Assembly (NCBI GenBank): GCA_964371595.1
Contig: CAYJNJ010000004.1
Location: forward strand, 15,594 to 79,593
Length of the DNA: 64,000 nt
Direction of reading: 5' to 3'
Origin: an uncultured Bacteroidales bacterium
GTDB taxonomy: Bacteria > Bacteroidota > Bacteroidia > Bacteroidales > JAGOPY01
Shown: positions 1-64,000 of the stretch, piece by piece
Numbering within the stretch: position 1 is the stretch's first letter
Layout of the letters: each line of letters begins with the position of its first letter
Notes under the pieces: model-generated
Database searches by the model: none
Told to the model about the DNA's origin: nothing
Seen by the model: the letters and a program-made list of their open reading frames with translations, nothing else
Made by a program: the position numbers and the translations under genes

Positions 1-504
1 CCTGGCAATGGCACGGTTCATATATGCCAGCGGTCTTTTCGGGTCAATCCGCAGGGCCGAATCGAGGTCATCAAGTGACCACAGGTAGCTGCCCATGTGG
101 ATCTTCACAGTTCCCCGGCTAACCAGCAGGTCGGGATCAAAAGGCTCGAGCTCGATGGCCCTGTCAAGGTCCTGCAGGGCCTTGTAGTAATCCTGCAGGT
201 TGTCGCGCACCAGCCCGCGGTAGTGCCAGGCATGGACGAACAAAGGGTGCAGGGTCAGCGCCTGGGTGAAGTCGTTCTCGGCCCCGAGCAGGTCGCCAAG
301 CTGGTACTTGGCAATGCCCCTCAGGAAGAAAGCTTCGAAGTTTTCCTTGTCGAAGCGCACGACAGTGTTGAATTTATTAATCGCTTCCGCATTATTCCCC
401 TGCGACAGCTCATTCCTTCCCACAGCCATGAAATAGTCAGTATTGACTTGCGAATAAAGGTTTATGTAAAAAGAAAAAAGGAAGATTAAAAGGATACGAA
501 GCAT
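1..504 (-). CDS. TPR-repeat protein with N-terminal signal-like segment (partial; C-terminus lies beyond the left edge)
   Basis: It is missing from the ORF track because it runs off the edge. The reverse complement of 1-504 reads ATG (504-502) MLRILLIFLFSFYINLYSQ..., then TPR-like helix pairs (AEAINKFNTVVRFDKENFEAFFLRGIAKYQLGD; HAWHYRGLVRDNLQDYYKALQDLDRAIELEP), open to position 1. The + strand ORF 97-489 is its shadow. Confidence 0.65.
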   Translation of the reverse strand, partial: MLRILLIFLFSFYINLYSQVNTDYFMAVGRNELSQGNNAEAINKFNTVVRFDKENFEAFFLRGIAKYQLGDLLGAENDFTQALTLHPLFVHAWHYRGLVRDNLQDYYKALQDLDRAIELEPFDPDLLVSRGTVKIHMGSYLWSLDDLDSALRIDPKRPLAYMNRAIAR

Positions 505-536
505 CAGAAATTGTGCACTATTGATTAATTTTTATT

Positions 537-639
537 TCTCACAAAGATCACAATGAAATTTCACAAAGACCACAAAGGTTGAATTATTAAATATTTCCTT
601 TGAGTTCTCTGCGAAATCCTTAGTGTACTCTGTGTGAAA
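537..639. repeat. Imperfect hairpin with arms made of CACAAAG-type words
   Basis: The left arm TTCTCACAAAGATCACAATGAAATTTCACAAAGACCACAAAGG (537-578) faces CCTTTGAGTTCTCTGCGAAATCCTTAGTGTACTCTGTGTGAAA (597-639) across an 18-nt AT loop. It lies between the moaC stop and the TPR gene start. Confidence 0.7.
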
Positions 640-672
640 CATTACTTAGCAAATTAGAAAATCTTTATGTGT

Positions 673-1083
673 CTAAATATTTATTTTAGTCTTTTCTATA
701 AGCTTGATTTCCCCGATCAGCATTTCTTTATCCACTGCTTTGCACATATCATAGATGGTAAGCAATGCAACGGAGACGGCGGTCAGGGCTTCCATTTCGA
801 TGCCTGTCTGGCCGGTGCATTTAGCTTCAGCGGTTACCGAAACGCCATTATCTTCAAGGCGTGTCAGCACATCAATCTTTGTTATCTGCAGCGGGTGGCA
901 TAACGGGATCAGCTCGCTGGTTTTTTTCCCGGCCTGGATGCCCGCAATCTGCGCAACCGTGAGCACATCGCCTTTCTTAACCTGGTTGTCCCTGATCAGT
1001 TGAACCGTCCCGGGAGCCAGGTGGATGAAACCACTGGCAACCGCCGTCCTGGACTGGACCGGCTTCTGTCCGACATCGACCAT
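673..1083 (-). CDS. moaC: Cyclic pyranopterin monophosphate synthase MoaC (N-terminally shortened ORF)
   Basis: The 136-aa ORF starts at the MVDV motif. It carries LIPLCHPL and GIEMEALTAVSVALLTIYDMCKAVDK, which are typical of MoaC. The ancestral N-terminus lies upstream behind an in-frame TAA (see findings). Confidence 0.8.
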   Translation of the reverse strand: MVDVGQKPVQSRTAVASGFIHLAPGTVQLIRDNQVKKGDVLTVAQIAGIQAGKKTSELIPLCHPLQITKIDVLTRLEDNGVSVTAEAKCTGQTGIEMEALTAVSVALLTIYDMCKAVDKEMLIGEIKLIEKTKINI

Positions 1084-1165
1084 CCGGGCTTTGCCTTATT
1101 CATCTGTATGGGAGAGTTGTGTAATAAAATCAGTTTATAATTTTTTAATTTGTTAAACCGTCCAA

Positions 1166-1234
1166 CCTCACCCCCTGTCCCCCTCTCCAATTTGGAGAGG
1201 GGGAATAGGGGGCTAGGGGGTATAGGAGGTGAGG
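1166..1234. repeat. 69-bp GC-rich palindromic element, copy 1 (REP/BIME-like)
   Basis: Sequence CCTCACCCCCTGTCCCCCTCTCCAATTTGGAGAGGGGGAATAGGGGGCTAGGGGGTATAGGAGGTGAGG. It fills the moaA-moaC gap and abuts the moaA stop codon (1235-1237). A second copy in inverse orientation is at 16478-16546. Confidence 0.9.
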
Positions 1235-2035
1235 TTAGCCCCCTATCCTGCTAAACTCTTCTTCCACATTAAACGTCCCGCATCGAGGTTTGTTGTCCAG
1301 GGCTTTCAGGATGGCTTCCCTGGCGCCCAGTTCCCTGGTGCTGAATCCTTTTGCGTTGAACAGGCAGGGCTTGACCAGCCCATTGGATGTGAGGCGCAGG
1401 CGGTTGCAGATGCTGCAATTGCCCCCGTCCCCCCCTTCCACCACATAGAATTCGCCGGTGACGAGGTCCATCTGCCTGATAAATCTTACTTTATAGCCAT
1501 TTTCCGTTGCAAACTGCTTTATCTGTGCTGCATCGCTTTCGCCGGTCATCTCCCCGGTGACGCAATTGATCTTGATCGGCTCCAGTCCGGCGGCTTTCGC
1601 CTGTTTCAACCCTTCGAGCACATTTTCGATGCTTCCTCCGCGGGTTATCGTCCTGAATTTTTCAGGATCAAGGGTGTCGAGACTGACATTGATCCGGTGC
1701 AGACCGGCTTCCCTGAGAGGAAAAGCAAATTTATCCAGCAATATCCCGTTGGTAGTCATCGAAAGGTCGATAATTCCCGGGATTGCGGCGATCATCTTTA
1801 CCAGGTCGGTGATGCCGCGGCGGACCAGGGGCTCACCGCCGGTCAGCCGTATTTTCGTGACCCCCATTTCAACAGCGATCCGGGCCACTTCGGTGATTTC
1901 ATCAAAAGTCAGGATATCTTCATGGGGGAGCAGCCGGATACCTTCAGCGGGCATGCAATAGGTGCAGCGAAGGTTGCAGCGGTCGGTCACCGAGATCCGC
2001 AGGTAGTTGATATGCCGGTCAAATCGGTCGTACAT
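1235..2035 (-). CDS. moaA: GTP 3',8-cyclase MoaA (radical SAM), short form
   Basis: It has the CNLRCTYC radical-SAM cluster motif near the N-terminus, the C-terminal CSICNRLRLTSNGLVKPC (CxxCx13C) cluster and a terminal IGG. It is adjacent to moeA and moaC. Confidence 0.85.
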   Translation of the reverse strand: MYDRFDRHINYLRISVTDRCNLRCTYCMPAEGIRLLPHEDILTFDEITEVARIAVEMGVTKIRLTGGEPLVRRGITDLVKMIAAIPGIIDLSMTTNGILLDKFAFPLREAGLHRINVSLDTLDPEKFRTITRGGSIENVLEGLKQAKAAGLEPIKINCVTGEMTGESDAAQIKQFATENGYKVRFIRQMDLVTGEFYVVEGGDGGNCSICNRLRLTSNGLVKPCLFNAKGFSTRELGAREAILKALDNKPRCGTFNVEEEFSRIGG

Positions 2036-3191
2036 CGATCAGGTCCCCGGCAGAAAGGTTGGTAATTCCGAGTGGGATGGCGGCAAGGGCATGCGCCGTC
2101 GCTAATGAAAAAATATGTGCCGAGCCGTGATATTCGAGTGGGAAAACTTTACCATCACGGATCTGTACCGGCAGCCACTGCATCCGGTCGCTTCTCCTGC
2201 GCTGGTAGTCCACACCGAGGGGTAAGCTCAGGTTCCCGGTAATTTCTGTAACACCCATCATTTTATGGATCATCGGTTTAGCCAGGACTTCAAATATCGT
2301 AAAAGAAGAAACCGGGTTGCCCGGCAGGCCGAATATCCTCTTCTCCCCTTTTATCCCAAAAACGGTAGGTTTTCCGGGTTGAAGGGCGATAGTGCGGAAA
2401 AGTATTTCTATGCCCGCTTTCTCCAGTATTTTAGGAACGAAGTCAAATGTACCCATGGAAACGCCCCCGGTGAGCAGGACGATGTCCGACTGCTCCAGGG
2501 CCTTCATGATGGCTTGAAAAGTATCTTCTTCATTATCAGGTGCGATACCCAGGTAAAGTGGAATAGCGCCTGCCTTGGCCACCTGGGCGACCAGCTGGTA
2601 ACCATTGCTGTTCCTGATCTGGGAAATGCCGGGTTTATGGTGGGGTTCAACGATCTCGTCACCGGTGGCAATAACCGAAACAACGGGCCTCCTGGCTACT
2701 TTTGGCCGGATGCACCCCACAGCCGACATGATGGCGATATGCTGGGGTCCGATCAATGTTCCGGCGGCAAGCACACGCTCACCCTGCTTCACATCTTCGG
2801 CAAAAGGTGAAATGTTGGTTTTTGTCTTTTGGCCTGTAAACCTGATGTGGTCTGGCCCTGATTCTTCCGTTTCCTCCACCATGATCACGCAATCAGCGCC
2901 TTCCGGCACAGGTGCGCCGGTCATGATCCGAGTGCACTGCCCGTTACTTATCTTTTTAGTCGGGAAAGCCCCGGCCCTGACGGTCTCAATGATCTCCAGC
3001 ACCTCGCCGGTATCGGATTTACGGCAGGCAAAGCCATCGACTGCAGAACGGTTGAATGGCGGCATATCGATGTCGGAAATAATATCTTCTGAAAGCACCC
3101 TTCCAACCAATTCCAGGATCGGAACCTGTTCGGACCCCACCGGATCCGCATGTCCCAGAACGATTTCGAGTGCTTCTGCGTATGTGATCAT
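2019..3191 (-). CDS. moeA: Molybdopterin molybdenumtransferase MoeA
   Basis: 390 aa. The N-terminus (AEALEIVL..., PPFNRSAVDGFACR) and the LLTGGVSMG motif are typical of MoeA. It overlaps moaA by 17 nt. Confidence 0.85.
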   Translation of the reverse strand: MITYAEALEIVLGHADPVGSEQVPILELVGRVLSEDIISDIDMPPFNRSAVDGFACRKSDTGEVLEIIETVRAGAFPTKKISNGQCTRIMTGAPVPEGADCVIMVEETEESGPDHIRFTGQKTKTNISPFAEDVKQGERVLAAGTLIGPQHIAIMSAVGCIRPKVARRPVVSVIATGDEIVEPHHKPGISQIRNSNGYQLVAQVAKAGAIPLYLGIAPDNEEDTFQAIMKALEQSDIVLLTGGVSMGTFDFVPKILEKAGIEILFRTIALQPGKPTVFGIKGEKRIFGLPGNPVSSFTIFEVLAKPMIHKMMGVTEITGNLSLPLGVDYQRRRSDRMQWLPVQIRDGKVFPLEYHGSAHIFSLATAHALAAIPLGITNLSAGDLIDVRPI

Positions 3192-3312
3192 CTACCTTAA
3201 AATTGGACGGTAAAAGTAGGAATAATATCGTAATTTTTTTTGGGCTACGCAACCTTTTATATCGAAATATTGTCTATATTTTAGCGCAAGTTCAACACAA
3301 AACCAAACTGCA

Positions 3313-4881
3313 ATGAAAAGGACGATCTACGCTCTTGGTATTTTCTCATTTTTTTGCCTTCAAACTGTCATTTCACAGGATACAATTGTACTCCAGCCCG
3401 GACCTGAGGGCAAGGATGCAATTATTAACACTTACCTTCCAGGTGAAAGCAGGCCTGATTATCAACTTTTCAGGTCTATGGCCTGGACGCATTCAGGCAC
3501 ACCGGCAGTTCATCGTTGCCTGATCGGATGGGACTTGTCAATACTACCCCCGGGAACCGTGATCCTGGATGCCCGGCTTGACCTCTCTTTCGCTACCTGG
3601 GCCCCTAATTATGAATCGCATACAGGTGAAAATGCCTCCTATCTACTGAGGATAACGGAGCCCTGGGTTGAAAACGAAATTACCTGGAATAACCAGCCGG
3701 AAACTACATGGGATGATGTGATAACCCTGCCGCAAAGCATAACTCCTGACCAGGATTATCCGAATATAGACGTCACAGCACAGATCCAGCAGATGGTTTC
3801 CGACCCGGAAAATAACCATGGATTTTTATTAAGATTGGTTACGGAGGAGTATTACCGTTGCATGCTGTTTGCTTCAAGCGATTACCCCGATTCCGATAAA
3901 AGGCCAAGATTGAGAATCATATACATGGGCTGTCTTGCACCAACGGTGGATTTCGAATACCAGGCCAACGGCCAGTCGGTGAACTTTAGCGGCATATCCC
4001 TTACGGCAACAGAATGGCACTGGGATTTCGGGGATGGTGATACTTCGAATGTCCAGGATCCGGTGCATATTTATGAAGAGTCGGGAAATTACCAGGTTTG
4101 CCTGACGGTTGAAGATACCTGCTATTTTGCTGAATATTGCGAAGAAATTGAGATCTGTACAGGGCCTCCGGTTGCAGGTTTCAATTTTATAGTTAATGAA
4201 CGCACCGTCGTGTTTCAGGATACAACTGATTTTGCAACTGAATTTTACTGGGATTTTGGCGATGGTTACTTTTCAAGTCAGCAAAACCCTTTCCATACTT
4301 ACTCGATAAATGGGCAATACCAGGTTTGCCTGACGGCAGGTAACAGTTGTGGTTCAGATACAAGCTGCCAATGGCTGGATATCTGTACTCCTCCGGTTTC
4401 AGAGTTTTATTATTACATGGATGGATATTCCGTCCAGTTTTTAGACATTTCAGAAAATGCAGAAGGGTATTTCTGGGATTTTGGCGATGGTTACTATTCA
4501 AACCTGGTGGATCCCTGGCATGAGTATGAGTCTCCGGGGGATTACAATATTTGCCTTACAACTATGAATAATTGCGGGGCCGATACAATTTGCGATGTAC
4601 TGCATTTGTCGACTGTGTCCATTCCGGAAAGCAGGGAAGAATCATTCGTAATTTACCCCAACCCGGCAAGGGATAAAGTATTTATACAGTTAGCGGTCTA
4701 TGGGGAAGTTGAAATCAGCCTCTTTGACCCCAGTGGTAAAGAGGTCTTGCATCAAAACCGGGAAGCCGCTGTTGATGAGCCGGTTACACTGGATATTACA
4801 GGAGTCATTCCGGGTATCTATTTTGTAAGGATGATATCAGATACGGATATTTCAATGCAAAAACTTTTGATCACGAAATGA
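3313..4881 (+). CDS. Secreted T9SS cargo protein: DNRLRE-like N-domain, three PKD-like repeats, T9SS C-terminal sorting domain
   Basis: It has a signal peptide and an N-domain with ITEPWVENEITWNNQP. WDFGDG..S....P.H.Y...G.Y.VCL occurs three times. The C-terminus reads IYPNPARDKVFIQ...GIYFVRM...KLLITK. Confidence 0.75.
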   Translation: MKRTIYALGIFSFFCLQTVISQDTIVLQPGPEGKDAIINTYLPGESRPDYQLFRSMAWTHSGTPAVHRCLIGWDLSILPPGTVILDARLDLSFATWAPNYESHTGENASYLLRITEPWVENEITWNNQPETTWDDVITLPQSITPDQDYPNIDVTAQIQQMVSDPENNHGFLLRLVTEEYYRCMLFASSDYPDSDKRPRLRIIYMGCLAPTVDFEYQANGQSVNFSGISLTATEWHWDFGDGDTSNVQDPVHIYEESGNYQVCLTVEDTCYFAEYCEEIEICTGPPVAGFNFIVNERTVVFQDTTDFATEFYWDFGDGYFSSQQNPFHTYSINGQYQVCLTAGNSCGSDTSCQWLDICTPPVSEFYYYMDGYSVQFLDISENAEGYFWDFGDGYYSNLVDPWHEYESPGDYNICLTTMNNCGADTICDVLHLSTVSIPESREESFVIYPNPARDKVFIQLAVYGEVEISLFDPSGKEVLHQNREAAVDEPVTLDITGVIPGIYFVRMISDTDISMQKLLITK

Positions 4882-4936
4882 ATTTAACTTATATAATGTC
4901 TACTTTTAATTGGCAACAGATTAAAACATACCTATC

Positions 4937-6505
4937 ATGAAATGCTCCAAAATAATTATTGCAGCTTGTTTCAGTTTAATCTTAAGCAATTCCTTTTCAC
5001 AGGATACACTTGTCCTGCAGCCCGGGCCTGAAGGCAAGGATGCACAGATAAATTCGATTAACCATGATAATAATTATGGTAATACACCAGTCTTAAAAAG
5101 TATGGCATGGACGCATTCAGGGGTTCCTGGACAGCACCGGGGCATTCTTGATTTTGATCTCTCCTTTATTTCCCCTGGATCTACCATTCTCCATGCCAGC
5201 CTGGACCTGTACTTCAAATCATTTGAACCTAACGGCCAGAATCATTCTGAGGATAATGCATCCTACCTGCTGAAAATCACCGAGCCCTGGGATGAAAATG
5301 TGGTTACCTGGGACAACCAGCCTTCTACAACGCTTGAAGATGCTGTTATTCTCCCTTCAAGCACCGATCCGGAGCAGGATTACCCCGGTATCGATGTGAC
5401 CGCTTTAATGCAAATGAAGGTATCAGACCCGGAAAACAACCATGGCCTGTTACTGAAACTGGTCACCGAACAATATTACCGTTGCATGCTGTTTGCTTCC
5501 GGCGATTGCGATGAACCTGAAAAAAGGCCAAGGTTGGAGATAATTTACATAGGCTGCATTGTCCCGACAGTTGACTTCGATTACGAGATTACCGGCCAGT
5601 CGGCGAGCTTTACCGGCATATCCCCTACGGCAACTGAATGGCACTGGGATTTCGGGGATGGTGATACTTCAAATGTCCAGTATCCGGAGCATATCTACGA
5701 AGAGGCGGGAATTTACCAGGTTTGCCTGACGGTTGAAGATACCTGCTATTTTGCTGAATATTGCGAGGAAATTGAGATCTGCACAGGGCCTCCTGTTGCG
5801 GGATTTACATATGATGCCGCTGATCTGGACGTCTTTTTTCAAAATACGACAGATCTTGCTCATGCATATTACTGGGATTTCGGCGATGGCTATTTCTCCG
5901 ACCTTAGCGATCCCTGGCATAATTACCAGGAATCGGGTGTTTACCAGGTATGCCTGACAAGCTGGAACAATTGCGGTACCGATTCGGCTTGCCAATGGAT
6001 TGAATTATGCGCCAGGCCGGCTTCGGACTTCAGCTTTTCTATTGAAGATTTAATGGCTTTGTTCGAAGATCAGTCAGAAGGGGCTGAATCCTGGTACTGG
6101 GATTTCGGGGATGGCTATTATTCAGATCTCCAAAACCCGGTCCATATTTATGATACTCCTGAAAATTACAAAGTCTGCCTGACGACCTGGAACGAATGCG
6201 GCGCCGACACGGCCTGTGAAATGCTCTATATATCGGCTGTTTCCGTTCCCGAGAACGAAGCAGGGGCATTCACAATCTACCCGAATCCTGCAAAGGATAA
6301 GGTATTCATTAAATCTGCTTTTTCCGGAAAACTTGAAATCAGCTTATCTGATCTGAACGGGAAGATAGTCTATAATGAAGAAAAGGATTCAAATATCGGC
6401 GATTTGATCCGGATCAATCTCGATGGTCTTGACTCAGGAATTTATGTTATCAGGCTGGATTCCGGATCGGATCATTCATTTGGTAAACTGGTTGTAATGA
6501 AATAG
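4937..6505 (+). CDS. Tandem paralogue of 3313-4881 (DNRLRE-like domain, three PKD-like repeats, T9SS CTD)
   Basis: It has the same 522-aa length and architecture and ends in IYPNPAKDKVFIK...GIYVIRL...KLVVMK. A central tract is nearly nucleotide-identical to the upstream gene. Confidence 0.75.
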   Translation: MKCSKIIIAACFSLILSNSFSQDTLVLQPGPEGKDAQINSINHDNNYGNTPVLKSMAWTHSGVPGQHRGILDFDLSFISPGSTILHASLDLYFKSFEPNGQNHSEDNASYLLKITEPWDENVVTWDNQPSTTLEDAVILPSSTDPEQDYPGIDVTALMQMKVSDPENNHGLLLKLVTEQYYRCMLFASGDCDEPEKRPRLEIIYIGCIVPTVDFDYEITGQSASFTGISPTATEWHWDFGDGDTSNVQYPEHIYEEAGIYQVCLTVEDTCYFAEYCEEIEICTGPPVAGFTYDAADLDVFFQNTTDLAHAYYWDFGDGYFSDLSDPWHNYQESGVYQVCLTSWNNCGTDSACQWIELCARPASDFSFSIEDLMALFEDQSEGAESWYWDFGDGYYSDLQNPVHIYDTPENYKVCLTTWNECGADTACEMLYISAVSVPENEAGAFTIYPNPAKDKVFIKSAFSGKLEISLSDLNGKIVYNEEKDSNIGDLIRINLDGLDSGIYVIRLDSGSDHSFGKLVVMK

Positions 6506-6534
6506 TTGAGCTCTCTCCGAAAAGCATTATTATG

Positions 6535-6626
6535 GCCACAAAAGCACTAAAACACTAAATAACACTAAAGTTATTGACTTAATAATCTGTTTTTTGTGAC
6601 ATTTTGTGTTTTGGTGTTTTTGTGGC
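6535..6626. repeat. 92-bp REPIN-like hairpin element (CACAAAA/CACTAAA words), copy B
   Basis: It runs GCCACAAAAGCACTAAAACACTAAATAACACTAAAG, then loop TTATTGACTTAATAATCTG, then TTTTTTGTGACATTTTGTGTTTTGGTGTTTTTGTGGC. By hand alignment it is 83/92 identical, without gaps, to 62027-62118. Confidence 0.9.
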
Positions 6627-6636
6627 ATATTTTAAA

Positions 6637-6676
6637 AATCCGTGTAAATCCGTTGCATCCGTGTCATCCGCGTGCC
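6637..6676. repeat. Tandem degenerate ATCCGTG words (four copies)
   Basis: Sequence AATCCGTGTAAATCCGTTGCATCCGTGTCATCCGCGTGCC. A related array at 55402-55440 ends in the same ATCCGYGTGCC. Confidence 0.8.
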
Positions 6677-6708
6677 ATGAAAAAGCAGGCACCCTGGAAA
6701 TCCAAATA

Positions 6709-7629
6709 TTAATAAACCGCAATCTTAGACACCCCTAAAGAAGCCTTTCCTTCTTTATTTTCAGCCTGTACCGACAGCAGATATACTCCCCGGTTGATGT
6801 CCCCGGTTTGCATGGTAAATTCATTTGTCCCTTTTTCAAGCCATACATCTTCGGAATAAAGCACCCTGCCTGAAATATCCATGATCCGGATAATCCCATG
6901 GCCTGAAAATGAAGTATTGAAAGAGACTTTAACCGCGTCGGCCACAGGGTTAGGGTAAACCGCTATCCCGTGGCCAGCCTGATTTTCACTAATCCCAATG
7001 GGGCCTTCCACGGCAATTTCAATACTATCCATCTTTGAATAGCCCCCATCGGTAACGGTGACGATATAGGTTGTAGTGACCAGCGGGCTAACCACCGGGC
7101 TTTTCAGGGTAGAAGTAAACCCCGGCGGAATTGAGGCCCAGCTAAAGGAATAAGCCTCGGAACAGCCGAAAACGATGGCATTTAAAATGGTTGAACAGCC
7201 GCTGCAGACGGTATCGTCTTCTGCTTCGAGGATGATGTGCAGGTCCTGGACATGAAGCATGCAAAGCACTGCCAGCTCAGGGGTTAGCGGGTCGTTGCTG
7301 CTAATGACAAAGTCGGCCAGGTAATTATTGATAGGAAGGCCTGATGAATTGAAGTTAAATTCGATGATGCTGGTATCGTCCGGCTCTATCACTCCGCTGA
7401 GCGGGGAAGCCGTAGCCCAGCCGACAGTATCCGGTGAGAAGGCACCGGTAAAAATCAAGGTTTCATCCCCGAGGTTGAGCACATTTAAATACCTGGTAAA
7501 CGTGCTTTCCTGGCAGATCTGCTGGTGGATCTGAGGAGGATAGGTATCGATCTGCGGGCCGTCAGACTGGCCGTGGCCATTCAAAGAAACTACAAGCAGG
7601 AAGGGGATTGGGAATAAATATCTTCTCAT
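6709..7629 (-). CDS. Secreted protein with T9SS C-terminal sorting domain
   Basis: It has a signal peptide (MRRYLFPIPFLLVVSLNGHGQ) and the C-terminus VYPNPVADAVKVSF...GVYLLSVQ...KIAVY. Confidence 0.65.
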   Translation of the reverse strand: MRRYLFPIPFLLVVSLNGHGQSDGPQIDTYPPQIHQQICQESTFTRYLNVLNLGDETLIFTGAFSPDTVGWATASPLSGVIEPDDTSIIEFNFNSSGLPINNYLADFVISSNDPLTPELAVLCMLHVQDLHIILEAEDDTVCSGCSTILNAIVFGCSEAYSFSWASIPPGFTSTLKSPVVSPLVTTTYIVTVTDGGYSKMDSIEIAVEGPIGISENQAGHGIAVYPNPVADAVKVSFNTSFSGHGIIRIMDISGRVLYSEDVWLEKGTNEFTMQTGDINRGVYLLSVQAENKEGKASLGVSKIAVY

Positions 7630-7661
7630 CTAGATAATTAATTTTAAGGCGCTAAATTATA

Positions 7662-7694
7662 TAAAAAACCCCTGTTCAATGAATTAAACAGGGG
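7662..7694 (-). terminator. Rho-independent terminator downstream of the 2208-aa gene
   Basis: The minus strand reads CCCCTGTT-TAATTCATTG-AACAGGGG followed by TTTTTTAT, about 40 nt after the stop at 7732. Confidence 0.7.
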
Positions 7695-7731
7695 CCCTTT
7701 TAATTGAAGTATCAGATTTCCTTTAGAGGAA

Positions 7732-10700
7732 TCAGGGATTTAAGATATTTAGCGTACCTCCCGGCTGGACGATAATACTTGCTCCCGTACCGACAGTCAT
7801 ATTGTAGCAACTGACCACCTGGGCAGCTGAAATCACCGGGAATATATCAGGATTGGAGACCGGATCCGCAGGAATGATAACCTTTATGGTTGCATCCGGA
7901 ACAAGTCCTTTGTCCCAGTTACCTGGATTGTTCCAATCGGAGTCAACACTTCCTGTCCAGGTGTATGGGGTATACCCGATCGATACATCATCAATAGCTA
8001 CAGGAGGCTGGAGTCCAGTGTTGTCATCATTTACCCAAGAAAATACCACCCTTTTGCTACTGCCGGTGAGTGTCCCTGAAAGATCAATACTGACTTCAGT
8101 CCATGCACCCTGCAGATTGTAAGTTAACCCAACCTGGCCGGCAAGAAGCTCTGTTCCAGAGGTTGGTGAAGTTGTAGGATCCACAACATAGGCCTTCAGA
8201 TAATCCCAGAAGGTTGGATCAACTCCCTCACCCTGACCTTTCCACCAGAATTTGAGGGTATAACCTCCTAGTCCACCGGTAAAGGAAATATCCCGGTAAA
8301 TATGTACAATACTTGGTGCATCAATATTATAAGCGTTTGTTACACCGCCGTCATCTGAAATATATGCAGATTGCGTTCCATTGTGAGCTGTTGCGGTTCC
8401 TACTTCCCATTTGTTAGGTTGCGCACCATTAACAACTGTCCAGTTATCAGGCCAGGTTTCAAAAGTTTCTGTAAACGGAACCGCTGCCGGCAATTGGCCA
8501 GTTGTAAAGGTAACTGGTCCGGACCATAAGCTCATACTGGTTTTTGGCAGGCATTCATGTACGATGAGACCACCGGTCATTAAAGGGTTCCACCAGGCCA
8601 GAAGGGGTGAACCCGGAGGAGGCGACAAAGGTATTTGTTCAATCAGAATATTCTCTCCCCAAATATCAATGGAGACCCATTCAGGATTGTAATCAGGAAT
8701 GATGAAATAGAGTTCAATCCATTGCGCAGGTCCTGGCACGATTATTCCTGGTCCGTTAACCGGTGACCTGTGGATAAATGCTTCATCTGTCGCTGTAGGG
8801 AATCCTGGTCCGTCCCAGGCTGTATCACTCCAGTTGATGACATAGCTAAGCATTCCCGGATCAGCTCCATTTAATGACTGTATCCAGAAGCCCATCCTGA
8901 TTTTTTTCATACGTGAGGTATCGACAGGATCGTTATAGAACCAGATATTCCACCAATCAAATCCGCCCGGTGCCTGGTCATAAAGCCACCATACTCCGTC
9001 TTCACCAGTTTCATCAAAAGTACCACCGCTTAAAGGCGGGACAAGATTACCAGGGGCATCCATTGCCATCCAGAAATTATCAACCTTTGGGGTTTCAAAA
9101 CCACAATCCGTCCTTACATAATATCCATAGGGGGTATTAGGCTCGAGATCTGAGACGGAATATGGCGAGCTGACACCTGACACTACCTGGCCATCAAACG
9201 GGTCGGATCCCGGTCCGAAAAAGACATCGAAAAATGAATCAATCGGTGGCCCGCTCCAGTTCAATGTAGCTGATGATGTAGTAATATTTGATGTAAAAAG
9301 GTCTGTTGGGGCAGGGCAGGCGACCGTTTCCTGTACCTTGAAATTATCGAATGCAAGATCATAATCACCAGAAATCCAGTTCCCTACAATTTTGATTTTA
9401 ATATTCTCACCTGGATAGGATGATAAATCATAAAGCTTACTCTGCCAACCTGCAGTACCATCATTCGTTACAGTTTCAATTACTGTATAAGTTGCCCCAT
9501 AATCTGTTGAAATGGAGATGACATAATTACCTGATCCCAAAGCAGGAGGGTCATACGGTGATGAGTAATTGGCCAATTTAAAATCAAATGTCAATTCCAT
9601 TGCACCTATGACCGGGCCAATATTTACTGTGGTAAAAGTACCTGTCGCTGCCGATGACCACAGGTTTTTATAAATATTATTTCCCGGATTTCCGGTAACG
9701 CCCCTGGTTGATCCTATTGTCCACCCGGTAATGCTCCAACCGGTTGGGGTTGAGGTAGTCAGGAAACCTTCTTCATAAGGAATAGGACTAACTAATTCGG
9801 TGGTAAAAGTATTCGGGCCAATCCATAAACTCACGTCGGTATTGTCTTGACCACAATCCCTGCGGACGTACCAATCGTATGTTGTATTTGATGTTCCACC
9901 TGCCCAGGTATAAGGATTCTGGGAAGCAATCACATCATTTACAGTAGGTGTCGTTCCGGCCACAGGTATTGGATCTCCACCCGGGACAATATAAAGGTCC
10001 CAATAGGTACCGCCGGCATCTGTCCAGGCCAAATCGGCTCCAATATCGGTTTTGTTACTGATTGACTGGCTTGTAGGTGCAGGACATCCTACAAATAGCC
10101 CGTTTTCGTAAGCTCCCATACTGGGATTGGAAACGCTTCTGGTAACACTCAGGATATCAGTGGTGATCCCTGAAATTGGTGTCCCTGCTGCAAGAACTGG
10201 TGAACCAGTATTCGGTTGAAGATTGGTATTTGAGACAAACGACGGATCAGCAGCTATTGAATTTGCATCCTGGCCTGTTGCAGTTTGCCAGGCAGTAAGA
10301 TTTGCCTGTATGCCGCCAAGGTAACCCGTATTGGGATTGATCCCATCAACCTGGTAATCATTGTAATTAATAAAGGTGAATGCAGTATTAGCTGAGGCAC
10401 AATAAACCGCATACGTTTTATTTCCGGTACCGGAAACAGGCTGCATCGAGTTTTTAAAAATATTGTCCCTGATATCAAGTAAGGTAATTCCCGAATAAAT
10501 AGATAGACAGGAGCTATAACTCAGATCGGTAGAAGACAAAGTTGATCCGACCATGTTGATCGAGTTATAATAAACTTTACAATTGCCCCCGCTATATATA
10601 TAGATTCCGGTTGGATTATAATTTTGAAGGGCTGGATCTCCATCACCTTTAATGTTATGAATACAATTATTGTATATTAAAGTAGGAGTTGTGGCATCTG

Positions 10701-13700
10701 AACCGAAATAAATGCCATAGCATCCATATCCAGTAGTACCAGTGTAATAAAAATCATGGATAGTATTTTCCCTGATAGTAGTATTAGTCGAAGCTGCCAT
10801 AATATATATACCAGCCTGGTAATAGTTGGTATTGCCGGAAGGGGCGCCCATGATTTCATTGCCCTTAATCAAAGTATTATCTACATAATTTAAAACGATT
10901 CCACGGTACTGGATTGCCGAAGCGTCACTTGTGGAACCTATGATATTGTTGGTAATCTGTCCGTTGGTGGCAGGTGAGCCTGAAACACCGACAAACTGTA
11001 TCCCATACCGGGCACTGAAAATGCTGTTGTGATCGATTATTATATTATTATATCCCCCACCTGAAGCATTTAAAATAATGGCATAAGTCGAATTAGTCAC
11101 CTGGCTGCTGGCTTTAATCAGGCAATTTTTTATAGTGCAATTGCTTGCAGGATTGCCACTTAGATTAAAAACGCCGATAGCATAAGCAAGGGCAACAGTA
11201 TTGGTATTCTCCAAGGTAAGGCTTTTATCGCTGCCTCCGCTGTTGGAGCCGTCAATGATGACATAGTCGGCGCCATATAGGACGATGATTCCCGTAGCGG
11301 GAGCACCTGTAACTGTGGATGTGACCCCGGATTTTGGTTTAATGGTAACCGTATTGGTTGGACTGCTTCCGGGATTAGGATAAATAATAATGGGAAAAGT
11401 TTCTGAAGCAGAATAAGTGGCATCCCAAAGTTCAAAAGTAACCGGGGCGATGACTTCTTTTGCATTCAGATCAGTGATAGCTGCTGTTAATGTTGTATAC
11501 GTCTGTCCGACACCAACTGAATAAGTACCTGATAATGTTCCAATGATAGTATAGCTGTATGGCGTTGTAGGAGGCGTGCTGCAAGCCGGCGGATCATATG
11601 TAAAGCCGGCAGCTCCTGCAGAAGGACTGGAACCGATATTTGGCACCGGTACCACTACATCCTGGGCAACAATATAATAAGTTACAACATCCCCGGTCAC
11701 AACACCCGAACCAAATGTGAAATCATATTGACTGCCGCTGATATAGCTTGCCTGGACAGGCGTCTGAGAAACGGCATTAATATACCAGTATAATACAGGA
11801 AGACCGATACCGGCCGTTGGTACACCGCTAGCATCAGTTATTGTGACACTGAGGGTCCTGCTGCCTGTTCCGGAGGTATTTGGAAGTGGTGATAAAGTGA
11901 AGTTTGGTGGTGTTAAATCTAACGGCACACCTGTAAATTCATCTGCACCAATATCAGGGGTAGATACGTTTCTTGTATCTCCATCATAGTCAGTCGTGAT
12001 ACCGGTTACAGGAATACCACCGCTTTCTATCTGGGTGCTTATTGAGGTATTAATATGTAAGTAATTAGTATTGCTTCCAACTGTACTGACATAATTTGGA
12101 TCTTCTGAGAAGGATGCGCTTTCCCTTGGAGCTACCAGGGTTTTAAATGTGCCTATGGTTTGGTATGATGTTGTTCCATCATAAAAAATTACATGAGTTG
12201 CATCAGGGGTACCGGCATATAACAAATTATTATTTGAGGAAGATGTATAATTTGTTAATGAGGTTGAAGATCTTTGATAGGCTACAGTTAACCCGGTACC
12301 TGCCGGTGTGGATTCATTGTCGATTATATTGTCCTTAAGAGTTAATGCAGCCGTTGTAGCTGTTGTTGAAGTTGTCGCAAACAAGCCACAGGTGCTGAAG
12401 TTTGTTCCTGTTGAGATTGCGTTTAGAAAGATGGTATTGAATGAAACATTTACACTTGAAGATGATGTAGTGGTTGTGATGTTTATCCCTCTGACTGAAG
12501 GTGAAGTCGGACCTGAGGAGCTGGCCGAAGGCGCCTTGATATCACCGATCAGGTTATTATAGATATTTGCTATTCCGGCAGTACTAAGGGAATACAGTAA
12601 TAGCCCGGAAACAGTAGGTGCCCCGGTAGATGTGCTCTGGATGTTGTATACTTTATTATTAAATACATTTGGGGAGCTTAAATAATTGTATATCCCTGCA
12701 ATAGTAGTACCAGCCCCGGAAATTCCATATACCGTATTATATGACATTGTTCTTGTACCGGCTGCTGTCCAAGCATAAATCCCATAAACAATTCCGGTGC
12801 CATTATGCGTCAGTCCACTTACTGTATTATAATTAAAATTTTCGTTGGTCGGGGAAGCACCATTATAAATACCATACATTGCGCCAGTACCTGTTGTCTT
12901 TATACACGTAAGCATCGAAACTGTATTATTATTGACCGCAACAGTGGTCCCTGCACTTTGAATGCCATACATAGTGCATGAGGCACCTGTACCATCAATA
13001 CTCATGCTGGATATACTATTATTACTTACCGTCTGGTTTGTGCCTGAAGAGGTGTAAATGCCTATGGTTGTACCTCCTGTTGTACCCGTACGTGCTATAT
13101 TATCAATTGTGTTATAGTTCGCTGTAATATTAGTTGCTGAGCCCGAGCTATATATAGGGTATAATGCACCTGATCCTGTAAGTCCACTTGCGCTGTATGT
13201 CAATCCGTTAATAACATTATCATTGATATTGACATTTGCCGCCGAAGCCGTATTATAAATGCCATAAAATACACCTGATGTGGCGGTAAGATAATCACCG
13301 GTAAGTTCATTGTTGTTAATATTTACCGTGTTACTTGCTGCGGTTGATCCAATGGCATTTTCAATGAAAGCAACTTGTGAAGTTGTTCCTCCACCTTTAA
13401 TAGTTAAGTTGTTAAAAGTGATATTGGCATTGGCACTCGTGCCTGCCTGTGCATAAATACCCCTAAGTGTAGAAACATGATTTACGCCTGAGCCGTTATT
13501 ATTATTAATCGTATTGTAAGAAATATTGACTCCCCACTGATTATTAGCGCGTACTGCAGCAGCGGGATTTAGAGCTGATGTAGCGCCCCCATAATTTAAT
13601 ATCTGATTTCCGGTCGATGGATCGGTACCTCCTACATCATTCCCTGTATCGCCAAGTGTAAAGGGAGTTGTAGCAGCATATCCGTATAAAACGATACCAT

Positions 13701-14358
13701 AATTACAATTCTGAAGAACATTGCTGTAAAAACGATTATTGGAATTTGTACCCGATGCAGTAGTTGGTGTTACGGCAGTCGTTTGCGTAGTAACTAAGGC
13801 ATTTATGAGGTTAATCGCTTTTGATCCTTCTGCTGAAGGTCCGCCTCCGGAATCATTATTAACTCTACTCAATGTTATCACGCAATTAACTATTGTATTA
13901 TACTGACAACCATTGGCATCACTTGCTTTAAACATCGCATATCCATACTCCATAGTCGCAGGATTTGTAGAATTAGGATCGTAAAGATCAATCCCATCAA
14001 TTGTAACATAATCAGAGCCGACAAAATTCCAAATCCCATCCTGAATTGCGGCTGAAGGAGTATTAGTACCAACATTTGCTGTGATCAAAGGATTTGCCCC
14101 AGCCCCGCTCTTTTGAAATATAATTGGATCGCTCCCAGTACCTGTTGCGGTAAGGGAAATTGGAGCCGTAATAGATTCCGTATGCCCTGCGGCCACATTA
14201 AATGTAACTCCGCCGCTTCCCACACCGACTGCATTTAAGGCTGTAACTGCTGAAGCAATATCTGCATAATCCCCTGGGATTGACTTTGTTCCGGATAATT
14301 GTCCAAACATAAATTGGCATAAAAACACCAAACTGGCTAGTGTAATCAGTCGTCTCAT
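7732..14358 (-). CDS. Giant secreted protein (2208 aa): parallel beta-helix-like repeat region, then FN3-like and choice-of-anchor/MAM-like modules; no recognisable T9SS CTD
   Basis: It has a signal peptide (MRRLITLASLVFLCQFMFGQ). The N-terminal half is long, rich in N/T/S/G, and shows the periodic GIY..., NN.I pattern of right-handed beta-helices. CPAPT...LNWSG resembles FN3, and FTTE..PY.EGF...GW modules follow. The C-terminus is YTWTGSVDSDWNNPGNWDKGLVP...LNILNP. Confidence 0.75.
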   Translation of the reverse strand: MRRLITLASLVFLCQFMFGQLSGTKSIPGDYADIASAVTALNAVGVGSGGVTFNVAAGHTESITAPISLTATGTGSDPIIFQKSGAGANPLITANVGTNTPSAAIQDGIWNFVGSDYVTIDGIDLYDPNSTNPATMEYGYAMFKASDANGCQYNTIVNCVITLSRVNNDSGGGPSAEGSKAINLINALVTTQTTAVTPTTASGTNSNNRFYSNVLQNCNYGIVLYGYAATTPFTLGDTGNDVGGTDPSTGNQILNYGGATSALNPAAAVRANNQWGVNISYNTINNNNGSGVNHVSTLRGIYAQAGTSANANITFNNLTIKGGGTTSQVAFIENAIGSTAASNTVNINNNELTGDYLTATSGVFYGIYNTASAANVNINDNVINGLTYSASGLTGSGALYPIYSSGSATNITANYNTIDNIARTGTTGGTTIGIYTSSGTNQTVSNNSISSMSIDGTGASCTMYGIQSAGTTVAVNNNTVSMLTCIKTTGTGAMYGIYNGASPTNENFNYNTVSGLTHNGTGIVYGIYAWTAAGTRTMSYNTVYGISGAGTTIAGIYNYLSSPNVFNNKVYNIQSTSTGAPTVSGLLLYSLSTAGIANIYNNLIGDIKAPSASSSGPTSPSVRGINITTTTSSSSVNVSFNTIFLNAISTGTNFSTCGLFATTSTTATTAALTLKDNIIDNESTPAGTGLTVAYQRSSTSLTNYTSSSNNNLLYAGTPDATHVIFYDGTTSYQTIGTFKTLVAPRESASFSEDPNYVSTVGSNTNYLHINTSISTQIESGGIPVTGITTDYDGDTRNVSTPDIGADEFTGVPLDLTPPNFTLSPLPNTSGTGSRTLSVTITDASGVPTAGIGLPVLYWYINAVSQTPVQASYISGSQYDFTFGSGVVTGDVVTYYIVAQDVVVPVPNIGSSPSAGAAGFTYDPPACSTPPTTPYSYTIIGTLSGTYSVGVGQTYTTLTAAITDLNAKEVIAPVTFELWDATYSASETFPIIIYPNPGSSPTNTVTIKPKSGVTSTVTGAPATGIIVLYGADYVIIDGSNSGGSDKSLTLENTNTVALAYAIGVFNLSGNPASNCTIKNCLIKASSQVTNSTYAIILNASGGGYNNIIIDHNSIFSARYGIQFVGVSGSPATNGQITNNIIGSTSDASAIQYRGIVLNYVDNTLIKGNEIMGAPSGNTNYYQAGIYIMAASTNTTIRENTIHDFYYTGTTGYGCYGIYFGSDATTPTLIYNNCIHNIKGDGDPALQNYNPTGIYIYSGGNCKVYYNSINMVGSTLSSTDLSYSSCLSIYSGITLLDIRDNIFKNSMQPVSGTGNKTYAVYCASANTAFTFINYNDYQVDGINPNTGYLGGIQANLTAWQTATGQDANSIAADPSFVSNTNLQPNTGSPVLAAGTPISGITTDILSVTRSVSNPSMGAYENGLFVGCPAPTSQSISNKTDIGADLAWTDAGGTYWDLYIVPGGDPIPVAGTTPTVNDVIASQNPYTWAGGTSNTTYDWYVRRDCGQDNTDVSLWIGPNTFTTELVSPIPYEEGFLTTSTPTGWSITGWTIGSTRGVTGNPGNNIYKNLWSSAATGTFTTVNIGPVIGAMELTFDFKLANYSSPYDPPALGSGNYVISISTDYGATYTVIETVTNDGTAGWQSKLYDLSSYPGENIKIKIVGNWISGDYDLAFDNFKVQETVACPAPTDLFTSNITTSSATLNWSGPPIDSFFDVFFGPGSDPFDGQVVSGVSSPYSVSDLEPNTPYGYYVRTDCGFETPKVDNFWMAMDAPGNLVPPLSGGTFDETGEDGVWWLYDQAPGGFDWWNIWFYNDPVDTSRMKKIRMGFWIQSLNGADPGMLSYVINWSDTAWDGPGFPTATDEAFIHRSPVNGPGIIVPGPAQWIELYFIIPDYNPEWVSIDIWGENILIEQIPLSPPPGSPLLAWWNPLMTGGLIVHECLPKTSMSLWSGPVTFTTGQLPAAVPFTETFETWPDNWTVVNGAQPNKWEVGTATAHNGTQSAYISDDGGVTNAYNIDAPSIVHIYRDISFTGGLGGYTLKFWWKGQGEGVDPTFWDYLKAYVVDPTTSPTSGTELLAGQVGLTYNLQGAWTEVSIDLSGTLTGSSKRVVFSWVNDDNTGLQPPVAIDDVSIGYTPYTWTGSVDSDWNNPGNWDKGLVPDATIKVIIPADPVSNPDIFPVISAAQVVSCYNMTVGTGASIIVQPGGTLNILNP

Positions 14359-14534
14359 AAGTTAAGTTTTTGGTTTATTTTAAATAAAATATTTCCTAAG
14401 GCAAAAAAATGGCAAAACTTTCCCGAAACTTATGGGAATCAACTGAATGTAGCAAATCTTGGCATAAAAACAGATGGGGTTTTCATGACTTGGGCTTTTT
14501 CCACGAATATTCAAAAATAGAAAATTATTTCAAT

Positions 14535-14567
14535 ATTATTAACAATGCGCGAAATATTGTTAATAAT
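14535..14567. repeat. Perfect 12-bp inverted repeat ATTATTAACAAT-N9-ATTGTTAATAAT
   Basis: Read directly from the sequence. It lies between the stop of the AI-2E transporter gene (14605) and the start of the giant gene (14358). Confidence 0.85.
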
Positions 14568-14604
14568 TTATAAAGATTTCATTTTGAGATAAATTTCAAA
14601 CGGA

Positions 14605-15615
14605 TTACGGTTGTGAAGGCTCCTCCGGGGGTGATGTATCGGACTGCTGAAGGTCCCTGCCCAATCGTATTAAAACCATCGTAAGCGGCACCCCCAGCAC
14701 GGTTCCGGGCATCCCAAGTATCCAACCCCATACCAGCAAAGAAAGGAAGGTGGTAAGCAGTGAAATATTCAGGCCCTCTTTCATGAAAATCGGCCTTACG
14801 ACATTCTCCACGAGGGCATTGATCAGCCAGAATCCCAGGATCACCACCAGCACCTGCCATCCGCCAAGCATGAGCAAGGCAATCAATGCAGGAGGGATTA
14901 TCGATAACAGGAAACCAATGTTCGGGACAAAACTCATCAAAAAAGATAAAAACGCCCACAAAAAAGGAAAATCAACGCCAAGGATCACAAGGAGGATAAA
15001 ATTAGCTACACCAGTGATCACACCGGTAAATGCAGTGATGTTAACGTATTTCCGCAGGTCCTTGCTGATACCCCTCAGCCATTGAAGGTGGATGACCTCT
15101 TCCCGCTTTCCATTGCGCGTATCGGAATAATATCCGACCAGCTCAATGATCATGAAGACTAAAAGCATGACGATTATAAATGATGAACTTAACAGTTTCG
15201 TCAATCCGCCTAAGATCTTACCCGAGATGGAAACCACTTTTTCAGGACTGATACTGAATTTTTTGACCAGGTCCGGAATATTCAGGTTCTGGCTTTCCGC
15301 AAACTCCTCAAAGTTGGCGTATATTTCCCTGAAGCGTTGTTCATACTCCGGGATGCTGTCGATCAGACTGGCAATCGAAGAAGCCAGGAGGGCTGTCACC
15401 AGGAAACTCACGATGAGGACCACTATAATTGAGATCAGTATCGCCAGGCCTTTCGGCATCCCCTTTTTGATCAGCCATTCAGGCATGGGCGTAATGCAGA
15501 GGGCAAATAAATACGCCAGCAGGATCTGGTTGATTATCCCCGCCCCGTATTTCATCCCGGCAATGATGATCACAACAGCCGCGGCACTGATAAGATACTG
15601 GTGGATTGGTTTCAT
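14605..15615 (-). CDS. AI-2E family transporter (PerM/YhhT-like permease)
   Basis: 336 aa with multiple TM helices. The layout and C-terminal conserved region (FVPNIG...IPPALIAL...VENVVRPIFM) are typical of the family. Confidence 0.75.
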   Translation of the reverse strand: MKPIHQYLISAAAVVIIIAGMKYGAGIINQILLAYLFALCITPMPEWLIKKGMPKGLAILISIIVVLIVSFLVTALLASSIASLIDSIPEYEQRFREIYANFEEFAESQNLNIPDLVKKFSISPEKVVSISGKILGGLTKLLSSSFIIVMLLVFMIIELVGYYSDTRNGKREEVIHLQWLRGISKDLRKYVNITAFTGVITGVANFILLVILGVDFPFLWAFLSFLMSFVPNIGFLLSIIPPALIALLMLGGWQVLVVILGFWLINALVENVVRPIFMKEGLNISLLTTFLSLLVWGWILGMPGTVLGVPLTMVLIRLGRDLQQSDTSPPEEPSQP

Positions 15616-15673
15616 GGCATTTCAGGATTAAAATGAAATGCTAAGATAAAATAATATTTAATTTGATAAATTT

Positions 15674-15697
15674 TGCTCCGACGGGTAAATCCGTCGG
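15674..15697. repeat. 24-nt hairpin unit TGCTCCGACGGGTAAATCCGTCGG, copy 1
   Basis: The stem CCGACGG/CCGTCGG encloses the loop GTAAAT. It is identical to 18510-18533. Confidence 0.9.
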
Positions 15698-15716
15698 ATA
15701 TCAAACTTTCCTGGTT

Positions 15717-16574
15717 TTACCTGTCAGCGTCCGCAGGACCTGACAGGGTTAAAGCGACAAGTTCCTTCCACAGCTTCTCCTCCGGCACCGGAGCCGTGAC
15801 TTTGATCATTTCTTTACTTACGGGATGGATGAATTCGATATACCGCGAATGAAGGCTGATCGACCCGTCGGGATTGGAGCGCGGCGCCCCGTATTTCAGG
15901 TCGCCTTTGATCGGGCTGCCGATGGCGGCAAGCTGCGCCCTGATCTGGTGATGGCGGCCGGTAAGAAGTTCAACCTCGAGAAGGTCATAACGGTCGCCGG
16001 AAGCAATTTTCCTGTACCTGAGCTCCGCCTTCTGCCGGCCTTCTCCCGGGGTATCGTAAGCATATGACTTATTCTGCTTTTCGTTCCGCGTAAGAAAATG
16101 CGTTAGGTGGAGCCATTCAGAAGTTGGACAATTGGACAATTGGACAATTGGACAAATTAACCTACCTTTTGTGTCCAACTGTCCAACTGTCAACTGTCCA
16201 ACTAAAGCCCAGTAAACCTTCCTTACCTCCCTGCCCTTAAACATCTCATTCATCCTTGCCAGCGCCTTGCTGGTGCGTGCAAAAATGACGGCGCCGCTCA
16301 CCGGCCGGTCGAGGCGGTGCACCACGCCAAGGAAAACCGCCCCCGGCTTATTGTACTTTTCTTTAATGTATAGCTTGAGTGTCTCAACCAAAGGCTCGTC
16401 GCCGGTCTTGTCACCCTGCACGATCTCACCCGGCCGCTTGTTTACTATCAGCAGGTGGTTGTCTTCGAATAGCACAACCTCACCCCCTTTGACCCCCTGC
16501 CCCCTATTCCCCCTCTCCAATATGGAGAGGGGGACAGGGGGTGAGGTCTTTGGACTAATACTGCTCCCTCTCAT
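15717..16574 (-). CDS. RluA-family RNA pseudouridine synthase carrying an internal in-frame hairpin-repeat insertion
   Basis: It has the HRLDRPVSG catalytic motif and [25 protein letters not shown]. The first 33 codons of the long ORF translate the GC-rich palindrome, so the true start may be GTG at 16475. Residues encoded by 16122-16203 are repeat-derived. Confidence 0.8.
16122..16203. repeat. Intragenic hairpin of TTGGACAAT words inside the RluA-family CDS
   Basis: The left arm AGTTGGACAATTGGACAATTGGACAATTGGACAAA is followed by loop TTAACCTACCTTTT and right arm GTGTCCAACTGTCCAACTGTCAACTGTCCAACT. The reading frame stays open. Confidence 0.85.
16478..16546. repeat. 69-bp GC-rich palindromic element, copy 2 (inverse orientation)
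   Basis: Its reverse complement (CCTCACCCCCTGTCCCCCTCTCCATATTGGAGAGGGGGAATAGGGGGCAGGGGGTCAAAGGGGGTGAGG) matches 1166-1234 at roughly 60 of 69 positions. It fills the gap between the panB stop (16555) and the probable rluA-family start. Confidence 0.9.
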
Positions 16575-17373
16575 TCGGAAAATCCTGTGCTTTCACATCG
16601 TTGATGTAAGCATGTACCGAGCCTTTGATCTCGTCGGCGAGGTTATGGTAACGACGCAGGAAGCGTGGGGAGAATTTCGTATTGATGCCAAGCATATCGT
16701 GCAGCACCAGCACCTGGCCGTCGACCTGGGGACCGGCGCCAATGCCTATGGTCGGGATCTTTACGCTTTCAGTTACTTCTTTAGCCAGCCTGGCAGGGAT
16801 CTTCTCCAGGACGAGTGCAAAACAACCGGCCTGCTCGAGCAATTCGGCGTCCCTCTTAAGCTTGGAGGCTTCAGCATCTTCTGTGGCCCTCACAACATAG
16901 GTCCCGAACTTGTTGATGGACTGCGGGGTCAGCCCCAGGTGGCCCATCACCGGGATACCGGCGGAAAGTATGCGGTCGATCGATTCCAGGACCTCTTTCC
17001 CTCCTTCCATCTTCACGGCGTTGGCGCCCGATTCTTTCATGATCCGGATCGCCGAGTTCAGCGCTTCCTTGGAATTGCCCTGGTAGGTGCCGAAGGGCAG
17101 GTCGACAACCACGAGGGCCCGCCGCACCGCACGCATCACCGAAGAAGCGTGATAGATCATCTGGTCAAGGGTGATAGGGAGGGTGGTGCTGTGGCCGGCC
17201 ATCACATTGGAAGCCGAATCACCGACAAGGATCACATCGATCCCGGCTTCGTCAAGAAGGGTTGCAAAAGAAAAGTCGTATGCAGTCAGCATGGCGATCT
17301 TCTCCCCTTTCAGCTTCATTTCCTGCAATACATGGGTCGTTATCTTGGCATATTTTCTTGAGTCTGGTAGCAT
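16555..17373 (-). CDS. panB: 3-methyl-2-oxobutanoate hydroxymethyltransferase PanB
   Basis: 272 aa. [22 protein letters not shown] and VKMEGG are typical PanB motifs. Confidence 0.9.
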
Positions 17374-17402
17374 AAAAATGATTTTTCAGCGTTAGAAGTA
17401 TG

Positions 17403-17410
17403 CAAAGTTA
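17403..17410 (-). promoter_or_regulatory. -7 promoter box TAACTTTG (TAnnTTTG) upstream of panB
   Basis: It is an exact match to the Bacteroidota sigma-A -7 consensus, 30 nt upstream of the panB ATG. Confidence 0.45.
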
Positions 17411-17455
17411 ACAACAATTAATTCTATCCTATTGCTAAAATATTGGTTAATAAGC

Positions 17456-17463
17456 TAATTTTG
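17456..17463 (+). promoter_or_regulatory. -7 promoter box TAATTTTG upstream of 17481 gene
   Basis: TAnnTTTG match ending 18 nt before the ATG. Confidence 0.45.
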
Positions 17464-17480
17464 CGGCCTATTCTAATTCT

Positions 17481-18473
17481 ATGAAGACTTTTAAGATCCT
17501 GCTCCTCTCGCTTTTGATCTTCCTGGCTTGGTCATGTGAAGAAGATTTCGACATTAATGCCCCTTACCAGGATATTACTGTGGTTTACGGGCTACTTGAC
17601 CAGGGTGTTGACACCATCTACCTGAAGATTAACAAGGCATTCCTGGGTGACGGGAACGTTATGGAAATGGCCAAAATAGCGGATTCAAGCACTTATGTCA
17701 ACGGGTTGCAGGCGGTTGTCGAAGAATGGGAAAACAGCGCAATGGTCAATTCTTACCAGCTTGATACAATTACCCTCGGCGGGAAAGAAGAAGGGATTTT
17801 CAGCAACCCATACCAGATCATTTATTATGCCCCGTTCGAGCCAGATGCTTCCATGACTTACAGGCTGAAGATCAATGTAAACGGCAGGCAGATCGAGAGC
17901 GAAACAGAGCTGGTCAATAATTTCACTATCAGTTCGCCCAGTGCAGGATCACCATTCGTTAAGTTCAGACCGGGTTTCGATTCGAATATTGAATGGGAAT
18001 CGGCAAAGAACGGAAAGAGATATGAAGTGGTCATCCGGTTTAAATATAAAGAAGTCCTTCTCGACAGCCCGGATACTATATATACCTATGTTGACTGGGC
18101 ACTGGGAACTAAAAAATCGGTCCAGGTTACAGGTGGTGAGGATATGGAGGTTACATACAGCAACGATGGATTCTATAATTTTATCTCAAATGAGATCCCT
18201 TACGAGGATGCCGCTGCAGAAGCCAATGTAAAGAACCGGTATACGAATGACGTGGATTTCATCATTTCGGTGGCGGCCCTGGATTTCAATACCTACCTCG
18301 AAGTCAATGAGCCTTCCAACAGCATCATCCAGGACAGGCCCGAATTCACGAATATCAGCAATGGCACCGGCCTGTTCTCGAGCCGGTTCAAGAATATCAG
18401 GACGAAAAAGCTGGCCCCCGAATCAATCAATACAATCGTGTCTACCCTACCCGAACTGAAGTTCGTTTACTGA
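17481..18473 (+). CDS. Hypothetical lipoprotein
   Basis: It has a signal peptide with a lipobox-like LAWSC (Cys at residue 19). I recognise no catalytic motif. Confidence 0.6.
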   Translation: MKTFKILLLSLLIFLAWSCEEDFDINAPYQDITVVYGLLDQGVDTIYLKINKAFLGDGNVMEMAKIADSSTYVNGLQAVVEEWENSAMVNSYQLDTITLGGKEEGIFSNPYQIIYYAPFEPDASMTYRLKINVNGRQIESETELVNNFTISSPSAGSPFVKFRPGFDSNIEWESAKNGKRYEVVIRFKYKEVLLDSPDTIYTYVDWALGTKKSVQVTGGEDMEVTYSNDGFYNFISNEIPYEDAAAEANVKNRYTNDVDFIISVAALDFNTYLEVNEPSNSIIQDRPEFTNISNGTGLFSSRFKNIRTKKLAPESINTIVSTLPELKFVY

Positions 18474-18509
18474 TCAGATTTTCTCACTTACCGACGTATA
18501 TAGTGTCTG

Positions 18510-18533
18510 TGCTCCGACGGGTAAATCCGTCGG
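18510..18533. repeat. 24-nt hairpin unit TGCTCCGACGGGTAAATCCGTCGG, copy 2
   Basis: It is identical to 15674-15697 and in the same orientation. Confidence 0.9.
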
Positions 18534-18649
18534 CTATGATGTATTATGACTTTTTGTCACAAGATGGCAGAAGGGCAACTGTGGCATAATGATTGACATT
18601 CCGAACAAGAAATTTCTATTTTTTCTTAACAGCATTTAATATAAAGTAT

Positions 18650-20560
18650 ATGGGAAAGATCATCGGAATAGACCTTGGGACAACAAATTCCTGCGTTTCA
18701 GTAATGGAAGGAAATGAGCCTGTTGTAATACCTAACAGTGAAGGACGACGCACAACGCCGTCAATTGTGGCATTTACCGACAACAACGAACGTAAAGTGG
18801 GTGACCCGGCAAAGCGCCAGGCCATCACCAACCCCAAAAGGACAGTATATTCCATCAAACGATTCATGGGAGAGACTTTCGACCAGGTTTCAACAGAAAT
18901 AAAAAGGGTGACTTATGAAGTGACCCGTGGAGATAACAACACCCCCCGCATTAAAATTGACGACCGCTTTTATTCCCCGCAGGAAATCTCAGCAATGGTT
19001 TTACAGAAAATGAAAAAGACCGCTGAAGATTACCTCGGGCAATCAGTTTCCGAAGCCGTGATCACGGTTCCGGCCTATTTCAGCGATTCACAGCGCCAGG
19101 CCACCAAAGAAGCCGGCGAGATCGCAGGCCTGAAGGTCCGCAGGATCATCAATGAGCCTACCGCAGCCGCGCTGGCTTATGGCCTCGACAAGAAAAACAA
19201 AGACATCAAGGTCGCCGTTTTTGACCTCGGCGGCGGGACCTTCGATATTTCGGTCCTTGAACTCGGCGATGGCATCTTCGAAGTGAAATCCACTAACGGA
19301 AATACCCATCTCGGAGGAGACGATTTCGACCAGACGATCATCGACTGGCTGGCGGATGAGTTTAAGAGCGAAGAAGGCCTCGACCTGCGCAAAGACGCCA
19401 TGGCGCTGCAACGTCTGAAAGAAGCTGCAGAAAAAGCCAAGATTGAGCTTTCCAGTTCAACTGAAACAGAAATCAATCTGCCTTATATCATGCCGGTCGA
19501 CGGTGTGCCGAAGCACCTTGTGAGAAAGCTCACACGCTCGAAGTTCGAACAGCTGATCGACAAGTACGTCCAGATGACCGTCGAACCCTGCCGCAAGGCA
19601 TTAGCTGACGCAGGAATGAAGCCTGCCGATGTCGATGAAGTGATCCTGGTCGGCGGTTCCACCCGTATACCGGTCATCCAGAAGATCGTTAAGGAATTTT
19701 TCGGTAAAGACCCTTCCAAAGGGGTAAACCCTGATGAAGTAGTCGCAGTAGGCGCTGCCATCCAGGGAGGTGTGCTCACGGGCGAGGTTAAAGATGTGCT
19801 TTTACTCGACGTAACCCCGCTTTCACTCGGGATTGAAACGCTCGGCGGTGTTTTCACAAGGCTGATCGAATCCAACACTACCATCCCGACCAAAAAATCG
19901 GAAGTTTTCTCAACGGCATCCGACAGCCAGACATCGGTGGAAATCCACGTCCTCCAGGGCGAACGCCCGATGGCATCGCAGAACAAGAGTATCGGAAGGT
20001 TCCATCTCGACGGCATCCCGCCGGCACCCAGGGGTATCCCGCAGGTTGAAGTCACTTTCGACATCGATGCCAACGGTATCCTTCATGTGGCCGCCAAGGA
20101 CAAAGCAACCGGGCGTTCCCAGCAGATCAGGATCGAAGCCTCTTCCGGCTTGAACCAGGCCGAAATTGACCGGATGAAAAAGGAAGCAGAGGAAAATGCC
20201 GAATCCGACAGGAAGGCAAGGGAAAGCGTGGATAAGCTCAATGCAGCAGACGCACTCATCTTCCAGACGGAAAAGCAACTTAAAGAATATGGCGATAAAA
20301 TTCCCGAAAGCTTTAAAGGCGACCTCGAAATCGCCCTTGGACAGCTTAAGGAAGCCCATAAAAGCCAGGATATTGCAGCTATCGATGCTGCGATGGCCAA
20401 CCTGAATGAAAAATGGCAAAAAGCCAGCACCGAGATGTACCAGGGAGCACAGTCCTCGCAGCAGCAACCCGGACAGGAACCTGAACAGGGTCCCGGAAAG
20501 CAGGAAGGAAGCAAAAACGACGGCGAAGTTACTGACGTCGATTTTGAAGAAGTTAAATAA
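18650..20560 (+). CDS. dnaK: Molecular chaperone DnaK (Hsp70)
   Basis: It has [24 protein letters not shown] and [11 protein letters not shown], with full-length Hsp70 collinearity. The start is taken at the ATG at 18650, not at the upstream ORF-track Met at 18593. Confidence 0.95.
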
Positions 20561-20591
20561 GCTTCACACTGCAATAAAACCCGCATAATAT

Positions 20592-20599
20592 TACCTTTG
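20592..20599 (+). promoter_or_regulatory. -7 promoter box TACCTTTG upstream of 20621 gene
   Basis: TAnnTTTG match 21 nt upstream of the ATG. Confidence 0.4.
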
Positions 20600-20620
20600 T
20601 GATATGCGTTTTATTGCCGG

Positions 20621-22150
20621 ATGAAGAAACTTCTAAGCATACTGTCCCTCCTGCTGTCCCTTGCGGGCAACAGCCAGACCGGTGTCGTAAGGCTTGAGTT
20701 TGAAGCCGCTATCAACAGTGATATTTATGAAATGGTACCCCTGGACAACCAGGGGTTCCTTGTTTTCTATGAGACCACGGAAAAGGTCGGTGAAGAAAGC
20801 AAGTACTGGTTCTTCCAGTTTTTCGGGCCTACCTTTGAAGAGATATGGAAAGCCAACGTACCTGTTCTGGCAGGCGCAAACTACCAGGATTATTCAAGGT
20901 CCGATTCATTGCTCCAGCTCTTCTTCCTGAATGATGGCAAAGTAAAATCTGGGAAGGATAATTTCCAGCTTCTTACAATAGATCTTAAAAACCAGGTTTC
21001 ATATGAAACCAGGGGCAGTGTGCCGTCTGAAAGCACTTTTGCGAGGTTCTGCGTAGATGGGACGAAGGTTTTCTTCGGCCTTAATTTAAAAAACGAGCAG
21101 GCCTCGATTTTTGCGATCGACCCTGATTCCGCAATAATAAGCGAATTCAGGGTCACCTACCCGGATCAGAATATCATTGAAGACCTGTATTTCGACAAAT
21201 ACACCGGGCACCTGGTGAGTATCGTCAGCAATTATCTTTCACGGAAACAAAACAAGATGAATTTTCTTGCTTTGTCGGCAGATGCCACTTTTCTGTACGA
21301 TCTCGAAATTTATCCTGTCATTGCCGGGAAATACCTGAATTCAGGGCGGATCACAATGACCGACAGTTCAAATTATATGGTTACCGGTACTTACGGGGGC
21401 ATTGCTTCGAAGATGCCGGCAGCAAACGAATATTTCGGCGAAGAGTCGTCAGGCGTATTCGCCACCCTGATCAGCAACCGGAAGCAGGCCTTCATGAATT
21501 ACTACAACTTTACGGAATTCAGGAACCTGAGGGCGGGTGTCAGCGCAAGGGATTATTACCGCCTGCAGAAAAAGAGTCAGCGGGAATCGCCCGAATATTC
21601 AATGAATTACGAACTGCTGCTCCATCAACCCGAATTGCGTGACAGCATCATAGTAATGATGATGGATGCTTATTACCCTGAATTCCGGACCGTTAGCGAT
21701 GTTTCTTACGATTACTGGGGCAGGCCCGTAACGCATACTTATTCCGTGTTCGACGGTTTCAGGTTCTTTAATTCGATACTGACCGGGTTCAACCTGAAGG
21801 GTGAACTTACCTGGGACAACAGCCTGGAGCTCAATATTGCCCCAACAACCCACCTGGATAAAAAAGCGGCTTACTTTTTCGATGGCGAGCCGGCAATTTT
21901 ATTCTATAACGACGGGTCGAAGATCGCCTACCGGATCTGCAGGGAAAATGCCGAACTGGAGCCGTTTACCAAACTTGACCTTGAAACGTCACAGCTTGGC
22001 GACAAGATCACGGCCGTGGGGCGGAACCGCCTGATCCACTGGTACGGATATAATTTCCTTGCTTTCGGCTATCACACGATCCAGAACAATTTGCTCCCGG
22101 ATAAAAACGAGCGGACGGTCTTTTATATCAACAAGATCTCACTTGAGTAA
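20621..22150 (+). CDS. Hypothetical secreted protein (509 aa)
   Basis: It has a signal peptide (MKKLLSILSLLLSLAGNSQ) and a long uninterrupted ORF. I recognise no family. Confidence 0.6.
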   Translation: MKKLLSILSLLLSLAGNSQTGVVRLEFEAAINSDIYEMVPLDNQGFLVFYETTEKVGEESKYWFFQFFGPTFEEIWKANVPVLAGANYQDYSRSDSLLQLFFLNDGKVKSGKDNFQLLTIDLKNQVSYETRGSVPSESTFARFCVDGTKVFFGLNLKNEQASIFAIDPDSAIISEFRVTYPDQNIIEDLYFDKYTGHLVSIVSNYLSRKQNKMNFLALSADATFLYDLEIYPVIAGKYLNSGRITMTDSSNYMVTGTYGGIASKMPAANEYFGEESSGVFATLISNRKQAFMNYYNFTEFRNLRAGVSARDYYRLQKKSQRESPEYSMNYELLLHQPELRDSIIVMMMDAYYPEFRTVSDVSYDYWGRPVTHTYSVFDGFRFFNSILTGFNLKGELTWDNSLELNIAPTTHLDKKAAYFFDGEPAILFYNDGSKIAYRICRENAELEPFTKLDLETSQLGDKITAVGRNRLIHWYGYNFLAFGYHTIQNNLLPDKNERTVFYINKISLE

Positions 22151-22949
22151 TTTTACGGAAAAGGCCAGGTTCGCGGGAAGGTTTGCTGAATTCCTCCTTC
22201 ATTCCGGAAACCGTCACCGGATCCATTCCCCATTCCTATATTCGCTCATCGCAGTGGTAGTCAGGCGGGATAAGCCGGTTGAAGGCGGGGACAGGATAGA
22301 AAAGATCAGGAAAGCATGCCTGCATAGCAATGAGACCATTCAAAAGACCGATTACGGGACCAGTGGCAAAGGCATCCAGGGAGCGACTTACGACATCAGC
22401 ATAAAAGAAATAGCATCCGCTTCTCTCACCCCGGCAAGAATGGCGCGAAGGCTGAACAGGCTGGCTGTGTATATGAAGGCTGAAAGGATCCTTGAAATCG
22501 GCACCTCACTTGGGATCACCGCTTCCTACCTGGCAATGTCAAATCCCGGGGCCAGGATAATTACCCTGGAAGGATGTCCTTCACTGAGCCGTATCGCCAG
22601 GGGCCACTTTGCCCAACTGGGCCTGGCAAATATTGAGCTGATGGAAGGGCGGTTTGAAGACACGATGGAGGCAGCATTGAAAAGTCTTGGCAGCACCGAC
22701 CTGGTCTATATCGACGGGAACCACCGCAAGGAGGCTTTTCTTGAATATTTTGACCTGTGTTTGAACTATACCGGTAATAATACAGTTATAGTATGTGATG
22801 ATATCCATGCTTCAAAAGGCATGGAAGAAGCCTGGGAGCAGGTCATTCAAAGAGCGGAAGTTACGGTAAGCCTCGACTTTTTTTACAGCGGCTGGGTCTT
22901 CTTCCGCAAAGAATCATCCAGGGAGCATTTCAGGCTCAGGTATATCTAA
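22143..22949 (+). CDS. Class I SAM-dependent methyltransferase
   Basis: It has the ILEIGTSLGITASYLA (GxGxG-type) SAM motif and DLVYIDGNH. The start is uncertain. The ORF-track Met at 22059 overlaps the previous gene by 92 nt, so I chose the TTG at 22143, just before the family-typical HRIHSPFLYSL segment. Confidence 0.6.
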   Translation: MSNFTEKARFAGRFAEFLLHSGNRHRIHSPFLYSLIAVVVRRDKPVEGGDRIEKIRKACLHSNETIQKTDYGTSGKGIQGATYDISIKEIASASLTPARMARRLNRLAVYMKAERILEIGTSLGITASYLAMSNPGARIITLEGCPSLSRIARGHFAQLGLANIELMEGRFEDTMEAALKSLGSTDLVYIDGNHRKEAFLEYFDLCLNYTGNNTVIVCDDIHASKGMEEAWEQVIQRAEVTVSLDFFYSGWVFFRKESSREHFRLRYI

Positions 22950-22957
22950 ATGTTTTT

Positions 22958-22965
22958 TACATTTG
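22958..22965 (+). promoter_or_regulatory. -7 promoter box TACATTTG upstream of the ABC ATPase gene
   Basis: TAnnTTTG match 12 nt before the ATG at 22977. Confidence 0.4.
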
Positions 22966-22976
22966 TCTGAACGATA

Positions 22977-23693
22977 ATGGCAACGATGAATAATGAAGTG
23001 ATCCGGCTGGTGGACATCACCCGCCATTTTAAAGTAGGGCTCGAGGTAGTCCAGGCACTGCGAGGTATTACAATAGAAATCAAAAAGAATGAATTCGTTG
23101 CTTTGATGGGGGCATCCGGTTCAGGAAAATCAACCCTGATGAACCTGGTCGGTTGCCTTGATACTCCTACATCGGGGCAGTATTTCCTTAGCGGGCATGA
23201 TGTAAGCAAACTGGATGATAACCAGCTTGCCGAGATCAGGAATAAAGAAATTGGTTTTATCTTCCAGACTTTCAATCTTTTACCCCGGTCCACAGCGTTG
23301 GAGAATGTCATGCTGCCTTTAGTTTATGCCGGGATCAGTAAAGCGGAACGGCTGGAAAGGGCGACTAAAGCACTGGAATCTGTTGGCCTTGCAGACAGGA
23401 TGAACCATAAGCCCAACGAATTGTCGGGCGGTCAGCGCCAGCGTGTTGCAACGGCCAGGGCGCTGATCAACAATCCTTCGCTGATCCTCGCCGATGAGCC
23501 CACAGGGAACCTCGACTCCAAAACTTCCGACGAAATCATGACCCTGCTGGTGGATATCCATAAAGCTGGAAATACCATCATCCTCGTTACTCATGAGGAA
23601 TCTATTGCAAGGTTCGCCCATCGCATCATCAGGCTTATCGACGGCAGGGTGCATTCAGATGAAGTAAACCATAATGTCTATGTCCAGGTATAA
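22977..23693 (+). CDS. ABC transporter ATP-binding protein (MacB/LolD-type)
   Basis: It has Walker [10 protein letters not shown], the signature LSGGQRQRV, Walker B LILADEPT and the H-loop VTHE. Confidence 0.9.
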
Positions 23694-24240
23694 GATCTAT
23701 ACCCGAACGGGCGACAAGGGCCAGACTTCGCTGATCGGCGGGACCCGTGTCCCGAAATTTCATCCGCGGATCGAAGTCTATGGGACCATCGATGAATTAA
23801 ATTCCTACATCGGCCTTATCCGCGACCAGGAAATTGATGTGCATTTTAAGGATATACTGCTTGAAATCCAGGACAGGCTGTTTACCGCCGAATCGATTGT
23901 AGCCCTTGACCCGGGCGCAGAATCGAAGGTAAAACTGCCTGAACAGCACGATGCCGATATCACCCTGCTTGAGAATGAAATTGACCGGATGAATGAAGTC
24001 CTGCCTGATCTTACGTCTTTTATCCTCCCGGGAGGCCATCCCACGGTTTCTTATTGCCATATTGCCAGGTGCGTTTGCCGCCGTGCAGAGCGACACGCTA
24101 TCCGTCTTGCACAGTCACAACCTGTCGAAGAAAAAGTGATAATGTACCTCAACAGGTTGTCAGATTACCTCTTTGTGCTTGCAAGGCGTCTCGGCAAAGA
24201 CCTCGATGCAACTGAAACTACCTGGAAAGCAAGGACTTAG
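23674..24240 (+). CDS. ATP:cob(I)alamin adenosyltransferase, PduO type
   Basis: [13 protein letters not shown] at the N-terminus, plus the length and helical layout, are typical of PduO-type ATR. Confidence 0.8.
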
Positions 24241-24290
24241 ACTTTATTTTCCAAGTTTCAAAATACTCTTGCTTTTTATGTAAAAAAACA

Positions 24291-24298
24291 TATTTTTG
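24291..24298 (+). promoter_or_regulatory. -7 promoter box TATTTTTG upstream of 24327 gene
   Basis: TAnnTTTG match 29 nt before the ATG. Confidence 0.4.
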
Positions 24299-24326
24299 CA
24301 GGAAATAATACCCTAACTTTTTAGCT

Positions 24327-24548
24327 ATGTACTGGACTCTGGAATTAGCTTCGAAATTGGAAGACGCTCCCTGGCCATGCACAAAGGAAGAATTAATCGA
24401 CTGGTGCATCCGTTCAGGCGCTCCTGCAGAGGTTGTAGAAAATCTCAGAGAGCTTGAGGACGAAGGAGACATTTACGAAAGCATCGAGGATATCTGGCCG
24501 GATTATCCAACCAAGGAAGACTTTTTCTTCCACGAAGATGAATATTAA
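24327..24548 (+). CDS. Small acidic protein, DUF2795-like
   Basis: 73 aa. WPCTKEELIDWCIRSGAPAEVVENLRELED resembles the DUF2795 pattern. This is from memory only. Confidence 0.55.
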   Translation: MYWTLELASKLEDAPWPCTKEELIDWCIRSGAPAEVVENLRELEDEGDIYESIEDIWPDYPTKEDFFFHEDEY

Positions 24549-24600
24549 CTAAGCGAATTAGAAACCAAATAAGAGGCTGCTCCACAATGGGCGGCCTTTT

Positions 24601-25134
24601 TCATTTCCTGAAGAAAGTAAAATTAACCTTGCCATAATTCCGGTGCTGCGAAAAACCCGGAAGAGCTGAAAAGTCTTTTCCTTCAGAATGTTCGATCACC
24701 AGCCAGCCGCCATCATTCAGCATTTCTTTCTTAAAAACAAGCCCGACCACCTCCTCAATCCCTTCGAGGTCATAGGGAGGATCGGCAAAAATGAGGTCGA
24801 ATTTTTCACGGGTATGGTTCAGGTAACCGATGGAAGAGGACCGGACTGCTTTAAGCTGGTCAAATCCAAGCTTCGATGCGGTTTCGCTGATAAATTTAAT
24901 GCAATTGGGGTGTATATCGACGGCGATCACCTGACGCGCCCCCCTGGAGGCAAATTCGTAAGAGATGCTGCCAGTCCCGGCATACAGGTCCAGGACGGTA
25001 AGATCATCAAAATAAATATTGTTATCCAGGATATTGAACAGGCTTTCCTTGGCCAGGTCGGTAGTAGGCCTTACCGGCAGGTTCGACGGGGCCGTGATCT
25101 TCCGTCCGCGGTGTATGCCCCTTATGATCCGCAT
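24601..25134 (-). CDS. rsmD: 16S rRNA (guanine966-N2)-methyltransferase RsmD
   Basis: It has MRIIRGIHRGRKI...PTTDLAKESLFNIL, LDLYAGTGS and the DPPY motif (FADPPYD). Confidence 0.85.
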   Translation of the reverse strand: MRIIRGIHRGRKITAPSNLPVRPTTDLAKESLFNILDNNIYFDDLTVLDLYAGTGSISYEFASRGARQVIAVDIHPNCIKFISETASKLGFDQLKAVRSSSIGYLNHTREKFDLIFADPPYDLEGIEEVVGLVFKKEMLNDGGWLVIEHSEGKDFSALPGFSQHRNYGKVNFTFFRK

Positions 25135-25994
25135 AAAGCAAGGCCAAACAATTCCGAATAAAGATGCCCCGGTACCTGCTTTAGCAACGGGCTGTAATTA
25201 AAAGATCCGGGCAGACCAGTGAAGCCCACAGGCCGGATATATTGTTCGAGAAGCGTATAAATTTCCGAGCCGGCATCAACGGAACCGCAGAGTGAAAGGT
25301 TCACGGATTCGGGCCTCAACTTTAACTGCTCGAGGGTGTATAAGGTGAAATAAAGGACATCTTCCTTACTTCGGCAAGAAAACGAATTGAAAAACACGGC
25401 TTTATGGCCTTCAAACGAAGCAATATCGATAAAAGGATTGCGCAAATTAAGGTACATGCCTTGCAGGGTCCCGCTTTGAAGATGGTGCTGAAAAGCCGTT
25501 TTGAGAAATGCCGTGGAACGGTGTACCATCACAGCGCCGGGGAAATTCTTTCGTATCATCACTTCAAGTTCCGGCTGATATCCGAATATATTTTCCGCAT
25601 CGATCTCCGTGACCCTGTCATGACCGGCTATGTTGTTTCCGGGTAAAGAAAAGTTAAAGCCGAGGTAGTCGCCGATACTGTCTTTTTCAAAAAAAGCAGC
25701 AGGTACCAGGGTGTGAAACGGGGTATCTATCCCGATGACCACGGAAGGGTATTTCCTGTGGAGGTTGCTATCGGCGGAAAAAGCTGCTTCAAGCTGGCCG
25801 TATAAGGCTTCTGTAGAACCTGGCAATTCAGCCGAACGGTAGGCGGCCAGGGCAAGAAAAGCGTTTTTATCCGAATCGAGGATGGCATATTGAAAGGAAT
25901 CCTGGCCAAGGAGGACAAATAACTGGCAGAAATACGAAGAAATGCGCCCGGTTTCAGGGTCGAAAAAACGATCATGCAAAACAAAGGCACTCAT
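25122..25994 (-). CDS. Hypothetical protein (DUF3822-like; conserved partner upstream of rsmD in Bacteroidota)
   Basis: The 290-aa ORF overlaps rsmD by 13 nt. The family assignment rests on recalled synteny and not on a search. Confidence 0.55.
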   Translation of the reverse strand: MSAFVLHDRFFDPETGRISSYFCQLFVLLGQDSFQYAILDSDKNAFLALAAYRSAELPGSTEALYGQLEAAFSADSNLHRKYPSVVIGIDTPFHTLVPAAFFEKDSIGDYLGFNFSLPGNNIAGHDRVTEIDAENIFGYQPELEVMIRKNFPGAVMVHRSTAFLKTAFQHHLQSGTLQGMYLNLRNPFIDIASFEGHKAVFFNSFSCRSKEDVLYFTLYTLEQLKLRPESVNLSLCGSVDAGSEIYTLLEQYIRPVGFTGLPGSFNYSPLLKQVPGHLYSELFGLALCGS

Positions 25995-26050
25995 GCGGAA
26001 CAGGCTTTACCGGCAGAATTTTTTCCGCCAGTTCATCCCAAAGGTAAGAT

Positions 26051-26656
26051 TTATTCCCAATTACCGTCGGTCGAAGGTTCTTCCATCGAACCTACTTTCA
26101 GGCCAGGGTACCGTTCAATGTCTTCTTTAGATTTTCTAAGGTTGATGACCAATTGCCGGTCAAGGCCTTTCATATAGGTTGAATAAGGGGCTTTGATCTC
26201 ATATACACTGACTTTGATACCTCCCCTGTCGATCTCCCCGCCGGCAAGTTCAAACAGGTCGCCATTTGAATACGGGACATAACGTAATGAATCCAGGTTG
26301 AAATTCGGCCGCCTGCTGAACAGTGAATCGGCGACTTTAACATAACCGAGGGTATCGTTGATCGATTTGGTAAACGTGGTATCGTTCGGGTCAGGGATCA
26401 TTTTGATGACCGGGATCTGCCCCTTTTTCAGGAAGGTAATGAGCGTATCAAAACTACCGGTGAACTTACCATGCTCCCTCTTATAAAACAACTGGCTTGT
26501 CCTCAGGTCCATAAGGCGGGCAATCACTTTTTCCTCTCTTGCTGCAGTAGCTGCATTAAATCTTACAGGCCGCATGATACTTTCGTACAGCAGGTAAGCC
26601 AGGACTACAATGACAACTGCAAGCGCCACCTTGATAATTATGTATTTCGAATTCAT
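26051..26656 (-). CDS. Hypothetical membrane-anchored protein
   Basis: It has a single N-terminal TM helix (IIIKVALAVVIVVLAYLLY). The ORF is preceded by a -7 box. Confidence 0.55.
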   Translation of the reverse strand: MNSKYIIIKVALAVVIVVLAYLLYESIMRPVRFNAATAAREEKVIARLMDLRTSQLFYKREHGKFTGSFDTLITFLKKGQIPVIKMIPDPNDTTFTKSINDTLGYVKVADSLFSRRPNFNLDSLRYVPYSNGDLFELAGGEIDRGGIKVSVYEIKAPYSTYMKGLDRQLVINLRKSKEDIERYPGLKVGSMEEPSTDGNWE

Positions 26657-26679
26657 AGGATTTGGTTTTTTTTGCCAAG

Positions 26680-26687
26680 CAAATGTA
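26680..26687 (-). promoter_or_regulatory. -7 promoter box TACATTTG upstream of 26656 gene
   Basis: TAnnTTTG on the minus strand, 24 nt upstream of the ATG. Confidence 0.4.
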
Positions 26688-26720
26688 AAAATATTTTTTG
26701 ATCACTATCCTGAATTTTGT

Positions 26721-27224
26721 TTATTTAATCCCTGCAACTGTAAAAGGATAATCAGGAAGATCTCCGATTTGCCGGATTGAAGCATGTACCGGATCAACAC
26801 GGCAAAAAATATGCTGAAGGCCATTGGTGAGCATCAGCAGTCCTACCTTCAAGGTCATATTATACCGGACGGCCTGGTCGAGCACCTCCTGCGAAAGAGG
26901 CACCGATGGCGCTTTGCATTCAACCACCAGCAGGGCATTGCCATTCCTGTCGAAGACGGCTATATCGAATCTTTTTCGGGTATTGAACAGCCTGATCTCC
27001 GACTCGGATTTCACAAGCGTCAGGGGGACATGTTTTTCTACAACCAGGTACTGAAGGACATGCTGCCGGACCCATTCCTCGGGCGTCAGGGCGACGTACT
27101 TCATCCGGACAGGGTCGAAAATGGATAATTTTCCATCTTTTTCCACGATCTGGAAATTATAGCCGGGGAAGTTGAGCTTGATCATTTCCTGGATACAGAT
27201 TTTTACAATTAATGGGCTGATCAA
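26721..27224 (-). CDS. Type I restriction enzyme HsdR N-terminal-domain-like protein (stand-alone PD-(D/E)XK-like)
   Basis: 167 aa. IFDPVRMKYVALTPEEWVRQH...DIAVFDRNGNALLVVECK is the characteristic pattern. No hsdM, hsdS or helicase gene lies nearby. Confidence 0.6.
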   Translation of the reverse strand: MISPLIVKICIQEMIKLNFPGYNFQIVEKDGKLSIFDPVRMKYVALTPEEWVRQHVLQYLVVEKHVPLTLVKSESEIRLFNTRKRFDIAVFDRNGNALLVVECKAPSVPLSQEVLDQAVRYNMTLKVGLLMLTNGLQHIFCRVDPVHASIRQIGDLPDYPFTVAGIK

Positions 27225-27406
27225 AAATAGGATAATTCGGGTTAAATTGAGGGGGGATAAAAAGTTATCAACTGCCTCTTGACTTCCCTGGATTTATTCC
27301 ATATTTTAGCAGTGTCCATTTCAGCCCCCACTGATTTATCAAACCAAACCAATCCAAATGAAATGGCATTTTCATAATAGACTTTTCGATAGGGTGAATA
27401 GGATTT

Positions 27407-27466
27407 ATTCTATTCTATTCTATTCTATTCTATTCTATTCTATTCTATTCTATTCTATTCTATTCT
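27407..27466. repeat. Perfect pentanucleotide microsatellite (ATTCT)12
   Basis: I counted 12 uninterrupted units, ending 113 nt upstream of the ATG at 27580. Confidence 0.95.
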
Positions 27467-27491
27467 GCTCAATCCCGTCCTGGCAAAAACC

Positions 27492-27514
27492 ATTACAATT
27501 CATTCAATTGTAAT
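27492..27514. repeat. Perfect 9-bp inverted repeat ATTACAATT-CATTC-AATTGTAAT
   Basis: Read directly from the sequence. It lies between the microsatellite and the 27580 start codon. Confidence 0.8.
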
Positions 27515-27579
27515 TTCTCTTCCTTCTCTGCTTTCAAGTTTCTTTCCTTTTTATTTATTAACCTTAATACCAATTATTT

Positions 27580-30500
27580 ATGAAAACAAACAATTTTTTT
27601 GTTTTGATGGCATTGATGTGCCTAACCTTATGGATAAAGCCTAGTGGGGCTTTGTCACAACCATTGACGGATTCTACCGCCAATTACTTCACGCTTACTG
27701 ATTATTATGACAACTATTATGATTCATTAATCCAACTCCGGGGGAGCGATAGCATGAAAGGTACCGGCTATAAAGACTACCTTCGGTGGAAATGGTTCTA
27801 TAGCACACGCCGGGGAGCAGATGGTGATATTGGAGAAATGTGGGAATCCATTCAGGATTATTATGATAATTTCCAGCCGCCACAAGGTTATACGGATAAT
27901 TCAGACTGGCAATTTTTCGGACCAATTGGTTTCCCTCTTGGGCACAATGGAATTCCAAGTGATAATACCGGCAAGGGTATGATGCTCTCTATCTGGGTTG
28001 ATGAGGGTGATCATTCGTTAATTTATGCAGGGAGCCATCATGGTGGACTTTGGAAAACAACAGATGGTGGCCAGAATTGGTTTCCGTTGCATGACGATGA
28101 TGTAAGAATTCACGGTGTTAATAGTATAGCAGTTGATCCTGTTGATAATGATATTGTGTATATAACAGGTAATACATCCTTAGGAGAACCATTCAGTAAG
28201 TATTCATCTGGATTATTTAAATCTACTGATGGAGGAGATTCATGGGATCAATTGAATCCAGGAATCAACTATCCAACTTCAAATCAGTCCTCAAGTGTCA
28301 GACAAATCATTGTGGACCCAACAGATCCGGATAATCTATATCTCATTAGTTACCGGAATGTATTCCGCTCAAAAGATAAAGGAGCAAACTGGGAAACAGT
28401 ATTTTTCAAAAAGTATGATCATTGGAATGATTCGACATCATATATGTGGCATAATGGGTTATGGGATTTTGAAATTGCACCCTGGGATACTTCGATGGCT
28501 TACCTGGCTGGTAGTGAGATTTTTAAAATTGAAAATCCAGTCGGAACGTTCGACACAACTAATATATCTGATGATGTTTTTCTTATCGGACTTGACACAA
28601 ATGATTACATGATCGACCATCCTCACCGTTGTGAAATCAGTATGCATAGTAATTATCCAGGTACAGTATGGTTTTGCTATGCATGCAGATACGAACGCAG
28701 TGGGGTTGAACAAGACTGGGACAGAATTGTCAGCTATGATGATACTAATGGATACCAAATAATTTATGATATGACTGAAACTTATTTTGGACCGGGATTA
28801 AGCGCAAGTAAACTCGAATTTGCTGTATCCCCATCCGATCCAGAAATTTTCTATTTAGGTGGAATTGGGATATATAAAATTGACGCTAACCAAATCCCAG
28901 CTGAACGAATCAACATTGCTGATAATACATCAGGTTATCCGGATAGTTGTTGGATTCATGTTGATATGCGCGACATGCAAATATTCAGCGATAGTGAAGG
29001 AAATGATACTTTGTATCTTGCAAATGATGCGGGAATTAGTTGGGGAACCCTTTTTAAAGGGGGAAATGGAGCTTGCTCTGATAACTCCTGGAATTGGAGG
29101 CATCCTTGTACATCGATTGAAAATGGGCTAAATGTAACTGAATATTATGGCATTGGCCTGAGTGAATCGGCACCTGATTTAATGGCAGGTGGTTGTCAGG
29201 ACTTGAGTAATATGCTTCAGAATGGCGATAAATGGGTTAATTTTGGCGATGGTGATGGTAGTGAAGTCACATGGGATCCTAATAATCCAAATATTTTTTA
29301 CTTTAGTGAATGGCAACTCGGATTGTTATATAGGACAAATGATCTGGGTGCAGATCCAAAACAATTCTTCGATATGGCGAAAGAAAGTCTTTTTATCCCG
29401 CTGGAACTCGATCCAAGAGATTCTTCTATCCTTTATTCCGGCGATACTAATCTTTATAAATTTACCGGAATAAATGATTTTTCGAGTCCAGTCTCTCATC
29501 AAACTATCCATGATTTCTCATATGGTATAACCGATATTGAAGCGGTTAAAGCATATATTAATTCGACATGGTTCTATGTTTCCACGTTAAAATCCTACCA
29601 TTCCTGGAGTTCCCCTCCTTCACCTTCCCAATATTCCGAATGCATTTACAGAATGGAAGCGAATGGCAGTAGCGCCTATGACATCAGTCCAAACCTGCTG
29701 GGTTGTCTTGATGGTGTTATTTCCGATATTGAAACGGATCCGGATGATAAGTATAAGCTTTGGGTTGCTTTTGCAGGATATTCCGTGAATAGCTCTCAAA
29801 AAAAGAAAGTATATACCTCTGCAAATGGGGGCAATTCATGGCAAGATTACTCACAAGGCCTTCCTTTGGGAATGCCGGTGTTTGAAATAAGGTATATTCC
29901 GGAGTATGATTATTTGTTAGCAGCAACTGATGTGGGGATTTTTAAAAGAACCACGCAAGATACGGCATGGTATCCTTTCAGCCAAAATCTGCCAGCCGGT
30001 AAGATTGTTACCGATCTGGAGGTGAATCTTGAATATAATACCATTGTGGCTTCTACTTTCGGGAGAGGCTTATGGAAAACTGCGGTTAAATGCGAATATA
30101 ATGAAACTCCGTGGACCATCAGGCAGGATTTGATCTGGGAAAGGGATACGATACTCGACAGAAGCATTGTGGTAGCAGATACGGTGACATTAACGATAAG
30201 GAATTGCAGAATTTATATGCCGGCAGATGCTAAAATTCTTGTCCAGCGCGGCGCTACACTGATACTTGATAACTGTACACTTACCAGTGCCTGCAATGAT
30301 CTGTGGTGGGGTGTGGAAGTCTGGGGAAATAACCATTATTCACAGGCAACCAGTGTCCAGGGAAAAGTTGAAATGAAAAACAATGCACTGATTGAAAAAG
30401 CCAGGAAAGCAATTTTCTGCGGAAAAAACATCGAAAATACCTACCCTGACTGGGCCTATACCGGAGGGATCGTGGATGCAAGGCAATCATTCTTTAAAAA

Positions 30501-32646
30501 TAACCGATACGGAGTCCAGCTATGGGCTTACCATTATCCACAGATTATGTGTAAATTTCAAGGCTGCAATTTCCAAACAACACAAGCCCTTGCTGATGGA
30601 TCATCACCTGAATATTTTATAACCCTTGTCCAGGTGAATGGAGTTGAAATAGCAGGTTGCGATTTTGAATATACTATCGACGGTGAACCTGATTTTACCA
30701 AGCACGGAAGAGGTATTTATTCATTGGATGCCGGTTATAGTCTTATTCCCAATCCTATCAATAACGACAAGGATACCTTAGAAAACCTGGATTATGGAGT
30801 TTTTGCACTGAAATTATATGAAAACCAGCCAATTGACATTCATGACGCGTATTTTGTGAAAAACCTGACCGGTGTGTATGCAAGTGGTATAGAAACACTT
30901 GATTTGTATAGCAATAAATTTCTGGTAGATACGGATTCTATCCCATCGGGTACCCAGATTTACGGAGGTGTGTATCTGGATCATTGCACAGGTTTTATTG
31001 TTGAAGAAAATTATTTTCACGGAAACCTGGGATTAATTGATGAAACAAATAGCATCGGGATAACTATAAATAATTCAGGAGATGCAAATAATGAAATATA
31101 TAAAAATACCTTCTACAGGATGTTTATTGGAACATTAGCACAAAATATAAACAGAAATAGCAAAGATCCGGATGCAGGTCTGAAACTCAACTGTAACGTT
31201 TATAACCTGAATGAATATGATATTGCGGTAACCGGTTCCCAAGGATGTAGTGAATGCGGTATTGCAAGGAATCAGGGATCACCATCTGTACCTGCAGGAA
31301 ACCTGTTTTCCAAAACCGGGATTCACCCGACAAGTGATTTCGATAACCAGATGGACTCTGTCTTTTATTATCATCACAGGGCAATTTTAGGCGGCACTAA
31401 CCTGTGGATCCCTTTATATATTTCAGATAGTGTTTTTCTGATTCCCACTCTAATTACTTGGTATGATACCACTTGTTCCTCTCGACTTGCATCAAAGACT
31501 GTAGAAATCAGTAAAAATCTTTATGAAACATCGCTAACAACTTCTGATTCCCTCAATAACTTGCTTCAACAATTAGTTGATGGTGGCAATACTTCCTTGC
31601 TTGAAATGGATGTTACATTTGCTGAACCTGATGATGCTCTTGATCTCCATGATGAATTACTTACTTATTCACCTTATCTTTCTGATACCATATTAATTAA
31701 ATCAGCTGAAAAGGAGGATGTTTTAGCGCCTGTAATGGTGAAAGAGATCATGGTCGCCAATCCGCAAAGCGCAAAATCAACTCAGGTGTTAGAGGCACTT
31801 GGAAACCGCCAGAATCCTTTACCGGATTATATGATGGCAGAGATTATGCAAGGGAAAGACTCGGTGGCTCATAAAGAACTGCTGGAGTCTGATCTTTCCT
31901 GGTGGGACTTACAAAAGGAAGTTGCGATGAACCAACTGATTCATTATTACAATATGGATACTTCATTGACCAGTCGCGACAGTATTATTGTGCTGCTGGA
32001 AGATGCAAATTCTCTTCATTCACAATACCGTTTGATGATGGCCTACTTTGAAAAAGGGGATACTATTTCGGCTATAAGCACCTTCGAAAGTATTCCCGAC
32101 CAGTTTGACCTGAATGCTTCTCAAAGTGTAATACATCAACATTGGAGCGATTTGATTGATGTAGTCGAGGAATTAAAGCATGATTCCAGTGCCTTGCATG
32201 AATTGGATTCTCTTCAGTTAGCATCTCTTGCTGAACTTTGCGTTTTTGAGGATTTACCCGGAACTTTATCCAGAAACATGCTTTATTACCTGGGTAAGGC
32301 AGAAACAGGGCCTTATTATATTTTACCGGAAAACCGGTTAAAATCTGATTACATTAAACCTGGTGCATTAACCGATCCGGCAAATAAGATAGATTCATTT
32401 ATTAAATTCTATCCAAATCCTGCTAAAAATTATATTATTGTGGAATATACATTTATTAGCAGTTTCGATGATGGTTTGCTATTTATATATTCCTCAGATG
32501 GAAAGTTGCAGTTCAGCAAATCCCTGGATAAGAATAAACATGATTTCATAATTAATACACGGGATTGGGAGCAGGGTGTTTATTTCTATAAATTTGTTAA
32601 CCAAGGTGATAGTGGAGAAAATGGGAAAATCATCATTTTAAAGTGA
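27580..32646 (+). CDS. Giant secreted T9SS cargo protein (1688 aa) with BNR/Asp-box propeller-like region and beta-helix-like region
   Basis: It has a signal peptide, Asp-box motifs (TTDGGQNW, STDGGDSW, SKDKGANW, SANGGNSW) and the C-terminus FYPNPAKNYIIVEY...GVYFYKF...IIILK. Confidence 0.75.
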   Translation: MKTNNFFVLMALMCLTLWIKPSGALSQPLTDSTANYFTLTDYYDNYYDSLIQLRGSDSMKGTGYKDYLRWKWFYSTRRGADGDIGEMWESIQDYYDNFQPPQGYTDNSDWQFFGPIGFPLGHNGIPSDNTGKGMMLSIWVDEGDHSLIYAGSHHGGLWKTTDGGQNWFPLHDDDVRIHGVNSIAVDPVDNDIVYITGNTSLGEPFSKYSSGLFKSTDGGDSWDQLNPGINYPTSNQSSSVRQIIVDPTDPDNLYLISYRNVFRSKDKGANWETVFFKKYDHWNDSTSYMWHNGLWDFEIAPWDTSMAYLAGSEIFKIENPVGTFDTTNISDDVFLIGLDTNDYMIDHPHRCEISMHSNYPGTVWFCYACRYERSGVEQDWDRIVSYDDTNGYQIIYDMTETYFGPGLSASKLEFAVSPSDPEIFYLGGIGIYKIDANQIPAERINIADNTSGYPDSCWIHVDMRDMQIFSDSEGNDTLYLANDAGISWGTLFKGGNGACSDNSWNWRHPCTSIENGLNVTEYYGIGLSESAPDLMAGGCQDLSNMLQNGDKWVNFGDGDGSEVTWDPNNPNIFYFSEWQLGLLYRTNDLGADPKQFFDMAKESLFIPLELDPRDSSILYSGDTNLYKFTGINDFSSPVSHQTIHDFSYGITDIEAVKAYINSTWFYVSTLKSYHSWSSPPSPSQYSECIYRMEANGSSAYDISPNLLGCLDGVISDIETDPDDKYKLWVAFAGYSVNSSQKKKVYTSANGGNSWQDYSQGLPLGMPVFEIRYIPEYDYLLAATDVGIFKRTTQDTAWYPFSQNLPAGKIVTDLEVNLEYNTIVASTFGRGLWKTAVKCEYNETPWTIRQDLIWERDTILDRSIVVADTVTLTIRNCRIYMPADAKILVQRGATLILDNCTLTSACNDLWWGVEVWGNNHYSQATSVQGKVEMKNNALIEKARKAIFCGKNIENTYPDWAYTGGIVDARQSFFKNNRYGVQLWAYHYPQIMCKFQGCNFQTTQALADGSSPEYFITLVQVNGVEIAGCDFEYTIDGEPDFTKHGRGIYSLDAGYSLIPNPINNDKDTLENLDYGVFALKLYENQPIDIHDAYFVKNLTGVYASGIETLDLYSNKFLVDTDSIPSGTQIYGGVYLDHCTGFIVEENYFHGNLGLIDETNSIGITINNSGDANNEIYKNTFYRMFIGTLAQNINRNSKDPDAGLKLNCNVYNLNEYDIAVTGSQGCSECGIARNQGSPSVPAGNLFSKTGIHPTSDFDNQMDSVFYYHHRAILGGTNLWIPLYISDSVFLIPTLITWYDTTCSSRLASKTVEISKNLYETSLTTSDSLNNLLQQLVDGGNTSLLEMDVTFAEPDDALDLHDELLTYSPYLSDTILIKSAEKEDVLAPVMVKEIMVANPQSAKSTQVLEALGNRQNPLPDYMMAEIMQGKDSVAHKELLESDLSWWDLQKEVAMNQLIHYYNMDTSLTSRDSIIVLLEDANSLHSQYRLMMAYFEKGDTISAISTFESIPDQFDLNASQSVIHQHWSDLIDVVEELKHDSSALHELDSLQLASLAELCVFEDLPGTLSRNMLYYLGKAETGPYYILPENRLKSDYIKPGALTDPANKIDSFIKFYPNPAKNYIIVEYTFISSFDDGLLFIYSSDGKLQFSKSLDKNKHDFIINTRDWEQGVYFYKFVNQGDSGENGKIIILK

Positions 32647-32672
32647 TACTAAATCCGAAAAGGAAAAGAGCG

Positions 32673-34217
32673 ATGAAAGCTAAACAAGTTTTAATAATTA
32701 TCATCCTTATCATTACCATTACCAGGGCCGGCTTCTGCCAGCCCTGGTATTTTAATGAAATATACAATCCAAATGAAACATGGGCTGGTGCATTGAGCAT
32801 AATCGGAACTGAAAATGGATATTTTGGATGTGCCATTTCAGGTGATAGTGTTTCGGACTATTTTTATAATGCCTGCACATTTTTGCTGGATGAAACAGGC
32901 AATCTTGTATCCTGGAATAATTTTGGGGAGTATGGATACGATTATTATCCAGGCTATTATGGTTCTTTGATTCCATCCCAGGATAGTTATTACGCTTTAT
33001 TTGGTGCTAGACAAAATTTATTCACTGGCCAGCTTGATGGAATATTTTTCAAATTCGATGCTTTTGGTGATACAATTTTCACCCGAATATTCAATAGTGA
33101 TTCATACAACAATTTAATAGGCAGGACATGCACACCAAATTCTGATAATGGTTTTGCCTTATTAGGTGAAGTTCAGAACTTTTCAGGTTATTCTGATGCT
33201 GTTTTAATTAAGACTGATAGTGCAGCGAATGAAATCTGGCGCAGTCAGTTAGGAACTGAAATAGATGATTGGGCTGTCAGCATTGCTCAAACCGCTGATT
33301 CAGGGTATATCCTTGGAACCTGGGCATATATTCCAGTTCAGATTGTCACAGCAGATCCTATTGTAATTAAAACTGACAACAAAGGAAATTTTGAATGGTC
33401 ATAGAATTTAGGAGGACCCTATGGGGATGATAAAGCTATGGTTTGTAATACCCAAGATAGCTGTATCATGGTCCTTACCGCTTATGCTGACTCTATGTGG
33501 TCCTCTGAATATGCATATACCAAAATCAATTTGATCAAGATTGATCTTGAAGGAAATATCATATGGAATAAAAAATATGGAGCTTCAAGACCGGTAAATT
33601 TTATTTCCAATATTATTTCTTTGGATAATGGTGATTTCATAGCATGTGGTTATACCAAAGATCTTGGATATGCTTTCAGAATCGGATGGCTGTTTAAATT
33701 TAATGGAAATGGGGATAGTTTATGGTATAGAGAATATTACTACTATTTAGACAATCGTAGTGAAGCAGAAAATTATTTATATGATATTTCTTCAACAGAA
33801 GATGGTGGATTTATTGCCACTGGTCAGGCTTATACTTTATCTCCTACAAACTACCTTCCGAAAATCTGGGTATTAAAAGTAGATAGTGTTGGCTGTGAGA
33901 TACCGAATTGCTGGGTAGGGATTGAGGAAGACGATAAGACGGGAAGACGGGAGGACGGGAAGACGGAAAGACTCAGCGTTTGGCCAAACCCGGCAAAAAG
34001 CATTGTCAATTGTCGATGGCCGATGGGCGAGTGTCGAGGGGATTTGATATTGATGATTTATGATATGTTTGGGAGAGAGGTTGATGTTTTTAACATACCC
34101 GATGGGCAAAACGAATTTCGGGTCAATATTGAAGATTATCCCTCCGGAGTATATCTTGCTGTGCTCAGAGAAGGGCATGTCGAAGTTTCTAATACAAAAT
34201 TCATCATTTCAAAATGA
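32673..34217 (+). pseudogene. T9SS cargo paralogue (SBBP-like beta-propeller repeats) interrupted by one in-frame TAG at 33402-33404
   Basis: ORFs 32643-33404 and 33438-34217 are in the same frame. Together they are collinear with the intact 525-aa paralogue at 34214-35791. FEWS*NLGGPYGDDKAMVCNTQDSC aligns with LEWTLNLGGPFLDDRAMLCNTPDSC. Confidence 0.65.
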
Positions 34218-35791
34218 AAGTCAGAACGGGATTAATTTTAATAATTCTTATCATTACCATTACCAGGGCCGGCTTCTGCCAGCCCTGGTATTTTAATGAA
34301 ATTTATAATCCTAATAATACCTGGGCAAATGGATTAAGCATTATTGCAGCGGATTCAGGATATTTTGGATGCGCTGTATCTCCACTTACCGATCCGGGAT
34401 ATTTACATGCCAACACTTTTGTTTTAGACTTAAATGGAGAAATGACGCATTGGCATTCTTTCGGAAGAGAAGGGGCAAATTTCTATGCCGGTGATGAGGG
34501 CTCGTTGACAGTTTGTAATGGTGGTTTTGGGTTGTTTAGTTCAGTACATGATTATAAAAATGATTCTCATCATGGAATTTTCTACAAATTCAATCAAAAT
34601 GGCGATACAATCTTTACCAGTTTGTTTAGTAATGACAGTATTTATAACACCTTAGTGGGAAGAACCTGCACTTCAACAAATGACGGCGGTTTTGCTTTGG
34701 CTGGAGGTGTTTCGATTGATTACGGATTTAATGACATTATTTTAATCAAAATTGATTCAAATGGGAATGAACAGTGGAGATCATATATGGGAACAGATCT
34801 GAGTGATTGGGTAAAAAGCATCATTCAAACCTCAGACGGAGGATATGCCATTGGTAGCTGGACACGTATCCCATGGGAACTCGAAACTGCCGATCCGGTG
34901 GTCTTTAAAACAGACAGCCTGGGCACTCTGGAATGGACCCTTAATTTAGGCGGGCCTTTTTTGGATGATCGAGCTATGCTTTGTAATACGCCTGACAGTT
35001 GTATTACTGCGCTTACAACCATTGCCGATTCTATGATAACTCCAGATTTTTCATATAATCGAACAACGATTGTGAAAATAAATCTTCAAGGTGATACTTT
35101 ATGGACAAAGAAGTATAAAACCGGTCAAACAATTAATTACATTTCAAACATTATATGCACTCAAAATGGAGACTTTTTAGCCTGTGGCACATCACAGATC
35201 TCAGTAGCTCTTCCGCATGCAGGCTGGCTTTTCCGTTTAGATTCAAATGGAGATAGCCTCTGGTATAGGGATTATTATTACTACCCGGAAGACCCTACCT
35301 ATGGAAGTAATTACTTGAGTGATGTGTCATTGACGTCAGATAATGGATTTGTAGCAATAGGTGATGCTTCCACAATCTATCCTCCCAATAATGAAAATAA
35401 AATTTGGGTTCTAAAAGTTGATAGCATTGGATGTGAGTTTCCGAATTGCTGGGTAGGAATCGAAGAGCATGGAGTCATGGAGGCAGGGGGGCATGGAGGC
35501 ATGGAGATATTTCCGAATCCAGCCAGCGGAGAAATTCATGTACGATTGAACATGGACGATGGACGATTTAACAATCATTTGACATTAGGCATTTACGATA
35601 TTTTTGGTCGTATGGCTCCGGCCCGAACACTCTCCTCCCCCCGGATGGGGGGAGGCCGGGAGGGGGGCAAAGAGGGTGAGGGAGCTAATTGGGTGCTAAA
35701 CGTCATGGAATTGCCGACGGGAGTCTATCTTGCCGTGGTGAGAGAAGGAACCACCATTGTGGCGAGGGGAAAGTTTGTAGTTGCACGCTAG
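34214..35791 (+). CDS. Secreted T9SS cargo protein with SBBP-like beta-propeller repeats; CTD contains a GC-palindrome-derived insert
   Basis: Its signal peptide is nearly identical to that of the upstream paralogue. It has repeated DGG(F/Y)A..G...D..LIK.D..G...W units and the CTD FPNPASGEIHV...GVYLAVVREG...KFVVAR. Confidence 0.75.
   Translation: MKVRTGLILIILIITITRAGFCQPWYFNEIYNPNNTWANGLSIIAADSGYFGCAVSPLTDPGYLHANTFVLDLNGEMTHWHSFGREGANFYAGDEGSLTVCNGGFGLFSSVHDYKNDSHHGIFYKFNQNGDTIFTSLFSNDSIYNTLVGRTCTSTNDGGFALAGGVSIDYGFNDIILIKIDSNGNEQWRSYMGTDLSDWVKSIIQTSDGGYAIGSWTRIPWELETADPVVFKTDSLGTLEWTLNLGGPFLDDRAMLCNTPDSCITALTTIADSMITPDFSYNRTTIVKINLQGDTLWTKKYKTGQTINYISNIICTQNGDFLACGTSQISVALPHAGWLFRLDSNGDSLWYRDYYYYPEDPTYGSNYLSDVSLTSDNGFVAIGDASTIYPPNNENKIWVLKVDSIGCEFPNCWVGIEEHGVMEAGGHGGMEIFPNPASGEIHVRLNMDDGRFNNHLTLGIYDIFGRMAPARTLSSPRMGGGREGGKEGEGANWVLNVMELPTGVYLAVVREGTTIVARGKFVVAR
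35632..35690. repeat. GC-rich palindromic segment embedded in the T9SS CTD coding region
   Basis: Sequence CTCCTCCCCCCGGATGGGGGGAGGCCGGGAGGGGGGCAAAGAGGGTGAGGGA. It encodes LSSPRMGGGREGGKEGEG at the place where the paralogue has an unrelated short segment. Confidence 0.75.
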
Positions 35792-35830
35792 CGATAAAAT
35801 TACGCGATTGTCAATTGTGGTCCCGAATTT

Positions 35831-35921
35831 GCCACAAAAACACTAAATCACAAAATATCACAAAAATCTGATTTTTAAGTTAATACTTTTGTGTTCTTTA
35901 GTGTTTTCGTGCTTTAGTGGC
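35831..35921. repeat. 91-bp REPIN-like hairpin element, copy C (inverse orientation)
   Basis: It runs GCCACAAAAACACTAAATCACAAAATATCACAAAAATCTGATTTTTAAGTTAATACTTTTGTGTTCTTTAGTGTTTTCGTGCTTTAGTGGC. Its reverse complement aligns along its whole length with copies B and J, including the loop core. Confidence 0.9.
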
Positions 35922-35996
35922 AAAAAGGCTTTTCAGAATAGACCCAAATTTCAAATTTCAATTTTCAATTGACCATCACGTAATCCCTTAAAACCC

Positions 35997-36004
35997 TAAA
36001 TTTG
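35997..36004 (+). promoter_or_regulatory. -7 promoter box TAAATTTG upstream of amn
   Basis: TAnnTTTG match 14 nt before the ATG at 36018. Confidence 0.4.
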
Positions 36005-36017
36005 CAGAAAAACATTC

Positions 36018-36791
36018 ATGAAAACCAAGGAAGAAATTGTCAGGAACTGGTTGCCGAGATACACTGGGCTTGGGTTGAAGGATTTCGGGCATTATATACT
36101 GCTGACAAACTTCGATTATTACGTTGAGCTTTTTGCAGCCTGGCATAACGTGCCTGTTACCGGAAAAGACCGGCCGATGCCGAATGCCACGGCCAACAAT
36201 ATTACCATCATCAATTTCGGGATGGGGAGCTCGAATGCCGCTACGATCATGGACCTGCTCGGGGCTATCGAGCCAAAAGCGGTGCTGTTTTTAGGCAAAT
36301 GCGGCGGGCTGAAAAAGAAGAACGAAATCGGTGACCTGATCCTTCCCATTGCGGCTATCCGCGGCGACGGGACATCGAACGATTATTTCCCTGCAGAAGT
36401 GCCGGCATTGCCTGCCTTCAGCCTGCAAAAAGCCGTTTCCACCACCATCCGCGACCACCAGCACGATTACTGGACCGGAACGGTGTATACCACCAACAGG
36501 CGGGTGTGGGAATATGACGAAGATTTCAAGGAATACCTCAGGAAAATGCGCTGTATGGCCATCGATATGGAAACGTCGACACTCTTCATTGTCGGTTTTG
36601 CCAATTCCATCCCCTGCGGCGCGCTGCTGCTGGTCAGCGACCAGCCTATGATCCCCGAAGGGATAAAAACCGAAGAAACCGACAGGCAAGTCACCAACGA
36701 CCATGTGGAAAGCCACCTGCGGATAGGGATCGACTCTCTGAACCAGCTTATCAACGGCGGCCAGACCGTTAAACACCTCCGCTTCGAATGA
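36018..36791 (+). CDS. amn: AMP nucleosidase (short Bacteroidota form; nucleoside phosphorylase fold)
   Basis: 257 aa. NWLPRYTG...ILLTNF, FGMGSSNAAT and MAIDMETS are PNP/UDP-fold motifs and are typical of short AMP nucleosidases. Confidence 0.7.
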   Translation: MKTKEEIVRNWLPRYTGLGLKDFGHYILLTNFDYYVELFAAWHNVPVTGKDRPMPNATANNITIINFGMGSSNAATIMDLLGAIEPKAVLFLGKCGGLKKKNEIGDLILPIAAIRGDGTSNDYFPAEVPALPAFSLQKAVSTTIRDHQHDYWTGTVYTTNRRVWEYDEDFKEYLRKMRCMAIDMETSTLFIVGFANSIPCGALLLVSDQPMIPEGIKTEETDRQVTNDHVESHLRIGIDSLNQLINGGQTVKHLRFE

Positions 36792-37795
36792 GCAACATGA
36801 CTTTTGAACAGATCACCGGAGATCTCAAAAAGAAGATCTACCACCCGGTTTATCTTCTTCACGGGGATGAACCGTATTTCATCGATGCGATCTCTGACCT
36901 GATCGAAGCAAGCGTCCTGACCGAAACGGAAAAGGAGTTCAACCAGTACGTAATTTACGGACGCGACACGGATACGGGGAACATTATCGATATGGCAAGG
37001 CGGTTCCCTATGATGGCCAATTACCAGGTTGTTATCGTGAAAGAGGCGCAGGATATCGATAAACTGGAAAACCTGCAGCCTTACGTGGATAAGCCGCAGT
37101 CGTCCACCATACTTGTCATCGCCCATAAATACAAAAAGATTGACAAGCGAAAAAGCTTTGCCAGGAGCGTTGAAAAAGCAGGGGTACTTTTCGAATCATC
37201 ACGGCTTTACGATAACCAGGTGCCGGCATGGATCAATGAGCAGATCAGGGCAAAAGGGTGCAGCATAAAACCGGAAGCTTCCCAGTTGCTGTCGGAATAC
37301 CTGGGTACCGACCTTGGACGGATCAGCAACGAGATAGAAAAGCTGCTGATCAACCTGCCGGCAGGAAGTACCATTGACGGCACGCTGATTGAGCGCAATA
37401 TCGGGATCAGCAAGGATTACAATATTTTCGAACTACAAAATGCCCTTGGCGCCAAGGATGTCAGAAAAGCCAACCGCATTATCAACTACTTTTCTGCCAA
37501 TACAAAACAGAACCCTACGATTGTGGTGATTACCGTTCTTTTCGGCTTTTTCATGAAGCTGATGATCTACCACCAGCTCGCTGACAAATCCAGGAATGTT
37601 GCTGCTGCCGCCCTCGGCGTGAACCCTTTCTTCATGAAAGATTACATCCAGGCTGCAGAGAATTATCCCCTGCGGAAATCCAGGGCTGTGATCGGATTAT
37701 TAAGGGAATATGATTTGCGGCTGAAAGGGATAAATAACGGGTCGACGGATGAGAGCGAACTCCTCCGCGAACTGGTTTTCAAGATATTACACTAA
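36788..37795 (+). CDS. holA: DNA polymerase III subunit delta
   Basis: 335 aa. The N-terminus is YLLHGDEPYFID, and the length and helical C-domain fit. There is a 4-nt ATGA overlap with amn. Confidence 0.8.
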   Translation: MSNMTFEQITGDLKKKIYHPVYLLHGDEPYFIDAISDLIEASVLTETEKEFNQYVIYGRDTDTGNIIDMARRFPMMANYQVVIVKEAQDIDKLENLQPYVDKPQSSTILVIAHKYKKIDKRKSFARSVEKAGVLFESSRLYDNQVPAWINEQIRAKGCSIKPEASQLLSEYLGTDLGRISNEIEKLLINLPAGSTIDGTLIERNIGISKDYNIFELQNALGAKDVRKANRIINYFSANTKQNPTIVVITVLFGFFMKLMIYHQLADKSRNVAAAALGVNPFFMKDYIQAAENYPLRKSRAVIGLLREYDLRLKGINNGSTDESELLRELVFKILH

Positions 37796-37797
37796 GT

Positions 37798-39561
37798 TTA
37801 TTTGAACAGCCGGTCGACTTCGTCCTTATACGTATCGAGAATATAAGACCTTTTCAGCTTCAGGTTTGCCGTCAGTTCCCCGGTTTCAAGGCTCCATTCA
37901 TGGTCGATCAGCGCAAAGCTCTGGATCTGTTCGGTGCTTCCGAAGAATTTATTAAAATGATCAATCTCCTTTTTAAACCTTTTAATGATCACCGGATCCT
38001 TGATCATGTCCTTATCTGTGGAATAGCTGATGTTTTTATGCTCACAATATGAGCGAAGGTGGTTAAAATCAGGCACCACAAGGGCAGCGGCAAATTTCTG
38101 GTTTTCACCGAGGATGATGATCCCGTCGATAAAAGCCGATTCCTTGAATTTATTTTCGAGAAGCTGGGGACTGATATATTTTCCCAGTGATGTCTTGAAA
38201 ATCTCTTTTTTACGGCCGGTAATCCGCAGGTGGCCTTCCGGCTCGAGTATCCCGACGTCGCCGGTATGGAACCAGCCTTCAGATTCGATAGCATCGGCTG
38301 TCATTCCCGGTTCTTTGAAGTAGCCCATCATGATATTGCTCCCCCTTGCCAGGATCTCGCCGTCGGCAGCAATTTTAACTTCCACATTGCTGAGTGGCTT
38401 TCCAACAGTGCCGAACATCCTCCCTCCTTCCTCCAGGGTATTTACGGCAATGACCGGAGAGGTCTCCGTAAGGCCGTATCCTTCGAGTACCTGGATGCCT
38501 GCAGCGGTAAAGATTTTAGCCAGCCGGGGCTGAAGGGCGGCTCCGCCCGAAACGATCACCCGCACTTTTCCTCCCAGGGCTTCACGCCATTTTGAAAAAA
38601 CCAATTTATCGGCAAGGCGGAGACGGGCAAAGTAAAACCAGTTCTTCCCTTCCAGTTCATAATGGTTGGCAAGACTAACGGCCCAGAAAAAGACCGCTTT
38701 TTTAAATCCTTTCAACTGGGTGCCTTTGGCAATGATCTTATCATAAACTTTCTCCAGGAGACGGGGAACGGTAGTGAATATTTCCGGCTTGACCTCCCTG
38801 ATATTATCTGCTATCGTGCCCATATTTTCGGCGTAATAGATTGATAATCCAAGATAATGGTAGGTGTAATTGTCCATGCGTTCATAAACATGGCAAAGCG
38901 GAAGATAGCTCAATCCTTTACAGGTTTCATCCACCGGAAAGATATGCTTAACCCCCATCACATTGCACAGTATGTTATTGTGGGAAAGCATGACCCCTTT
39001 TGGAAAACCGGTAGTACCTGAAGTATAGATCAGGGTGGCCAGGTGATCGGGAGTAATGGCGGCCTTCAGCTCTTCGACTTTCTCGGGTGCGGCATTTGCT
39101 TTGCCCAGCGCGATGAGCTCCTCAAGAGGCTTCACGTCATCGAAAGCCTTGAAGGTATAAATGCCCTGGATGGCAGGGATACCGGGCAGAATTGCCTCTA
39201 TCTTGCGCATGATCTCCTTGCCGGAAATAAAAAGATATTTAACTTCCGAGTGGCTGAGGATGTATTTATAGTCGGACTCGCTGATAGTAGGATAAACCGG
39301 GACGTGCACCGCCCCGATCTGCAGGATACCCATATCAACGAAGTTCCATTCCGGCCGGTTATTTGAAATCGTCGCAATCTTATCGCCCGGCTTTACGCCA
39401 AGCTTCAGCAATCCGTAACTGATGTTTGTGGCGGCCTCAATATACTGGTCGATGGAGTATTTTATCCATTTACCGTTTTCTTTGCCGGAAAGTACATCAT
39501 CTTTCGCTTTAAAATTGTTCTTGTAGTAGGGAAGGAGATCAAAAAGCCTGGTAACTTCCAT
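37798..39561 (-). CDS. Long-chain fatty acid-CoA ligase (AMP-dependent synthetase)
   Basis: It has the AMP-binding motif LIYTSGTTGFPKGVMLSH, plus GYGLTETS and HTGDVG...GRKKEIFK. Confidence 0.85.
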   Translation of the reverse strand: MEVTRLFDLLPYYKNNFKAKDDVLSGKENGKWIKYSIDQYIEAATNISYGLLKLGVKPGDKIATISNNRPEWNFVDMGILQIGAVHVPVYPTISESDYKYILSHSEVKYLFISGKEIMRKIEAILPGIPAIQGIYTFKAFDDVKPLEELIALGKANAAPEKVEELKAAITPDHLATLIYTSGTTGFPKGVMLSHNNILCNVMGVKHIFPVDETCKGLSYLPLCHVYERMDNYTYHYLGLSIYYAENMGTIADNIREVKPEIFTTVPRLLEKVYDKIIAKGTQLKGFKKAVFFWAVSLANHYELEGKNWFYFARLRLADKLVFSKWREALGGKVRVIVSGGAALQPRLAKIFTAAGIQVLEGYGLTETSPVIAVNTLEEGGRMFGTVGKPLSNVEVKIAADGEILARGSNIMMGYFKEPGMTADAIESEGWFHTGDVGILEPEGHLRITGRKKEIFKTSLGKYISPQLLENKFKESAFIDGIIILGENQKFAAALVVPDFNHLRSYCEHKNISYSTDKDMIKDPVIIKRFKKEIDHFNKFFGSTEQIQSFALIDHEWSLETGELTANLKLKRSYILDTYKDEVDRLFK

Positions 39562-39591
39562 TTTGGGTTGATTTGTAATCTAAAAAGCGTG

Positions 39592-39599
39592 CAAAGATA
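39592..39599 (-). promoter_or_regulatory. -7 promoter box TATCTTTG upstream of the acyl-CoA ligase gene
   Basis: TAnnTTTG on the minus strand, 31 nt upstream of the ATG at 39561. Confidence 0.4.
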
Positions 39600-39692
39600 A
39601 ATAAATAGTTTATATCTCGAATTTTAGATATGAGCTTCTGAAAATGAGGCCTAAAAGTAATAAATGTTGCAAATTAAAAAACAAGAAATTAA

Positions 39693-40451
39693 TCAACTTT
39701 TATAAAAAGTTGTTGCATTGGCCTGTGCCTGGGGCATTACGAGAATATCATTCACATTGACCCGGCCCGGAAGCGTTGAAATAAAATGGATGATCTCAGC
39801 AACATCTTCTCCCAGCAGCGGCTCATATCCTTTGTAGACCTGTTTTGCACGTTCAAGGTCGCCTTTGAACCTGACGGCCGAGAACCCGGTCTCCACCGCC
39901 CCGGGGCTGATCTGGGTCACTTTGATGCCATGTGGGAGCAAATCGATTCGCATCCCTTTGGTGAGGGCATCTACGGCATGCTTTGTCGCGGCATACACAC
40001 TGCCTTTGGGATAGACTTCCTTGCCGGCAATAGATCCGATATTGAAAATATGGCCACTCCCCTGCTTCACCATCCATGGAATGATGACATGCGACACATA
40101 AAGTAAGCCCTTAATATTTGTATCGATCATGTTGTCCCAATCATCAATACTAGCCGTATCAACGGGATCAAGCCCTGCAGCCAGCCCGGCATTGTTCACC
40201 AGGATATCGATATTTTTCCAGTCGGCGGGCAGCCCTTCGAGGCTCCTAACTACTTCTTCCTTCTTCCTGATATCGAAAGGTAAGGGGAAAATTTCCGTAA
40301 TAAATTTCGACTTGATATCTGCGGCAATTTCCTGAAGCAGGTCCCCCCTCCTGGCGGTAATGATAAGCCGGTGATTTTCAGCGGCGAAACGGTATGCTGT
40401 CGCTTTTCCAATGCCGGAAGTAGCGCCTGTTATGAGTATTGTTTTAGGCAT
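39693..40451 (-). CDS. SDR family NAD(P)-dependent oxidoreductase (YdfG-like)
   Basis: It has TGATSGIGKA (TGxxxGxG), NNAG and YAATKHAV (YxxxK). Confidence 0.85.
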   Translation of the reverse strand: MPKTILITGATSGIGKATAYRFAAENHRLIITARRGDLLQEIAADIKSKFITEIFPLPFDIRKKEEVVRSLEGLPADWKNIDILVNNAGLAAGLDPVDTASIDDWDNMIDTNIKGLLYVSHVIIPWMVKQGSGHIFNIGSIAGKEVYPKGSVYAATKHAVDALTKGMRIDLLPHGIKVTQISPGAVETGFSAVRFKGDLERAKQVYKGYEPLLGEDVAEIIHFISTLPGRVNVNDILVMPQAQANATTFYKS

Positions 40452-40453
40452 GA

Positions 40454-41293
40454 TTATTCTGAATTTCTTTTCACTGACAGATATGTATTAAACCATCCGA
40501 TGAGTTCCCGGTTAGCTTCTTCGTAAAATTCGTCTTTAGCCCCGTAGCTGTTTCCGTGGCCCATCCCTTTATAAATTATAAGCCGGGAAATTACATTATT
40601 TTGTTGAAGGGCCTCATACATTATCTGCGAATGTTCCGGCCGGACCACAAAATCGTTATCCCCATGTATGAGCAGTACCGGTGGGTCGTCGGGACTGGCC
40701 CAGGTAACGGGTGATACGGCGGCAGCCAGGGCAGTGTCGAAATCGAGGGCCGGGACGAAGACTTTCAGCATATCCGGCAGATCCCGCAGGTCGGCCGGGG
40801 CAAAGAAGGCAACCACGGCGCTTACCGGGTGCTGCTCGCCGGAAAGTGCCGCCATGAGTGCCAGCTGGCCGCCGGAGCTTCCGCCGTATATACCGAGCCG
40901 TGTTGAATCAACCCCGAAATTTGATGCATTATGATGGATGAACCATGAGCCGAGAACGACATCATCTACGGTTTCGGGCAGTTTGAACTGCGGGTTGCTT
41001 GCGTGGCGCAGGGCAAAAACTGTATACCCCGCCTCCAGCAATGAACTGTAATTTTTCGCTACCGAATCGGGCAGGTTGTACCTCGAAACCCAGCTCCCGC
41101 TCACCAGGTGGATGATACCGGCGCCATTGGCAGAATCAACCGGCCGGAACACATCGAATGTCAGGGCCATGCCGGCTTTGTGGCCGTAGACAACATCGGG
41201 GGTAATGCGGTAGGTTGGCTGGGCTGCGATCTGAAGGTAAAATAACAGCAAGTAAAAAAAGATTGCAGTCCGACGGGTTGCTGGCATTTTCAT
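40454..41293 (-). CDS. Secreted alpha/beta hydrolase (esterase/lipase-like)
   Basis: It has a signal peptide, the nucleophile elbow GGSSGG (GxSxG) and C-terminal HGDNDFVV and GMGH. Confidence 0.75.
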   Translation of the reverse strand: MKMPATRRTAIFFYLLLFYLQIAAQPTYRITPDVVYGHKAGMALTFDVFRPVDSANGAGIIHLVSGSWVSRYNLPDSVAKNYSSLLEAGYTVFALRHASNPQFKLPETVDDVVLGSWFIHHNASNFGVDSTRLGIYGGSSGGQLALMAALSGEQHPVSAVVAFFAPADLRDLPDMLKVFVPALDFDTALAAAVSPVTWASPDDPPVLLIHGDNDFVVRPEHSQIMYEALQQNNVISRLIIYKGMGHGNSYGAKDEFYEEANRELIGWFNTYLSVKRNSE

Positions 41294-42180
41294 CCTCTCT
41301 TGAATTTGAGCGGCAGCAACATCGGCGTTGATTCCCTGTATTCCATGTATCCCTGGCGGCGCTCAAAGTTTCGCTTTTCAATCAGAGGGATGCTGGCGAA
41401 GATGAACATCAGGGTGATCGCTGCAGGTCCGCAGAGCACCCACCAACTTTCAATGGAAGCGGCAATAGCAAAGATGGACAGACCCCACCAGGTGCTGATC
41501 TCGCCAAAGTAATTCGGGTGGCGGCTCAGGCGCCACAGGCCGGTAGAGATTGTTTTTCCCCTGTTTTCGGGTTTCTTCCGGAATGTTCGCAATTGCTCGT
41601 CGGCGATAAATGCATATAAAACAGAGCCGAAAAGAACAACTGATCCAGCCACGTCCCAGGCATTCAATGCCCTGCCTTCTGAACTAAATACGGGAAGAAA
41701 AGCCAGGCAGCCGAGGTAAACCATAACAGTAGGAAAAAAATGGACAGCCAGGAAACTTACCAGCCAGTATGCTTTCCCTGTCTTTCTCCTGAAATTGACA
41801 TAACGCCAGTCCTCGTGGCTAAAGCCGGGCCAGTCGCGGTAGAAGTTGGAAGTCAGGCGGAGGGCGTAGAGCATAGTGCCGGTAAGCACGATCCATTGCC
41901 GGATATTCAAGCTGTCGATATGGAAAATGAAGAGATATGCAATTGCGATCACGATCGGTTTCACGCTCCAGTAAGGATCGTAAGCAGAACTGTTGTTCAT
42001 CAGCACCGAAAACAAAAAGACCAGGAGGGTTGCAGCCAGGTCGCCCGCGCCGATCATGACCAGCGTGTGGAAACCTGTGAATAAACGGGCTATGTATACC
42101 GCACTGAGAATAGCCAGGACATAGATGAATATGCTGAGCCAGATGCTGGTGGAACGACCTGGGGTGGAAATCGCTATCAT
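41290..42180 (-). CDS. DUF1295 / steroid 5-alpha-reductase-like membrane protein
   Basis: It is polytopic and carries the SRHPNYFGE motif characteristic of the family. Confidence 0.7.
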   Translation of the reverse strand: MIAISTPGRSTSIWLSIFIYVLAILSAVYIARLFTGFHTLVMIGAGDLAATLLVFLFSVLMNNSSAYDPYWSVKPIVIAIAYLFIFHIDSLNIRQWIVLTGTMLYALRLTSNFYRDWPGFSHEDWRYVNFRRKTGKAYWLVSFLAVHFFPTVMVYLGCLAFLPVFSSEGRALNAWDVAGSVVLFGSVLYAFIADEQLRTFRKKPENRGKTISTGLWRLSRHPNYFGEISTWWGLSIFAIAASIESWWVLCGPAAITLMFIFASIPLIEKRNFERRQGYMEYRESTPMLLPLKFKRG

Positions 42181-42193
42181 TGTGCTAAATTAA

Positions 42194-42226
42194 AAAAGTT
42201 TTAAGTGTTGAGGGTTGAGGGTTGAG
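42194..42226. repeat. Left arm of long-range inverted repeat (TTGAGGG words)
   Basis: AAAAGTTTTAAGTGTTGAGGGTTGAGGGTTGAG pairs with 42482-42509, whose reverse complement is AAAAGTTTTGAGTGTTGAGGGTTGAGGG (27/28 match). Confidence 0.85.
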
Positions 42227-42375
42227 TTATATTGGATTTGTCGATTTTTTTCATTGAAAATGGAACCTGATATTTATCGAAATTTTTTACAATTAAGTAT
42301 TATCATTAAAACTCTAACTCAATAATTCTAACTCAATAATTGAGCCCGCTCCGAAATGTCAAATTTCTGAAAGTT

Positions 42376-42468
42376 GCCACTAAAGCACCAAAACACAAAA
42401 TCACACAAAAAATTGGTTATCAATGTAATAATATTTTGTGAATTTTCGTGTTTTAGTGATTTTGTGGC
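42376..42468. repeat. REPIN-like hairpin element, copy D (divergent loop), nested inside the 42194/42509 inverted repeat
   Basis: It runs from GCCACTAAAGCACCAAAACACAAAATCACACAAAAA to ATTTTGTGAATTTTCGTGTTTTAGTGATTTTGTGGC. Confidence 0.8.
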
Positions 42469-42481
42469 TAAAAAAGGCTTT

Positions 42482-42509
42482 CCCTCAACCCTCAACACTC
42501 AAAACTTTT
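42482..42509. repeat. Right arm of long-range inverted repeat; overlaps the last codons of msrAB
   Basis: Sequence CCCTCAACCCTCAACACTCAAAACTTTT. The terminal KKF-stop of msrAB is encoded within it. Confidence 0.85.
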
Positions 42510-43422
42510 TCGTGTAGCCGTGGCAATACGGCAGCGTCCCTTTATGCTCGTAGTAATCCTGGTGGTATTCTTCGGCAGGCCAGAATGTGGTGGCTTTGGT
42601 CACTTTCGTCACGACCTTATATCCTTTGCCTTTCAGGATGCTGATCAGATTTTCAGCAACTTTTTTTTGTTCATCGTCGATGTAAAAGATCTCTGAGCGG
42701 TACTGGTCGCCGATATCGGGGCCCTGCCCGCCCACCTGGGTGGGGTCGTGGATCTCCAGGAAGAGCTTTGCGAGCTCTTCGTAAGAGACCAGCTCAGGCT
42801 TGAAGACGATTTCAACGGCTTCGGCATGGCCAGTTGTATGGCTGCAGACTTCCTGGTAAGTGGGATGGTCTTTATGACCGCCGATATACCCTGAGGTAAC
42901 TGAAACGACCCCGTTTTTCTGCTGCATGAAGTATTCCACTCCCCAGAAGCAACCGCCGGCAAATATGGCGCGGGAAGTGGCAGGTTCCGCCTGTTGTGGG
43001 GCGGGGACAAAATTCATGGAAACCGAGTTCACGCAATGCCGTGTATCCTTATCCGTAAAGCCTTCGCCAAGGAACACATGCCCGAGGTGCCCGCCGCACC
43101 TGGCACACACGATCTCTGTGCGCATCCCGTCGCGATCGGGTATCCGCACAACGGCACCCTTTATTTCATCATCGAAACTCGGCCAGCCGCAATGCGAATC
43201 GAACTTATCTTCCGACCTGTAAAGCGGGGCATCGCACTGCTTGCAGGTATAGGTCCCTTTTTCTTTTGTATTGGTGTATTCGCCCGTCCAGGGCCTTTCT
43301 GTACCTTTATTGAGAATGACATTTTCTTCCTCGGGTGTCAGCTTGTTATAATTCATGGTTTCCTGTGCTAAATTAATAAGCGGTAGAAAAAGTATCGTGA
43401 ATGTTATGATGATTGTCTTCAT
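42499..43422 (-). CDS. msrAB: Bifunctional methionine sulfoxide reductase MsrB-MsrA, secreted
   Basis: It has a signal peptide. The MsrB half has CxxC pairs and RHCVNS, and the MsrA half has GGCFWG. Confidence 0.9.
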   Translation of the reverse strand: MKTIIITFTILFLPLINLAQETMNYNKLTPEEENVILNKGTERPWTGEYTNTKEKGTYTCKQCDAPLYRSEDKFDSHCGWPSFDDEIKGAVVRIPDRDGMRTEIVCARCGGHLGHVFLGEGFTDKDTRHCVNSVSMNFVPAPQQAEPATSRAIFAGGCFWGVEYFMQQKNGVVSVTSGYIGGHKDHPTYQEVCSHTTGHAEAVEIVFKPELVSYEELAKLFLEIHDPTQVGGQGPDIGDQYRSEIFYIDDEQKKVAENLISILKGKGYKVVTKVTKATTFWPAEEYHQDYYEHKGTLPYCHGYTKKF

Positions 43423-43532
43423 ATCCAGATCATTTCCTTATAAACGATACAAGCAATGAAATGTTTAAGATTTCAGCAAAATAAACCATAATTAATGCAT
43501 GTTTCCCGGTGAAATTCACTATTAATAATTAT

Positions 43533-43540
43533 TACATTTG
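43533..43540 (+). promoter_or_regulatory. -7 promoter box TACATTTG upstream of 43582 gene
   Basis: TAnnTTTG match 42 nt before the ATG at 43582. This argues against the GTG at 43543 as the start. Confidence 0.4.
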
Positions 43541-43581
43541 CCGTGCTTTTAAAAAGTATTACTAATTTAAATTTATTTAAG

Positions 43582-44304
43582 ATGACAAAGATCAGATTAT
43601 GGGCGGTTACAGGTGCGTTAGCCCTTGTCACCACGCTGTTTATGACAGCCTGTTATGAGTATCATGACGATACTTATCTTGATGAGCTGGACATTACCCT
43701 CAGCTATTACGATACCACTTACAATTTCCAGCCGGCAGTTACTTTTGCCATCAGGGATTCGGTAGGCATTATTTCAGATTACCTGTCTGATGCTGAAATA
43801 GCTAATTTTTACAAAAATGGCGGCGGAAATGACGAGATCAAGGACCTGGTCCGCTCTAATATGATTGCACTTGGTTACACGGAAGTTGATGATGATGAAG
43901 ATTTTGACCTTGGCATAAACCTTCTGGTTGCAGCAGTTGAAAATACCGAGTATTATTACTACGGATGGTGGTATGGCTATTATGGCTATTACGGGTGGTA
44001 TTATGGCGGATGGTATCCCTACTACGGTTATCCCTGGTACCCTGTTTCCTACACCTACCAGAAGGGCACCTTGCTGATGGAGCTGGCAACCGGCGAATCT
44101 ATCCGTGCTTACCGCATCTGGGCTGACGACAAGACCCAGGGCGAAATTGAAAATGCCGATCCCGACGATGTTCCGGATATCAGGTTTGTATGGCAGTCGG
44201 TTATCAGCGGTGTGGCCGGAACCGAAAAGGCTTACAACAAGCAGCGGGCTGAAAGAGGCATCAACGAAGCATTCCAGCAGTCGCCTTATCTTGATAAACA
44301 ATAA
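43582..44304 (+). CDS. Lipoprotein (DUF4136-like) with a Tyr/Gly/Trp low-complexity insert
   Basis: It has a lipobox-like LFMTAC and a C-terminal GTLLMELATGESIR...W pattern reminiscent of DUF4136. The central segment is EYYYYGWWYGYYGYYGWYYGGWYPYYGYPWYP. Confidence 0.55.
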   Translation: MTKIRLWAVTGALALVTTLFMTACYEYHDDTYLDELDITLSYYDTTYNFQPAVTFAIRDSVGIISDYLSDAEIANFYKNGGGNDEIKDLVRSNMIALGYTEVDDDEDFDLGINLLVAAVENTEYYYYGWWYGYYGYYGWYYGGWYPYYGYPWYPVSYTYQKGTLLMELATGESIRAYRIWADDKTQGEIENADPDDVPDIRFVWQSVISGVAGTEKAYNKQRAERGINEAFQQSPYLDKQ

Positions 44305-44333
44305 TTCCTGAATAATCTTAAAAAGAAAATACC

Positions 44334-44972
44334 ATGAAAAAGATAGTTATAATTTCCCTCATCGCATTATTTTCTGCAGGATCATTCAGTTATGCCCAGG
44401 ATGGCAACTTATTCCTGCAACAATCGCAGATGACCTTCAGCTACCAGATGGGGTTCCCGTCGGGTGACCTTAAGACTTTTATTGATGAAAATGATTACCT
44501 CGGGTGGGATTTTGAATTGAAGGCAATGGTAACGCATAATTTAGCTATTGGCGGACATATCGGCTACCAGGGTTTCTACCAGAAGTTACCGCGCGACACC
44601 TATGAATTTCCGCAAGGCGCGATCACCGCTACCATATTCAAATATTATTACACTATTCCCATGCAGGCCGTGGCAACCTGGTATTTTTTACCTGAAGGCA
44701 TGGTCCAGCCTTATGTTGGGATGAATGTGGGTGTTAATTATAATGAAAGAAGGGGTGAGATCGGGATTTATCTTATTGAAGACAACTCCTGGAATTTCTC
44801 ATTTGCACCGGAAGCCGGATTAATCGTGCCTTTCGGCAAGTATTCCATGTGGGGGGCCAATTTCAGGGCCAAGTACAACTACAATGTTTACAACAGGACC
44901 GATAACCTGGGCCAGGATTTCAACCAGCTTGCTTACTGGAACGTGATGCTCGGGCTGACGTATACATGGTAG
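44334..44972 (+). CDS. Outer-membrane beta-barrel protein (OmpW/porin-like)
   Basis: It has a signal peptide, alternating aromatic and hydrophobic beta-strand periodicity, and a terminal aromatic residue (LGLTYTW). Confidence 0.6.
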   Translation: MKKIVIISLIALFSAGSFSYAQDGNLFLQQSQMTFSYQMGFPSGDLKTFIDENDYLGWDFELKAMVTHNLAIGGHIGYQGFYQKLPRDTYEFPQGAITATIFKYYYTIPMQAVATWYFLPEGMVQPYVGMNVGVNYNERRGEIGIYLIEDNSWNFSFAPEAGLIVPFGKYSMWGANFRAKYNYNVYNRTDNLGQDFNQLAYWNVMLGLTYTW

Positions 44973-44978
44973 CTTTCG

Positions 44979-45032
44979 ACCCCCTCCCGACCTCCGGATC
45001 CCCGCTTTCGCGGGGACCTAACGGGGGAGGAG
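44979..45032. repeat. GC-rich nested palindrome
   Basis: In CCCCCTCCCGACCTCCGGATCCCCGCTTTCGCGGGGACCTAACGGGGGAGGAG, the inner stem is CCCCGC/GCGGGG and the outer stem is CCTCCCG/CGGGGGAGG. It lies directly after the stop at 44972. Confidence 0.8.
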
Positions 45033-45049
45033 AATATGGTGAAAATACT

Positions 45050-45206
45050 AAGAGGCTGTCTCAAAAGTTCTTAACCACAAAGGAGCACGAAGGATTTCAC
45101 GAAGGCACACTAAGGTTCTGATCTGGTAATCAAATACTTTGTGCGACTTAGTGACGTACTTTGTGCGACTTTGTGGTAAAAAGAAGGATTTTGAGACATC
45201 CTCTTC
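45050..45206. repeat. Nested hairpin: outer stem AAGAGGCTGTCTCAAAA/TTTTGAGACATCCTCTT enclosing a CACAAAG/CACGAAG word hairpin
   Basis: The inner arms are 45075-45115 (CCACAAAGGAGCACGAAGGATTTCACGAAGGCACACTAAGG) and 45137-45176 (CTTTGTGCGACTTAGTGACGTACTTTGTGCGACTTTGTGG). Confidence 0.8.
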
Positions 45207-45251
45207 TTTTTCGACCTAAAAGGGTGCAATTTGAATAATGGTCTATGATAA

Positions 45252-47312
45252 TTAGTTGGCTTTAATGAATTTACCAGATAAGAGATCATCATCATTCCTG
45301 ATAATAATCAAATAAATCCCATCCGCAAGGCAGGAAACATTTATAGAATAATCAGACAACCCTTTTTCAATTTTTCCATTCATCATCATCTTTCCCGAAT
45401 AATCCACAACCTGATATTCAGCCAATTCAATATTCTTATCAAGATGAATTTTAATAATATCTTTTGCTGGATTAGGATAAATTGCTAATTGCGAATACGA
45501 TTGCGGAACTGATGGTTCATTTTCTTTAATACCCACTGCCAGATCATCGCGGTACCAAAGGCCGCCGGAAGAAGGGCAGGCAAAGATCCTTCCATTGTCG
45601 AATAGAATATCACCTGAACAGTATGATGGTATATTACTCAAGATATCGATTCCAGAAGGGTATTCCGGTGAGAATAAGGTAAAATAGTTTTGAGTATCCC
45701 AGAAGCCTGTAAAGCCGCTTAAAACTGTCGTTTCTTCAGTATCCGTGATATCCATACATGTAATCACATAAACATCCACCCCAGAAATCCATGCTTGCCA
45801 GGTGACACCTAAATCTGCAGAATAAATTACCTCATCAAAATTTCTTAATTTAAATATTTTATTGTTTTTTACGAAAAGGCTTGCATTTTCGTAACCTGCT
45901 TCCGGAATAGACTCGAAGGTTGTTCCGTTATCAATTGATTTGTAAATACCTCCATCTGAACCCTTAATAACAAATAAAACATCATTTATTACATCGATAT
46001 CGTGAAAGTATGTATTACCGAATTCGTTTGGGAGAAATTGCCATGCAATTGAATCTGTCCTTGACCTTGCAAGACCATGGCCACCAGGCTGACTTATTTC
46101 CGCAAAATAATAATTGCCTCCGATTGCAATTTGGAAGAATTTATGTCCTTCCATACCTTCATTATGTGCAGTCCATGTCTGGCCGGAATCAACAGAAATC
46201 GAAAATCCGCAATTTGAGCCCAAATACCATGCAGTATTAGTGAAGATCATCTGATTAGGCGAACAATAGTCCTGAGTTTCCATGCTAATAAAGCCATCGA
46301 CAATATCATCTGAAAAATAAATTTTTCCATTTGACAAAGCATAGGTTTTTGATCCTAAAACAAAAACCTGGGAAACTGGAAATCCAAAAAGGTCATCGTC
46401 CTGTGGAATCCATTGTTCATTTCCGGTCTTAGAAACAGGGCCTATTGGAGTTGCCATAAAAATAGTACTATCTACCCGGCAGGCATCATGGCAATATCGG
46501 TTTTCAAGCCCCAGGCTTAAATCTTCCCATACCGAATCTTGAAAATTGAAACAGAAATAACCATCATTAGTATAACAGCATAATGATTCTGTATCTTCAA
46601 TAAAATTTACCCAATAGACTTGATTTGGTAAAGAATCCGACTGAATCAACCATTCACTTGTCCCGGCATTGTAGATATAAAAATGGTTTTCTGATGCCAG
46701 CCAGAGATTTTCATCATATAAATACGGATGCCCTTCGGTAATATTTTGCAAACAATAAGTTGTCCACGAGTAACCATAATCATCACTTTGGAACAAGGTA
46801 TCAACACTTTCAAATAAACAGAACAGAGTTCCTTGTTGTGAATAAATACAGTTAATCTCAGCTGAATTCGTAGACGGATCAACTTCGGTCCAGCTTTCTC
46901 CATTATCAGAAGTCCGGATCAACCCATCGTAATAGGTATTAATAAATAAAATACTATCCACATTTTTGAAATCACGATATGAATATTCCAGATCCAGTAA
47001 CTCCCATGTAAATCCATTGTCAAGTGAACGATAAAATGATGACATTGTATTTCCCCCCAAACAAAACAGGGCATTCCCAGTAGAACAGATTTTCATGAAT
47101 CCCCCCTTGAGACACGCAGTATCCCATTTGGTGTCCTCAATATTTCGCCTGAATATCCCGCCACTTCCATCAATAAAAAGAAATGAATCCTGCTGGACTA
47201 TACTTGAGCAATATGTCCCCTCAATCCCCTGGCACGGGACCCATTGGGAGCGGGCAGGACTAATAACAATAATGAAAAGTAATGCGGCAAGGATTGGTTT
47301 TAATATCTTCAT
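45252..47312 (-). CDS. Secreted BNR/Asp-box repeat (sialidase/Ycf48-like propeller) protein with T9SS CTD
   Basis: It has a signal peptide, Asp-boxes (SLDNGFTW, TSDNGESW, SDDYGYSW, SVDSGQTW, SADLGVTW) and the CTD IYPNPAKDIIKIHL...GIYLIII...KFIKAN. Confidence 0.7.
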   Translation of the reverse strand: MKILKPILAALLFIIVISPARSQWVPCQGIEGTYCSSIVQQDSFLFIDGSGGIFRRNIEDTKWDTACLKGGFMKICSTGNALFCLGGNTMSSFYRSLDNGFTWELLDLEYSYRDFKNVDSILFINTYYDGLIRTSDNGESWTEVDPSTNSAEINCIYSQQGTLFCLFESVDTLFQSDDYGYSWTTYCLQNITEGHPYLYDENLWLASENHFYIYNAGTSEWLIQSDSLPNQVYWVNFIEDTESLCCYTNDGYFCFNFQDSVWEDLSLGLENRYCHDACRVDSTIFMATPIGPVSKTGNEQWIPQDDDLFGFPVSQVFVLGSKTYALSNGKIYFSDDIVDGFISMETQDYCSPNQMIFTNTAWYLGSNCGFSISVDSGQTWTAHNEGMEGHKFFQIAIGGNYYFAEISQPGGHGLARSRTDSIAWQFLPNEFGNTYFHDIDVINDVLFVIKGSDGGIYKSIDNGTTFESIPEAGYENASLFVKNNKIFKLRNFDEVIYSADLGVTWQAWISGVDVYVITCMDITDTEETTVLSGFTGFWDTQNYFTLFSPEYPSGIDILSNIPSYCSGDILFDNGRIFACPSSGGLWYRDDLAVGIKENEPSVPQSYSQLAIYPNPAKDIIKIHLDKNIELAEYQVVDYSGKMMMNGKIEKGLSDYSINVSCLADGIYLIIIRNDDDLLSGKFIKAN

Positions 47313-47543
47313 GATCAGGCAGGTATTTGAAACTTAAATTTACAGAAAATTCAAAGAGAATGATTATTTGTTGCTTAAAAATGAAGGATTTTGATTAATT
47401 TTGAAGGACAAGCCGTTCACAGAATATTAGCTAAATAGAATGATGATTGAATCTGCGAGGTGAAAAGGCTGTAAACCCAACTACTTATTAATACCAGGCA
47501 ATCCTGGATTGGTTTACGGAGTATTAAACAAAAATTAATTATC

Positions 47544-48383
47544 ATGAAAAAAGAACTAATAGCCGAACTGTTGGAAAAGTTCGAAAATGCCTGCTATGTA
47601 TATCAGGGCATTGAGTGCTGGAGTGCGAGGGAATTACAAGTAATTCTCGGATACACAAAGTGGGACAATTTTTTTAAAGTACTGGAAAAAGCGAAAAATG
47701 CATGTAAAAATTCTGGGGTTTCGATTTCTGATCATTTTGCTGATACCGGGAAAATGATCAATTTAGCAAAAGGTGCTCAACGTGAAGTGATTGACTACAC
47801 ATTGACTCGTTATGCGTGCTATCTAATCGCTCAAAATGGAGACACTTCAAAACTTGAAATTGCTTTTGCACAGACCTATTTTGCTGTCCAAACCAGAAAG
47901 CAGGAAATAATCGAACAACGTCTTCTTGAAATTGCCAGGGTAACTGCACGGGAAAAATTAACCAAATCAGAGAAAAAGCTCTCCGGGATTATTTTCGAGA
48001 GAGGCGTCGATGAAAAAGGATTTGCATCAATCAGGAGTAAAGGAGACAAGGCACTATTTGGAGGGTTTTCAACTACTGACATGAAAAAAAAGCTAACTGT
48101 GCCTGATAACAGGCCTTTGGCTGATTTTTTACCGACGCTCACAATCAAAGCAAAAGATTTTGCAACTGAGTTGACCAGTCATAATGTAATTGAAAAGAAT
48201 TTAGATGGAGAAAATCAAATAACCGGTGAACACGTTGATAACAATAAGGCTGTAAGAAAGATGCTCGAAGAAAGAGGGGTTAAACCTGAATCACTTCCAC
48301 CGGCAGAAGATGTCAAAAAGGTGCAACGCAGATTTGAGGGTGATAAAAAGAAAATTATCAAAGAATTGAAAAAACAGAAATGA
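47544..48383 (+). CDS. dinD: DNA damage-inducible protein D
   Basis: [12 protein letters not shown]...HFADTGKM...[14 protein letters not shown]...[13 protein letters not shown] is collinear with E. coli DinD as I recall it. Confidence 0.7.
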
Positions 48384-48412
48384 TAAATTCGAATATCGAA
48401 TATCGAATATCG

Positions 48413-51400
48413 TTACTTCTCAATCCACTCCCTCGCATTCACAAACGCCTCGATCCAGGGAGATACCTGGTCGGATTTCCGGTCGGCGGGGTAATAGGCC
48501 CAGTTCCAGGGATGGAGGGAGCGTTCCAGGTGCGGCATCATCACGAGGTGACGCCCGTCGTGCGAACAAATGGCGGCTGCGGCATAATCTGAACCGTTGG
48601 GATTGCCGGGATATTCGCTGTAGCTGAACTTCATCGGGATCTCATACTTGCCTTCTTCGTATGGCAGCTTAAACCGGCCTTCGCCATGCGCTACCCAAAT
48701 GCCCAGCCGAGTTCCGGCAAGACTTTTCAGCATAATGCTCTTGTTTTCCCTGACATCAACATCCAGGAAAATCGATTCAAACTTGCCGGAAGAATTGTGC
48801 AGCATTTTCGGCATATGGGCATGCTCGGGATAAACCAGCCCCAGTTCTACCATCACCTGGCAGCCGTTACAAACGCCAAGGCTTAGCGTATCGGGACGTG
48901 CATAGAATTTATCCAGCGCTTCCCTTGCTTTCGGATTGTATATGAATGCACCCGCCCAGCCTTTCGCCGAGCCCAGCACATCGCTGTTGGAAAATCCTCC
49001 CACGAAAACTATGAAATTGACATCCTCCAGGTTTTCACGGCCCGAAATGAGGTCGGTCATGTGAATGTCCTTCACGTCGAAACCGGCGAGGTGCATGCTC
49101 CAGGCCATTTCGCGGTCGCCATTCACGCCTTTTTCGCGAATAATAGCAGCCCGTATGCCGCTTTGGACCCTTCGAGAGGAATCTAAACCATACTGCCCTA
49201 AACTGCCGGTAAATGAAGAGGGGAAGTGGAAGGACAGTTCCTGCGATTTGTAATTTTTATACCGTAATCCGGCTAATTCAGGCCCGCATTGTTTGCGGTC
49301 GAGCAGGTAAGATGTCTTAAACCAGGTATCGCGTAGAGTGTTAAGGTTTAAGTTGTAAGTTTTAAGGTTGTGGGTGATAATAAATGATCCGTCATTTAAG
49401 GATTTGCCTATAATATGATAAGTGATGCCTGAATTTTCAAGCAGTTTCGCTACAATTTCACGGTCTTTCACCTGGATGATAACTCCGGGTTTTTCACTGA
49501 ATAATAGCTTAATGAGATCATTCTCACCGAAACCGTCAAGATTAACCTCCATCCCGGTATCGTTCCTTCCGAATGTCATTTCCAGCAGGGTAGTGATCAT
49601 CCCTCCGGCCGAAATATCATGACCTGCAAGCACCAAACCTTCGCGGATCAAGCTCTGCACCGTTTCAAAAGCCTTCGCAAAATATTCGGCATCGGGAACG
49701 CCGGGGACCTTCGTCCCGATGGCATTCAAAACCTGGGCAAAGCTACTGCCACCCAGATGGAATCCGTCGCGTGAAAAATCGATATAAATGATTTCACCAT
49801 CGACCGGTTGCAATACCGGTTCAACGATCTGCCTGATGTTTTCTACCTCACCAACCGCGGATATGATCACCGTTCCCGGGGCAAACACCTTCTGCCCGTC
49901 AGGATATTTCTGCGTCATGGAAAGGGAATCTTTGCCTGTCGGGATATTGATCCCAAGAAGGATGGCGAAATCGCTGATCTCTTTTGTGGCAGCATAGAGC
50001 CTGGCATCTTCACCGGGGTTCTTCGCAGGCCACATCCAGTTGGCGCTGAGGGATACCCCTTTCAATCCGTCGGCAATGGGTGCCCAGACCAGGTTGGTAA
50101 GCGCTTCGGCCACCGACAGCACCGAGCCTTTGCCCGGATCGGCAAGGGCTGCAACAGGCGCATGCCCGATGGAAGTGGCAATGCCTTTTATCCCCTGGTA
50201 GTCGATAGCTACAACGCCCAGGTTGTTAAGCGGGAGCTGGACAGACCCGGCACTTTGCTGTTTGGCAACACGGCCGGTAACGGAACGGTCGACCTTGTTG
50301 GTCAGCCAGTCTTTGCAGGCAACGGCCTCTAACTGGAGAACCTGCTCCAAATAATCCTGCAAAGACGCCGTATTATATTTCGGTTCCGCAAAATTTGCGG
50401 GTTCTGTTTTATCTATCAGCACTGTCTTCGGCGGCTTTCCGAACAAATAGGCCAGCTCGAGGTGCATGGGCTTTTCGCCTTTTTTATTGATGAATGAAAG
50501 GATATGATCGCCGGTGGTTTTACCCACAACATAAAGCGGCGCCCTTTCCCTTTCGGCAATGCGCTGCAGCAAAGGCAGGTCCTTTTCGTGGATGATGAGC
50601 CCCATGCGTTCCTGGGATTCATTGCCGATGATCTCTTTATCTGATAATGTAGGATCGCCGATCGGCAGTTTACTCATATCAAAGGTGCCGCCTGTGGCTT
50701 CGACCAGCTCTGACAGGCAGTTCAGGTGCCCGCCGGCGCCGTGGTCGTGGATGGAAACGACCGGGTTGGCACCCGATTCAGCCATGGCCCGGATGGCGTT
50801 GTAAACCCGTTTCTGCATCTCGGGGTTGGCGCGCTGCACGGCATTCAGCTCGATGGTATTTCCGTATTCGCCGGTAGCCACCGACGAAACTGCTCCTCCT
50901 CCCATTCCAATCCGGTAATTATCACCGCCAAGGACCACGATCAAATCACCGATACCCGGCTCATCTTTCAGGCTTTCTTCTAAAATCCCTGTCCCAATGC
51001 CTCCCGCTAACATGATCACTTTATCGTAACCATATGTCTTGCCGTTCTCTTTATGCTCAAATGTCAGAACACTGCCACAGATCAGGGGCTGTCCGAACTT
51101 ATTGCCAAAATCGCTGGCACCGTTGGAAGCTTTGATCAGGATCTCCTCCGGGGTCTGGTAGAGCCATTTGCGGGCCTCAGTATTTTCTTCCCAGGTCCTG
51201 CCCGGGGTAATCCTTGGGTAGGAGGTCATGTAGACGGCTGTACCCGCATAAGGAATGCTGGCCTTCCCGCCCGCCATCCTGTCGCGGATCTCTCCCCCGG
51301 TGCCTGTCGCAGCGCCATTGAAAGGCTCAACGGTAGTCGGGAAATTATGGGTCTCAGCTTTCAGGGAGATGACGGAATTGATATCCCGGATGCGGAAAAA

Positions 51401-52090
51401 ATCGGCCTTATCCTGGGTGAACGGCGCAAATTCCTCGGCAACCGGGCCTTTCACAAAGGCTACATTATCTTTATAAGCTGAAATCAGCCGGTTAGGATGG
51501 GTTGCAGATGTTTTTTTGATGAGAGAAAAGAGGGATTCAGGCTGTTCTTTCCCGTCGATATTAAAAGTGCCGTTGAATATCTTATGGCGGCAGTGCTCCG
51601 AATTGACCTGGGCAAAGCCGTACACTTCGCTGTCGGTAAGGTTTCTTCCTGATTTTTTCGCAACCTCAAGCAGGTAATCCACTTCATCATCGCTCAGGGC
51701 AAGGCCTTCCTGCTTATTATAACTTTTAATATCTTCAATAAAGATGATGGGTTCGGGCTTATGTTCTATCGTGAAAATATGCTGGTCCAATCCCTTGTAA
51801 AGCCTTTGCAGCATAGGATCGAAGGCAGAATCCCTTTCTGCAGGGAAAAATTCCTCGATCCGTTCTATGCCCTGTATACCCATATTCTGGGTGATCTCAA
51901 CGGCATTGGTGCTCCATGGGGTGATCATTTCTTTTCGGGGACCGATAAAAGATCCCGGGATATGGTCCCACAAGGCTATGGAAGCGTCATTGAAAAGCCA
52001 GGCCAGTTTCTCCAGGTCTTTTTTAGCAAGATGTTCCTGGCAGCCAACGGCATAAATAACGGAATGGTTGTTCTGATAAAAAATGACCAT
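48413..52090 (-). CDS. purL: Phosphoribosylformylglycinamidine synthase, single-chain large PurL
   Basis: 1225 aa. It has the FGAM synthetase core followed by the C-terminal glutamine amidotransferase (LGVCNGCQ and HGEG motifs). Confidence 0.95.
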   Translation of the reverse strand: MVIFYQNNHSVIYAVGCQEHLAKKDLEKLAWLFNDASIALWDHIPGSFIGPRKEMITPWSTNAVEITQNMGIQGIERIEEFFPAERDSAFDPMLQRLYKGLDQHIFTIEHKPEPIIFIEDIKSYNKQEGLALSDDEVDYLLEVAKKSGRNLTDSEVYGFAQVNSEHCRHKIFNGTFNIDGKEQPESLFSLIKKTSATHPNRLISAYKDNVAFVKGPVAEEFAPFTQDKADFFRIRDINSVISLKAETHNFPTTVEPFNGAATGTGGEIRDRMAGGKASIPYAGTAVYMTSYPRITPGRTWEENTEARKWLYQTPEEILIKASNGASDFGNKFGQPLICGSVLTFEHKENGKTYGYDKVIMLAGGIGTGILEESLKDEPGIGDLIVVLGGDNYRIGMGGGAVSSVATGEYGNTIELNAVQRANPEMQKRVYNAIRAMAESGANPVVSIHDHGAGGHLNCLSELVEATGGTFDMSKLPIGDPTLSDKEIIGNESQERMGLIIHEKDLPLLQRIAERERAPLYVVGKTTGDHILSFINKKGEKPMHLELAYLFGKPPKTVLIDKTEPANFAEPKYNTASLQDYLEQVLQLEAVACKDWLTNKVDRSVTGRVAKQQSAGSVQLPLNNLGVVAIDYQGIKGIATSIGHAPVAALADPGKGSVLSVAEALTNLVWAPIADGLKGVSLSANWMWPAKNPGEDARLYAATKEISDFAILLGINIPTGKDSLSMTQKYPDGQKVFAPGTVIISAVGEVENIRQIVEPVLQPVDGEIIYIDFSRDGFHLGGSSFAQVLNAIGTKVPGVPDAEYFAKAFETVQSLIREGLVLAGHDISAGGMITTLLEMTFGRNDTGMEVNLDGFGENDLIKLLFSEKPGVIIQVKDREIVAKLLENSGITYHIIGKSLNDGSFIITHNLKTYNLNLNTLRDTWFKTSYLLDRKQCGPELAGLRYKNYKSQELSFHFPSSFTGSLGQYGLDSSRRVQSGIRAAIIREKGVNGDREMAWSMHLAGFDVKDIHMTDLISGRENLEDVNFIVFVGGFSNSDVLGSAKGWAGAFIYNPKAREALDKFYARPDTLSLGVCNGCQVMVELGLVYPEHAHMPKMLHNSSGKFESIFLDVDVRENKSIMLKSLAGTRLGIWVAHGEGRFKLPYEEGKYEIPMKFSYSEYPGNPNGSDYAAAAICSHDGRHLVMMPHLERSLHPWNWAYYPADRKSDQVSPWIEAFVNAREWIEK

Positions 52091-52109
52091 AGGGTTTGTT
52101 TTTAAAGGA

Positions 52110-53048
52110 TCACTTCTTCTTTTTAAGTTTCTGCAGGTTTTCCCTGGAAATACCGAATTTTTCCTCGGTTGCGTCGTCGCCGACAGGTTCTGTATGAACT
52201 ATCACATCGTAAACATCCCTGAGCTCGGCCCGGATTTCCTCCTCGACCTGGTGTGCAAGGAAATGTGCTTTGTTAACGGAAATATCGCCATCCACTTCCA
52301 CATCCACGGCAACCATATAGCGGTGGCCAATTTTCCGGACCCTGGCACGGTGCGGGTTGTGTGCGCCCTCTACTTTTAATATCGCTGAAAAAATCCTGTC
52401 ATAGACGGTTTCATCTTCAACGCCATCCATCAGCTCAAGGCTCGATTCGCGGAAAATGCGGAAAGCCACGAACATGATCCAGACACTGACGGCCAGTGCC
52501 GTAATCGTATCAAAAACGGGCATCTTAAGGGTGAATGTGAAGAAAAGCCCGACCAGTACTGCCATTGAGATGATCACATCGCCAAGCATGTTGCGGCCAT
52601 TGGCCTGGAGCATAAGGCTACCGGTCTTTTTCCCGATCTTTTGCTGGTACCAGGCCAGGAAAAGCTTCCCAAATATTGAAAAGATGGTCACATAAATAGC
52701 CAGCAATGAAGGAATTTCCCGTGACAGGCCTTCTGTTAAGCGGTGAATTGTTGAAATGGCAAGTTGTGCCCCGGCAAAGAAAATGATAAATGAAAGGACT
52801 TTGGATGCGATCGTGTCGGCCCTTTCGTAGCCATAGGCAAATTTCAGGTTTGGCGGACGCGAAATCACAAAGGCGGTAAAAAGGGTAATGACAGAAGCTA
52901 CAATGTCGCCGGCGGAATCAATACCGTCGGCTACTACTGCAAGACTGCCAGCCAGTATACCTATAACTATTTTGAGCACCGCGAGGAGGGCATTCCCTCC
53001 GATGCTTACCCAGGAGGCCCGAACGATCAGCTTCTCCCGGTTTTCCAT
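52110..53048 (-). CDS. Cation diffusion facilitator family transporter
   Basis: It has six TM helices, LAVVADGIDSAGD (HD/DD metal site region) and a cytoplasmic C-domain. Confidence 0.85.
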   Translation of the reverse strand: MENREKLIVRASWVSIGGNALLAVLKIVIGILAGSLAVVADGIDSAGDIVASVITLFTAFVISRPPNLKFAYGYERADTIASKVLSFIIFFAGAQLAISTIHRLTEGLSREIPSLLAIYVTIFSIFGKLFLAWYQQKIGKKTGSLMLQANGRNMLGDVIISMAVLVGLFFTFTLKMPVFDTITALAVSVWIMFVAFRIFRESSLELMDGVEDETVYDRIFSAILKVEGAHNPHRARVRKIGHRYMVAVDVEVDGDISVNKAHFLAHQVEEEIRAELRDVYDVIVHTEPVGDDATEEKFGISRENLQKLKKKK

Positions 53049-53049
53049 G

Positions 53050-54003
53050 CTATTCCTGTGCTGCCAGGAAACGTTCTGCCTCCAATGCGGCCATACAGCC
53101 GCTGCCTGCAGCGGTCACCGCCTGGCGGAATTTCCAGTCCTGTACGTCACCGCAGGCAAATACGCCAGGGACGTTGGTTTCAGTGGAATCGGGCTTTGTT
53201 ATGAGGTACCCGACTTCATTCATATCGAGGACGCCGGTAAACAGGTCCGAATTCGGCTTATGGCCAATGGCGGAAAAATATCCGTCAACTTCGAGATTTG
53301 TTTGTTCCCCGGTTTTAACATTTTCAATAATAACCCCTGTAACGGCTTTATTGAATCCTTCTTCCGTCCCTACAATTTCTTTCACCACATGGTTCCAGTG
53401 GAGAACGATATTCGGTGTATTGGCAACCCTGTGCTGCATGGCCTTGGAGGCACGCAGTTCATCACGGCGGTGCACCAGGTGGACAGTGCGGCAAAGCTTG
53501 GCGAGGTAAGAGGCTTCTTCGGCAGCCGTATCGCCGCCTCCGACAATCGCCACATCCTTTCCGCGGTAGAAGAACCCGTCGCAGGTAGCGCAGGCTGAAA
53601 CGCCGGCTCCCATGAAGCGTTCTTCAGATTCCAGTCCCAGGTACTTGGCCGTTGCGCCTGTTGCAATGATCAGCGTATCGGCCTCCATGGTCTTACCATC
53701 ATCAGCCTTAACTTTGAACGGCCTTTTGGAAAGATCAACCTCGGTCACAATCCCGAAGCGGACATCTGTACCGAACCTGGCAGCCTGTTTCTTCAGGTCT
53801 TCCATCATCTGCGGTCCCATGATCCCGTCGGGGTAACCCGGGAAATTCTCAACATCAGTGGTTGTGGTTAATTGTCCTCCCGGCTGGATGCCTTCGTAAA
53901 TAACAGGATGAAGATCAGCGCGAGCGGCATAAATTGCGGCGGTATAACCGGCAGGTCCCGATCCAACGATCAGGCAATGAACGTGTTCTATATTTTCACT
54001 CAT
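53050..54003 (-). CDS. trxB: Thioredoxin-disulfide reductase
   Basis: It has GSGPAGYTAAIYAAR, the redox-active CATCDG, GGGDTAAEEA, and GVFACGDV. Confidence 0.95.
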   Translation of the reverse strand: MSENIEHVHCLIVGSGPAGYTAAIYAARADLHPVIYEGIQPGGQLTTTTDVENFPGYPDGIMGPQMMEDLKKQAARFGTDVRFGIVTEVDLSKRPFKVKADDGKTMEADTLIIATGATAKYLGLESEERFMGAGVSACATCDGFFYRGKDVAIVGGGDTAAEEASYLAKLCRTVHLVHRRDELRASKAMQHRVANTPNIVLHWNHVVKEIVGTEEGFNKAVTGVIIENVKTGEQTNLEVDGYFSAIGHKPNSDLFTGVLDMNEVGYLITKPDSTETNVPGVFACGDVQDWKFRQAVTAAGSGCMAALEAERFLAAQE

Positions 54004-54031
54004 GTGTTTGGTTTGTTTGCATTTGAAAGCG

Positions 54032-54039
54032 CAAAGCTA
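54032..54039 (-). promoter_or_regulatory. -7 promoter box TAGCTTTG upstream of trxB
   Basis: TAnnTTTG on the minus strand, 29 nt upstream of the ATG at 54003. Confidence 0.4.
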
Positions 54040-54046
54040 AGAAAAA

Positions 54047-54176
54047 GTCATCAGTCTTCAGTCGTCAGTCGTCAGTGAAAAACTTCTTTTCGAAAACTTG
54101 GTCAGTAAAAATATAATGTACATTGATTGATGACTGAAGACTGACGACTGACGACTGAAGACTGACGACTGATGAC
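54047..54176. repeat. Hairpin of heptamer words: (GTCnTCA)x4 facing (TGAnGAC)x7 across a 50-nt spacer
   Basis: The left arm GTCATCAGTCTTCAGTCGTCAGTCGTCAGTG spans 54047-54077. The right arm TGATGAC TGAAGAC TGACGAC TGACGAC TGAAGAC TGACGAC TGATGAC spans 54128-54176. Confidence 0.9.
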
Positions 54177-54183
54177 AATTACA

Positions 54184-54191
54184 TATATTTG
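54184..54191 (+). promoter_or_regulatory. -7-like box TATATTTG immediately upstream of 54196 ATG
   Basis: It matches TAnnTTTG but lies only 4 nt before the ATG. Either the mRNA is leaderless or this is not the functional promoter. Confidence 0.25.
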
Positions 54192-54195
54192 CATC

Positions 54196-54531
54196 ATGGC
54201 AGAAAAATCTAACAACTGGACCGACAAACTGAAAACCCGCTGGGGGATCACCTCCACTTTCCAGGTGATCATCATACTGGTGGTTTTTGCCTGCACGGGT
54301 TTTACCGTACTTTATGTTGAAGAGGTCATTTTCAAAATGCTGGGTATCAGTGATGTGAAAAGCTGGTGGATGGCATTTCTGCTATTCATCCTTATCACCT
54401 TACCACTTTATAACCTAATCCTGCTTATTTACGGTTTTATTTTCGGCCAGTTCAACTTTTTCATCAATTTTGAAAAGCGTTTTTTGAGCCGGATGATCAA
54501 GCCATTCAGAAAAAAATCATCAAAATCATGA
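54196..54531 (+). CDS. Small membrane protein, unknown function
   Basis: It has two or three TM helices (FQVIIILVVFACTGFTVLYV; WWMAFLLFILITLPLYNLILLIYGFIF). The start could instead be the ATG at 54172, inside the repeat arm. Confidence 0.5.
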   Translation: MAEKSNNWTDKLKTRWGITSTFQVIIILVVFACTGFTVLYVEEVIFKMLGISDVKSWWMAFLLFILITLPLYNLILLIYGFIFGQFNFFINFEKRFLSRMIKPFRKKSSKS

Positions 54532-54914
54532 AAATCATACTCCGTCTCCTTGTTTATACCTGTGCGGTGCTGATCACAGCCTGGCTGCTGCCGGGTGTGT
54601 CGGTTGAAAATTTCACCACCGCAATCATGGTGGCTATCGCAATGGCCATTCTGAATACTTTTATCAGGCCGGTCCTGATTTTCCTCACCATCCCGGTTAC
54701 GATCGTCACCCTGGGCCTTTTCCTGCTTGTCATCAACGCCCTGATCATCCTTCTCATCGGCAAAATCGTGCCCGGTTTCGTGGTTGATGGTTTTTGGTGG
54801 GCTTTGCTCTTCAGCGTGATCCTTAGCATCATCGCTTCTCTTTTCGGAACCAGTTCAACAACTATTGTAAGACGCCACGAACATGAAAAACCGACCGATA
54901 CTTTCCAGTCCTGA
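54528..54914 (+). CDS. Phage-holin-4_2 / YvlD-like membrane protein
   Basis: 128 aa with four TM helices. LLPGV...ALNTFIRPVLIFLTIPVTIVTLGLFLLVINALIILL is typical of the family. There is a 4-nt overlap with the previous gene. Confidence 0.6.
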   Translation: MKIILRLLVYTCAVLITAWLLPGVSVENFTTAIMVAIAMAILNTFIRPVLIFLTIPVTIVTLGLFLLVINALIILLIGKIVPGFVVDGFWWALLFSVILSIIASLFGTSSTTIVRRHEHEKPTDTFQS

Positions 54915-55344
54915 AATTGAAGCCATTATAAGAAAATGCCTGATCTGCAATATTGCCATGATCGACCCGGAAGGCAAGCCTTATGTTATCCCGATGAACT
55001 TTGGCTTCGACGGGGAATACCTGTATTTCCACGGTAGTGCGAAAGGCAAAAAAGCCGATGTGCTGAAGAATAACCAGAATGTCTGCATTTCGTTCAGTAC
55101 CGATCATGAATTGCGGTATGTGAATGAAGAGGTGGCCTGCAGCTGGAGCATGCGTTATCGCAGTGTCATTGCGTATGGGAAAGCTGAATTTGTTGAAGAT
55201 TTTGATGAAAAGGTCAAATGCCTGAATGTGGTTATGGCGCATTACACCGACCGGCCATTTGAGTACAATGCCCCTTCAATTAAGGAAGTGATGGTTTTCA
55301 GGGTGAAGGCGGAGAAGATGGATGGAAGGGTTTATGGGTATTAG
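54883..55344 (+). CDS. Pyridoxamine 5'-phosphate oxidase family protein (NimA-like fold)
   Basis: 153 aa. CNIAMIDPEGKPYVIPMNFGFDGEYLYFHGSAKGKK is the typical split-barrel N-terminal pattern. Confidence 0.7.
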   Translation: MKNRPILSSPEIEAIIRKCLICNIAMIDPEGKPYVIPMNFGFDGEYLYFHGSAKGKKADVLKNNQNVCISFSTDHELRYVNEEVACSWSMRYRSVIAYGKAEFVEDFDEKVKCLNVVMAHYTDRPFEYNAPSIKEVMVFRVKAEKMDGRVYGY

Positions 55345-55440
55345 TGGTGAGGTGGTGGAGTGGTGGAGTGGTGAGGCGGTGAGGTTTTGAGGTTTTGAAG
55401 ATATCCGTGAAAATCCGTAAAATCCGTGTTATCCGTGTGC
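55344..55440. repeat. Three consecutive tandem word arrays: GGTGGTGAG-like, GGTTTTGA x2, ATCCGTG x4
   Basis: The sequence is TAGTGGTGAGGTGGTGGAGTGGTGGAGTGGTGAGGCGGTGAGGTTTTGAGGTTTTGAAGATATCCGTGAAAATCCGTAAAATCCGTGTTATCCGTGTGC. It fills the convergent gap between 55344 and 55443. Confidence 0.85.
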
Positions 55441-55442
55441 CG

Positions 55443-56015
55443 TTATCTGCTGGATAATCGCTTAAAAATATAATCTGCAACCAGAAAGATTGCTGCTCCT
55501 AGCCCGGCGCCCCAGATGCCGCCGACAATGACATCGCCCGGGTAATGAACTCCCAGGTAAATCCGGCTGTAACAAAGTAATAATGCCCATAACATTACGA
55601 GAAGTGTAAAGTACTTTATTTTCTTCCCCAACAATAAAGAAAGATAAGTGGCCAATGCAAAGGAATTCACTGCATGAGACGAAATAAAGCCATATTGTCC
55701 TCCGCAGCGGTCATTTACCAGGTGGACCATTCCGGCAAGTGATGGCTCATGGCAGGGCCTCAGCCGTAAAAAGACATTTTTAAAAAGATGTACCGATGTC
55801 AGGTCGCTCAGGACGATCAGTAATCCTGCCATGATTATCAATATCCAGGCACGTTTTCCGTACTGTCTTGCAAGAAGATAGGCGAAGAAAACATACAAAG
55901 GGATCCAGATCAGGCGCTGTGATGCCCAGTACATGATGAAATCAAAAAACGCGGAATGTGCGCCGTTGATAGCGAGAAACAGACCGGTATCGATGGATTT
56001 AAGGGATTCCAGCAT
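55443..56015 (-). CDS. PAP2 family phosphatase (undecaprenyl-diphosphatase-like)
   Basis: It has the PAP2 motifs KNVFLRLRP, SFISSHA and SRIYLGVHYPGDV. Confidence 0.8.
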   Translation of the reverse strand: MLESLKSIDTGLFLAINGAHSAFFDFIMYWASQRLIWIPLYVFFAYLLARQYGKRAWILIIMAGLLIVLSDLTSVHLFKNVFLRLRPCHEPSLAGMVHLVNDRCGGQYGFISSHAVNSFALATYLSLLLGKKIKYFTLLVMLWALLLCYSRIYLGVHYPGDVIVGGIWGAGLGAAIFLVADYIFKRLSSR

Positions 56016-56025
56016 GGCAATCAGA

Positions 56026-57027
56026 TCAAGCTAACTCGGAAAGGTTCAGTTCGTTCCAGATCAAATCCTTCAGTTTAAGAATGCCTTCCCCGGTAACGGA
56101 AGAAATGAAGACGGTCTTTATTTTCGGCAGCTCGAGTTTCATTTCCGATTTCAGTTCGGCGTCGAGCAGGTCGGACTTGGAAACAGCCAGCAGCCTTGGT
56201 TTGTCGAGCAGTTCGGGATTATACTCCTTCAGTTCATTGAGAAGTATCTTGTATTCTTTCCGGATATCTTTCGAATCGGCGGGAATAAGAAACAGCAATA
56301 AAGAATTTCGTTCGATATGCCGTAAAAAGCGCAGCCCTAATCCCCGGCCTTCGCTTGCCCCTTCGATGATCCCGGGGATATCGGCCATAACGAATGAAGC
56401 TCCGTCGCGATAGGAAACGATGCCCAGGTTCGGCGTCAGGGTGGTAAACGGATAATCGGCAATTTCGGGTTTAGCGGCAGAAACGACTGAAAGCAGGGTG
56501 GATTTCCCGGCATTGGGAAAGCCCACCAGCCCGACGTCGGCCAGTATTTTCAGCTCAAGGATGACCCAGCCTTCCTGTCCGGGTTCACCGGGCTGTGCGA
56601 AACGAGGCGTCTGGTGCGTTGAAGTCTTGAAATGATCGTTGCCAAGTCCACCCCTTCCACCCGGCATGAGTATCTTTTTCTCGTCATGCTCAGTGATCTC
56701 GAAGAGTATCTCGTCAGAATCGGCCATCTTTGCCACTGTGCCAAGGGGGACCTCGATGATCTTATCTTCACCGAAAGCGCCGGTGCTGAGCGATTTGCCC
56801 CCAACTCCCCCATTGGTGGCCTTCAGGTGCTTGGTGAATTTGAGATGAAGCAGCGTCCAGAGGTGGCGGTTGCCTTTGAGGATGATATGCCCGCCGCGGC
56901 CGCCGTCACCGCCGTCAGGACCGCCCTTTGGGATGTACTTGGCCCTGTTGAGATGTCTCGAACCGGCGCCACCTTTTCCGGACTGGCAGTGTATCTTGAC
57001 GTAATCGACGAAATTTGGGGAGGACAT
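56026..57027 (-). CDS. obg: GTPase ObgE/CgtA
   Basis: It has the Obg fold N-terminus ([18 protein letters not shown], glycine-rich [12 protein letters not shown]) and the G-domain motifs [13 protein letters not shown] and SKSD. Confidence 0.95.
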
Positions 57028-57044
57028 TATTGGTTTTTTAACTA

Positions 57045-57092
57045 TTTCGCAAAGTTAAGCAGAGTTTCGCAGAGTTTCGCGGAGAAGTTAAA
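57045..57092. repeat. Left 48-nt arm (TTTCGCAGAG words) of the inverted repeat bracketing the GxxExxY gene
   Basis: TTTCGCAAAGTTAAGCAGAGTTTCGCAGAGTTTCGCGGAGAAGTTAAA pairs imperfectly with the reverse complement of 57529-57576 (TTTCGCAGAGTTGCGCAAAGTTTTCGCAGAGGTACGCAGAGGTTTAAA). Confidence 0.85.
57050..57057 (-). promoter_or_regulatory. -7 promoter box TAACTTTG upstream of obg (inside the repeat arm)
   Basis: TAnnTTTG on the minus strand, 23 nt upstream of the obg ATG. The 13-mer TTCGCAAAGTTAA is shared with the hpt upstream region. Confidence 0.45.
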
Positions 57093-57095
57093 TCA

Positions 57096-57476
57096 TTATA
57101 AACCATTGACTACACGTCTGACTCCATTCTTTAATAAAGGCACATTAAAATTTATCAATAGCCCTAATTTATAATGGCCTAATTTCAAATAAGTTAAAAC
57201 CTGGGCAAAGTGAACATCCATCAAAGAATCAACAGTTTTCAGCTCAATTACAACCAGATTATCAACCAATAAATCAATCCGATAACCATGATTTAAATGA
57301 ACATTTTTATAAATAATGGGTAATGGAAGTTCTTTAACCACCAATAATCCAGACTCCTTCAGATCGTAAAACAAACATTCCCGATAGGCTGATTCAAGTA
57401 ATCCTGGCCCGAGGTGGCTATGAATATCAATAGCCATTCCAATCACTTTTTGTGATATAATATTCTCTGGTAACAT
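57096..57476 (-). CDS. GxxExxY family protein (PD-(D/E)XK nuclease-like fold)
   Basis: 126 aa with the eponymous motif GLLESAY. IDLLVDNLVVIELK resembles the (D/E)xK core strand. The gene is bracketed by 48-nt inverted word-repeat arms. Confidence 0.8.
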   Translation of the reverse strand: MLPENIISQKVIGMAIDIHSHLGPGLLESAYRECLFYDLKESGLLVVKELPLPIIYKNVHLNHGYRIDLLVDNLVVIELKTVDSLMDVHFAQVLTYLKLGHYKLGLLINFNVPLLKNGVRRVVNGL

Positions 57477-57528
57477 AGTTGAAAAATTTAAGGTTAGAAT
57501 AAATGAAGATTGATTGTGAGGATTTTAG

Positions 57529-57576
57529 TTTAAACCTCTGCGTACCTCTGCGAAAACTTTGCGCAACTCTGCGAAA
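57529..57576. repeat. Right 48-nt arm of the inverted repeat bracketing the GxxExxY gene
   Basis: Sequence TTTAAACCTCTGCGTACCTCTGCGAAAACTTTGCGCAACTCTGCGAAA. Confidence 0.85.
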
Positions 57577-57645
57577 TAAAAAAAGGAGATCTCTAACCTA
57601 TTAATCCGGAAAATCAAAAAAAATACCCGGTCAATCAAAAAAAAA

Positions 57646-58179
57646 TTAAACTATTTTATAAATATCACCGTAATTCCTTCCAAACCCATCATAATCCAGA
57701 CCGTACCCCACAATGAATTCATTTGGTATCTCCATGCCAAGGTAGTCAATCCGGAAACTCTCACGGAAAGCCGTTGGTTTGAAAAGCAAAGCGACCAGCT
57801 TCACATCTTCCACACCAAGGTAATACAGCTTATTGATGAGATACTGCATGGTTGTGCCGGTATCGATAATATCTTCAAGGATGACGATATATCTTCCACG
57901 GAGTTTTTCATTCAGACCGATCAGTTCTTTCACATCTGAAGTCGTAGATGTGCCGGAATAAGAGGCCAGCTTGATAAAACTGATTTCACTTTCTATGGTG
58001 ATTTTCCGGTAAAGATCAGCGGCAAAGATAAAAGCGCCATTCAGCACAACGAGAAAAAGAGGGTTTTTGCCCTGCAGGTCATGGTTCAGCCTGGCTGCCA
58101 GACTTTCGATGGCAGCTTCGATTTCTTCAGCTTTTATAGAAAGTTTAAATTCTTTATCTTTGACCTTTATAGATTTCAT
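57646..58179 (-). CDS. hpt: Hypoxanthine phosphoribosyltransferase
   Basis: 177 aa with the PRPP-binding motif VILEDIIDTGTT and the C-terminal GYGLDY. Confidence 0.9.
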   Translation of the reverse strand: MKSIKVKDKEFKLSIKAEEIEAAIESLAARLNHDLQGKNPLFLVVLNGAFIFAADLYRKITIESEISFIKLASYSGTSTTSDVKELIGLNEKLRGRYIVILEDIIDTGTTMQYLINKLYYLGVEDVKLVALLFKPTAFRESFRIDYLGMEIPNEFIVGYGLDYDGFGRNYGDIYKIV

Positions 58180-58198
58180 GGCTGGGCTAGTTGGTTCG

Positions 58199-58206
58199 CA
58201 AAGTTA
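58199..58206 (-). promoter_or_regulatory. -7 promoter box TAACTTTG upstream of hpt
   Basis: TAnnTTTG on the minus strand, 20 nt upstream of the hpt ATG. Confidence 0.45.
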
Positions 58207-58215
58207 ACGATTACT

Positions 58216-58264
58216 AATTCCAAATTCCAAATTCCAAATTCCAAATTCCAAATTCCAAATTCCA
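58216..58264. repeat. Perfect heptanucleotide microsatellite (AATTCCA)7
   Basis: I counted 7 uninterrupted units in the divergent hpt/purE intergenic region. Confidence 0.95.
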
Positions 58265-58341
58265 ATCAATGACCATCAATAATAAAACATTCCCGAACTT
58301 AAACCTAAACACTTAACCCTTAACACTTATATTTTACCACT

Positions 58342-58851
58342 ATGACCCCGTTAGTAAGCATAATTATGGGTTCCACCTCCGATCTCCCGGTAATGGAAGA
58401 CGCAGCGAAAGTTTTAAACGAACTCAGTATCCCTTTTGAAATGAATGCTTTATCCGCACATCGTACCCCGGATAAGGTCGAAGAATTTGCCAAATCAGCA
58501 AAAGCCCGCGGGCTGAAGGTTATCATTGCCGGGGCCGGCATGGCAGCTCATTTGCCGGGTGTTATCGCTGCGATGACACCGTTGCCCGTCATCGGCGTGC
58601 CGATCAAAGGCTCGCTAGAAGGACTGGATTCGCTGCTGGCCATCGTCCAGATGCCTCCCGGAATACCGGTTGCGACAGTGGCAATCAATGGCGCAAGAAA
58701 TGCCGGTATCCTTGCCGCTCAAATCATTGCGACTGGCGATGATAAGCTGGCAGATAAGTTGGTAATTTTTAAGGAAGAGCTGAAGGATAAGATCATCAAG
58801 GCGAATGAGGACCTGGCGAAGGTGAAATTTGAGTACAAAGTCGATGTTTGA
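58342..58851 (+). CDS. purE: 5-(carboxyamino)imidazole ribonucleotide mutase
   Basis: 169 aa with [18 protein letters not shown] and [13 protein letters not shown]. Confidence 0.95.
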
Positions 58852-58858
58852 AATTATA

Positions 58859-59192
58859 CCACTAAGGCACTAAGGGCACTTAGAAACACTGAGATTAATG
58901 CTTAATGCTTAATGCTTAATGTTTAATTTTTAATACTTATTTTTTAATGTTTTAGATTCAGTCCTTTTTTTACTAATATTAATACATCCTTTTTTAAAGC
59001 TGTTATGAAAAAAGATTGGAACCCGGAATTTCCTGAAGCCAGCCATGTCAAAATTAATATCTTAAATCTGAGACCGTGGGTATATTTTATAGAATGTAAA
59101 AACGATAGCGGACTTCAAATTGTTAAGAAAATCGTAAAAATCTGATCAATATGTATCCTTAGTGTTTCTTAGTGCACTAAGTGCCTAAGTGG
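58859..59192. repeat. Hairpin with CACTAAG-word arms (58859-58893 / 59157-59192) and a 263-bp loop containing (TTAATGC)n
   Basis: CCACTAAGGCACTAAGGGCACTTAGAAACACTGAG faces CCTTAGTGTTTCTTAGTGCACTAAGTGCCTAAGTGG. The loop begins with a degenerate 7-mer array at 58895-58936. Confidence 0.8.
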
Positions 59193-59199
59193 TGAAAAT

Positions 59200-59835
59200 C
59201 TATAGCTTGCGAATAAGCAAAACCCCGTCCCTTACCGACAACAACACATTCTCCACCCTTTCATCAGCCTGGATCTCTGCATTAAACCTGATGATTCCCT
59301 TAGTCTCAGCGTCTCCTGCCCTGTCGCCTTCCAGCACCCTTCCATCCCATAACGCATTATCTGCCAGGATATAGCCTCCTTTTTTAACTTTATCAAAGAC
59401 AAGTTGGTAATAATCCAGGTAATGCTCTTTGGCAGCATCGAGGAAGACAAGGTCGAAAATTTCATCCAGGGTTGGAATGATCTCCAGCGCATCGCCGTCA
59501 TGGAGCACTATTCGGTTTTCCAGCCCGGCTTTTCCGAAATATTCCCGGGCAATTTCAGCGTAGGCCGGCTCGGCTTCAAGGGTGTGCAATACGCCGCCTT
59601 CAGCAAGGCCCTGGGCCAGGCAAATGGCCGAATAACCTGTGAATGTGCCGACTTCCAGTATCCTCTCCGGTCTTATCATCCGGCTGATCATCGATAAAAA
59701 TTGTCCCTGCACCGGCCCCGACAGCATCCTGGGATATGGCGTATGCAGGAAAGTCATGCGGCGCAGCTCATACAACAGCTCCGGCTCGGGAGTGGTATGG
59801 CTTTCGATATATTCTTCCAGCCTGGGATCAATCAT
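59200..59835 (-). CDS. Class I SAM-dependent O-methyltransferase (family 3, caffeoyl-CoA OMT-like)
   Basis: 211 aa with ILEVGTFTGYSAICLA, FLDAAKEHY and ILADNALW. Confidence 0.85.
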   Translation of the reverse strand: MIDPRLEEYIESHTTPEPELLYELRRMTFLHTPYPRMLSGPVQGQFLSMISRMIRPERILEVGTFTGYSAICLAQGLAEGGVLHTLEAEPAYAEIAREYFGKAGLENRIVLHDGDALEIIPTLDEIFDLVFLDAAKEHYLDYYQLVFDKVKKGGYILADNALWDGRVLEGDRAGDAETKGIIRFNAEIQADERVENVLLSVRDGVLLIRKL

Positions 59836-59847
59836 GGTGGTTATTGG

Positions 59848-61092
59848 TTAGTGGTTAGTGGGGATGTTATTATTTTGGAAAATGAGTGTGCTAAGATTCT
59901 GAGGATCAAAGATCTCCTGCGCAGTTTCCATGATCTGTTCGCTTGTTATGGCCATGATCTTTTTCCTGATATCTTCTGGTTCATCCAGCCGGCTGTCGTG
60001 CAGGTAAGCCTTGCCCGCCGCCATCAGGTAGTTCAGGTTCGACTCGTTGGCGATCTCGATCTGTCCGATAAGCTGCTTTTTTGACTGGCTGAACTGGAAA
60101 GCCCCAAGCCTGACCGTACGCAGCTTTTCCATCTCTTTGCGGATAAGTGCCAGTGATTTCTCAAGGTTTTCATTGTCGGTCCCAAGATAAATGCTGAAAA
60201 TGCCTGCATCTGTGTAAGGCAGGAAAGCCGACTCCACAGTGTAGGCATAGCCATGTCTCTCCCGCACTGCAAGGTTCAACCGCGAATTCATTGCTGGGCC
60301 CCCCAGGATATTATTCAGCAGGAACAGCGGGAATCGCCTCGGGTCCCGGCGGTTGTAAGCCACATTACCTATCATGCAGTGGGTCTGGAAAGTGGACCGG
60401 GTGAGGTTCAGGTTGAAAGGGGTATATGTTGAAAACGGCTGCCTTTCGGTTCCGGGGACATCAGTTTTAACCGATTCAAAATATTTTTCAACCTGGAGGC
60501 ATATCTTCCTGAAATTCAAATCACCAACCGTGCAGACAACCATCTTCCCTGCCGTGTAATGATCACGGATAAAGCGGATCGCATCTTCACGCGTAAAACG
60601 CATGATATGTTCGGGTTTTCCAAGGATGCTCTTTGCCAGGTCATGCCCGTGGAAAAGGTTTTCCTCCAATAAATCGTAAATTTCTTCAGAAGGATTATCC
60701 TTGTAAGAATTGATCTCATCCAGGATAACATCCTTTTCTTTCTTCAGTTCTTTTTCGGGGAATGAAGGCTGTGTAATGATATCAGCCACGAGTTCAAGGG
60801 CACGGTGGAAATGCTCATTCAGGAAAGTGGCAAAAATGCAGGTCTCTTCCTTGGATGTAAAAGCATTCAGCTCACCACCGACGCTCTCCAGCCGGGTAAG
60901 TACATGGTAAGCTTTTCTTTTCTGCGTGCCTTTGAAAATGGTATGTTCGATGAAATGGGCCATGCCGCCCTGGTCTTCGTTTTCATCCCTCGTCCCGGCA
61001 TTGATGTAAACGGCCAGGTGTGCTACCGGGCCGGAAGCAGGGATATGCAAAAAACGGATCCCGTTTTGTAAAGTCTTGATCTGAAAATCCAT
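59848..61092 (-). CDS. M16 family metallopeptidase (insulinase-like)
   Basis: It has the inverted zinc motif HFIEH (HxxEH) at the N-terminus. The length of 414 aa fits. Confidence 0.85.
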   Translation of the reverse strand: MDFQIKTLQNGIRFLHIPASGPVAHLAVYINAGTRDENEDQGGMAHFIEHTIFKGTQKRKAYHVLTRLESVGGELNAFTSKEETCIFATFLNEHFHRALELVADIITQPSFPEKELKKEKDVILDEINSYKDNPSEEIYDLLEENLFHGHDLAKSILGKPEHIMRFTREDAIRFIRDHYTAGKMVVCTVGDLNFRKICLQVEKYFESVKTDVPGTERQPFSTYTPFNLNLTRSTFQTHCMIGNVAYNRRDPRRFPLFLLNNILGGPAMNSRLNLAVRERHGYAYTVESAFLPYTDAGIFSIYLGTDNENLEKSLALIRKEMEKLRTVRLGAFQFSQSKKQLIGQIEIANESNLNYLMAAGKAYLHDSRLDEPEDIRKKIMAITSEQIMETAQEIFDPQNLSTLIFQNNNIPTNH

Positions 61093-61111
61093 TATCCGGA
61101 AAAATGAGGCG

Positions 61112-61119
61112 CAAAGATA
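61112..61119 (-). promoter_or_regulatory. -7 promoter box TATCTTTG upstream of the M16 peptidase gene
   Basis: TAnnTTTG on the minus strand, 20 nt upstream of the ATG at 61092. Confidence 0.4.
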
Positions 61120-61131
61120 GGTAAGAAAGTA

Positions 61132-61680
61132 TTACTTCCCCGGAAAGCCCTTGTCAACAGAAATCCAGTAGAGGAGCTGGGAATAGCTCCCACCTTCATA
61201 GTCCCGCTGGATCACGGGGCCAATGGCCACGACTTTCTTTTCCATTTCAAGCGACTTCGGGTTCCATCTCCATTCTTCCATAAAGCGTATCTTCACTATA
61301 TCACGGTATGTTACAATTTTGTGAATAACAGTATCGTATTCTTCATAAGGAGGATAAGTCCGCAGCAGGGTTTGATAAATGGTATCGGTCCCAACCGACT
61401 TCACCTGTTCAGGGCTGAGGGGATTGCTGAAATAATCGAATGCCTTCACCTCGCCACTCTCCGCCGCTTCCATCATGCGCTGCACAAACGGGTCCCTTTT
61501 CGATCCTTCCATGTTGTTCACCCACCAGTCGAGCTGGGGATTGTTATTGTTGATCGGTACGTCATACTGGATCTTGTTGGTAAGGACTTCTTCCCTTCCC
61601 AAGCCACCGATACAGGAAATTAACGTGGTGAGCGTCAAAAACAAGGCTAATGCCACCGGATACTTTATGAGATTTTTCAT
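61132..61680 (-). CDS. Hypothetical lipoprotein
   Basis: It has a signal peptide with the lipobox LISC. I recognise no family. Confidence 0.55.
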   Translation of the reverse strand: MKNLIKYPVALALFLTLTTLISCIGGLGREEVLTNKIQYDVPINNNNPQLDWWVNNMEGSKRDPFVQRMMEAAESGEVKAFDYFSNPLSPEQVKSVGTDTIYQTLLRTYPPYEEYDTVIHKIVTYRDIVKIRFMEEWRWNPKSLEMEKKVVAIGPVIQRDYEGGSYSQLLYWISVDKGFPGK

Positions 61681-61785
61681 TGCGCTTAATAGGTTTCACA
61701 CAAAGTTCGGAAAATAAATAAATGGAATTTTATTTACCTTTACCTGAATGCCATTTCAATATTAACCTTCTAAAAATTTAAAACA

Positions 61786-61983
61786 ATGAAAAAGAACGTA
61801 GGCTCCATCGACAAGATCATCCGGTATGTACTTGCTGCTGTATTTATCACTTTATTTTTCACAAACGTGGTGGTGGGTGTTTTAGGCTACATCCTGCTTG
61901 CACTGGCAGCTATTTTCATTGTTACCAGCCTGCTAAACTTCTGCCCGATCTGGTATCTCTTTGGGGTAAAAACGAATAAATAA
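61786..61983 (+). CDS. DUF2892 (YgaP-like) small membrane protein
   Basis: 65 aa. The N-terminal NVGSIDKIIR, two TM helices and FCPIWYLFG are typical. Confidence 0.6.
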   Translation: MKKNVGSIDKIIRYVLAAVFITLFFTNVVVGVLGYILLALAAIFIVTSLLNFCPIWYLFGVKTNK

Positions 61984-62026
61984 TTTTAAATTCTGAATTG
62001 AGTCTGTGCTGAAAAGCCTTTATATC

Positions 62027-62118
62027 GCCACGAAAGCACGAAAACACTAAATTACACAAAAGTTATTGGCTTAATAATCAGATTTTTGTGATATTTTGTG
62101 TTTTTGTGTTTTTGTGGC
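62027..62118. repeat. 92-bp REPIN-like hairpin element, copy J
   Basis: The sequence is GCCACGAAAGCACGAAAACACTAAATTACACAAAAGTTATTGGCTTAATAATCAGATTTTTGTGATATTTTGTGTTTTTGTGTTTTTGTGGC. It is 83/92 identical to copy B. Confidence 0.9.
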
Positions 62119-62188
62119 ATTATTGACTAATCTGACTTTTTAGACTGGACTCAATGTTGAATGTTAAAGTTTGAATGCGGGATTATTA

Positions 62189-64000
62189 TTAAACTTTATA
62201 GATAACGCCAAGATTCTTCTTCCCGTCAATTTCCACCAGGAGTGGTTTTTCAAACATGATATGCCTGATGAATTCGTCTTCATAAACGGCGGGGAACTGC
62301 TTCAGGTAGTCAAGGTCATAAAATCCATCGTTCATATAAGGGTTTACAGTGAAATAACCGACCCGGAAAGAGGTGAGGTTCTGGAAGAAATGCGTTCCCT
62401 GGCTTGGATCGATGCGGTAGTTCTCCAGTCCTGACTCGACAATAACGCGTGCCTGCGAGATTTGCGGCCACTTCACCGGGATCCCGAGCCAGGGGTCCTG
62501 TGAACCCCATCGGCCGGGACCGATCAGGATGTAGTTCTTCTTTTCCTCCCTGAACTGGTCGTTGATACGGCTGATCCTTTCTACCATATCCGGATTTTTT
62601 GCCGGGTTGAACGAATCGGGCTTCACGTAAACTATATCGCACAGATCGGAAATAGTCCCGTTCCCTAAGGCCGATTTTGAAAAAATGATGGTCTTTTCTA
62701 CCGGCACTTTTTCCAGATCTGTATTCACGCTTTCCTTGTTATCCACGATTGGCCTGATCTGCAGGCAATAGAATATCTTCGGATCGTTGGCCGGGCGGTT
62801 GAGATCAACGGCGAACTCAATTTCAATAGGCTTGCCCATCTCTTTCTGGCCAATTTCAAGTACCGCCTGAAGTATCTCTGCCAGCGGGAATACGTTATGT
62901 TTCAGGATATTTGAGAATGTCACCAGTTTCTTTCCCTCAAAATTCACCCCGTCGCGAAGCACGCCATTTTGCAGGTCATAGGTGGATGCCAGCCATTTCA
63001 GCGAACCGTCAGCTTCGGCTTCCTTAACGGGCAGCCGGAGGATATTCATCCCATCGTCGGTGACAGGCTTAAAATTCTCCGGATCCATGTCGAGCGCATA
63101 AAAATATTTCTGCGTTTCCCTGAGGGCGGCTTCGGGAGAATAGGTCTGCAAAACACGCTTCGGGTATTTTGGTGAAAAGTGCAATGCGAGCCCCCCATCC
63201 ACGATATATTTACCCAGGCCGAGCGCCACGCTGGCCACCCCGTCTTCGGGCTTTTCAGGATCCAGCGGGTAGAAATTGATCGAACGGGCAACCCCTGAAA
63301 AAGACGGGTAAAAGCGGTTTCCATATCTTGTCCCGGCCACCGTTTGCATCACTATGCCCATTTTCTCCTCGTCGATGATATTAGAAGTGGCTGCCATGTA
63401 AGCTTTGCTTGCTCTGAAGTAGGTCGATGCATATACGCTTTTGATGGCATTGCTGAGCATCTCCATCATCACGCGCTCGTTATCCATCACGTAAGGCACC
63501 ATATAGGTCGAATAAATGCCTGCAAATGGCTGGTAGTGTGAATCTTCGAGCAGGCTGGACGATCTTACCGCAATAGGGCTGCGGACATAGGAGATCAGTG
63601 TGTAAAGGTCTTCATGGATGCGGAACGGGAGCCTGGCCTGGATGAACTCTTTGAGGATCTCCTCGTCGCTTCGGTCGGAAAGGGCGATTTCATAAAGATT
63701 ATTCTCCTCCATGAACTCATCGAAAATATCGGTGCAAAGCACAACCGTTCTCGGGATGGTGATGTAAACCCCCGGCCACTTTTCCAGCATGCGGTTACGC
63801 TTGATGAGCATGTCGAGGAAGGCCAGGCCGCGGGCTTTTCCCCCAATCGATCCTTCCCCGATACGGGTGAAAGTAAGGTATTCGTCGAAACGCTCCCGGC
63901 GGAACTGGGCAATCACACCCCGTGATTTGCTGATGCGGAAGCTGGCAATGGAGTCGAATAGATAACGGCGCACTTCGTCGAGGTCGGCGAAATCATCCAG
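62189..64000 (-). CDS. PEP/pyruvate-binding (PPDK N-terminal-like) domain protein, partial (N-terminus beyond right edge)
   Basis: GGKARGLAFL and SSSLLEDS are ATP-grasp/PPDK_N-type motifs. The frame stays open from 63973 to the window end (…LDDFADLDEVRRYLF), so the listed Met is probably internal. Confidence 0.7.
   Translation of the reverse strand: MDDFADLDEVRRYLFDSIASFRISKSRGVIAQFRRERFDEYLTFTRIGEGSIGGKARGLAFLDMLIKRNRMLEKWPGVYITIPRTVVLCTDIFDEFMEENNLYEIALSDRSDEEILKEFIQARLPFRIHEDLYTLISYVRSPIAVRSSSLLEDSHYQPFAGIYSTYMVPYVMDNERVMMEMLSNAIKSVYASTYFRASKAYMAATSNIIDEEKMGIVMQTVAGTRYGNRFYPSFSGVARSINFYPLDPEKPEDGVASVALGLGKYIVDGGLALHFSPKYPKRVLQTYSPEAALRETQKYFYALDMDPENFKPVTDDGMNILRLPVKEAEADGSLKWLASTYDLQNGVLRDGVNFEGKKLVTFSNILKHNVFPLAEILQAVLEIGQKEMGKPIEIEFAVDLNRPANDPKIFYCLQIRPIVDNKESVNTDLEKVPVEKTIIFSKSALGNGTISDLCDIVYVKPDSFNPAKNPDMVERISRINDQFREEKKNYILIGPGRWGSQDPWLGIPVKWPQISQARVIVESGLENYRIDPSQGTHFFQNLTSFRVGYFTVNPYMNDGFYDLDYLKQFPAVYEDEFIRHIMFEKPLLVEIDGKKNLGVIYKV

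Follow-up and report, generated by a model that had tools for sequence, protein, structure and literature searches.

Word-array hairpins in a Bacteroidales genome

The studied sequence is a 64,000-nt stretch (hereafter the window) of contig CAYJNJ010000004.1 from an uncultured Bacteroidales bacterium (GCA_964371595.1). It comes from a sediment metagenome, and relatives are found in groundwater metagenomes. The window contains four copies (B, C, D and J) of a ~92-nt hairpin with the structure GCCAC(N-AAA-R-CAC)n...loop...(GTG-Y-TTT-N)nGTGGC, further hairpins of the same architecture built from other words, and a gene for a GxxExxY (PD-(D/E)XK) protein bracketed by related arrays (Table 1). No tRNA gene is nearby. 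The observation made in an earlier note, which had described these hairpins from the sequence alone, was confirmed, including the positions of the copies, the outer stems and the hairpins made of other word sets. All four copies start with GCCAC and end with GTGGC. Copies B and J are 83/92 identical without gaps, the reverse complement of C is 83/92 identical to J and 80/92 to B, and D, which shares the arms but has a divergent loop, is 72-78/93 identical to the others. The words have a period of 8 nt (CAC-N-AAA-R), not 7. The conserved flank pointed out in the note (GAAAAGCC TTT..GCCAC) is also real, and is the inner half of a 20-nt terminal inverted repeat (TIR) described below.

The arm pattern GCCACNAAANCACNAAANCAC, allowing up to 2 mismatches, matches the window 9 times, whereas 0.02 matches are expected from shuffled sequence. 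All four copies fold as long hairpins with z-scores of -3 to -8, and one strand is always favored because several mismatches are G.U pairs on that strand. No Rfam family reached its gathering threshold in the window, and at relaxed E-values there were only chance matches to eukaryotic miRNA hairpins. Of eight word hairpins in the window, five lie in convergent gaps, two between co-directional genes and one (that at 54031) between divergent genes, and seven lie after the 3' end of at least one gene.

Table 1. Hairpins, repeats and associated features in the 64-kb window
Position	Strand	Feature	Observations
6507-6526	+	Copy B, IS1182-like TIR	TGAGCTCTCTCCGAAAAGCA; starts 1 nt after the stop codon of the PKD/T9SS gene 4937-6505
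6535-6626	+	Copy B, core word-array hairpin	No recognizable right-hand TIR
6637-6678	+	Array of ATCCGTG words (CACGGAT on the other strand)	Abuts copy B; depth in metagenome X6 is 678 against about 8 nearby
35831-35921	-	Copy C, core hairpin	Oriented on the minus strand
35927-35946	-	Copy C, TIR	TGGGTCTATTCTGAAAAGCC; a further outer inverted repeat, ATTACGYGATKGTCAATTG, lies at 35799-35817 / 35966-35984
42341-42360	+	Copy D, TIR	TGAGCCCGCTCCGAAATGTC
42376-42468	+	Copy D, core hairpin	Same arms, divergent loop; in a 318-nt msrAB-DUF1295 spacer that is about 25 nt in relative L117
42193-42510		Outer inverted repeat enclosing D	Built of GTTGAGG words (42193-42226 / 42482-42510)
61999-62153	+	Copy J, complete 155-bp MITE	Left TIR 61999-62018, core 62027-62118, right TIR 62134-62153; outer stem TGAGTC../..GACTCA; no clear target-site duplication; 62000-62212 is replaced by 85 nt in the related strain in X7
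45050-45207		Hairpin of ACCAC/CACGAAGG words (45075-45176)	Wrapped in the outer repeat AAGAGGMTGTCTCAAAAG (45050-45073/45177-45207); 45029-45249 is replaced by 15 nt in the related strain in X7
537-639		Hairpin of CACAAAG words	In a convergent gap; 445-684 is replaced by 237 unlike letters in the X6 and X7 relatives
58859-59192		Hairpin of ACCAC/CACTAAGG words	Loop of about 250 nt
54031-54192		Hairpin with arms of ACTGA[ACT]G heptamers	In a divergent gap; heptamers at 54133-54170
58218-58266		Heptamer array	(AATTCCA)7
57045-57575	-	GxxExxY (PD-(D/E)XK) gene 57096-57476 with arms	Bracketed by inverted CGCAGAG-type word arrays (57535-57575 and 57045-57084); arm duplex energy -52.8 kcal/mol against -17.1 +/- 3.8 for shuffles

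Abundance and variation between relatives

In the source metagenome run (X1), contig depth over J is 227 against 7.8 on the flanks, about 29 times higher, indicating that the family is high-copy there. In contrast, we found a single CAC-word array in 848 kb of unselected Bacteroidota-like DNA retrieved through MsrAB homologs, compared with nine in the window. The family is lineage-patchy, not a general feature of the phylum.

The earlier note had proposed that the same sequence at every orthologous locus in relatives would argue for ancient conserved terminators and against a dispersed element, and the comparison came out in favor of a dispersed element. A strain about 97% identical, found in metagenome run X7, lacks both the J region and the hairpin at 45075 with its outer stem, although at J it has 85 nt of other sequence and not a clean empty site. 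The region of the hairpin at 537 is replaced in the relatives found in both X6 and X7. The closest MsrAB locus in public metagenomes (L117, 81% protein identity) keeps the msrAB-DUF1295 gene order with a ~25-nt spacer and no hairpin, where the window has 318 nt holding D and its outer stem.

Distribution across phyla

An exact scan of one genome per species with GCCACNAAAGCACNAAAACAC identified at least 115 loci, where we estimate that about four would be expected by chance (collection size over 4^19). These fall in Bacteroidales, Saprospiraceae/Lewinellaceae, Ignavibacteria, Balneolaceae, Planctomycetota, Acidobacteriota and Calditrichota. One carrier of the module is Neolewinella antarctica DSM 105096 (loci L012 and L050). 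Single hits lie on MAG contigs labeled Synechococcus and Bifidobacterium, which were not examined and may be mis-binned. High-GC taxa use CACGAAAG or CACGAAGG words, and the loops differ in length and sequence. Scans of 2.9 million viral contigs gave 0 and 1 hits, so a phage origin was not supported. In the 115 loci plus the window we defined 116 hairpins, of which 76 have GCCAC at the base of the stem and 40 are in a permuted form (words-GTGGC-loop-GCCAC-words).

IS1182-like terminal inverted repeats

Many Bacteroidia copies are bounded by TGAG[TC]C[CT]ACTCC[AG]AAAAGTC and its complement. Nine of eleven two-ended copies have abutting direct repeats of at least 4 nt (ACAT, TAAT, AGAT, TTAA, TTAT, ATGC, and ATTT three times), with a chance probability of about 4e-19. 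In one of the hairpin loci (L033), the same 20-mer is followed by a DUF772 transposase gene, whose full-length homologs are 515-531 aa and sit in multi-copy elements that begin TGA[GT]TCCACTCCGAAAAG and end ..GGACTCA. Five long-read copies of these elements (L198-L202) have perfect 4-bp duplications (ATAT, AGGT, ATTG, TCGA and ATTT), and the 20-mer also forms the ends in L197, L203 and L204-215. Pfam models identify DUF772 with DDE_Tnp_1/_1_6 in the transposases. The best NCBIfam model is NF033551 (IS1182) over nearly its full length, but at 101-125 bits, below the curated cut-off of 270, and we refer to the elements as IS1182-like for this reason. The related ~155-bp Bacteroidia elements, with both repeats and 4-bp duplications, are MITEs with IS1182-like ends.

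In the window, each of the four copies has an adjacent end of this type (TGAGYC..GAAAAGYC), and the outer stem ATTGAGTC/GACTCAAT around J that was described in the note is composed of these repeats. Copies are about 155 bp and contain no ORF. Thirteen copies from seven genomes, including part of the loop, align as one family. Only J keeps both TIRs. Whether the window copies made target-site duplications of the parental length is left undecided, as none is seen at J and B, C and D keep only one TIR each. No IS1182-like transposase was found in the 64 kb, and the rest of the source genome was not examined for an autonomous partner.

The core is not IS sequence

The IS1182-like copies contain no CAC arrays. 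Only 13 of 42 low-GC hairpins with GCCAC at the base of the stem have the TIR, and none of 24 high-GC hairpins or 21 permuted hairpins do. Directly at the GCCAC/GTGGC boundary we found no target-site duplications beyond T-run coincidences. In 42 hairpins, CAC and AAA pair almost always, whereas the N positions are mismatched in 31-67% of cases and the R positions are mismatched or G.U in 57-83%, placing a mismatch or wobble at every fourth position of the stem. This periodic pattern is not what a stem selected only for pairing would show. Either each word is recognized sequence-specifically, or arms made of near-identical words gain and lose units by slippage and then re-pair in a shifted register.

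Association with GxxExxY genes

We clustered all ORFs of 120 residues or more (stop to stop) in the 115 hairpin loci. The clusters were mostly large sensor-type or ordinary-looking proteins, and none looked transposase-like from its sequence, although they were not scanned against family models. One recurrent small protein was a GxxExxY protein (TIGR04256; PF13366, PDDEXK_3), the only cluster that we followed up and found tied to the arrays. In hairpin loci L109, L064 and L014 the gene lies between GCCAC-CACNAAA words and TTTNGTG-GTGGC words, and in L088, L094 and L096 it lies between CGCAAAG-type arrays or between two whole hairpins. In the window, the gene lies between obg and a phosphoribosyltransferase gene. 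Further homologs from public assemblies (L218, L228, L234, L216, L217 and L241-243) show the same arrangement. In all, 13 of 13 distinct loci inspected are bracketed by inverted C[AG]C-N-AA[AG] word arrays or by whole hairpins. Seven GxxExxY genes or fragments lie in 0.83 Mb of hairpin loci, against none in 0.85 Mb of control loci.

The arms of B, J, C and D, which are themselves gene-less, are 22-28/30 identical to arms around GxxExxY genes in five of these loci. Gene and arms stay together across 64-86% protein identity while sitting at different genomic sites (SCO1/PCuAC and TonB-receptor/PorV), and the cassette is stable between close strains. A strict match between protein subfamily and word type, suggested by 12 loci, was contradicted by L241, which has ACCAC words upstream and ACCGC words downstream. 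CAC and CGC words are variants of one superfamily.

The protein family is very large (at least 8000 hits), its function is listed as unknown, and it is reported to be horizontally mixed among bacterial divisions (PMC3424549). A sequence search found no PDB relative, and a structure search with a confident predicted model (pLDDT 93) gave only weak, generic PD-(D/E)XK matches (lambda exonuclease, Cas4 and Hjc).

Genomic context and transcription

From crude ORF calls, 68 hairpins could be classified, of which 44 are co-directional, 15 convergent and 9 divergent; high-GC loci, for which ORF calling failed, were left out. The favored RNA strand matches gene direction in 12 cases and opposes it in 16, and the T-rich side is sense in 3 and antisense in 6. 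Distances to stop and start codons showed no signal. The window copies have no U-tract, although some copies in other genomes are followed by T-runs. No RNA runs exist for the source metagenome. Metatranscriptome contigs over one carrier locus (L038) stop at the hairpin edges, which is equally expected from assembly breaks at a palindromic repeat and was uninformative.

Origin and possible function of the hairpins

With reasonable confidence, we interpret the four 92-bp hairpins as copies of a ~150-bp non-coding transposable element, a MITE. The data directly support a real, high-copy and strain-variable repeat, at least one IS1182-like 20-bp TIR at each window copy, 4-bp AT-rich target-site duplications at related full-length copies as at the autonomous IS copies, a core module that is independent of the IS and found across phyla, and a consistent physical association of that module with GxxExxY genes. 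What we infer from this is that an IS1182-like transposase supplied in trans binds the two ends, cuts the element out or copies it, and inserts it into AT-rich intergenic DNA, with copies surviving mainly just after stop codons and in convergent gaps, where they would do least harm. Transposition is shown for relatives and not for the four window copies, and the transposases score below the family cut-off (117-125 bits against 270). We further infer that the core was captured between two IS ends and then spread as a unit, and that the tandem-word build lets the stem pair in any register after slippage, which would explain why CAC and AAA always pair while N and R are often mismatched. Cross-phylum conservation of CAC and AAA with a free N, however, suggests sequence-specific recognition, which the slippage model does not require. 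As most core hairpins have neither TIR nor duplication, IS-mediated movement cannot explain the family as a whole. In this view the elements are selfish, mobile foldback DNA.

The interpretation offered in the earlier note was partly supported. Its suggestion of mobile REPIN-like elements is right in spirit, given that copies are over-represented, missing at orthologous sites and, in related copies, bounded by TIRs and duplications, but the ends match IS1182-like DDE elements and not a RAYT/IS200 system, and the enzyme gene inside the repeats encodes a GxxExxY PD-(D/E)XK nuclease. Its proposals of bidirectional terminators and of sigma-factor decoys were not supported. Its statement that no formal description exists agrees with our literature searches, in which we found no account of the word hairpins, of an IS1182 MITE of this kind or of the GxxExxY association.

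A more speculative possibility, which we hold only tentatively, is that the core hairpin is the cognate substrate of GxxExxY nucleases in a cross-phylum, REP/RAYT-like (REPtron-like) partnership. A ~125-aa PD-(D/E)XK nuclease would recognize the periodic C[AG]C-N-AAR words and nick or cleave the foldback, and repair or recombination between the near-identical arms would copy hairpins, and sometimes the gene, to new sites. Solo hairpins, which outnumber gene-bearing cassettes about 40 to 1, would be the miniature, gene-less form, and the IS1182-like ends a secondary capture in Bacteroidia. This is consistent with the bracketing of all 13 loci, the near-identity of their arms to those of B, J, C and D, the persistence of gene and arms at different sites, the enrichment over control loci, the horizontal mixing of the family, and the lack of target-site duplications at the core, as with REPs. 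There is no biochemical evidence, however, and the structural similarity is only generic. The association could also mean the reverse, that the gene cassette prefers hairpins as landing sites, or that the hairpins merely insulate a selfish gene. Word type does not strictly track protein subfamily, and the cassette does not vary between close strains. If correct, this hypothesis would assign a function to a protein family with thousands of members, explain tandem-word intergenic hairpins in many phyla, and constitute a second enzyme-plus-palindrome partnership, independent of REP/RAYT. It might also bear on the unexplained heptamer and octamer word arrays of Cyanobacteria, Beggiatoaceae and Bacteroidota.

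It is unlikely that the hairpins are host-selected RNA elements, such as bidirectional terminators or 3'-end stabilizers, whose spread reflects selection for that function. Their position after genes in the window, the stable RNA folds, the modest strand asymmetry through G.U pairs (p = 0.004) and the T-runs at some copies in other genomes would fit such a role. However, the stems are A/T-rich and interrupted, unlike the G+C-rich uninterrupted stem followed by a U-tract of an intrinsic terminator, neither the favored strand nor the T-rich side follows gene direction, and 9 of 68 hairpins lie in divergent gaps. In addition, they are absent at orthologous sites, one was inserted into a 25-nt operon-like spacer, and they are nearly absent from viral contigs. 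Some copies may still terminate transcription.

Classical REP/REPIN elements moved by a RAYT (IS200/IS605-like Y1 transposase) are a still less likely explanation. The hairpins are short, high-copy extragenic palindromes with no duplication at the core boundary, but the head is GCCAC or ACCAC in all copies and not the GTAG or CGTC tags that define the known REP superfamilies (PMC3733652). Whether a Y1 gene is flanked by the repeats is not settled by the ORF clusters, among which none looked transposase-like, as a single-copy RAYT elsewhere in a genome would have been missed. A decoy for a sigma factor or another DNA-binding protein, acting through TTTG, is very improbable despite the conservation of CAC and AAA around a free N, given that Acidobacteriota and Planctomycetota use CACGAAG/CTTCGTG words lacking TTTG, that the 8-nt spacing does not reproduce the -33/-7 geometry of Bacteroidota promoters, and that copies come and go between close strains.

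These elements break metagenome assemblies and inflate intergenic DNA, with depth spikes of 30- to 80-fold, and can be mistaken for terminators, small RNAs or CRISPR-like repeats in Bacteroidota, Ignavibacteriota, Balneolaceae, Acidobacteriota and Planctomycetota. The bracketing of GxxExxY genes by the same module at every locus inspected gives this family of unknown function a candidate substrate. Under the capture model, the MITE was not made by deleting the inside of an IS; instead, two IS ends captured a pre-existing foldback module.

Comparison with known systems

Hairpin-bounded intervening sequences of 23S rRNA also carry a small ORF in the loop of a long stem formed by flanking inverted repeats. 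They lie inside rRNA genes and are excised by RNase III, whereas the cassettes described here, for which RNA processing was not tested, lie between protein-coding genes. The BrickBuilt MITE of Porphyromonas gingivalis (PMC4596501) is likewise a strictly intergenic Bacteroidota MITE with an interior of short tandem repeats, but it carries a 23-nt direct-repeat minisatellite with small inverted ends and is limited to one species, while the 8-nt words here form two inverted arrays that make one long hairpin. The intergenic TAACTGA heptamer arrays of Beggiatoaceae, Cyanobacteria and a few Bacteroidetes (PMC4679880) share degenerate 7-8-nt tandem words and a patchy cross-phylum distribution that suggests horizontal transfer, with no known mechanism, and the window itself contains ACTGA[ACT]G and AATTCCA heptamers. 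Those arrays are direct repeats, mostly just upstream of start codons, are not inverted pairs that form hairpins, and have no reported nuclease or IS link.

REP/REPIN elements with their RAYT gene (REPtrons) are similarly dispersed extragenic palindromes without target duplications, with an enzyme gene flanked by inverted copies of the very repeat that is dispersed genome-wide. The word hairpins differ in the GCCAC head, in arms of tandem degenerate words with periodic mismatches, in a flanked gene encoding a ~125-aa PD-(D/E)XK (GxxExxY) nuclease and not a Y1/HUH transposase, and in a module that spans at least six phyla. IS-derived bacterial MITEs, such as Correia elements and MITEAba12, are also small, non-coding, intergenic and multi-copy, with terminal inverted repeats identical to those of an autonomous IS, short target-site duplications, seen here at related copies, and presence/absence differences between strains. 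Here the parent is an IS1182-like element, for which we found no described MITE, and the interior is not a deleted IS but a foreign foldback made of tandem 8-nt words.

Additional repeats and sequence features

The perfect heptamer tandem repeat lies in a divergent promoter region, where contig depth exceeds 1000 in metagenomes X6 and X7, against about 10 nearby, and similar repeats lie beside hairpin copy C. The word array after hairpin copy B has a depth of 678 in X6, and the same word ending in GTGGC is seen in locus L106. Relatives in X6 and X7 carry an insertion made of CGCAGAG/CACAGAG words (TACGCAGAGTTACACAGAGCTATCGCAGAGTTACGCGGAG), and word arrays therefore differ by insertion or deletion between close strains. 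The related strain in X7 also has a single copy of the PKD/T9SS-tail gene (joint 3887 to 5519), whereas the window has two in tandem, with about 1624-nt periodicity.

Positions of further repeats and associated features (window coordinates unless a locus is named)
Position	Feature
1165-1236, 16476-16547 and 44980-45030	G+C-rich palindromes of the type CCCCCTCTCC..GGAGAGGGGG
3313-6505	Two tandem 522-aa PKD/T9SS-tail genes
6637-6678	Array of ATCCGTG words (CACGGAT on the other strand), directly following copy B
27396-27475	(TATTC)n pentanucleotide microsatellite, about 14 units
27580-32646	1688-aa ORF
about 35945-35966	AAATTTC repeats beside copy C
54133-54170	Hairpin arms of ACTGA[ACT]G heptamers
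58218-58266	Perfect heptamer tandem repeat, (AATTCCA)7
58859-59192	CACTAAGG-word hairpin with a ~250-nt loop
about 59006-59146	46-codon ORF within that loop
61719-61722	40-nt insertion in relatives in X6 and X7
L241 696-950	GxxExxY cassette with tandem hairpins, followed by a reverse-transcriptase (RVT_1) gene
L033 5822-6532	IS1182-like transposase gene overlapping an opposite-strand ORF

What looks like a second repeat family is represented by the G+C-rich palindromes. The first two are 89% complementary to each other, and one follows gene 44334-44972. Similar palindromes flank IS copies in L212 and L213, two of the loci carrying IS1182-like elements.

A ~170-nt repeat with different ends (TAACTCACCTTACGCA) was found in L034, L061, L071 and L080, loci of an Ignavibacterium album MAG. 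Its centre is the permuted form of the core, words-GTGGC-T-rich loop-GCCAC-words, and this suggests that the core module has been captured by more than one kind of element. In L033, the opposite-strand ORF has weak, sub-threshold DDE transposase domains and is possibly a second inserted IS.

The end of the small ORF held in the ~250-nt hairpin loop resembles, by eye only, a T9SS C-terminal sorting domain. The pentanucleotide microsatellite is upstream of the 1688-aa ORF. The ACTGA[ACT]G heptamers are close to the TAACTGA repeats reported in Beggiatoaceae, Cyanobacteria and a few Bacteroidetes (PMC4679880).

Follow-up and report, generated by a model that had tools for sequence, protein, structure and literature searches.

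A small nuclease gene of the GxxExxY family lies between hpt and obg in a 64,000-nucleotide stretch of an uncultured Bacteroidales genome (the window), bracketed by two inverted arrays of a short tandem word. We read the unit as an anciently inserted, discrete cassette whose arrays are the putative cognate cis-site of the encoded nuclease, with a gene-to-array relation like that of RAYT genes, and place the probability of this reading at roughly 0.4. The gene, arms, neighbors and coordinates described in an earlier note on this DNA were all present in the sequence, and gene calls on either side bore out the position of the unit between the two host genes. Read from hpt toward obg, the locus contains the following features.

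57646..58179, minus strand: hpt (hypoxanthine phosphoribosyltransferase), the upstream host gene.
57045..57645, minus strand: the putatively inserted cassette, complete, ~600 bp; held at five orthologous loci and missing at two related loci, L254 and L255.
57577..57645, minus strand: conserved stretch of 69 nt, GACCGGGTATTTTTT..TTTTCCGGATTAATAG, from the hpt stop codon to the 5' arm.
57529..57576, unstranded: 5' arm (in the sense of the gene), with minus-strand words TTTCGCAGAG TTGCGCAAAG TTTTCGCAGAG GTACGCAGAG; word cores invariant in the five-ortholog alignment.
57477..57528, minus strand: A+T-rich spacer from the 5' arm to the ATG; unconserved in the five-ortholog alignment.
57096..57476, minus strand: GxxExxY / PDDEXK_3 gene, 126 aa (381 nt), identified by Pfam and NCBIfam.
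57045..57092, unstranded: 3' arm (in the sense of the gene), with minus-strand words CTCCGCGAAA CTCTGCGAAA CTCTGCTTAA CTTTGCGAAA.
56026..57027, minus strand: obg (GTPase ObgE), the downstream host gene.

The cassette thus runs in the order 69-nt conserved leader, 5' arm, 52-nt spacer, GxxExxY ORF and 3' arm, the 48-nt arms being separated by 436 nt and built of ~10-nt TTTCGCAGAG-type words. A TAACTTTG motif lies inside the 3' arm, 23 nt upstream of the obg ATG. No intrinsic terminator (a short G+C-rich stem followed by a T run) was found in a scan of 56950–57750, sigma-70-type promoters showed no excess, and the Bacteroidetes promoter TAnnTTTG had no match within the 69-nt leader. Rfam reported neither rRNA nor any other RNA family in the window. 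We propose that, lacking both a promoter and a terminator of its own, the cassette would depend on read-through from hpt for its transcription.

The encoded protein matched PF13366 (PDDEXK_3; E 2e-39, 134.9 bits with a cut-off of 22) and TIGR04256 (GxxExxY; E 1e-41, 142 bits with a cut-off of 35), both over residues 7–123. G25, E28 and Y31 of the GxxExxY motif, D68 and E78-x-K80 were invariant in alignments of 20 and 56 sequences, and judging from these residues the protein appears to be a catalytically intact PD-(D/E)XK nuclease. PDDEXK_3 was the sole Pfam match of the ORF, with neither an HUH/Y1 transposase nor PF05635 detected. The AF2 model (pLDDT 81) had no significant neighbor in a Foldseek search of the PDB (best E 0.37), so the type of substrate cannot be inferred from structure; a sequence search of the PDB returned nothing informative. 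PADLOC gave no significant defence-system match, the weak Cas4-like matches (E 0.005–0.035) falling over the nuclease core. The family comprises 18,656 clusters at 50% identity.

Comparison of orthologous loci showed that, at the hpt–obg junction, neither the arms nor the gene occur without the other. The complete unit is retained at five orthologous loci, with the orthologs L005, L010, L011 and L012 keeping the gene and both arms. In two sister clades sharing the purE-hpt-obg-PAP2 synteny, the spacer between hpt and obg is 9 nt (L254, Obg 84% identical) and 16 nt (L255, Obg 80% identical) long, without arms or gene. The leader, conserved among the orthologs and missing from the empty sites, is part of the same change, and arms, gene and 69-nt leader form one indel of ~600 bp relative to the sister clades. 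Since the empty sites have no array, arms and gene were gained or lost together, and insertion of the gene into a pre-existing hairpin was rejected on the same evidence. The association of arms and gene that the earlier note proposed for this spacer therefore held among the relatives.

Between orthologs, the GxxExxY gene showed a dN/dS of 0.07–0.14 at dS ~1–2, similar to Obg and Hpt, indicating that the cassette is old and maintained; it is vertically inherited and under purifying selection. We saw no sign of recent mobility, as every close homologue examined was an ortholog at the same site, and found no near-identical gene-bearing cassette at a second locus among the homologues examined. Two sequences one residue apart (P0046 and P0058), considered as recent Draconibacterium paralogues, proved to represent a single locus sampled from different strains. 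No consistent flanking direct repeat indicative of a target-site duplication was found when the five orthologs were compared with the empty sites; a AAATAGTT repeat flanking the window copy was missing from the orthologs and was rejected as coincidence. The evidence for past mobility is one indel, and a deletion in the sister clades could equally have produced it.

Four CRCNRAG words at a spacing of 10-11-10 (period ~10 nt, conserved core 7 nt) make up each arm as a direct array; the arm by itself is not a palindrome. When one arm was locally aligned to the reverse complement of the other, the score was 39, compared with 16.2 ± 3.1 in dinucleotide-preserving shuffles, and none of the 2,000 shuffles reached the observed score, so the complementarity described in the earlier note is significant. 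The arm-arm duplex energy was –49 kcal/mol vs. –25 ± 4 in shuffles, and the minimum-free-energy fold of the 551-nt sense RNA was closed by the arm-arm stem (z = –4.7). The antisense strand paired equally well (–50.4 kcal/mol). Pairing was ~80%, and the arm mismatches showed no excess of G·U over A·C (91 vs. 102); given this lack of asymmetry, selection on the sense-strand RNA was rejected. At the degenerate word letters, likeness was 0.68 for partner arms and 0.56 for non-partner arms; in the spacers between words, the values were 0.50 and 0.38, respectively. With partner arms barely more alike and no G·U excess, a selected RNA stem receives no positive support, and the conservation of the GxxExxY bracket falls on the words rather than on the pairing.

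A comparison of loci from many phyla confirmed that the bracket is a general feature of GxxExxY genes. Both arrays were found at 45 of the 76 genes (59%), in contrast to 1 of 153 control ORFs (0.7%) drawn from the same loci, and the idea that paralogues share the flanking inverted repeats survived this comparison; arrays were lacking at 8 of the 76 genes and at the Prevotella and Treponema copies. CRCNRAG words numbered 2.0 per locus in the 100 nt upstream and their complement 1.8 per locus in the 50 nt downstream, each against a distal background of ~0.05. The array length was constant (36–39 nt, with word spacings of 9–10, 11–12 and 9–10), and the same word was present in the G+C-rich contig L256, in Gemmatirosa, in Sphingomonas (where the gene lies between fabD and fabG) and in Bacteroides finegoldii. 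GxxExxY genes, often multicopy per genome, sit within host gene strings at ~90 nt from each neighbor; both neighbors were co-directional with the gene in 47 loci and both opposite in one. Other members interrupt the pairs fabD–fabG, radA–FAD and ade–manC. Among 2.9 million viral contigs, a single GxxExxY locus was found. Our search of the literature found no paper describing a word-array bracket around this family.

The short-loop hairpins that the earlier note saw elsewhere in the window are real, and five of them have exactly 4+4 CACNAAR-type words. They share the word family and the four-word layout of the gene-bearing unit.

6537..6624, unstranded: gene-less 4+4-word hairpin of the CACNAAR class, with loop GTTATTGACTTAATAATCTG.
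35833..35919, unstranded: gene-less 4+4-word hairpin, with the loop of those at 6537 and 62029 in the opposite orientation.
42378..42466, unstranded: gene-less 4+4-word hairpin, nested within GTTGAGG/CCCTCAA arms at 42193–42510.
45076..45175, unstranded: gene-less 4+4-word hairpin with strict CRCNRAG words at a spacing of 10-12-10.
62029..62116, unstranded: gene-less 4+4-word hairpin with the same loop as that at 6537.

One loop sequence is thus common to three of the five. We do not claim membership of the CRCNRAG family for hairpins made of other words (TTGGACAA, AGTCGTC, GTTGAGG and others). A 46-aa ORF in the loop of the hairpin at 58860–59199 was considered as a decayed GIY-YIG gene and rejected; it has a weak match to a T9SS sorting domain (E 0.037).

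In a metagenome sample of 138 four-word arrays, 76 were solitary, 38 divergent pairs and 16 convergent pairs were counted, and two arrays adjoined a GxxExxY gene. The sampled arrays showed no orientation bias toward flanking genes, and arrays at orthologous spacers turn over between relatives. The array pattern was matched at 33 loci in viral contigs, none with a GxxExxY gene, and ten small ORFs neighboring these arrays had no Pfam match. The earlier note had taken the gene-less hairpins as empty or decayed forms, which is possible as one origin among others. It had also described the whole as a hairpin-borne selfish element, an idea that withstood all three of the refuting conditions set there: the bracket, the co-presence of arms and gene and the shared word layout agree with this, while the lack of visible recent mobility does not.

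The note further supposed that genes for four-helix-bundle proteins of the 23S rRNA intervening sequence (IVS) family share this genomic habit. We reached the family through PDB 2RLD, which is Bacteroides thetaiotaomicron BT0352, and found the same bracket architecture around PF05635 genes in 10 of 11 loci, with a different word at each. On a single replicon, a Bernardetia plasmid, a GxxExxY gene has CACAGAG arms and a four-helix-bundle gene TTAGTGA arms; there, the arm word goes with the cargo family. The 5' arm abuts the ATG in some four-helix-bundle loci, and the arms in Nostoc, Planktothrix and Euhalothece are heptamer arrays. The words ATTGACA in B. thetaiotaomicron and ATTGAKA in L265 hint that the two arms may change in step between orthologs. 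A regex search of 1.6 Mb of collected loci found no four-helix-bundle gene, and no relative of BT0352 was found in the viral contigs. The four-helix-bundle "23S IVS" proteins are about as abundant as GxxExxY proteins.

Several known systems resemble the cassette in part. Like the 23S rRNA IVSs with an S23p/four-helix-bundle ORF (Leptospira, Coxiella; PMC4990558), it is an insertion in the range of ~430–600 nt with terminal inverted repeats that form a long stem around one small ORF of a multicopy family, lies in the sense orientation within a host transcript, and is sporadically distributed and vertically stable. The stem is there too, the arms pairing at –49 kcal/mol and closing the minimum-free-energy fold. 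The IVSs, however, are located in helix 25 or 45 of 23S rRNA rather than in an mRNA string such as hpt-obg; their ORF encodes a four-helix bundle (PF05635) rather than a PD-(D/E)XK nuclease (PF13366), and the near-perfect 28-bp stem of Coxiella (PMC4990558) differs from four-word arms that are ~80% complementary. With the REPIN-RAYT system (PMC3116915, PMC5581495), the cassette shares an enzyme gene that has inverted copies of a short repeat on either side, the dispersal of this repeat through intergenic regions as singletons and inverted pairs, and a vertically inherited gene with no visible self-copying. The differences are that the RAYT enzyme is an HUH/Y1 (IS200/IS605-like) transposase, that its repeat is a 20–40-bp palindrome with a GTAG or CGTC tag instead of a four-word array, and that GxxExxY genes, by contrast, are often multicopy per genome. 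To our knowledge, no transposition chemistry has been attributed to the GxxExxY family.

The arms also resemble the tandem heptamer arrays of cyanobacteria (STRR-type), Geobacter metallireducens (PMC2700814) and Beggiatoaceae (TAACTGA; PMC4679880), which are short intergenic tandem words of 7–10 nt, usually in three to six copies and sometimes in inverted pairs. Those repeats are described alone, whereas the cassette arms have a word period of ~10 nt with a 7-nt conserved core and enclose a gene; the searched text of PMC2700814 and PMC4679880 contained no link of heptamer repeats to an enclosed gene family. Homing endonuclease genes are similar in being nuclease genes between conserved genes whose presence differs by clade, and MITEs with terminal inverted repeats in having short, dispersed, gene-less derivatives with the same ends, three of which here share a loop. 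Unlike a transposon with its MITEs, the cassette has no target-site duplication and no recent gene-bearing copies were found, and the GxxExxY family, its function listed as "unknown" (PMC3424549), has no record as either a homing enzyme or a transposase.

Under our preferred reading, the substrate bound or cut by the nuclease would be the arrays, whether in duplex form or extruded as a hairpin or cruciform. A role as cognate site would explain why, across phyla and G+C contents, it is the word and not the pairing that is preserved. The relation of the gene to the gene-less arrays would then be that of a RAYT gene to its REPINs, with a resident, largely immobile gene lying between inverted copies of the repeat on which its enzyme acts. 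In the transcript, the two arms can pair as well and so hold the ORF in a loop, as do the stems of 23S rRNA IVSs; this may reduce the harm to the host operon.

An element working purely at the RNA level is an unlikely alternative. The arms would pair in the polycistronic transcript of hpt, the GxxExxY gene and obg, a double-strand-specific RNase (RNase III) would cut the stem, the ORF loop would be released and the host cistrons separated, and the nuclease would be unrelated to the arrays. The closure of the sense-RNA fold and the duplex energy fit such an element, as do the strong co-orientation of GxxExxY genes with host operons, their tight spacing to neighbors and the 5' arms abutting the ATG at some four-helix-bundle loci. 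Relatives of the four-helix-bundle genes reside in RNase III-excised 23S IVS stems (PMC4990558), and the arbitrary words around these genes favor a structural, pairing-based logic over sequence-specific recognition. A stem alone, however, needs no word conservation across phyla and G+C contents, and the 76 solitary arrays among the 138 sampled are unable to form a hairpin. The parity of G·U and A·C, the incomplete pairing, the scarcely greater complementarity of partner arms at spacer and degenerate positions and the equally good antisense pairing also argue against it.

We consider it rather less probable that the arrays are host intergenic elements (for example sites of nucleoid or regulatory proteins, or insulators) and the GxxExxY gene an unrelated passenger that preferentially landed in them or was retained between them. 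Most arrays do lie away from GxxExxY genes, without orientation bias and with turnover between relatives, and one report ascribes multicopy elements of four tandem heptanucleotide repeats in Geobacter metallireducens to global regulators (PMC2700814). This does not account for the empty sites lacking an array, for the excess of bracketed GxxExxY genes over control ORFs, for the same word following the gene into phyla that differ in host factors and G+C content, or for the change of word with cargo family on one replicon. Less probable again is a free-standing gene similar to that of a homing endonuclease. The nuclease would cleave hpt–obg alleles lacking the cassette, recombinational repair would then install a copy, and the arms would be accessory. 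The precise, co-oriented placement between conserved genes, the differing presence by clade and the interruption of other gene pairs are as expected of homing, but the gene is fixed and old within each clade examined, a single locus was found in viral contigs, and homing accounts for neither the conservation of the word arrays nor the abundance of those without a gene. A chance complementarity of two low-complexity, A+T-rich spacers deserves practically no credence. The repetitiveness of both spacers does inflate naive inverted-repeat scores, yet chance is already refuted by the dinucleotide-preserving shuffles, by the conservation of the arms in five orthologs with dS values of 1 or more, and by the recurrence of the same bracket at 45 of 76 independent loci.

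We suggest, tentatively and with more doubt than for the cassette itself, that GxxExxY and four-helix-bundle genes form a single class of hairpin-bracketed mini-cassettes ("operon intervening sequences") that spans phyla and inserts co-directionally into operons and rRNA genes. Tandem-word arms of such cassettes might be the source of unexplained intergenic word repeats, including the cyanobacterial heptamer (STRR-type) arrays, and the PD-(D/E)XK protein might recognize and propagate or maintain CRCNRAG arrays. The shared, highly nonrandom context, a small ORF looped between inverted word arrays and co-directional in operons, makes two uncharacterized families experimentally approachable. Intergenic tandem-word repeats, cataloged for decades without explanation, would also gain a candidate origin. 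The principle of an ORF enclosed in a hairpin, familiar from rRNA intervening sequences, would extend to operons that encode proteins, among them essential ones like hpt-obg, fabD-fabG and araD-araA.

We examined the cassette between hpt and obg (window positions 57045-57645) and found a GxxExxY gene bracketed by inverted word arms, at the positions and in the arrangement that the earlier note had described from the sequence:

56026-57027, minus strand: obg, a neighbour of the GxxExxY ORF
57045-57092 and 57529-57576, mutually inverted: arms with four ~10-nt TTTCGCAGAG-type words each, in the spacers flanking the ORF
57096-57476, minus strand: GxxExxY / PDDEXK_3 ORF, full-length, 126 aa (TIGR04256, E 1e-41; PF13366, E 2e-39)
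57577-57645: 69-nt leader from the hpt stop codon to the 5' arm; GACCGGGTATTTTTT..TTTTCCGGATTAATAG is conserved in all orthologs and absent from empty sites
57646-58179, minus strand: hpt, the other neighbour

The complementarity of the arms is not due to chance. Their alignment score of 39 was reached by none of 2000 dinucleotide-preserving shuffles (16.2 +/- 3.1), and the duplex energy was -49 kcal/mol vs -25 +/- 4 in the shuffles. The minimum-free-energy fold of the 551-nt sense RNA is closed by the arm-arm stem (z = -4.7), and the opposite strand of the arms pairs just as strongly (-50.4 kcal/mol). Neither an intrinsic terminator nor an excess of sigma-70-type promoters was found in the window cassette (57045-57645), and no promoter, terminator or Rfam match could be assigned to the leader. 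The 3' arm itself contains TAACTTTG (57050-57057, minus strand), which fits the Bacteroidetes -7 promoter pattern TAnnTTTG and lies 23 nt before the start codon of obg; each of the five orthologs keeps such a match in this arm, which may therefore provide obg with an outward promoter.

The closest homologues of the protein, 79-98% identical, were all found in the same hpt-Gxx-obg slot on contigs of uncultured Bacteroidales. In all five distinct orthologous loci, the gene is still preceded by four CGCARAG words and followed by four CTYTGCG words, and the arm-to-ATG spacer has diverged among them. The sister clades L254 (Obg 84% identical) and L255 (Obg 80%) keep the synteny of M16 peptidase/methyltransferase, purE, hpt, obg, PAP2 and PNPOx, with an hpt-to-obg gap of 9 and 16 nt, respectively, that holds neither gene nor arms. 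Gene and arms are thus kept together or missing together, and a spacer with the gene and no arms, which the earlier note had considered, was not seen in these relatives; the ~600 bp of leader, 5' arm, ORF and 3' arm are therefore a single indel. In the ortholog L012, obg still adjoins the ancestral spacer, AAATTAAAATAGCCC, which L255 also has, and comparison of orthologs with empty sites revealed no consistent target-site duplication around the cassette. The gene is under purifying selection (dN/dS 0.07-0.14) with dS of 1-2, similar to Obg and Hpt; the cassette is therefore old and has been passed on vertically. Its arm words have been kept over a divergence large enough to randomise neutral sequence. 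The earlier note's interpretation withstood all three refuting conditions that it had named; selfish mobility, RNase III processing and nuclease action on the hairpin are hypothetical parts of it. The evidence speaks for an element that is resident and under selection, not for one on the move.

For the wider family, we scanned one genome per species and obtained 80 GxxExxY loci, from many Bacteroidota as well as Anaerolineales, Ignavibacteriota, Acidobacteriota and further groups; the 76 with an intact gene were used for word counts. The 7-nt arm word CRCNRAG occurs at 2.0 copies per locus within 100 nt upstream of the gene, and its complement at 1.8 copies within 50 nt downstream, over a distal background of ~0.05. 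At least two words on both sides were found for 45/76 GxxExxY genes vs 1/153 control ORFs from the same loci; in these 45, the flanking inverted repeats that the earlier note expected of other family members are present. Array anatomy is fixed: each has four words, spaced by 9-10, 11-12 and 9-10, and spans 36-39 nt. The same word accompanies a protein of 51% identity in L256, a contig rich in G+C, and occurs in Gemmatirosa, in Sphingomonas (fabD / fabG slot) and in Bacteroides finegoldii (radA / FAD protein slot). The gene is co-oriented with both neighbours in 47 loci and opposed by both in one, at a distance of ~94 nt on each side. Draconibacterium has, in place of split arms, two complete hairpins flanking the gene, and two loci have long runs of at least eight alternating sense and antisense four-word arrays beside the gene (L020, 2755-4245; L021, 2383-4087), forming a ~340-nt tandem unit in L020.

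At 46 GxxExxY loci with alignable arms, 80% of arm positions were Watson–Crick, and the mismatches would give 91 G·U and 102 A·C in the sense RNA. Partner arms were slightly more alike than non-partner arms, and no more than that, in the degenerate word letters (0.68 vs 0.56) and in the inter-word spacers (0.50 vs 0.38). The near-equal mismatch classes and the small partner effect show selection acting on the words and on how they are spaced, with no sign of it on compensatory pairing. Even so, the invariant word letters suffice for a stable stem.

Starting from PDB entry 2RLD (BT0352), we analyzed 11 loci of four-helix-bundle (PF05635) genes, from Bacteroides, Bernardetia, Treponema, Nostoc, Planktothrix, Euhalothece and Chlorohelix (L258, L261, L265, L269-L276; 7-8-nt words). 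Inverted tandem-word arms beat every shuffle in 10 of the 11, bearing out the earlier suggestion that these genes share the genomic habit of GxxExxY. They lie co-directionally between host genes (e.g., araD|araA, aminotransferase|DAHP synthase, RND adaptor|permease), and no two loci have the same arm word (ATTGACA, TTAGTGA, CTGGTCA, TTCAAAA, TTCGTAA, AATCCCC and others); the cyanobacterial arms are heptamer arrays of STRR type. A single Bernardetia plasmid carries CACAGAG arms on a GxxExxY gene and TTAGTGA arms on a four-helix-bundle gene. The bracket architecture is thus common to the two families, with the word fixed only for GxxExxY. Between orthologous araD|araA sites, both arms change their word, with ATTGACA at one and ATTGAKA at the other.

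The window also contains gene-less hairpins of exactly four plus four words of the related CACNAAR class:

6537-6624: gene-less hairpin
35833-35919: gene-less hairpin
42378-42466: gene-less hairpin
45076-45175: gene-less hairpin
62029-62116: gene-less hairpin

Three of the five share the loop GTTATTGRCTTAATAATCWG and are therefore probably copies of a single sequence that has been dispersed. Metagenome contigs, scanned without bias for the pattern, gave 138 four-word arrays: 76 solitary, 38 in divergent and 16 in convergent pairs, one with a partner 150-1200 nt away and seven too close to a contig end to classify. Two of the 138 lie directly upstream of a GxxExxY gene, and the arrays showed no orientation bias relative to flanking genes.

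Other tandem words form short-loop hairpins at 16124-16203, 54046-54176, 1166-1226 and 16477-16547 (TTGGACAA x4 / TGTCCAAC x4, AGTCGTC, CCCCCT/AGGGGG); the TTGGACAA-type arms resemble the ATTGACA arms of Bacteroides four-helix-bundle genes. At 42193-42510, GTTGAGG / CCCTCAA arms enclose a 260-nt loop with the complete hairpin 42378-42466, and AGTCTTT arms similarly surround an inner array pair in the L255 purE-hpt spacer. CACTAAG-type arms at 58860-58890 and 59155-59199 enclose a ~270-nt loop with a 46-aa ORF (59005-59145) that weakly matches a T9SS C-terminal sorting domain (E 0.037) and resembles a piece of a gene caught between the arms; the orthologous site holds a short hairpin of paired inverted arrays in L012 and a single array in L011. 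One-sided arrays are also present:

6636-6670: ATCCGTG-type words, beside the 6537 hairpin
27406-27466: TATTC x12, spacer
55344-55428: GTGGTGAG x6, then ATCCGTG-type words, spacer
58216-58265: AATTCCA x7, spacer

L011 and L012 have a CGCAAAG array in the purE-hpt spacer where the window has AATTCCA x7. The 394-nt spacer with TATTC x12 adjoins a stand-alone 154-aa ORF (26721-27185, minus strand) consisting only of HSDR_N_2, the N-terminal nuclease-type domain of type I restriction R proteins (E 1e-33).

The GxxExxY family comprises 18,656 clusters at 50% identity, with catalytic residues invariant in the alignments, and was entered as "unknown" in a survey of PD-(D/E)XK proteins (PMC3424549). 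Sequence search found no PDB relative, and an AF2 model (pLDDT 81) had no significant PDB neighbour, its weak matches being other PD-(D/E)XK nucleases. Some members (P0361-P0365 and others) are 266-295 aa long and carry the GxxExxY domain twice in tandem, which fits a protein working as a dimer.

Hairpin-borne ORFs in 23S rRNA (PMC4990558) and REPIN-RAYT systems (PMC3116915, PMC5581495) are already known, as are tandem heptamer repeats (PMC2700814, PMC4679880). In the literature searched for GxxExxY, PDDEXK_3, PF13366, TIGR04256 and PF05635, we found no paper on the word-arm-bracketed gene arrangement, nor the link between two abundant uncharacterised families, a common word-arm bracket in protein-coding operons and a nuclease-specific conserved word.

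The hpt|obg cassette is a discrete, old insertion to which the arms belong, and it belongs to a widespread class, small ORFs bracketed by word arms and placed co-directionally in operons. It would be expressed by read-through from hpt. By analogy with the REPIN-RAYT relationship, the CRCNRAG arrays would be the cognate site of the nuclease. Pairing of the arms within the transcript, of the kind seen with rRNA intervening sequences, may occur as well. The results on four-helix-bundle genes speak for a bracket with a structural logic. Recognition of the sequence is favoured by a GxxExxY word that is conserved across phyla and by the large number of solitary arrays; these readings are compatible and do not exclude each other.
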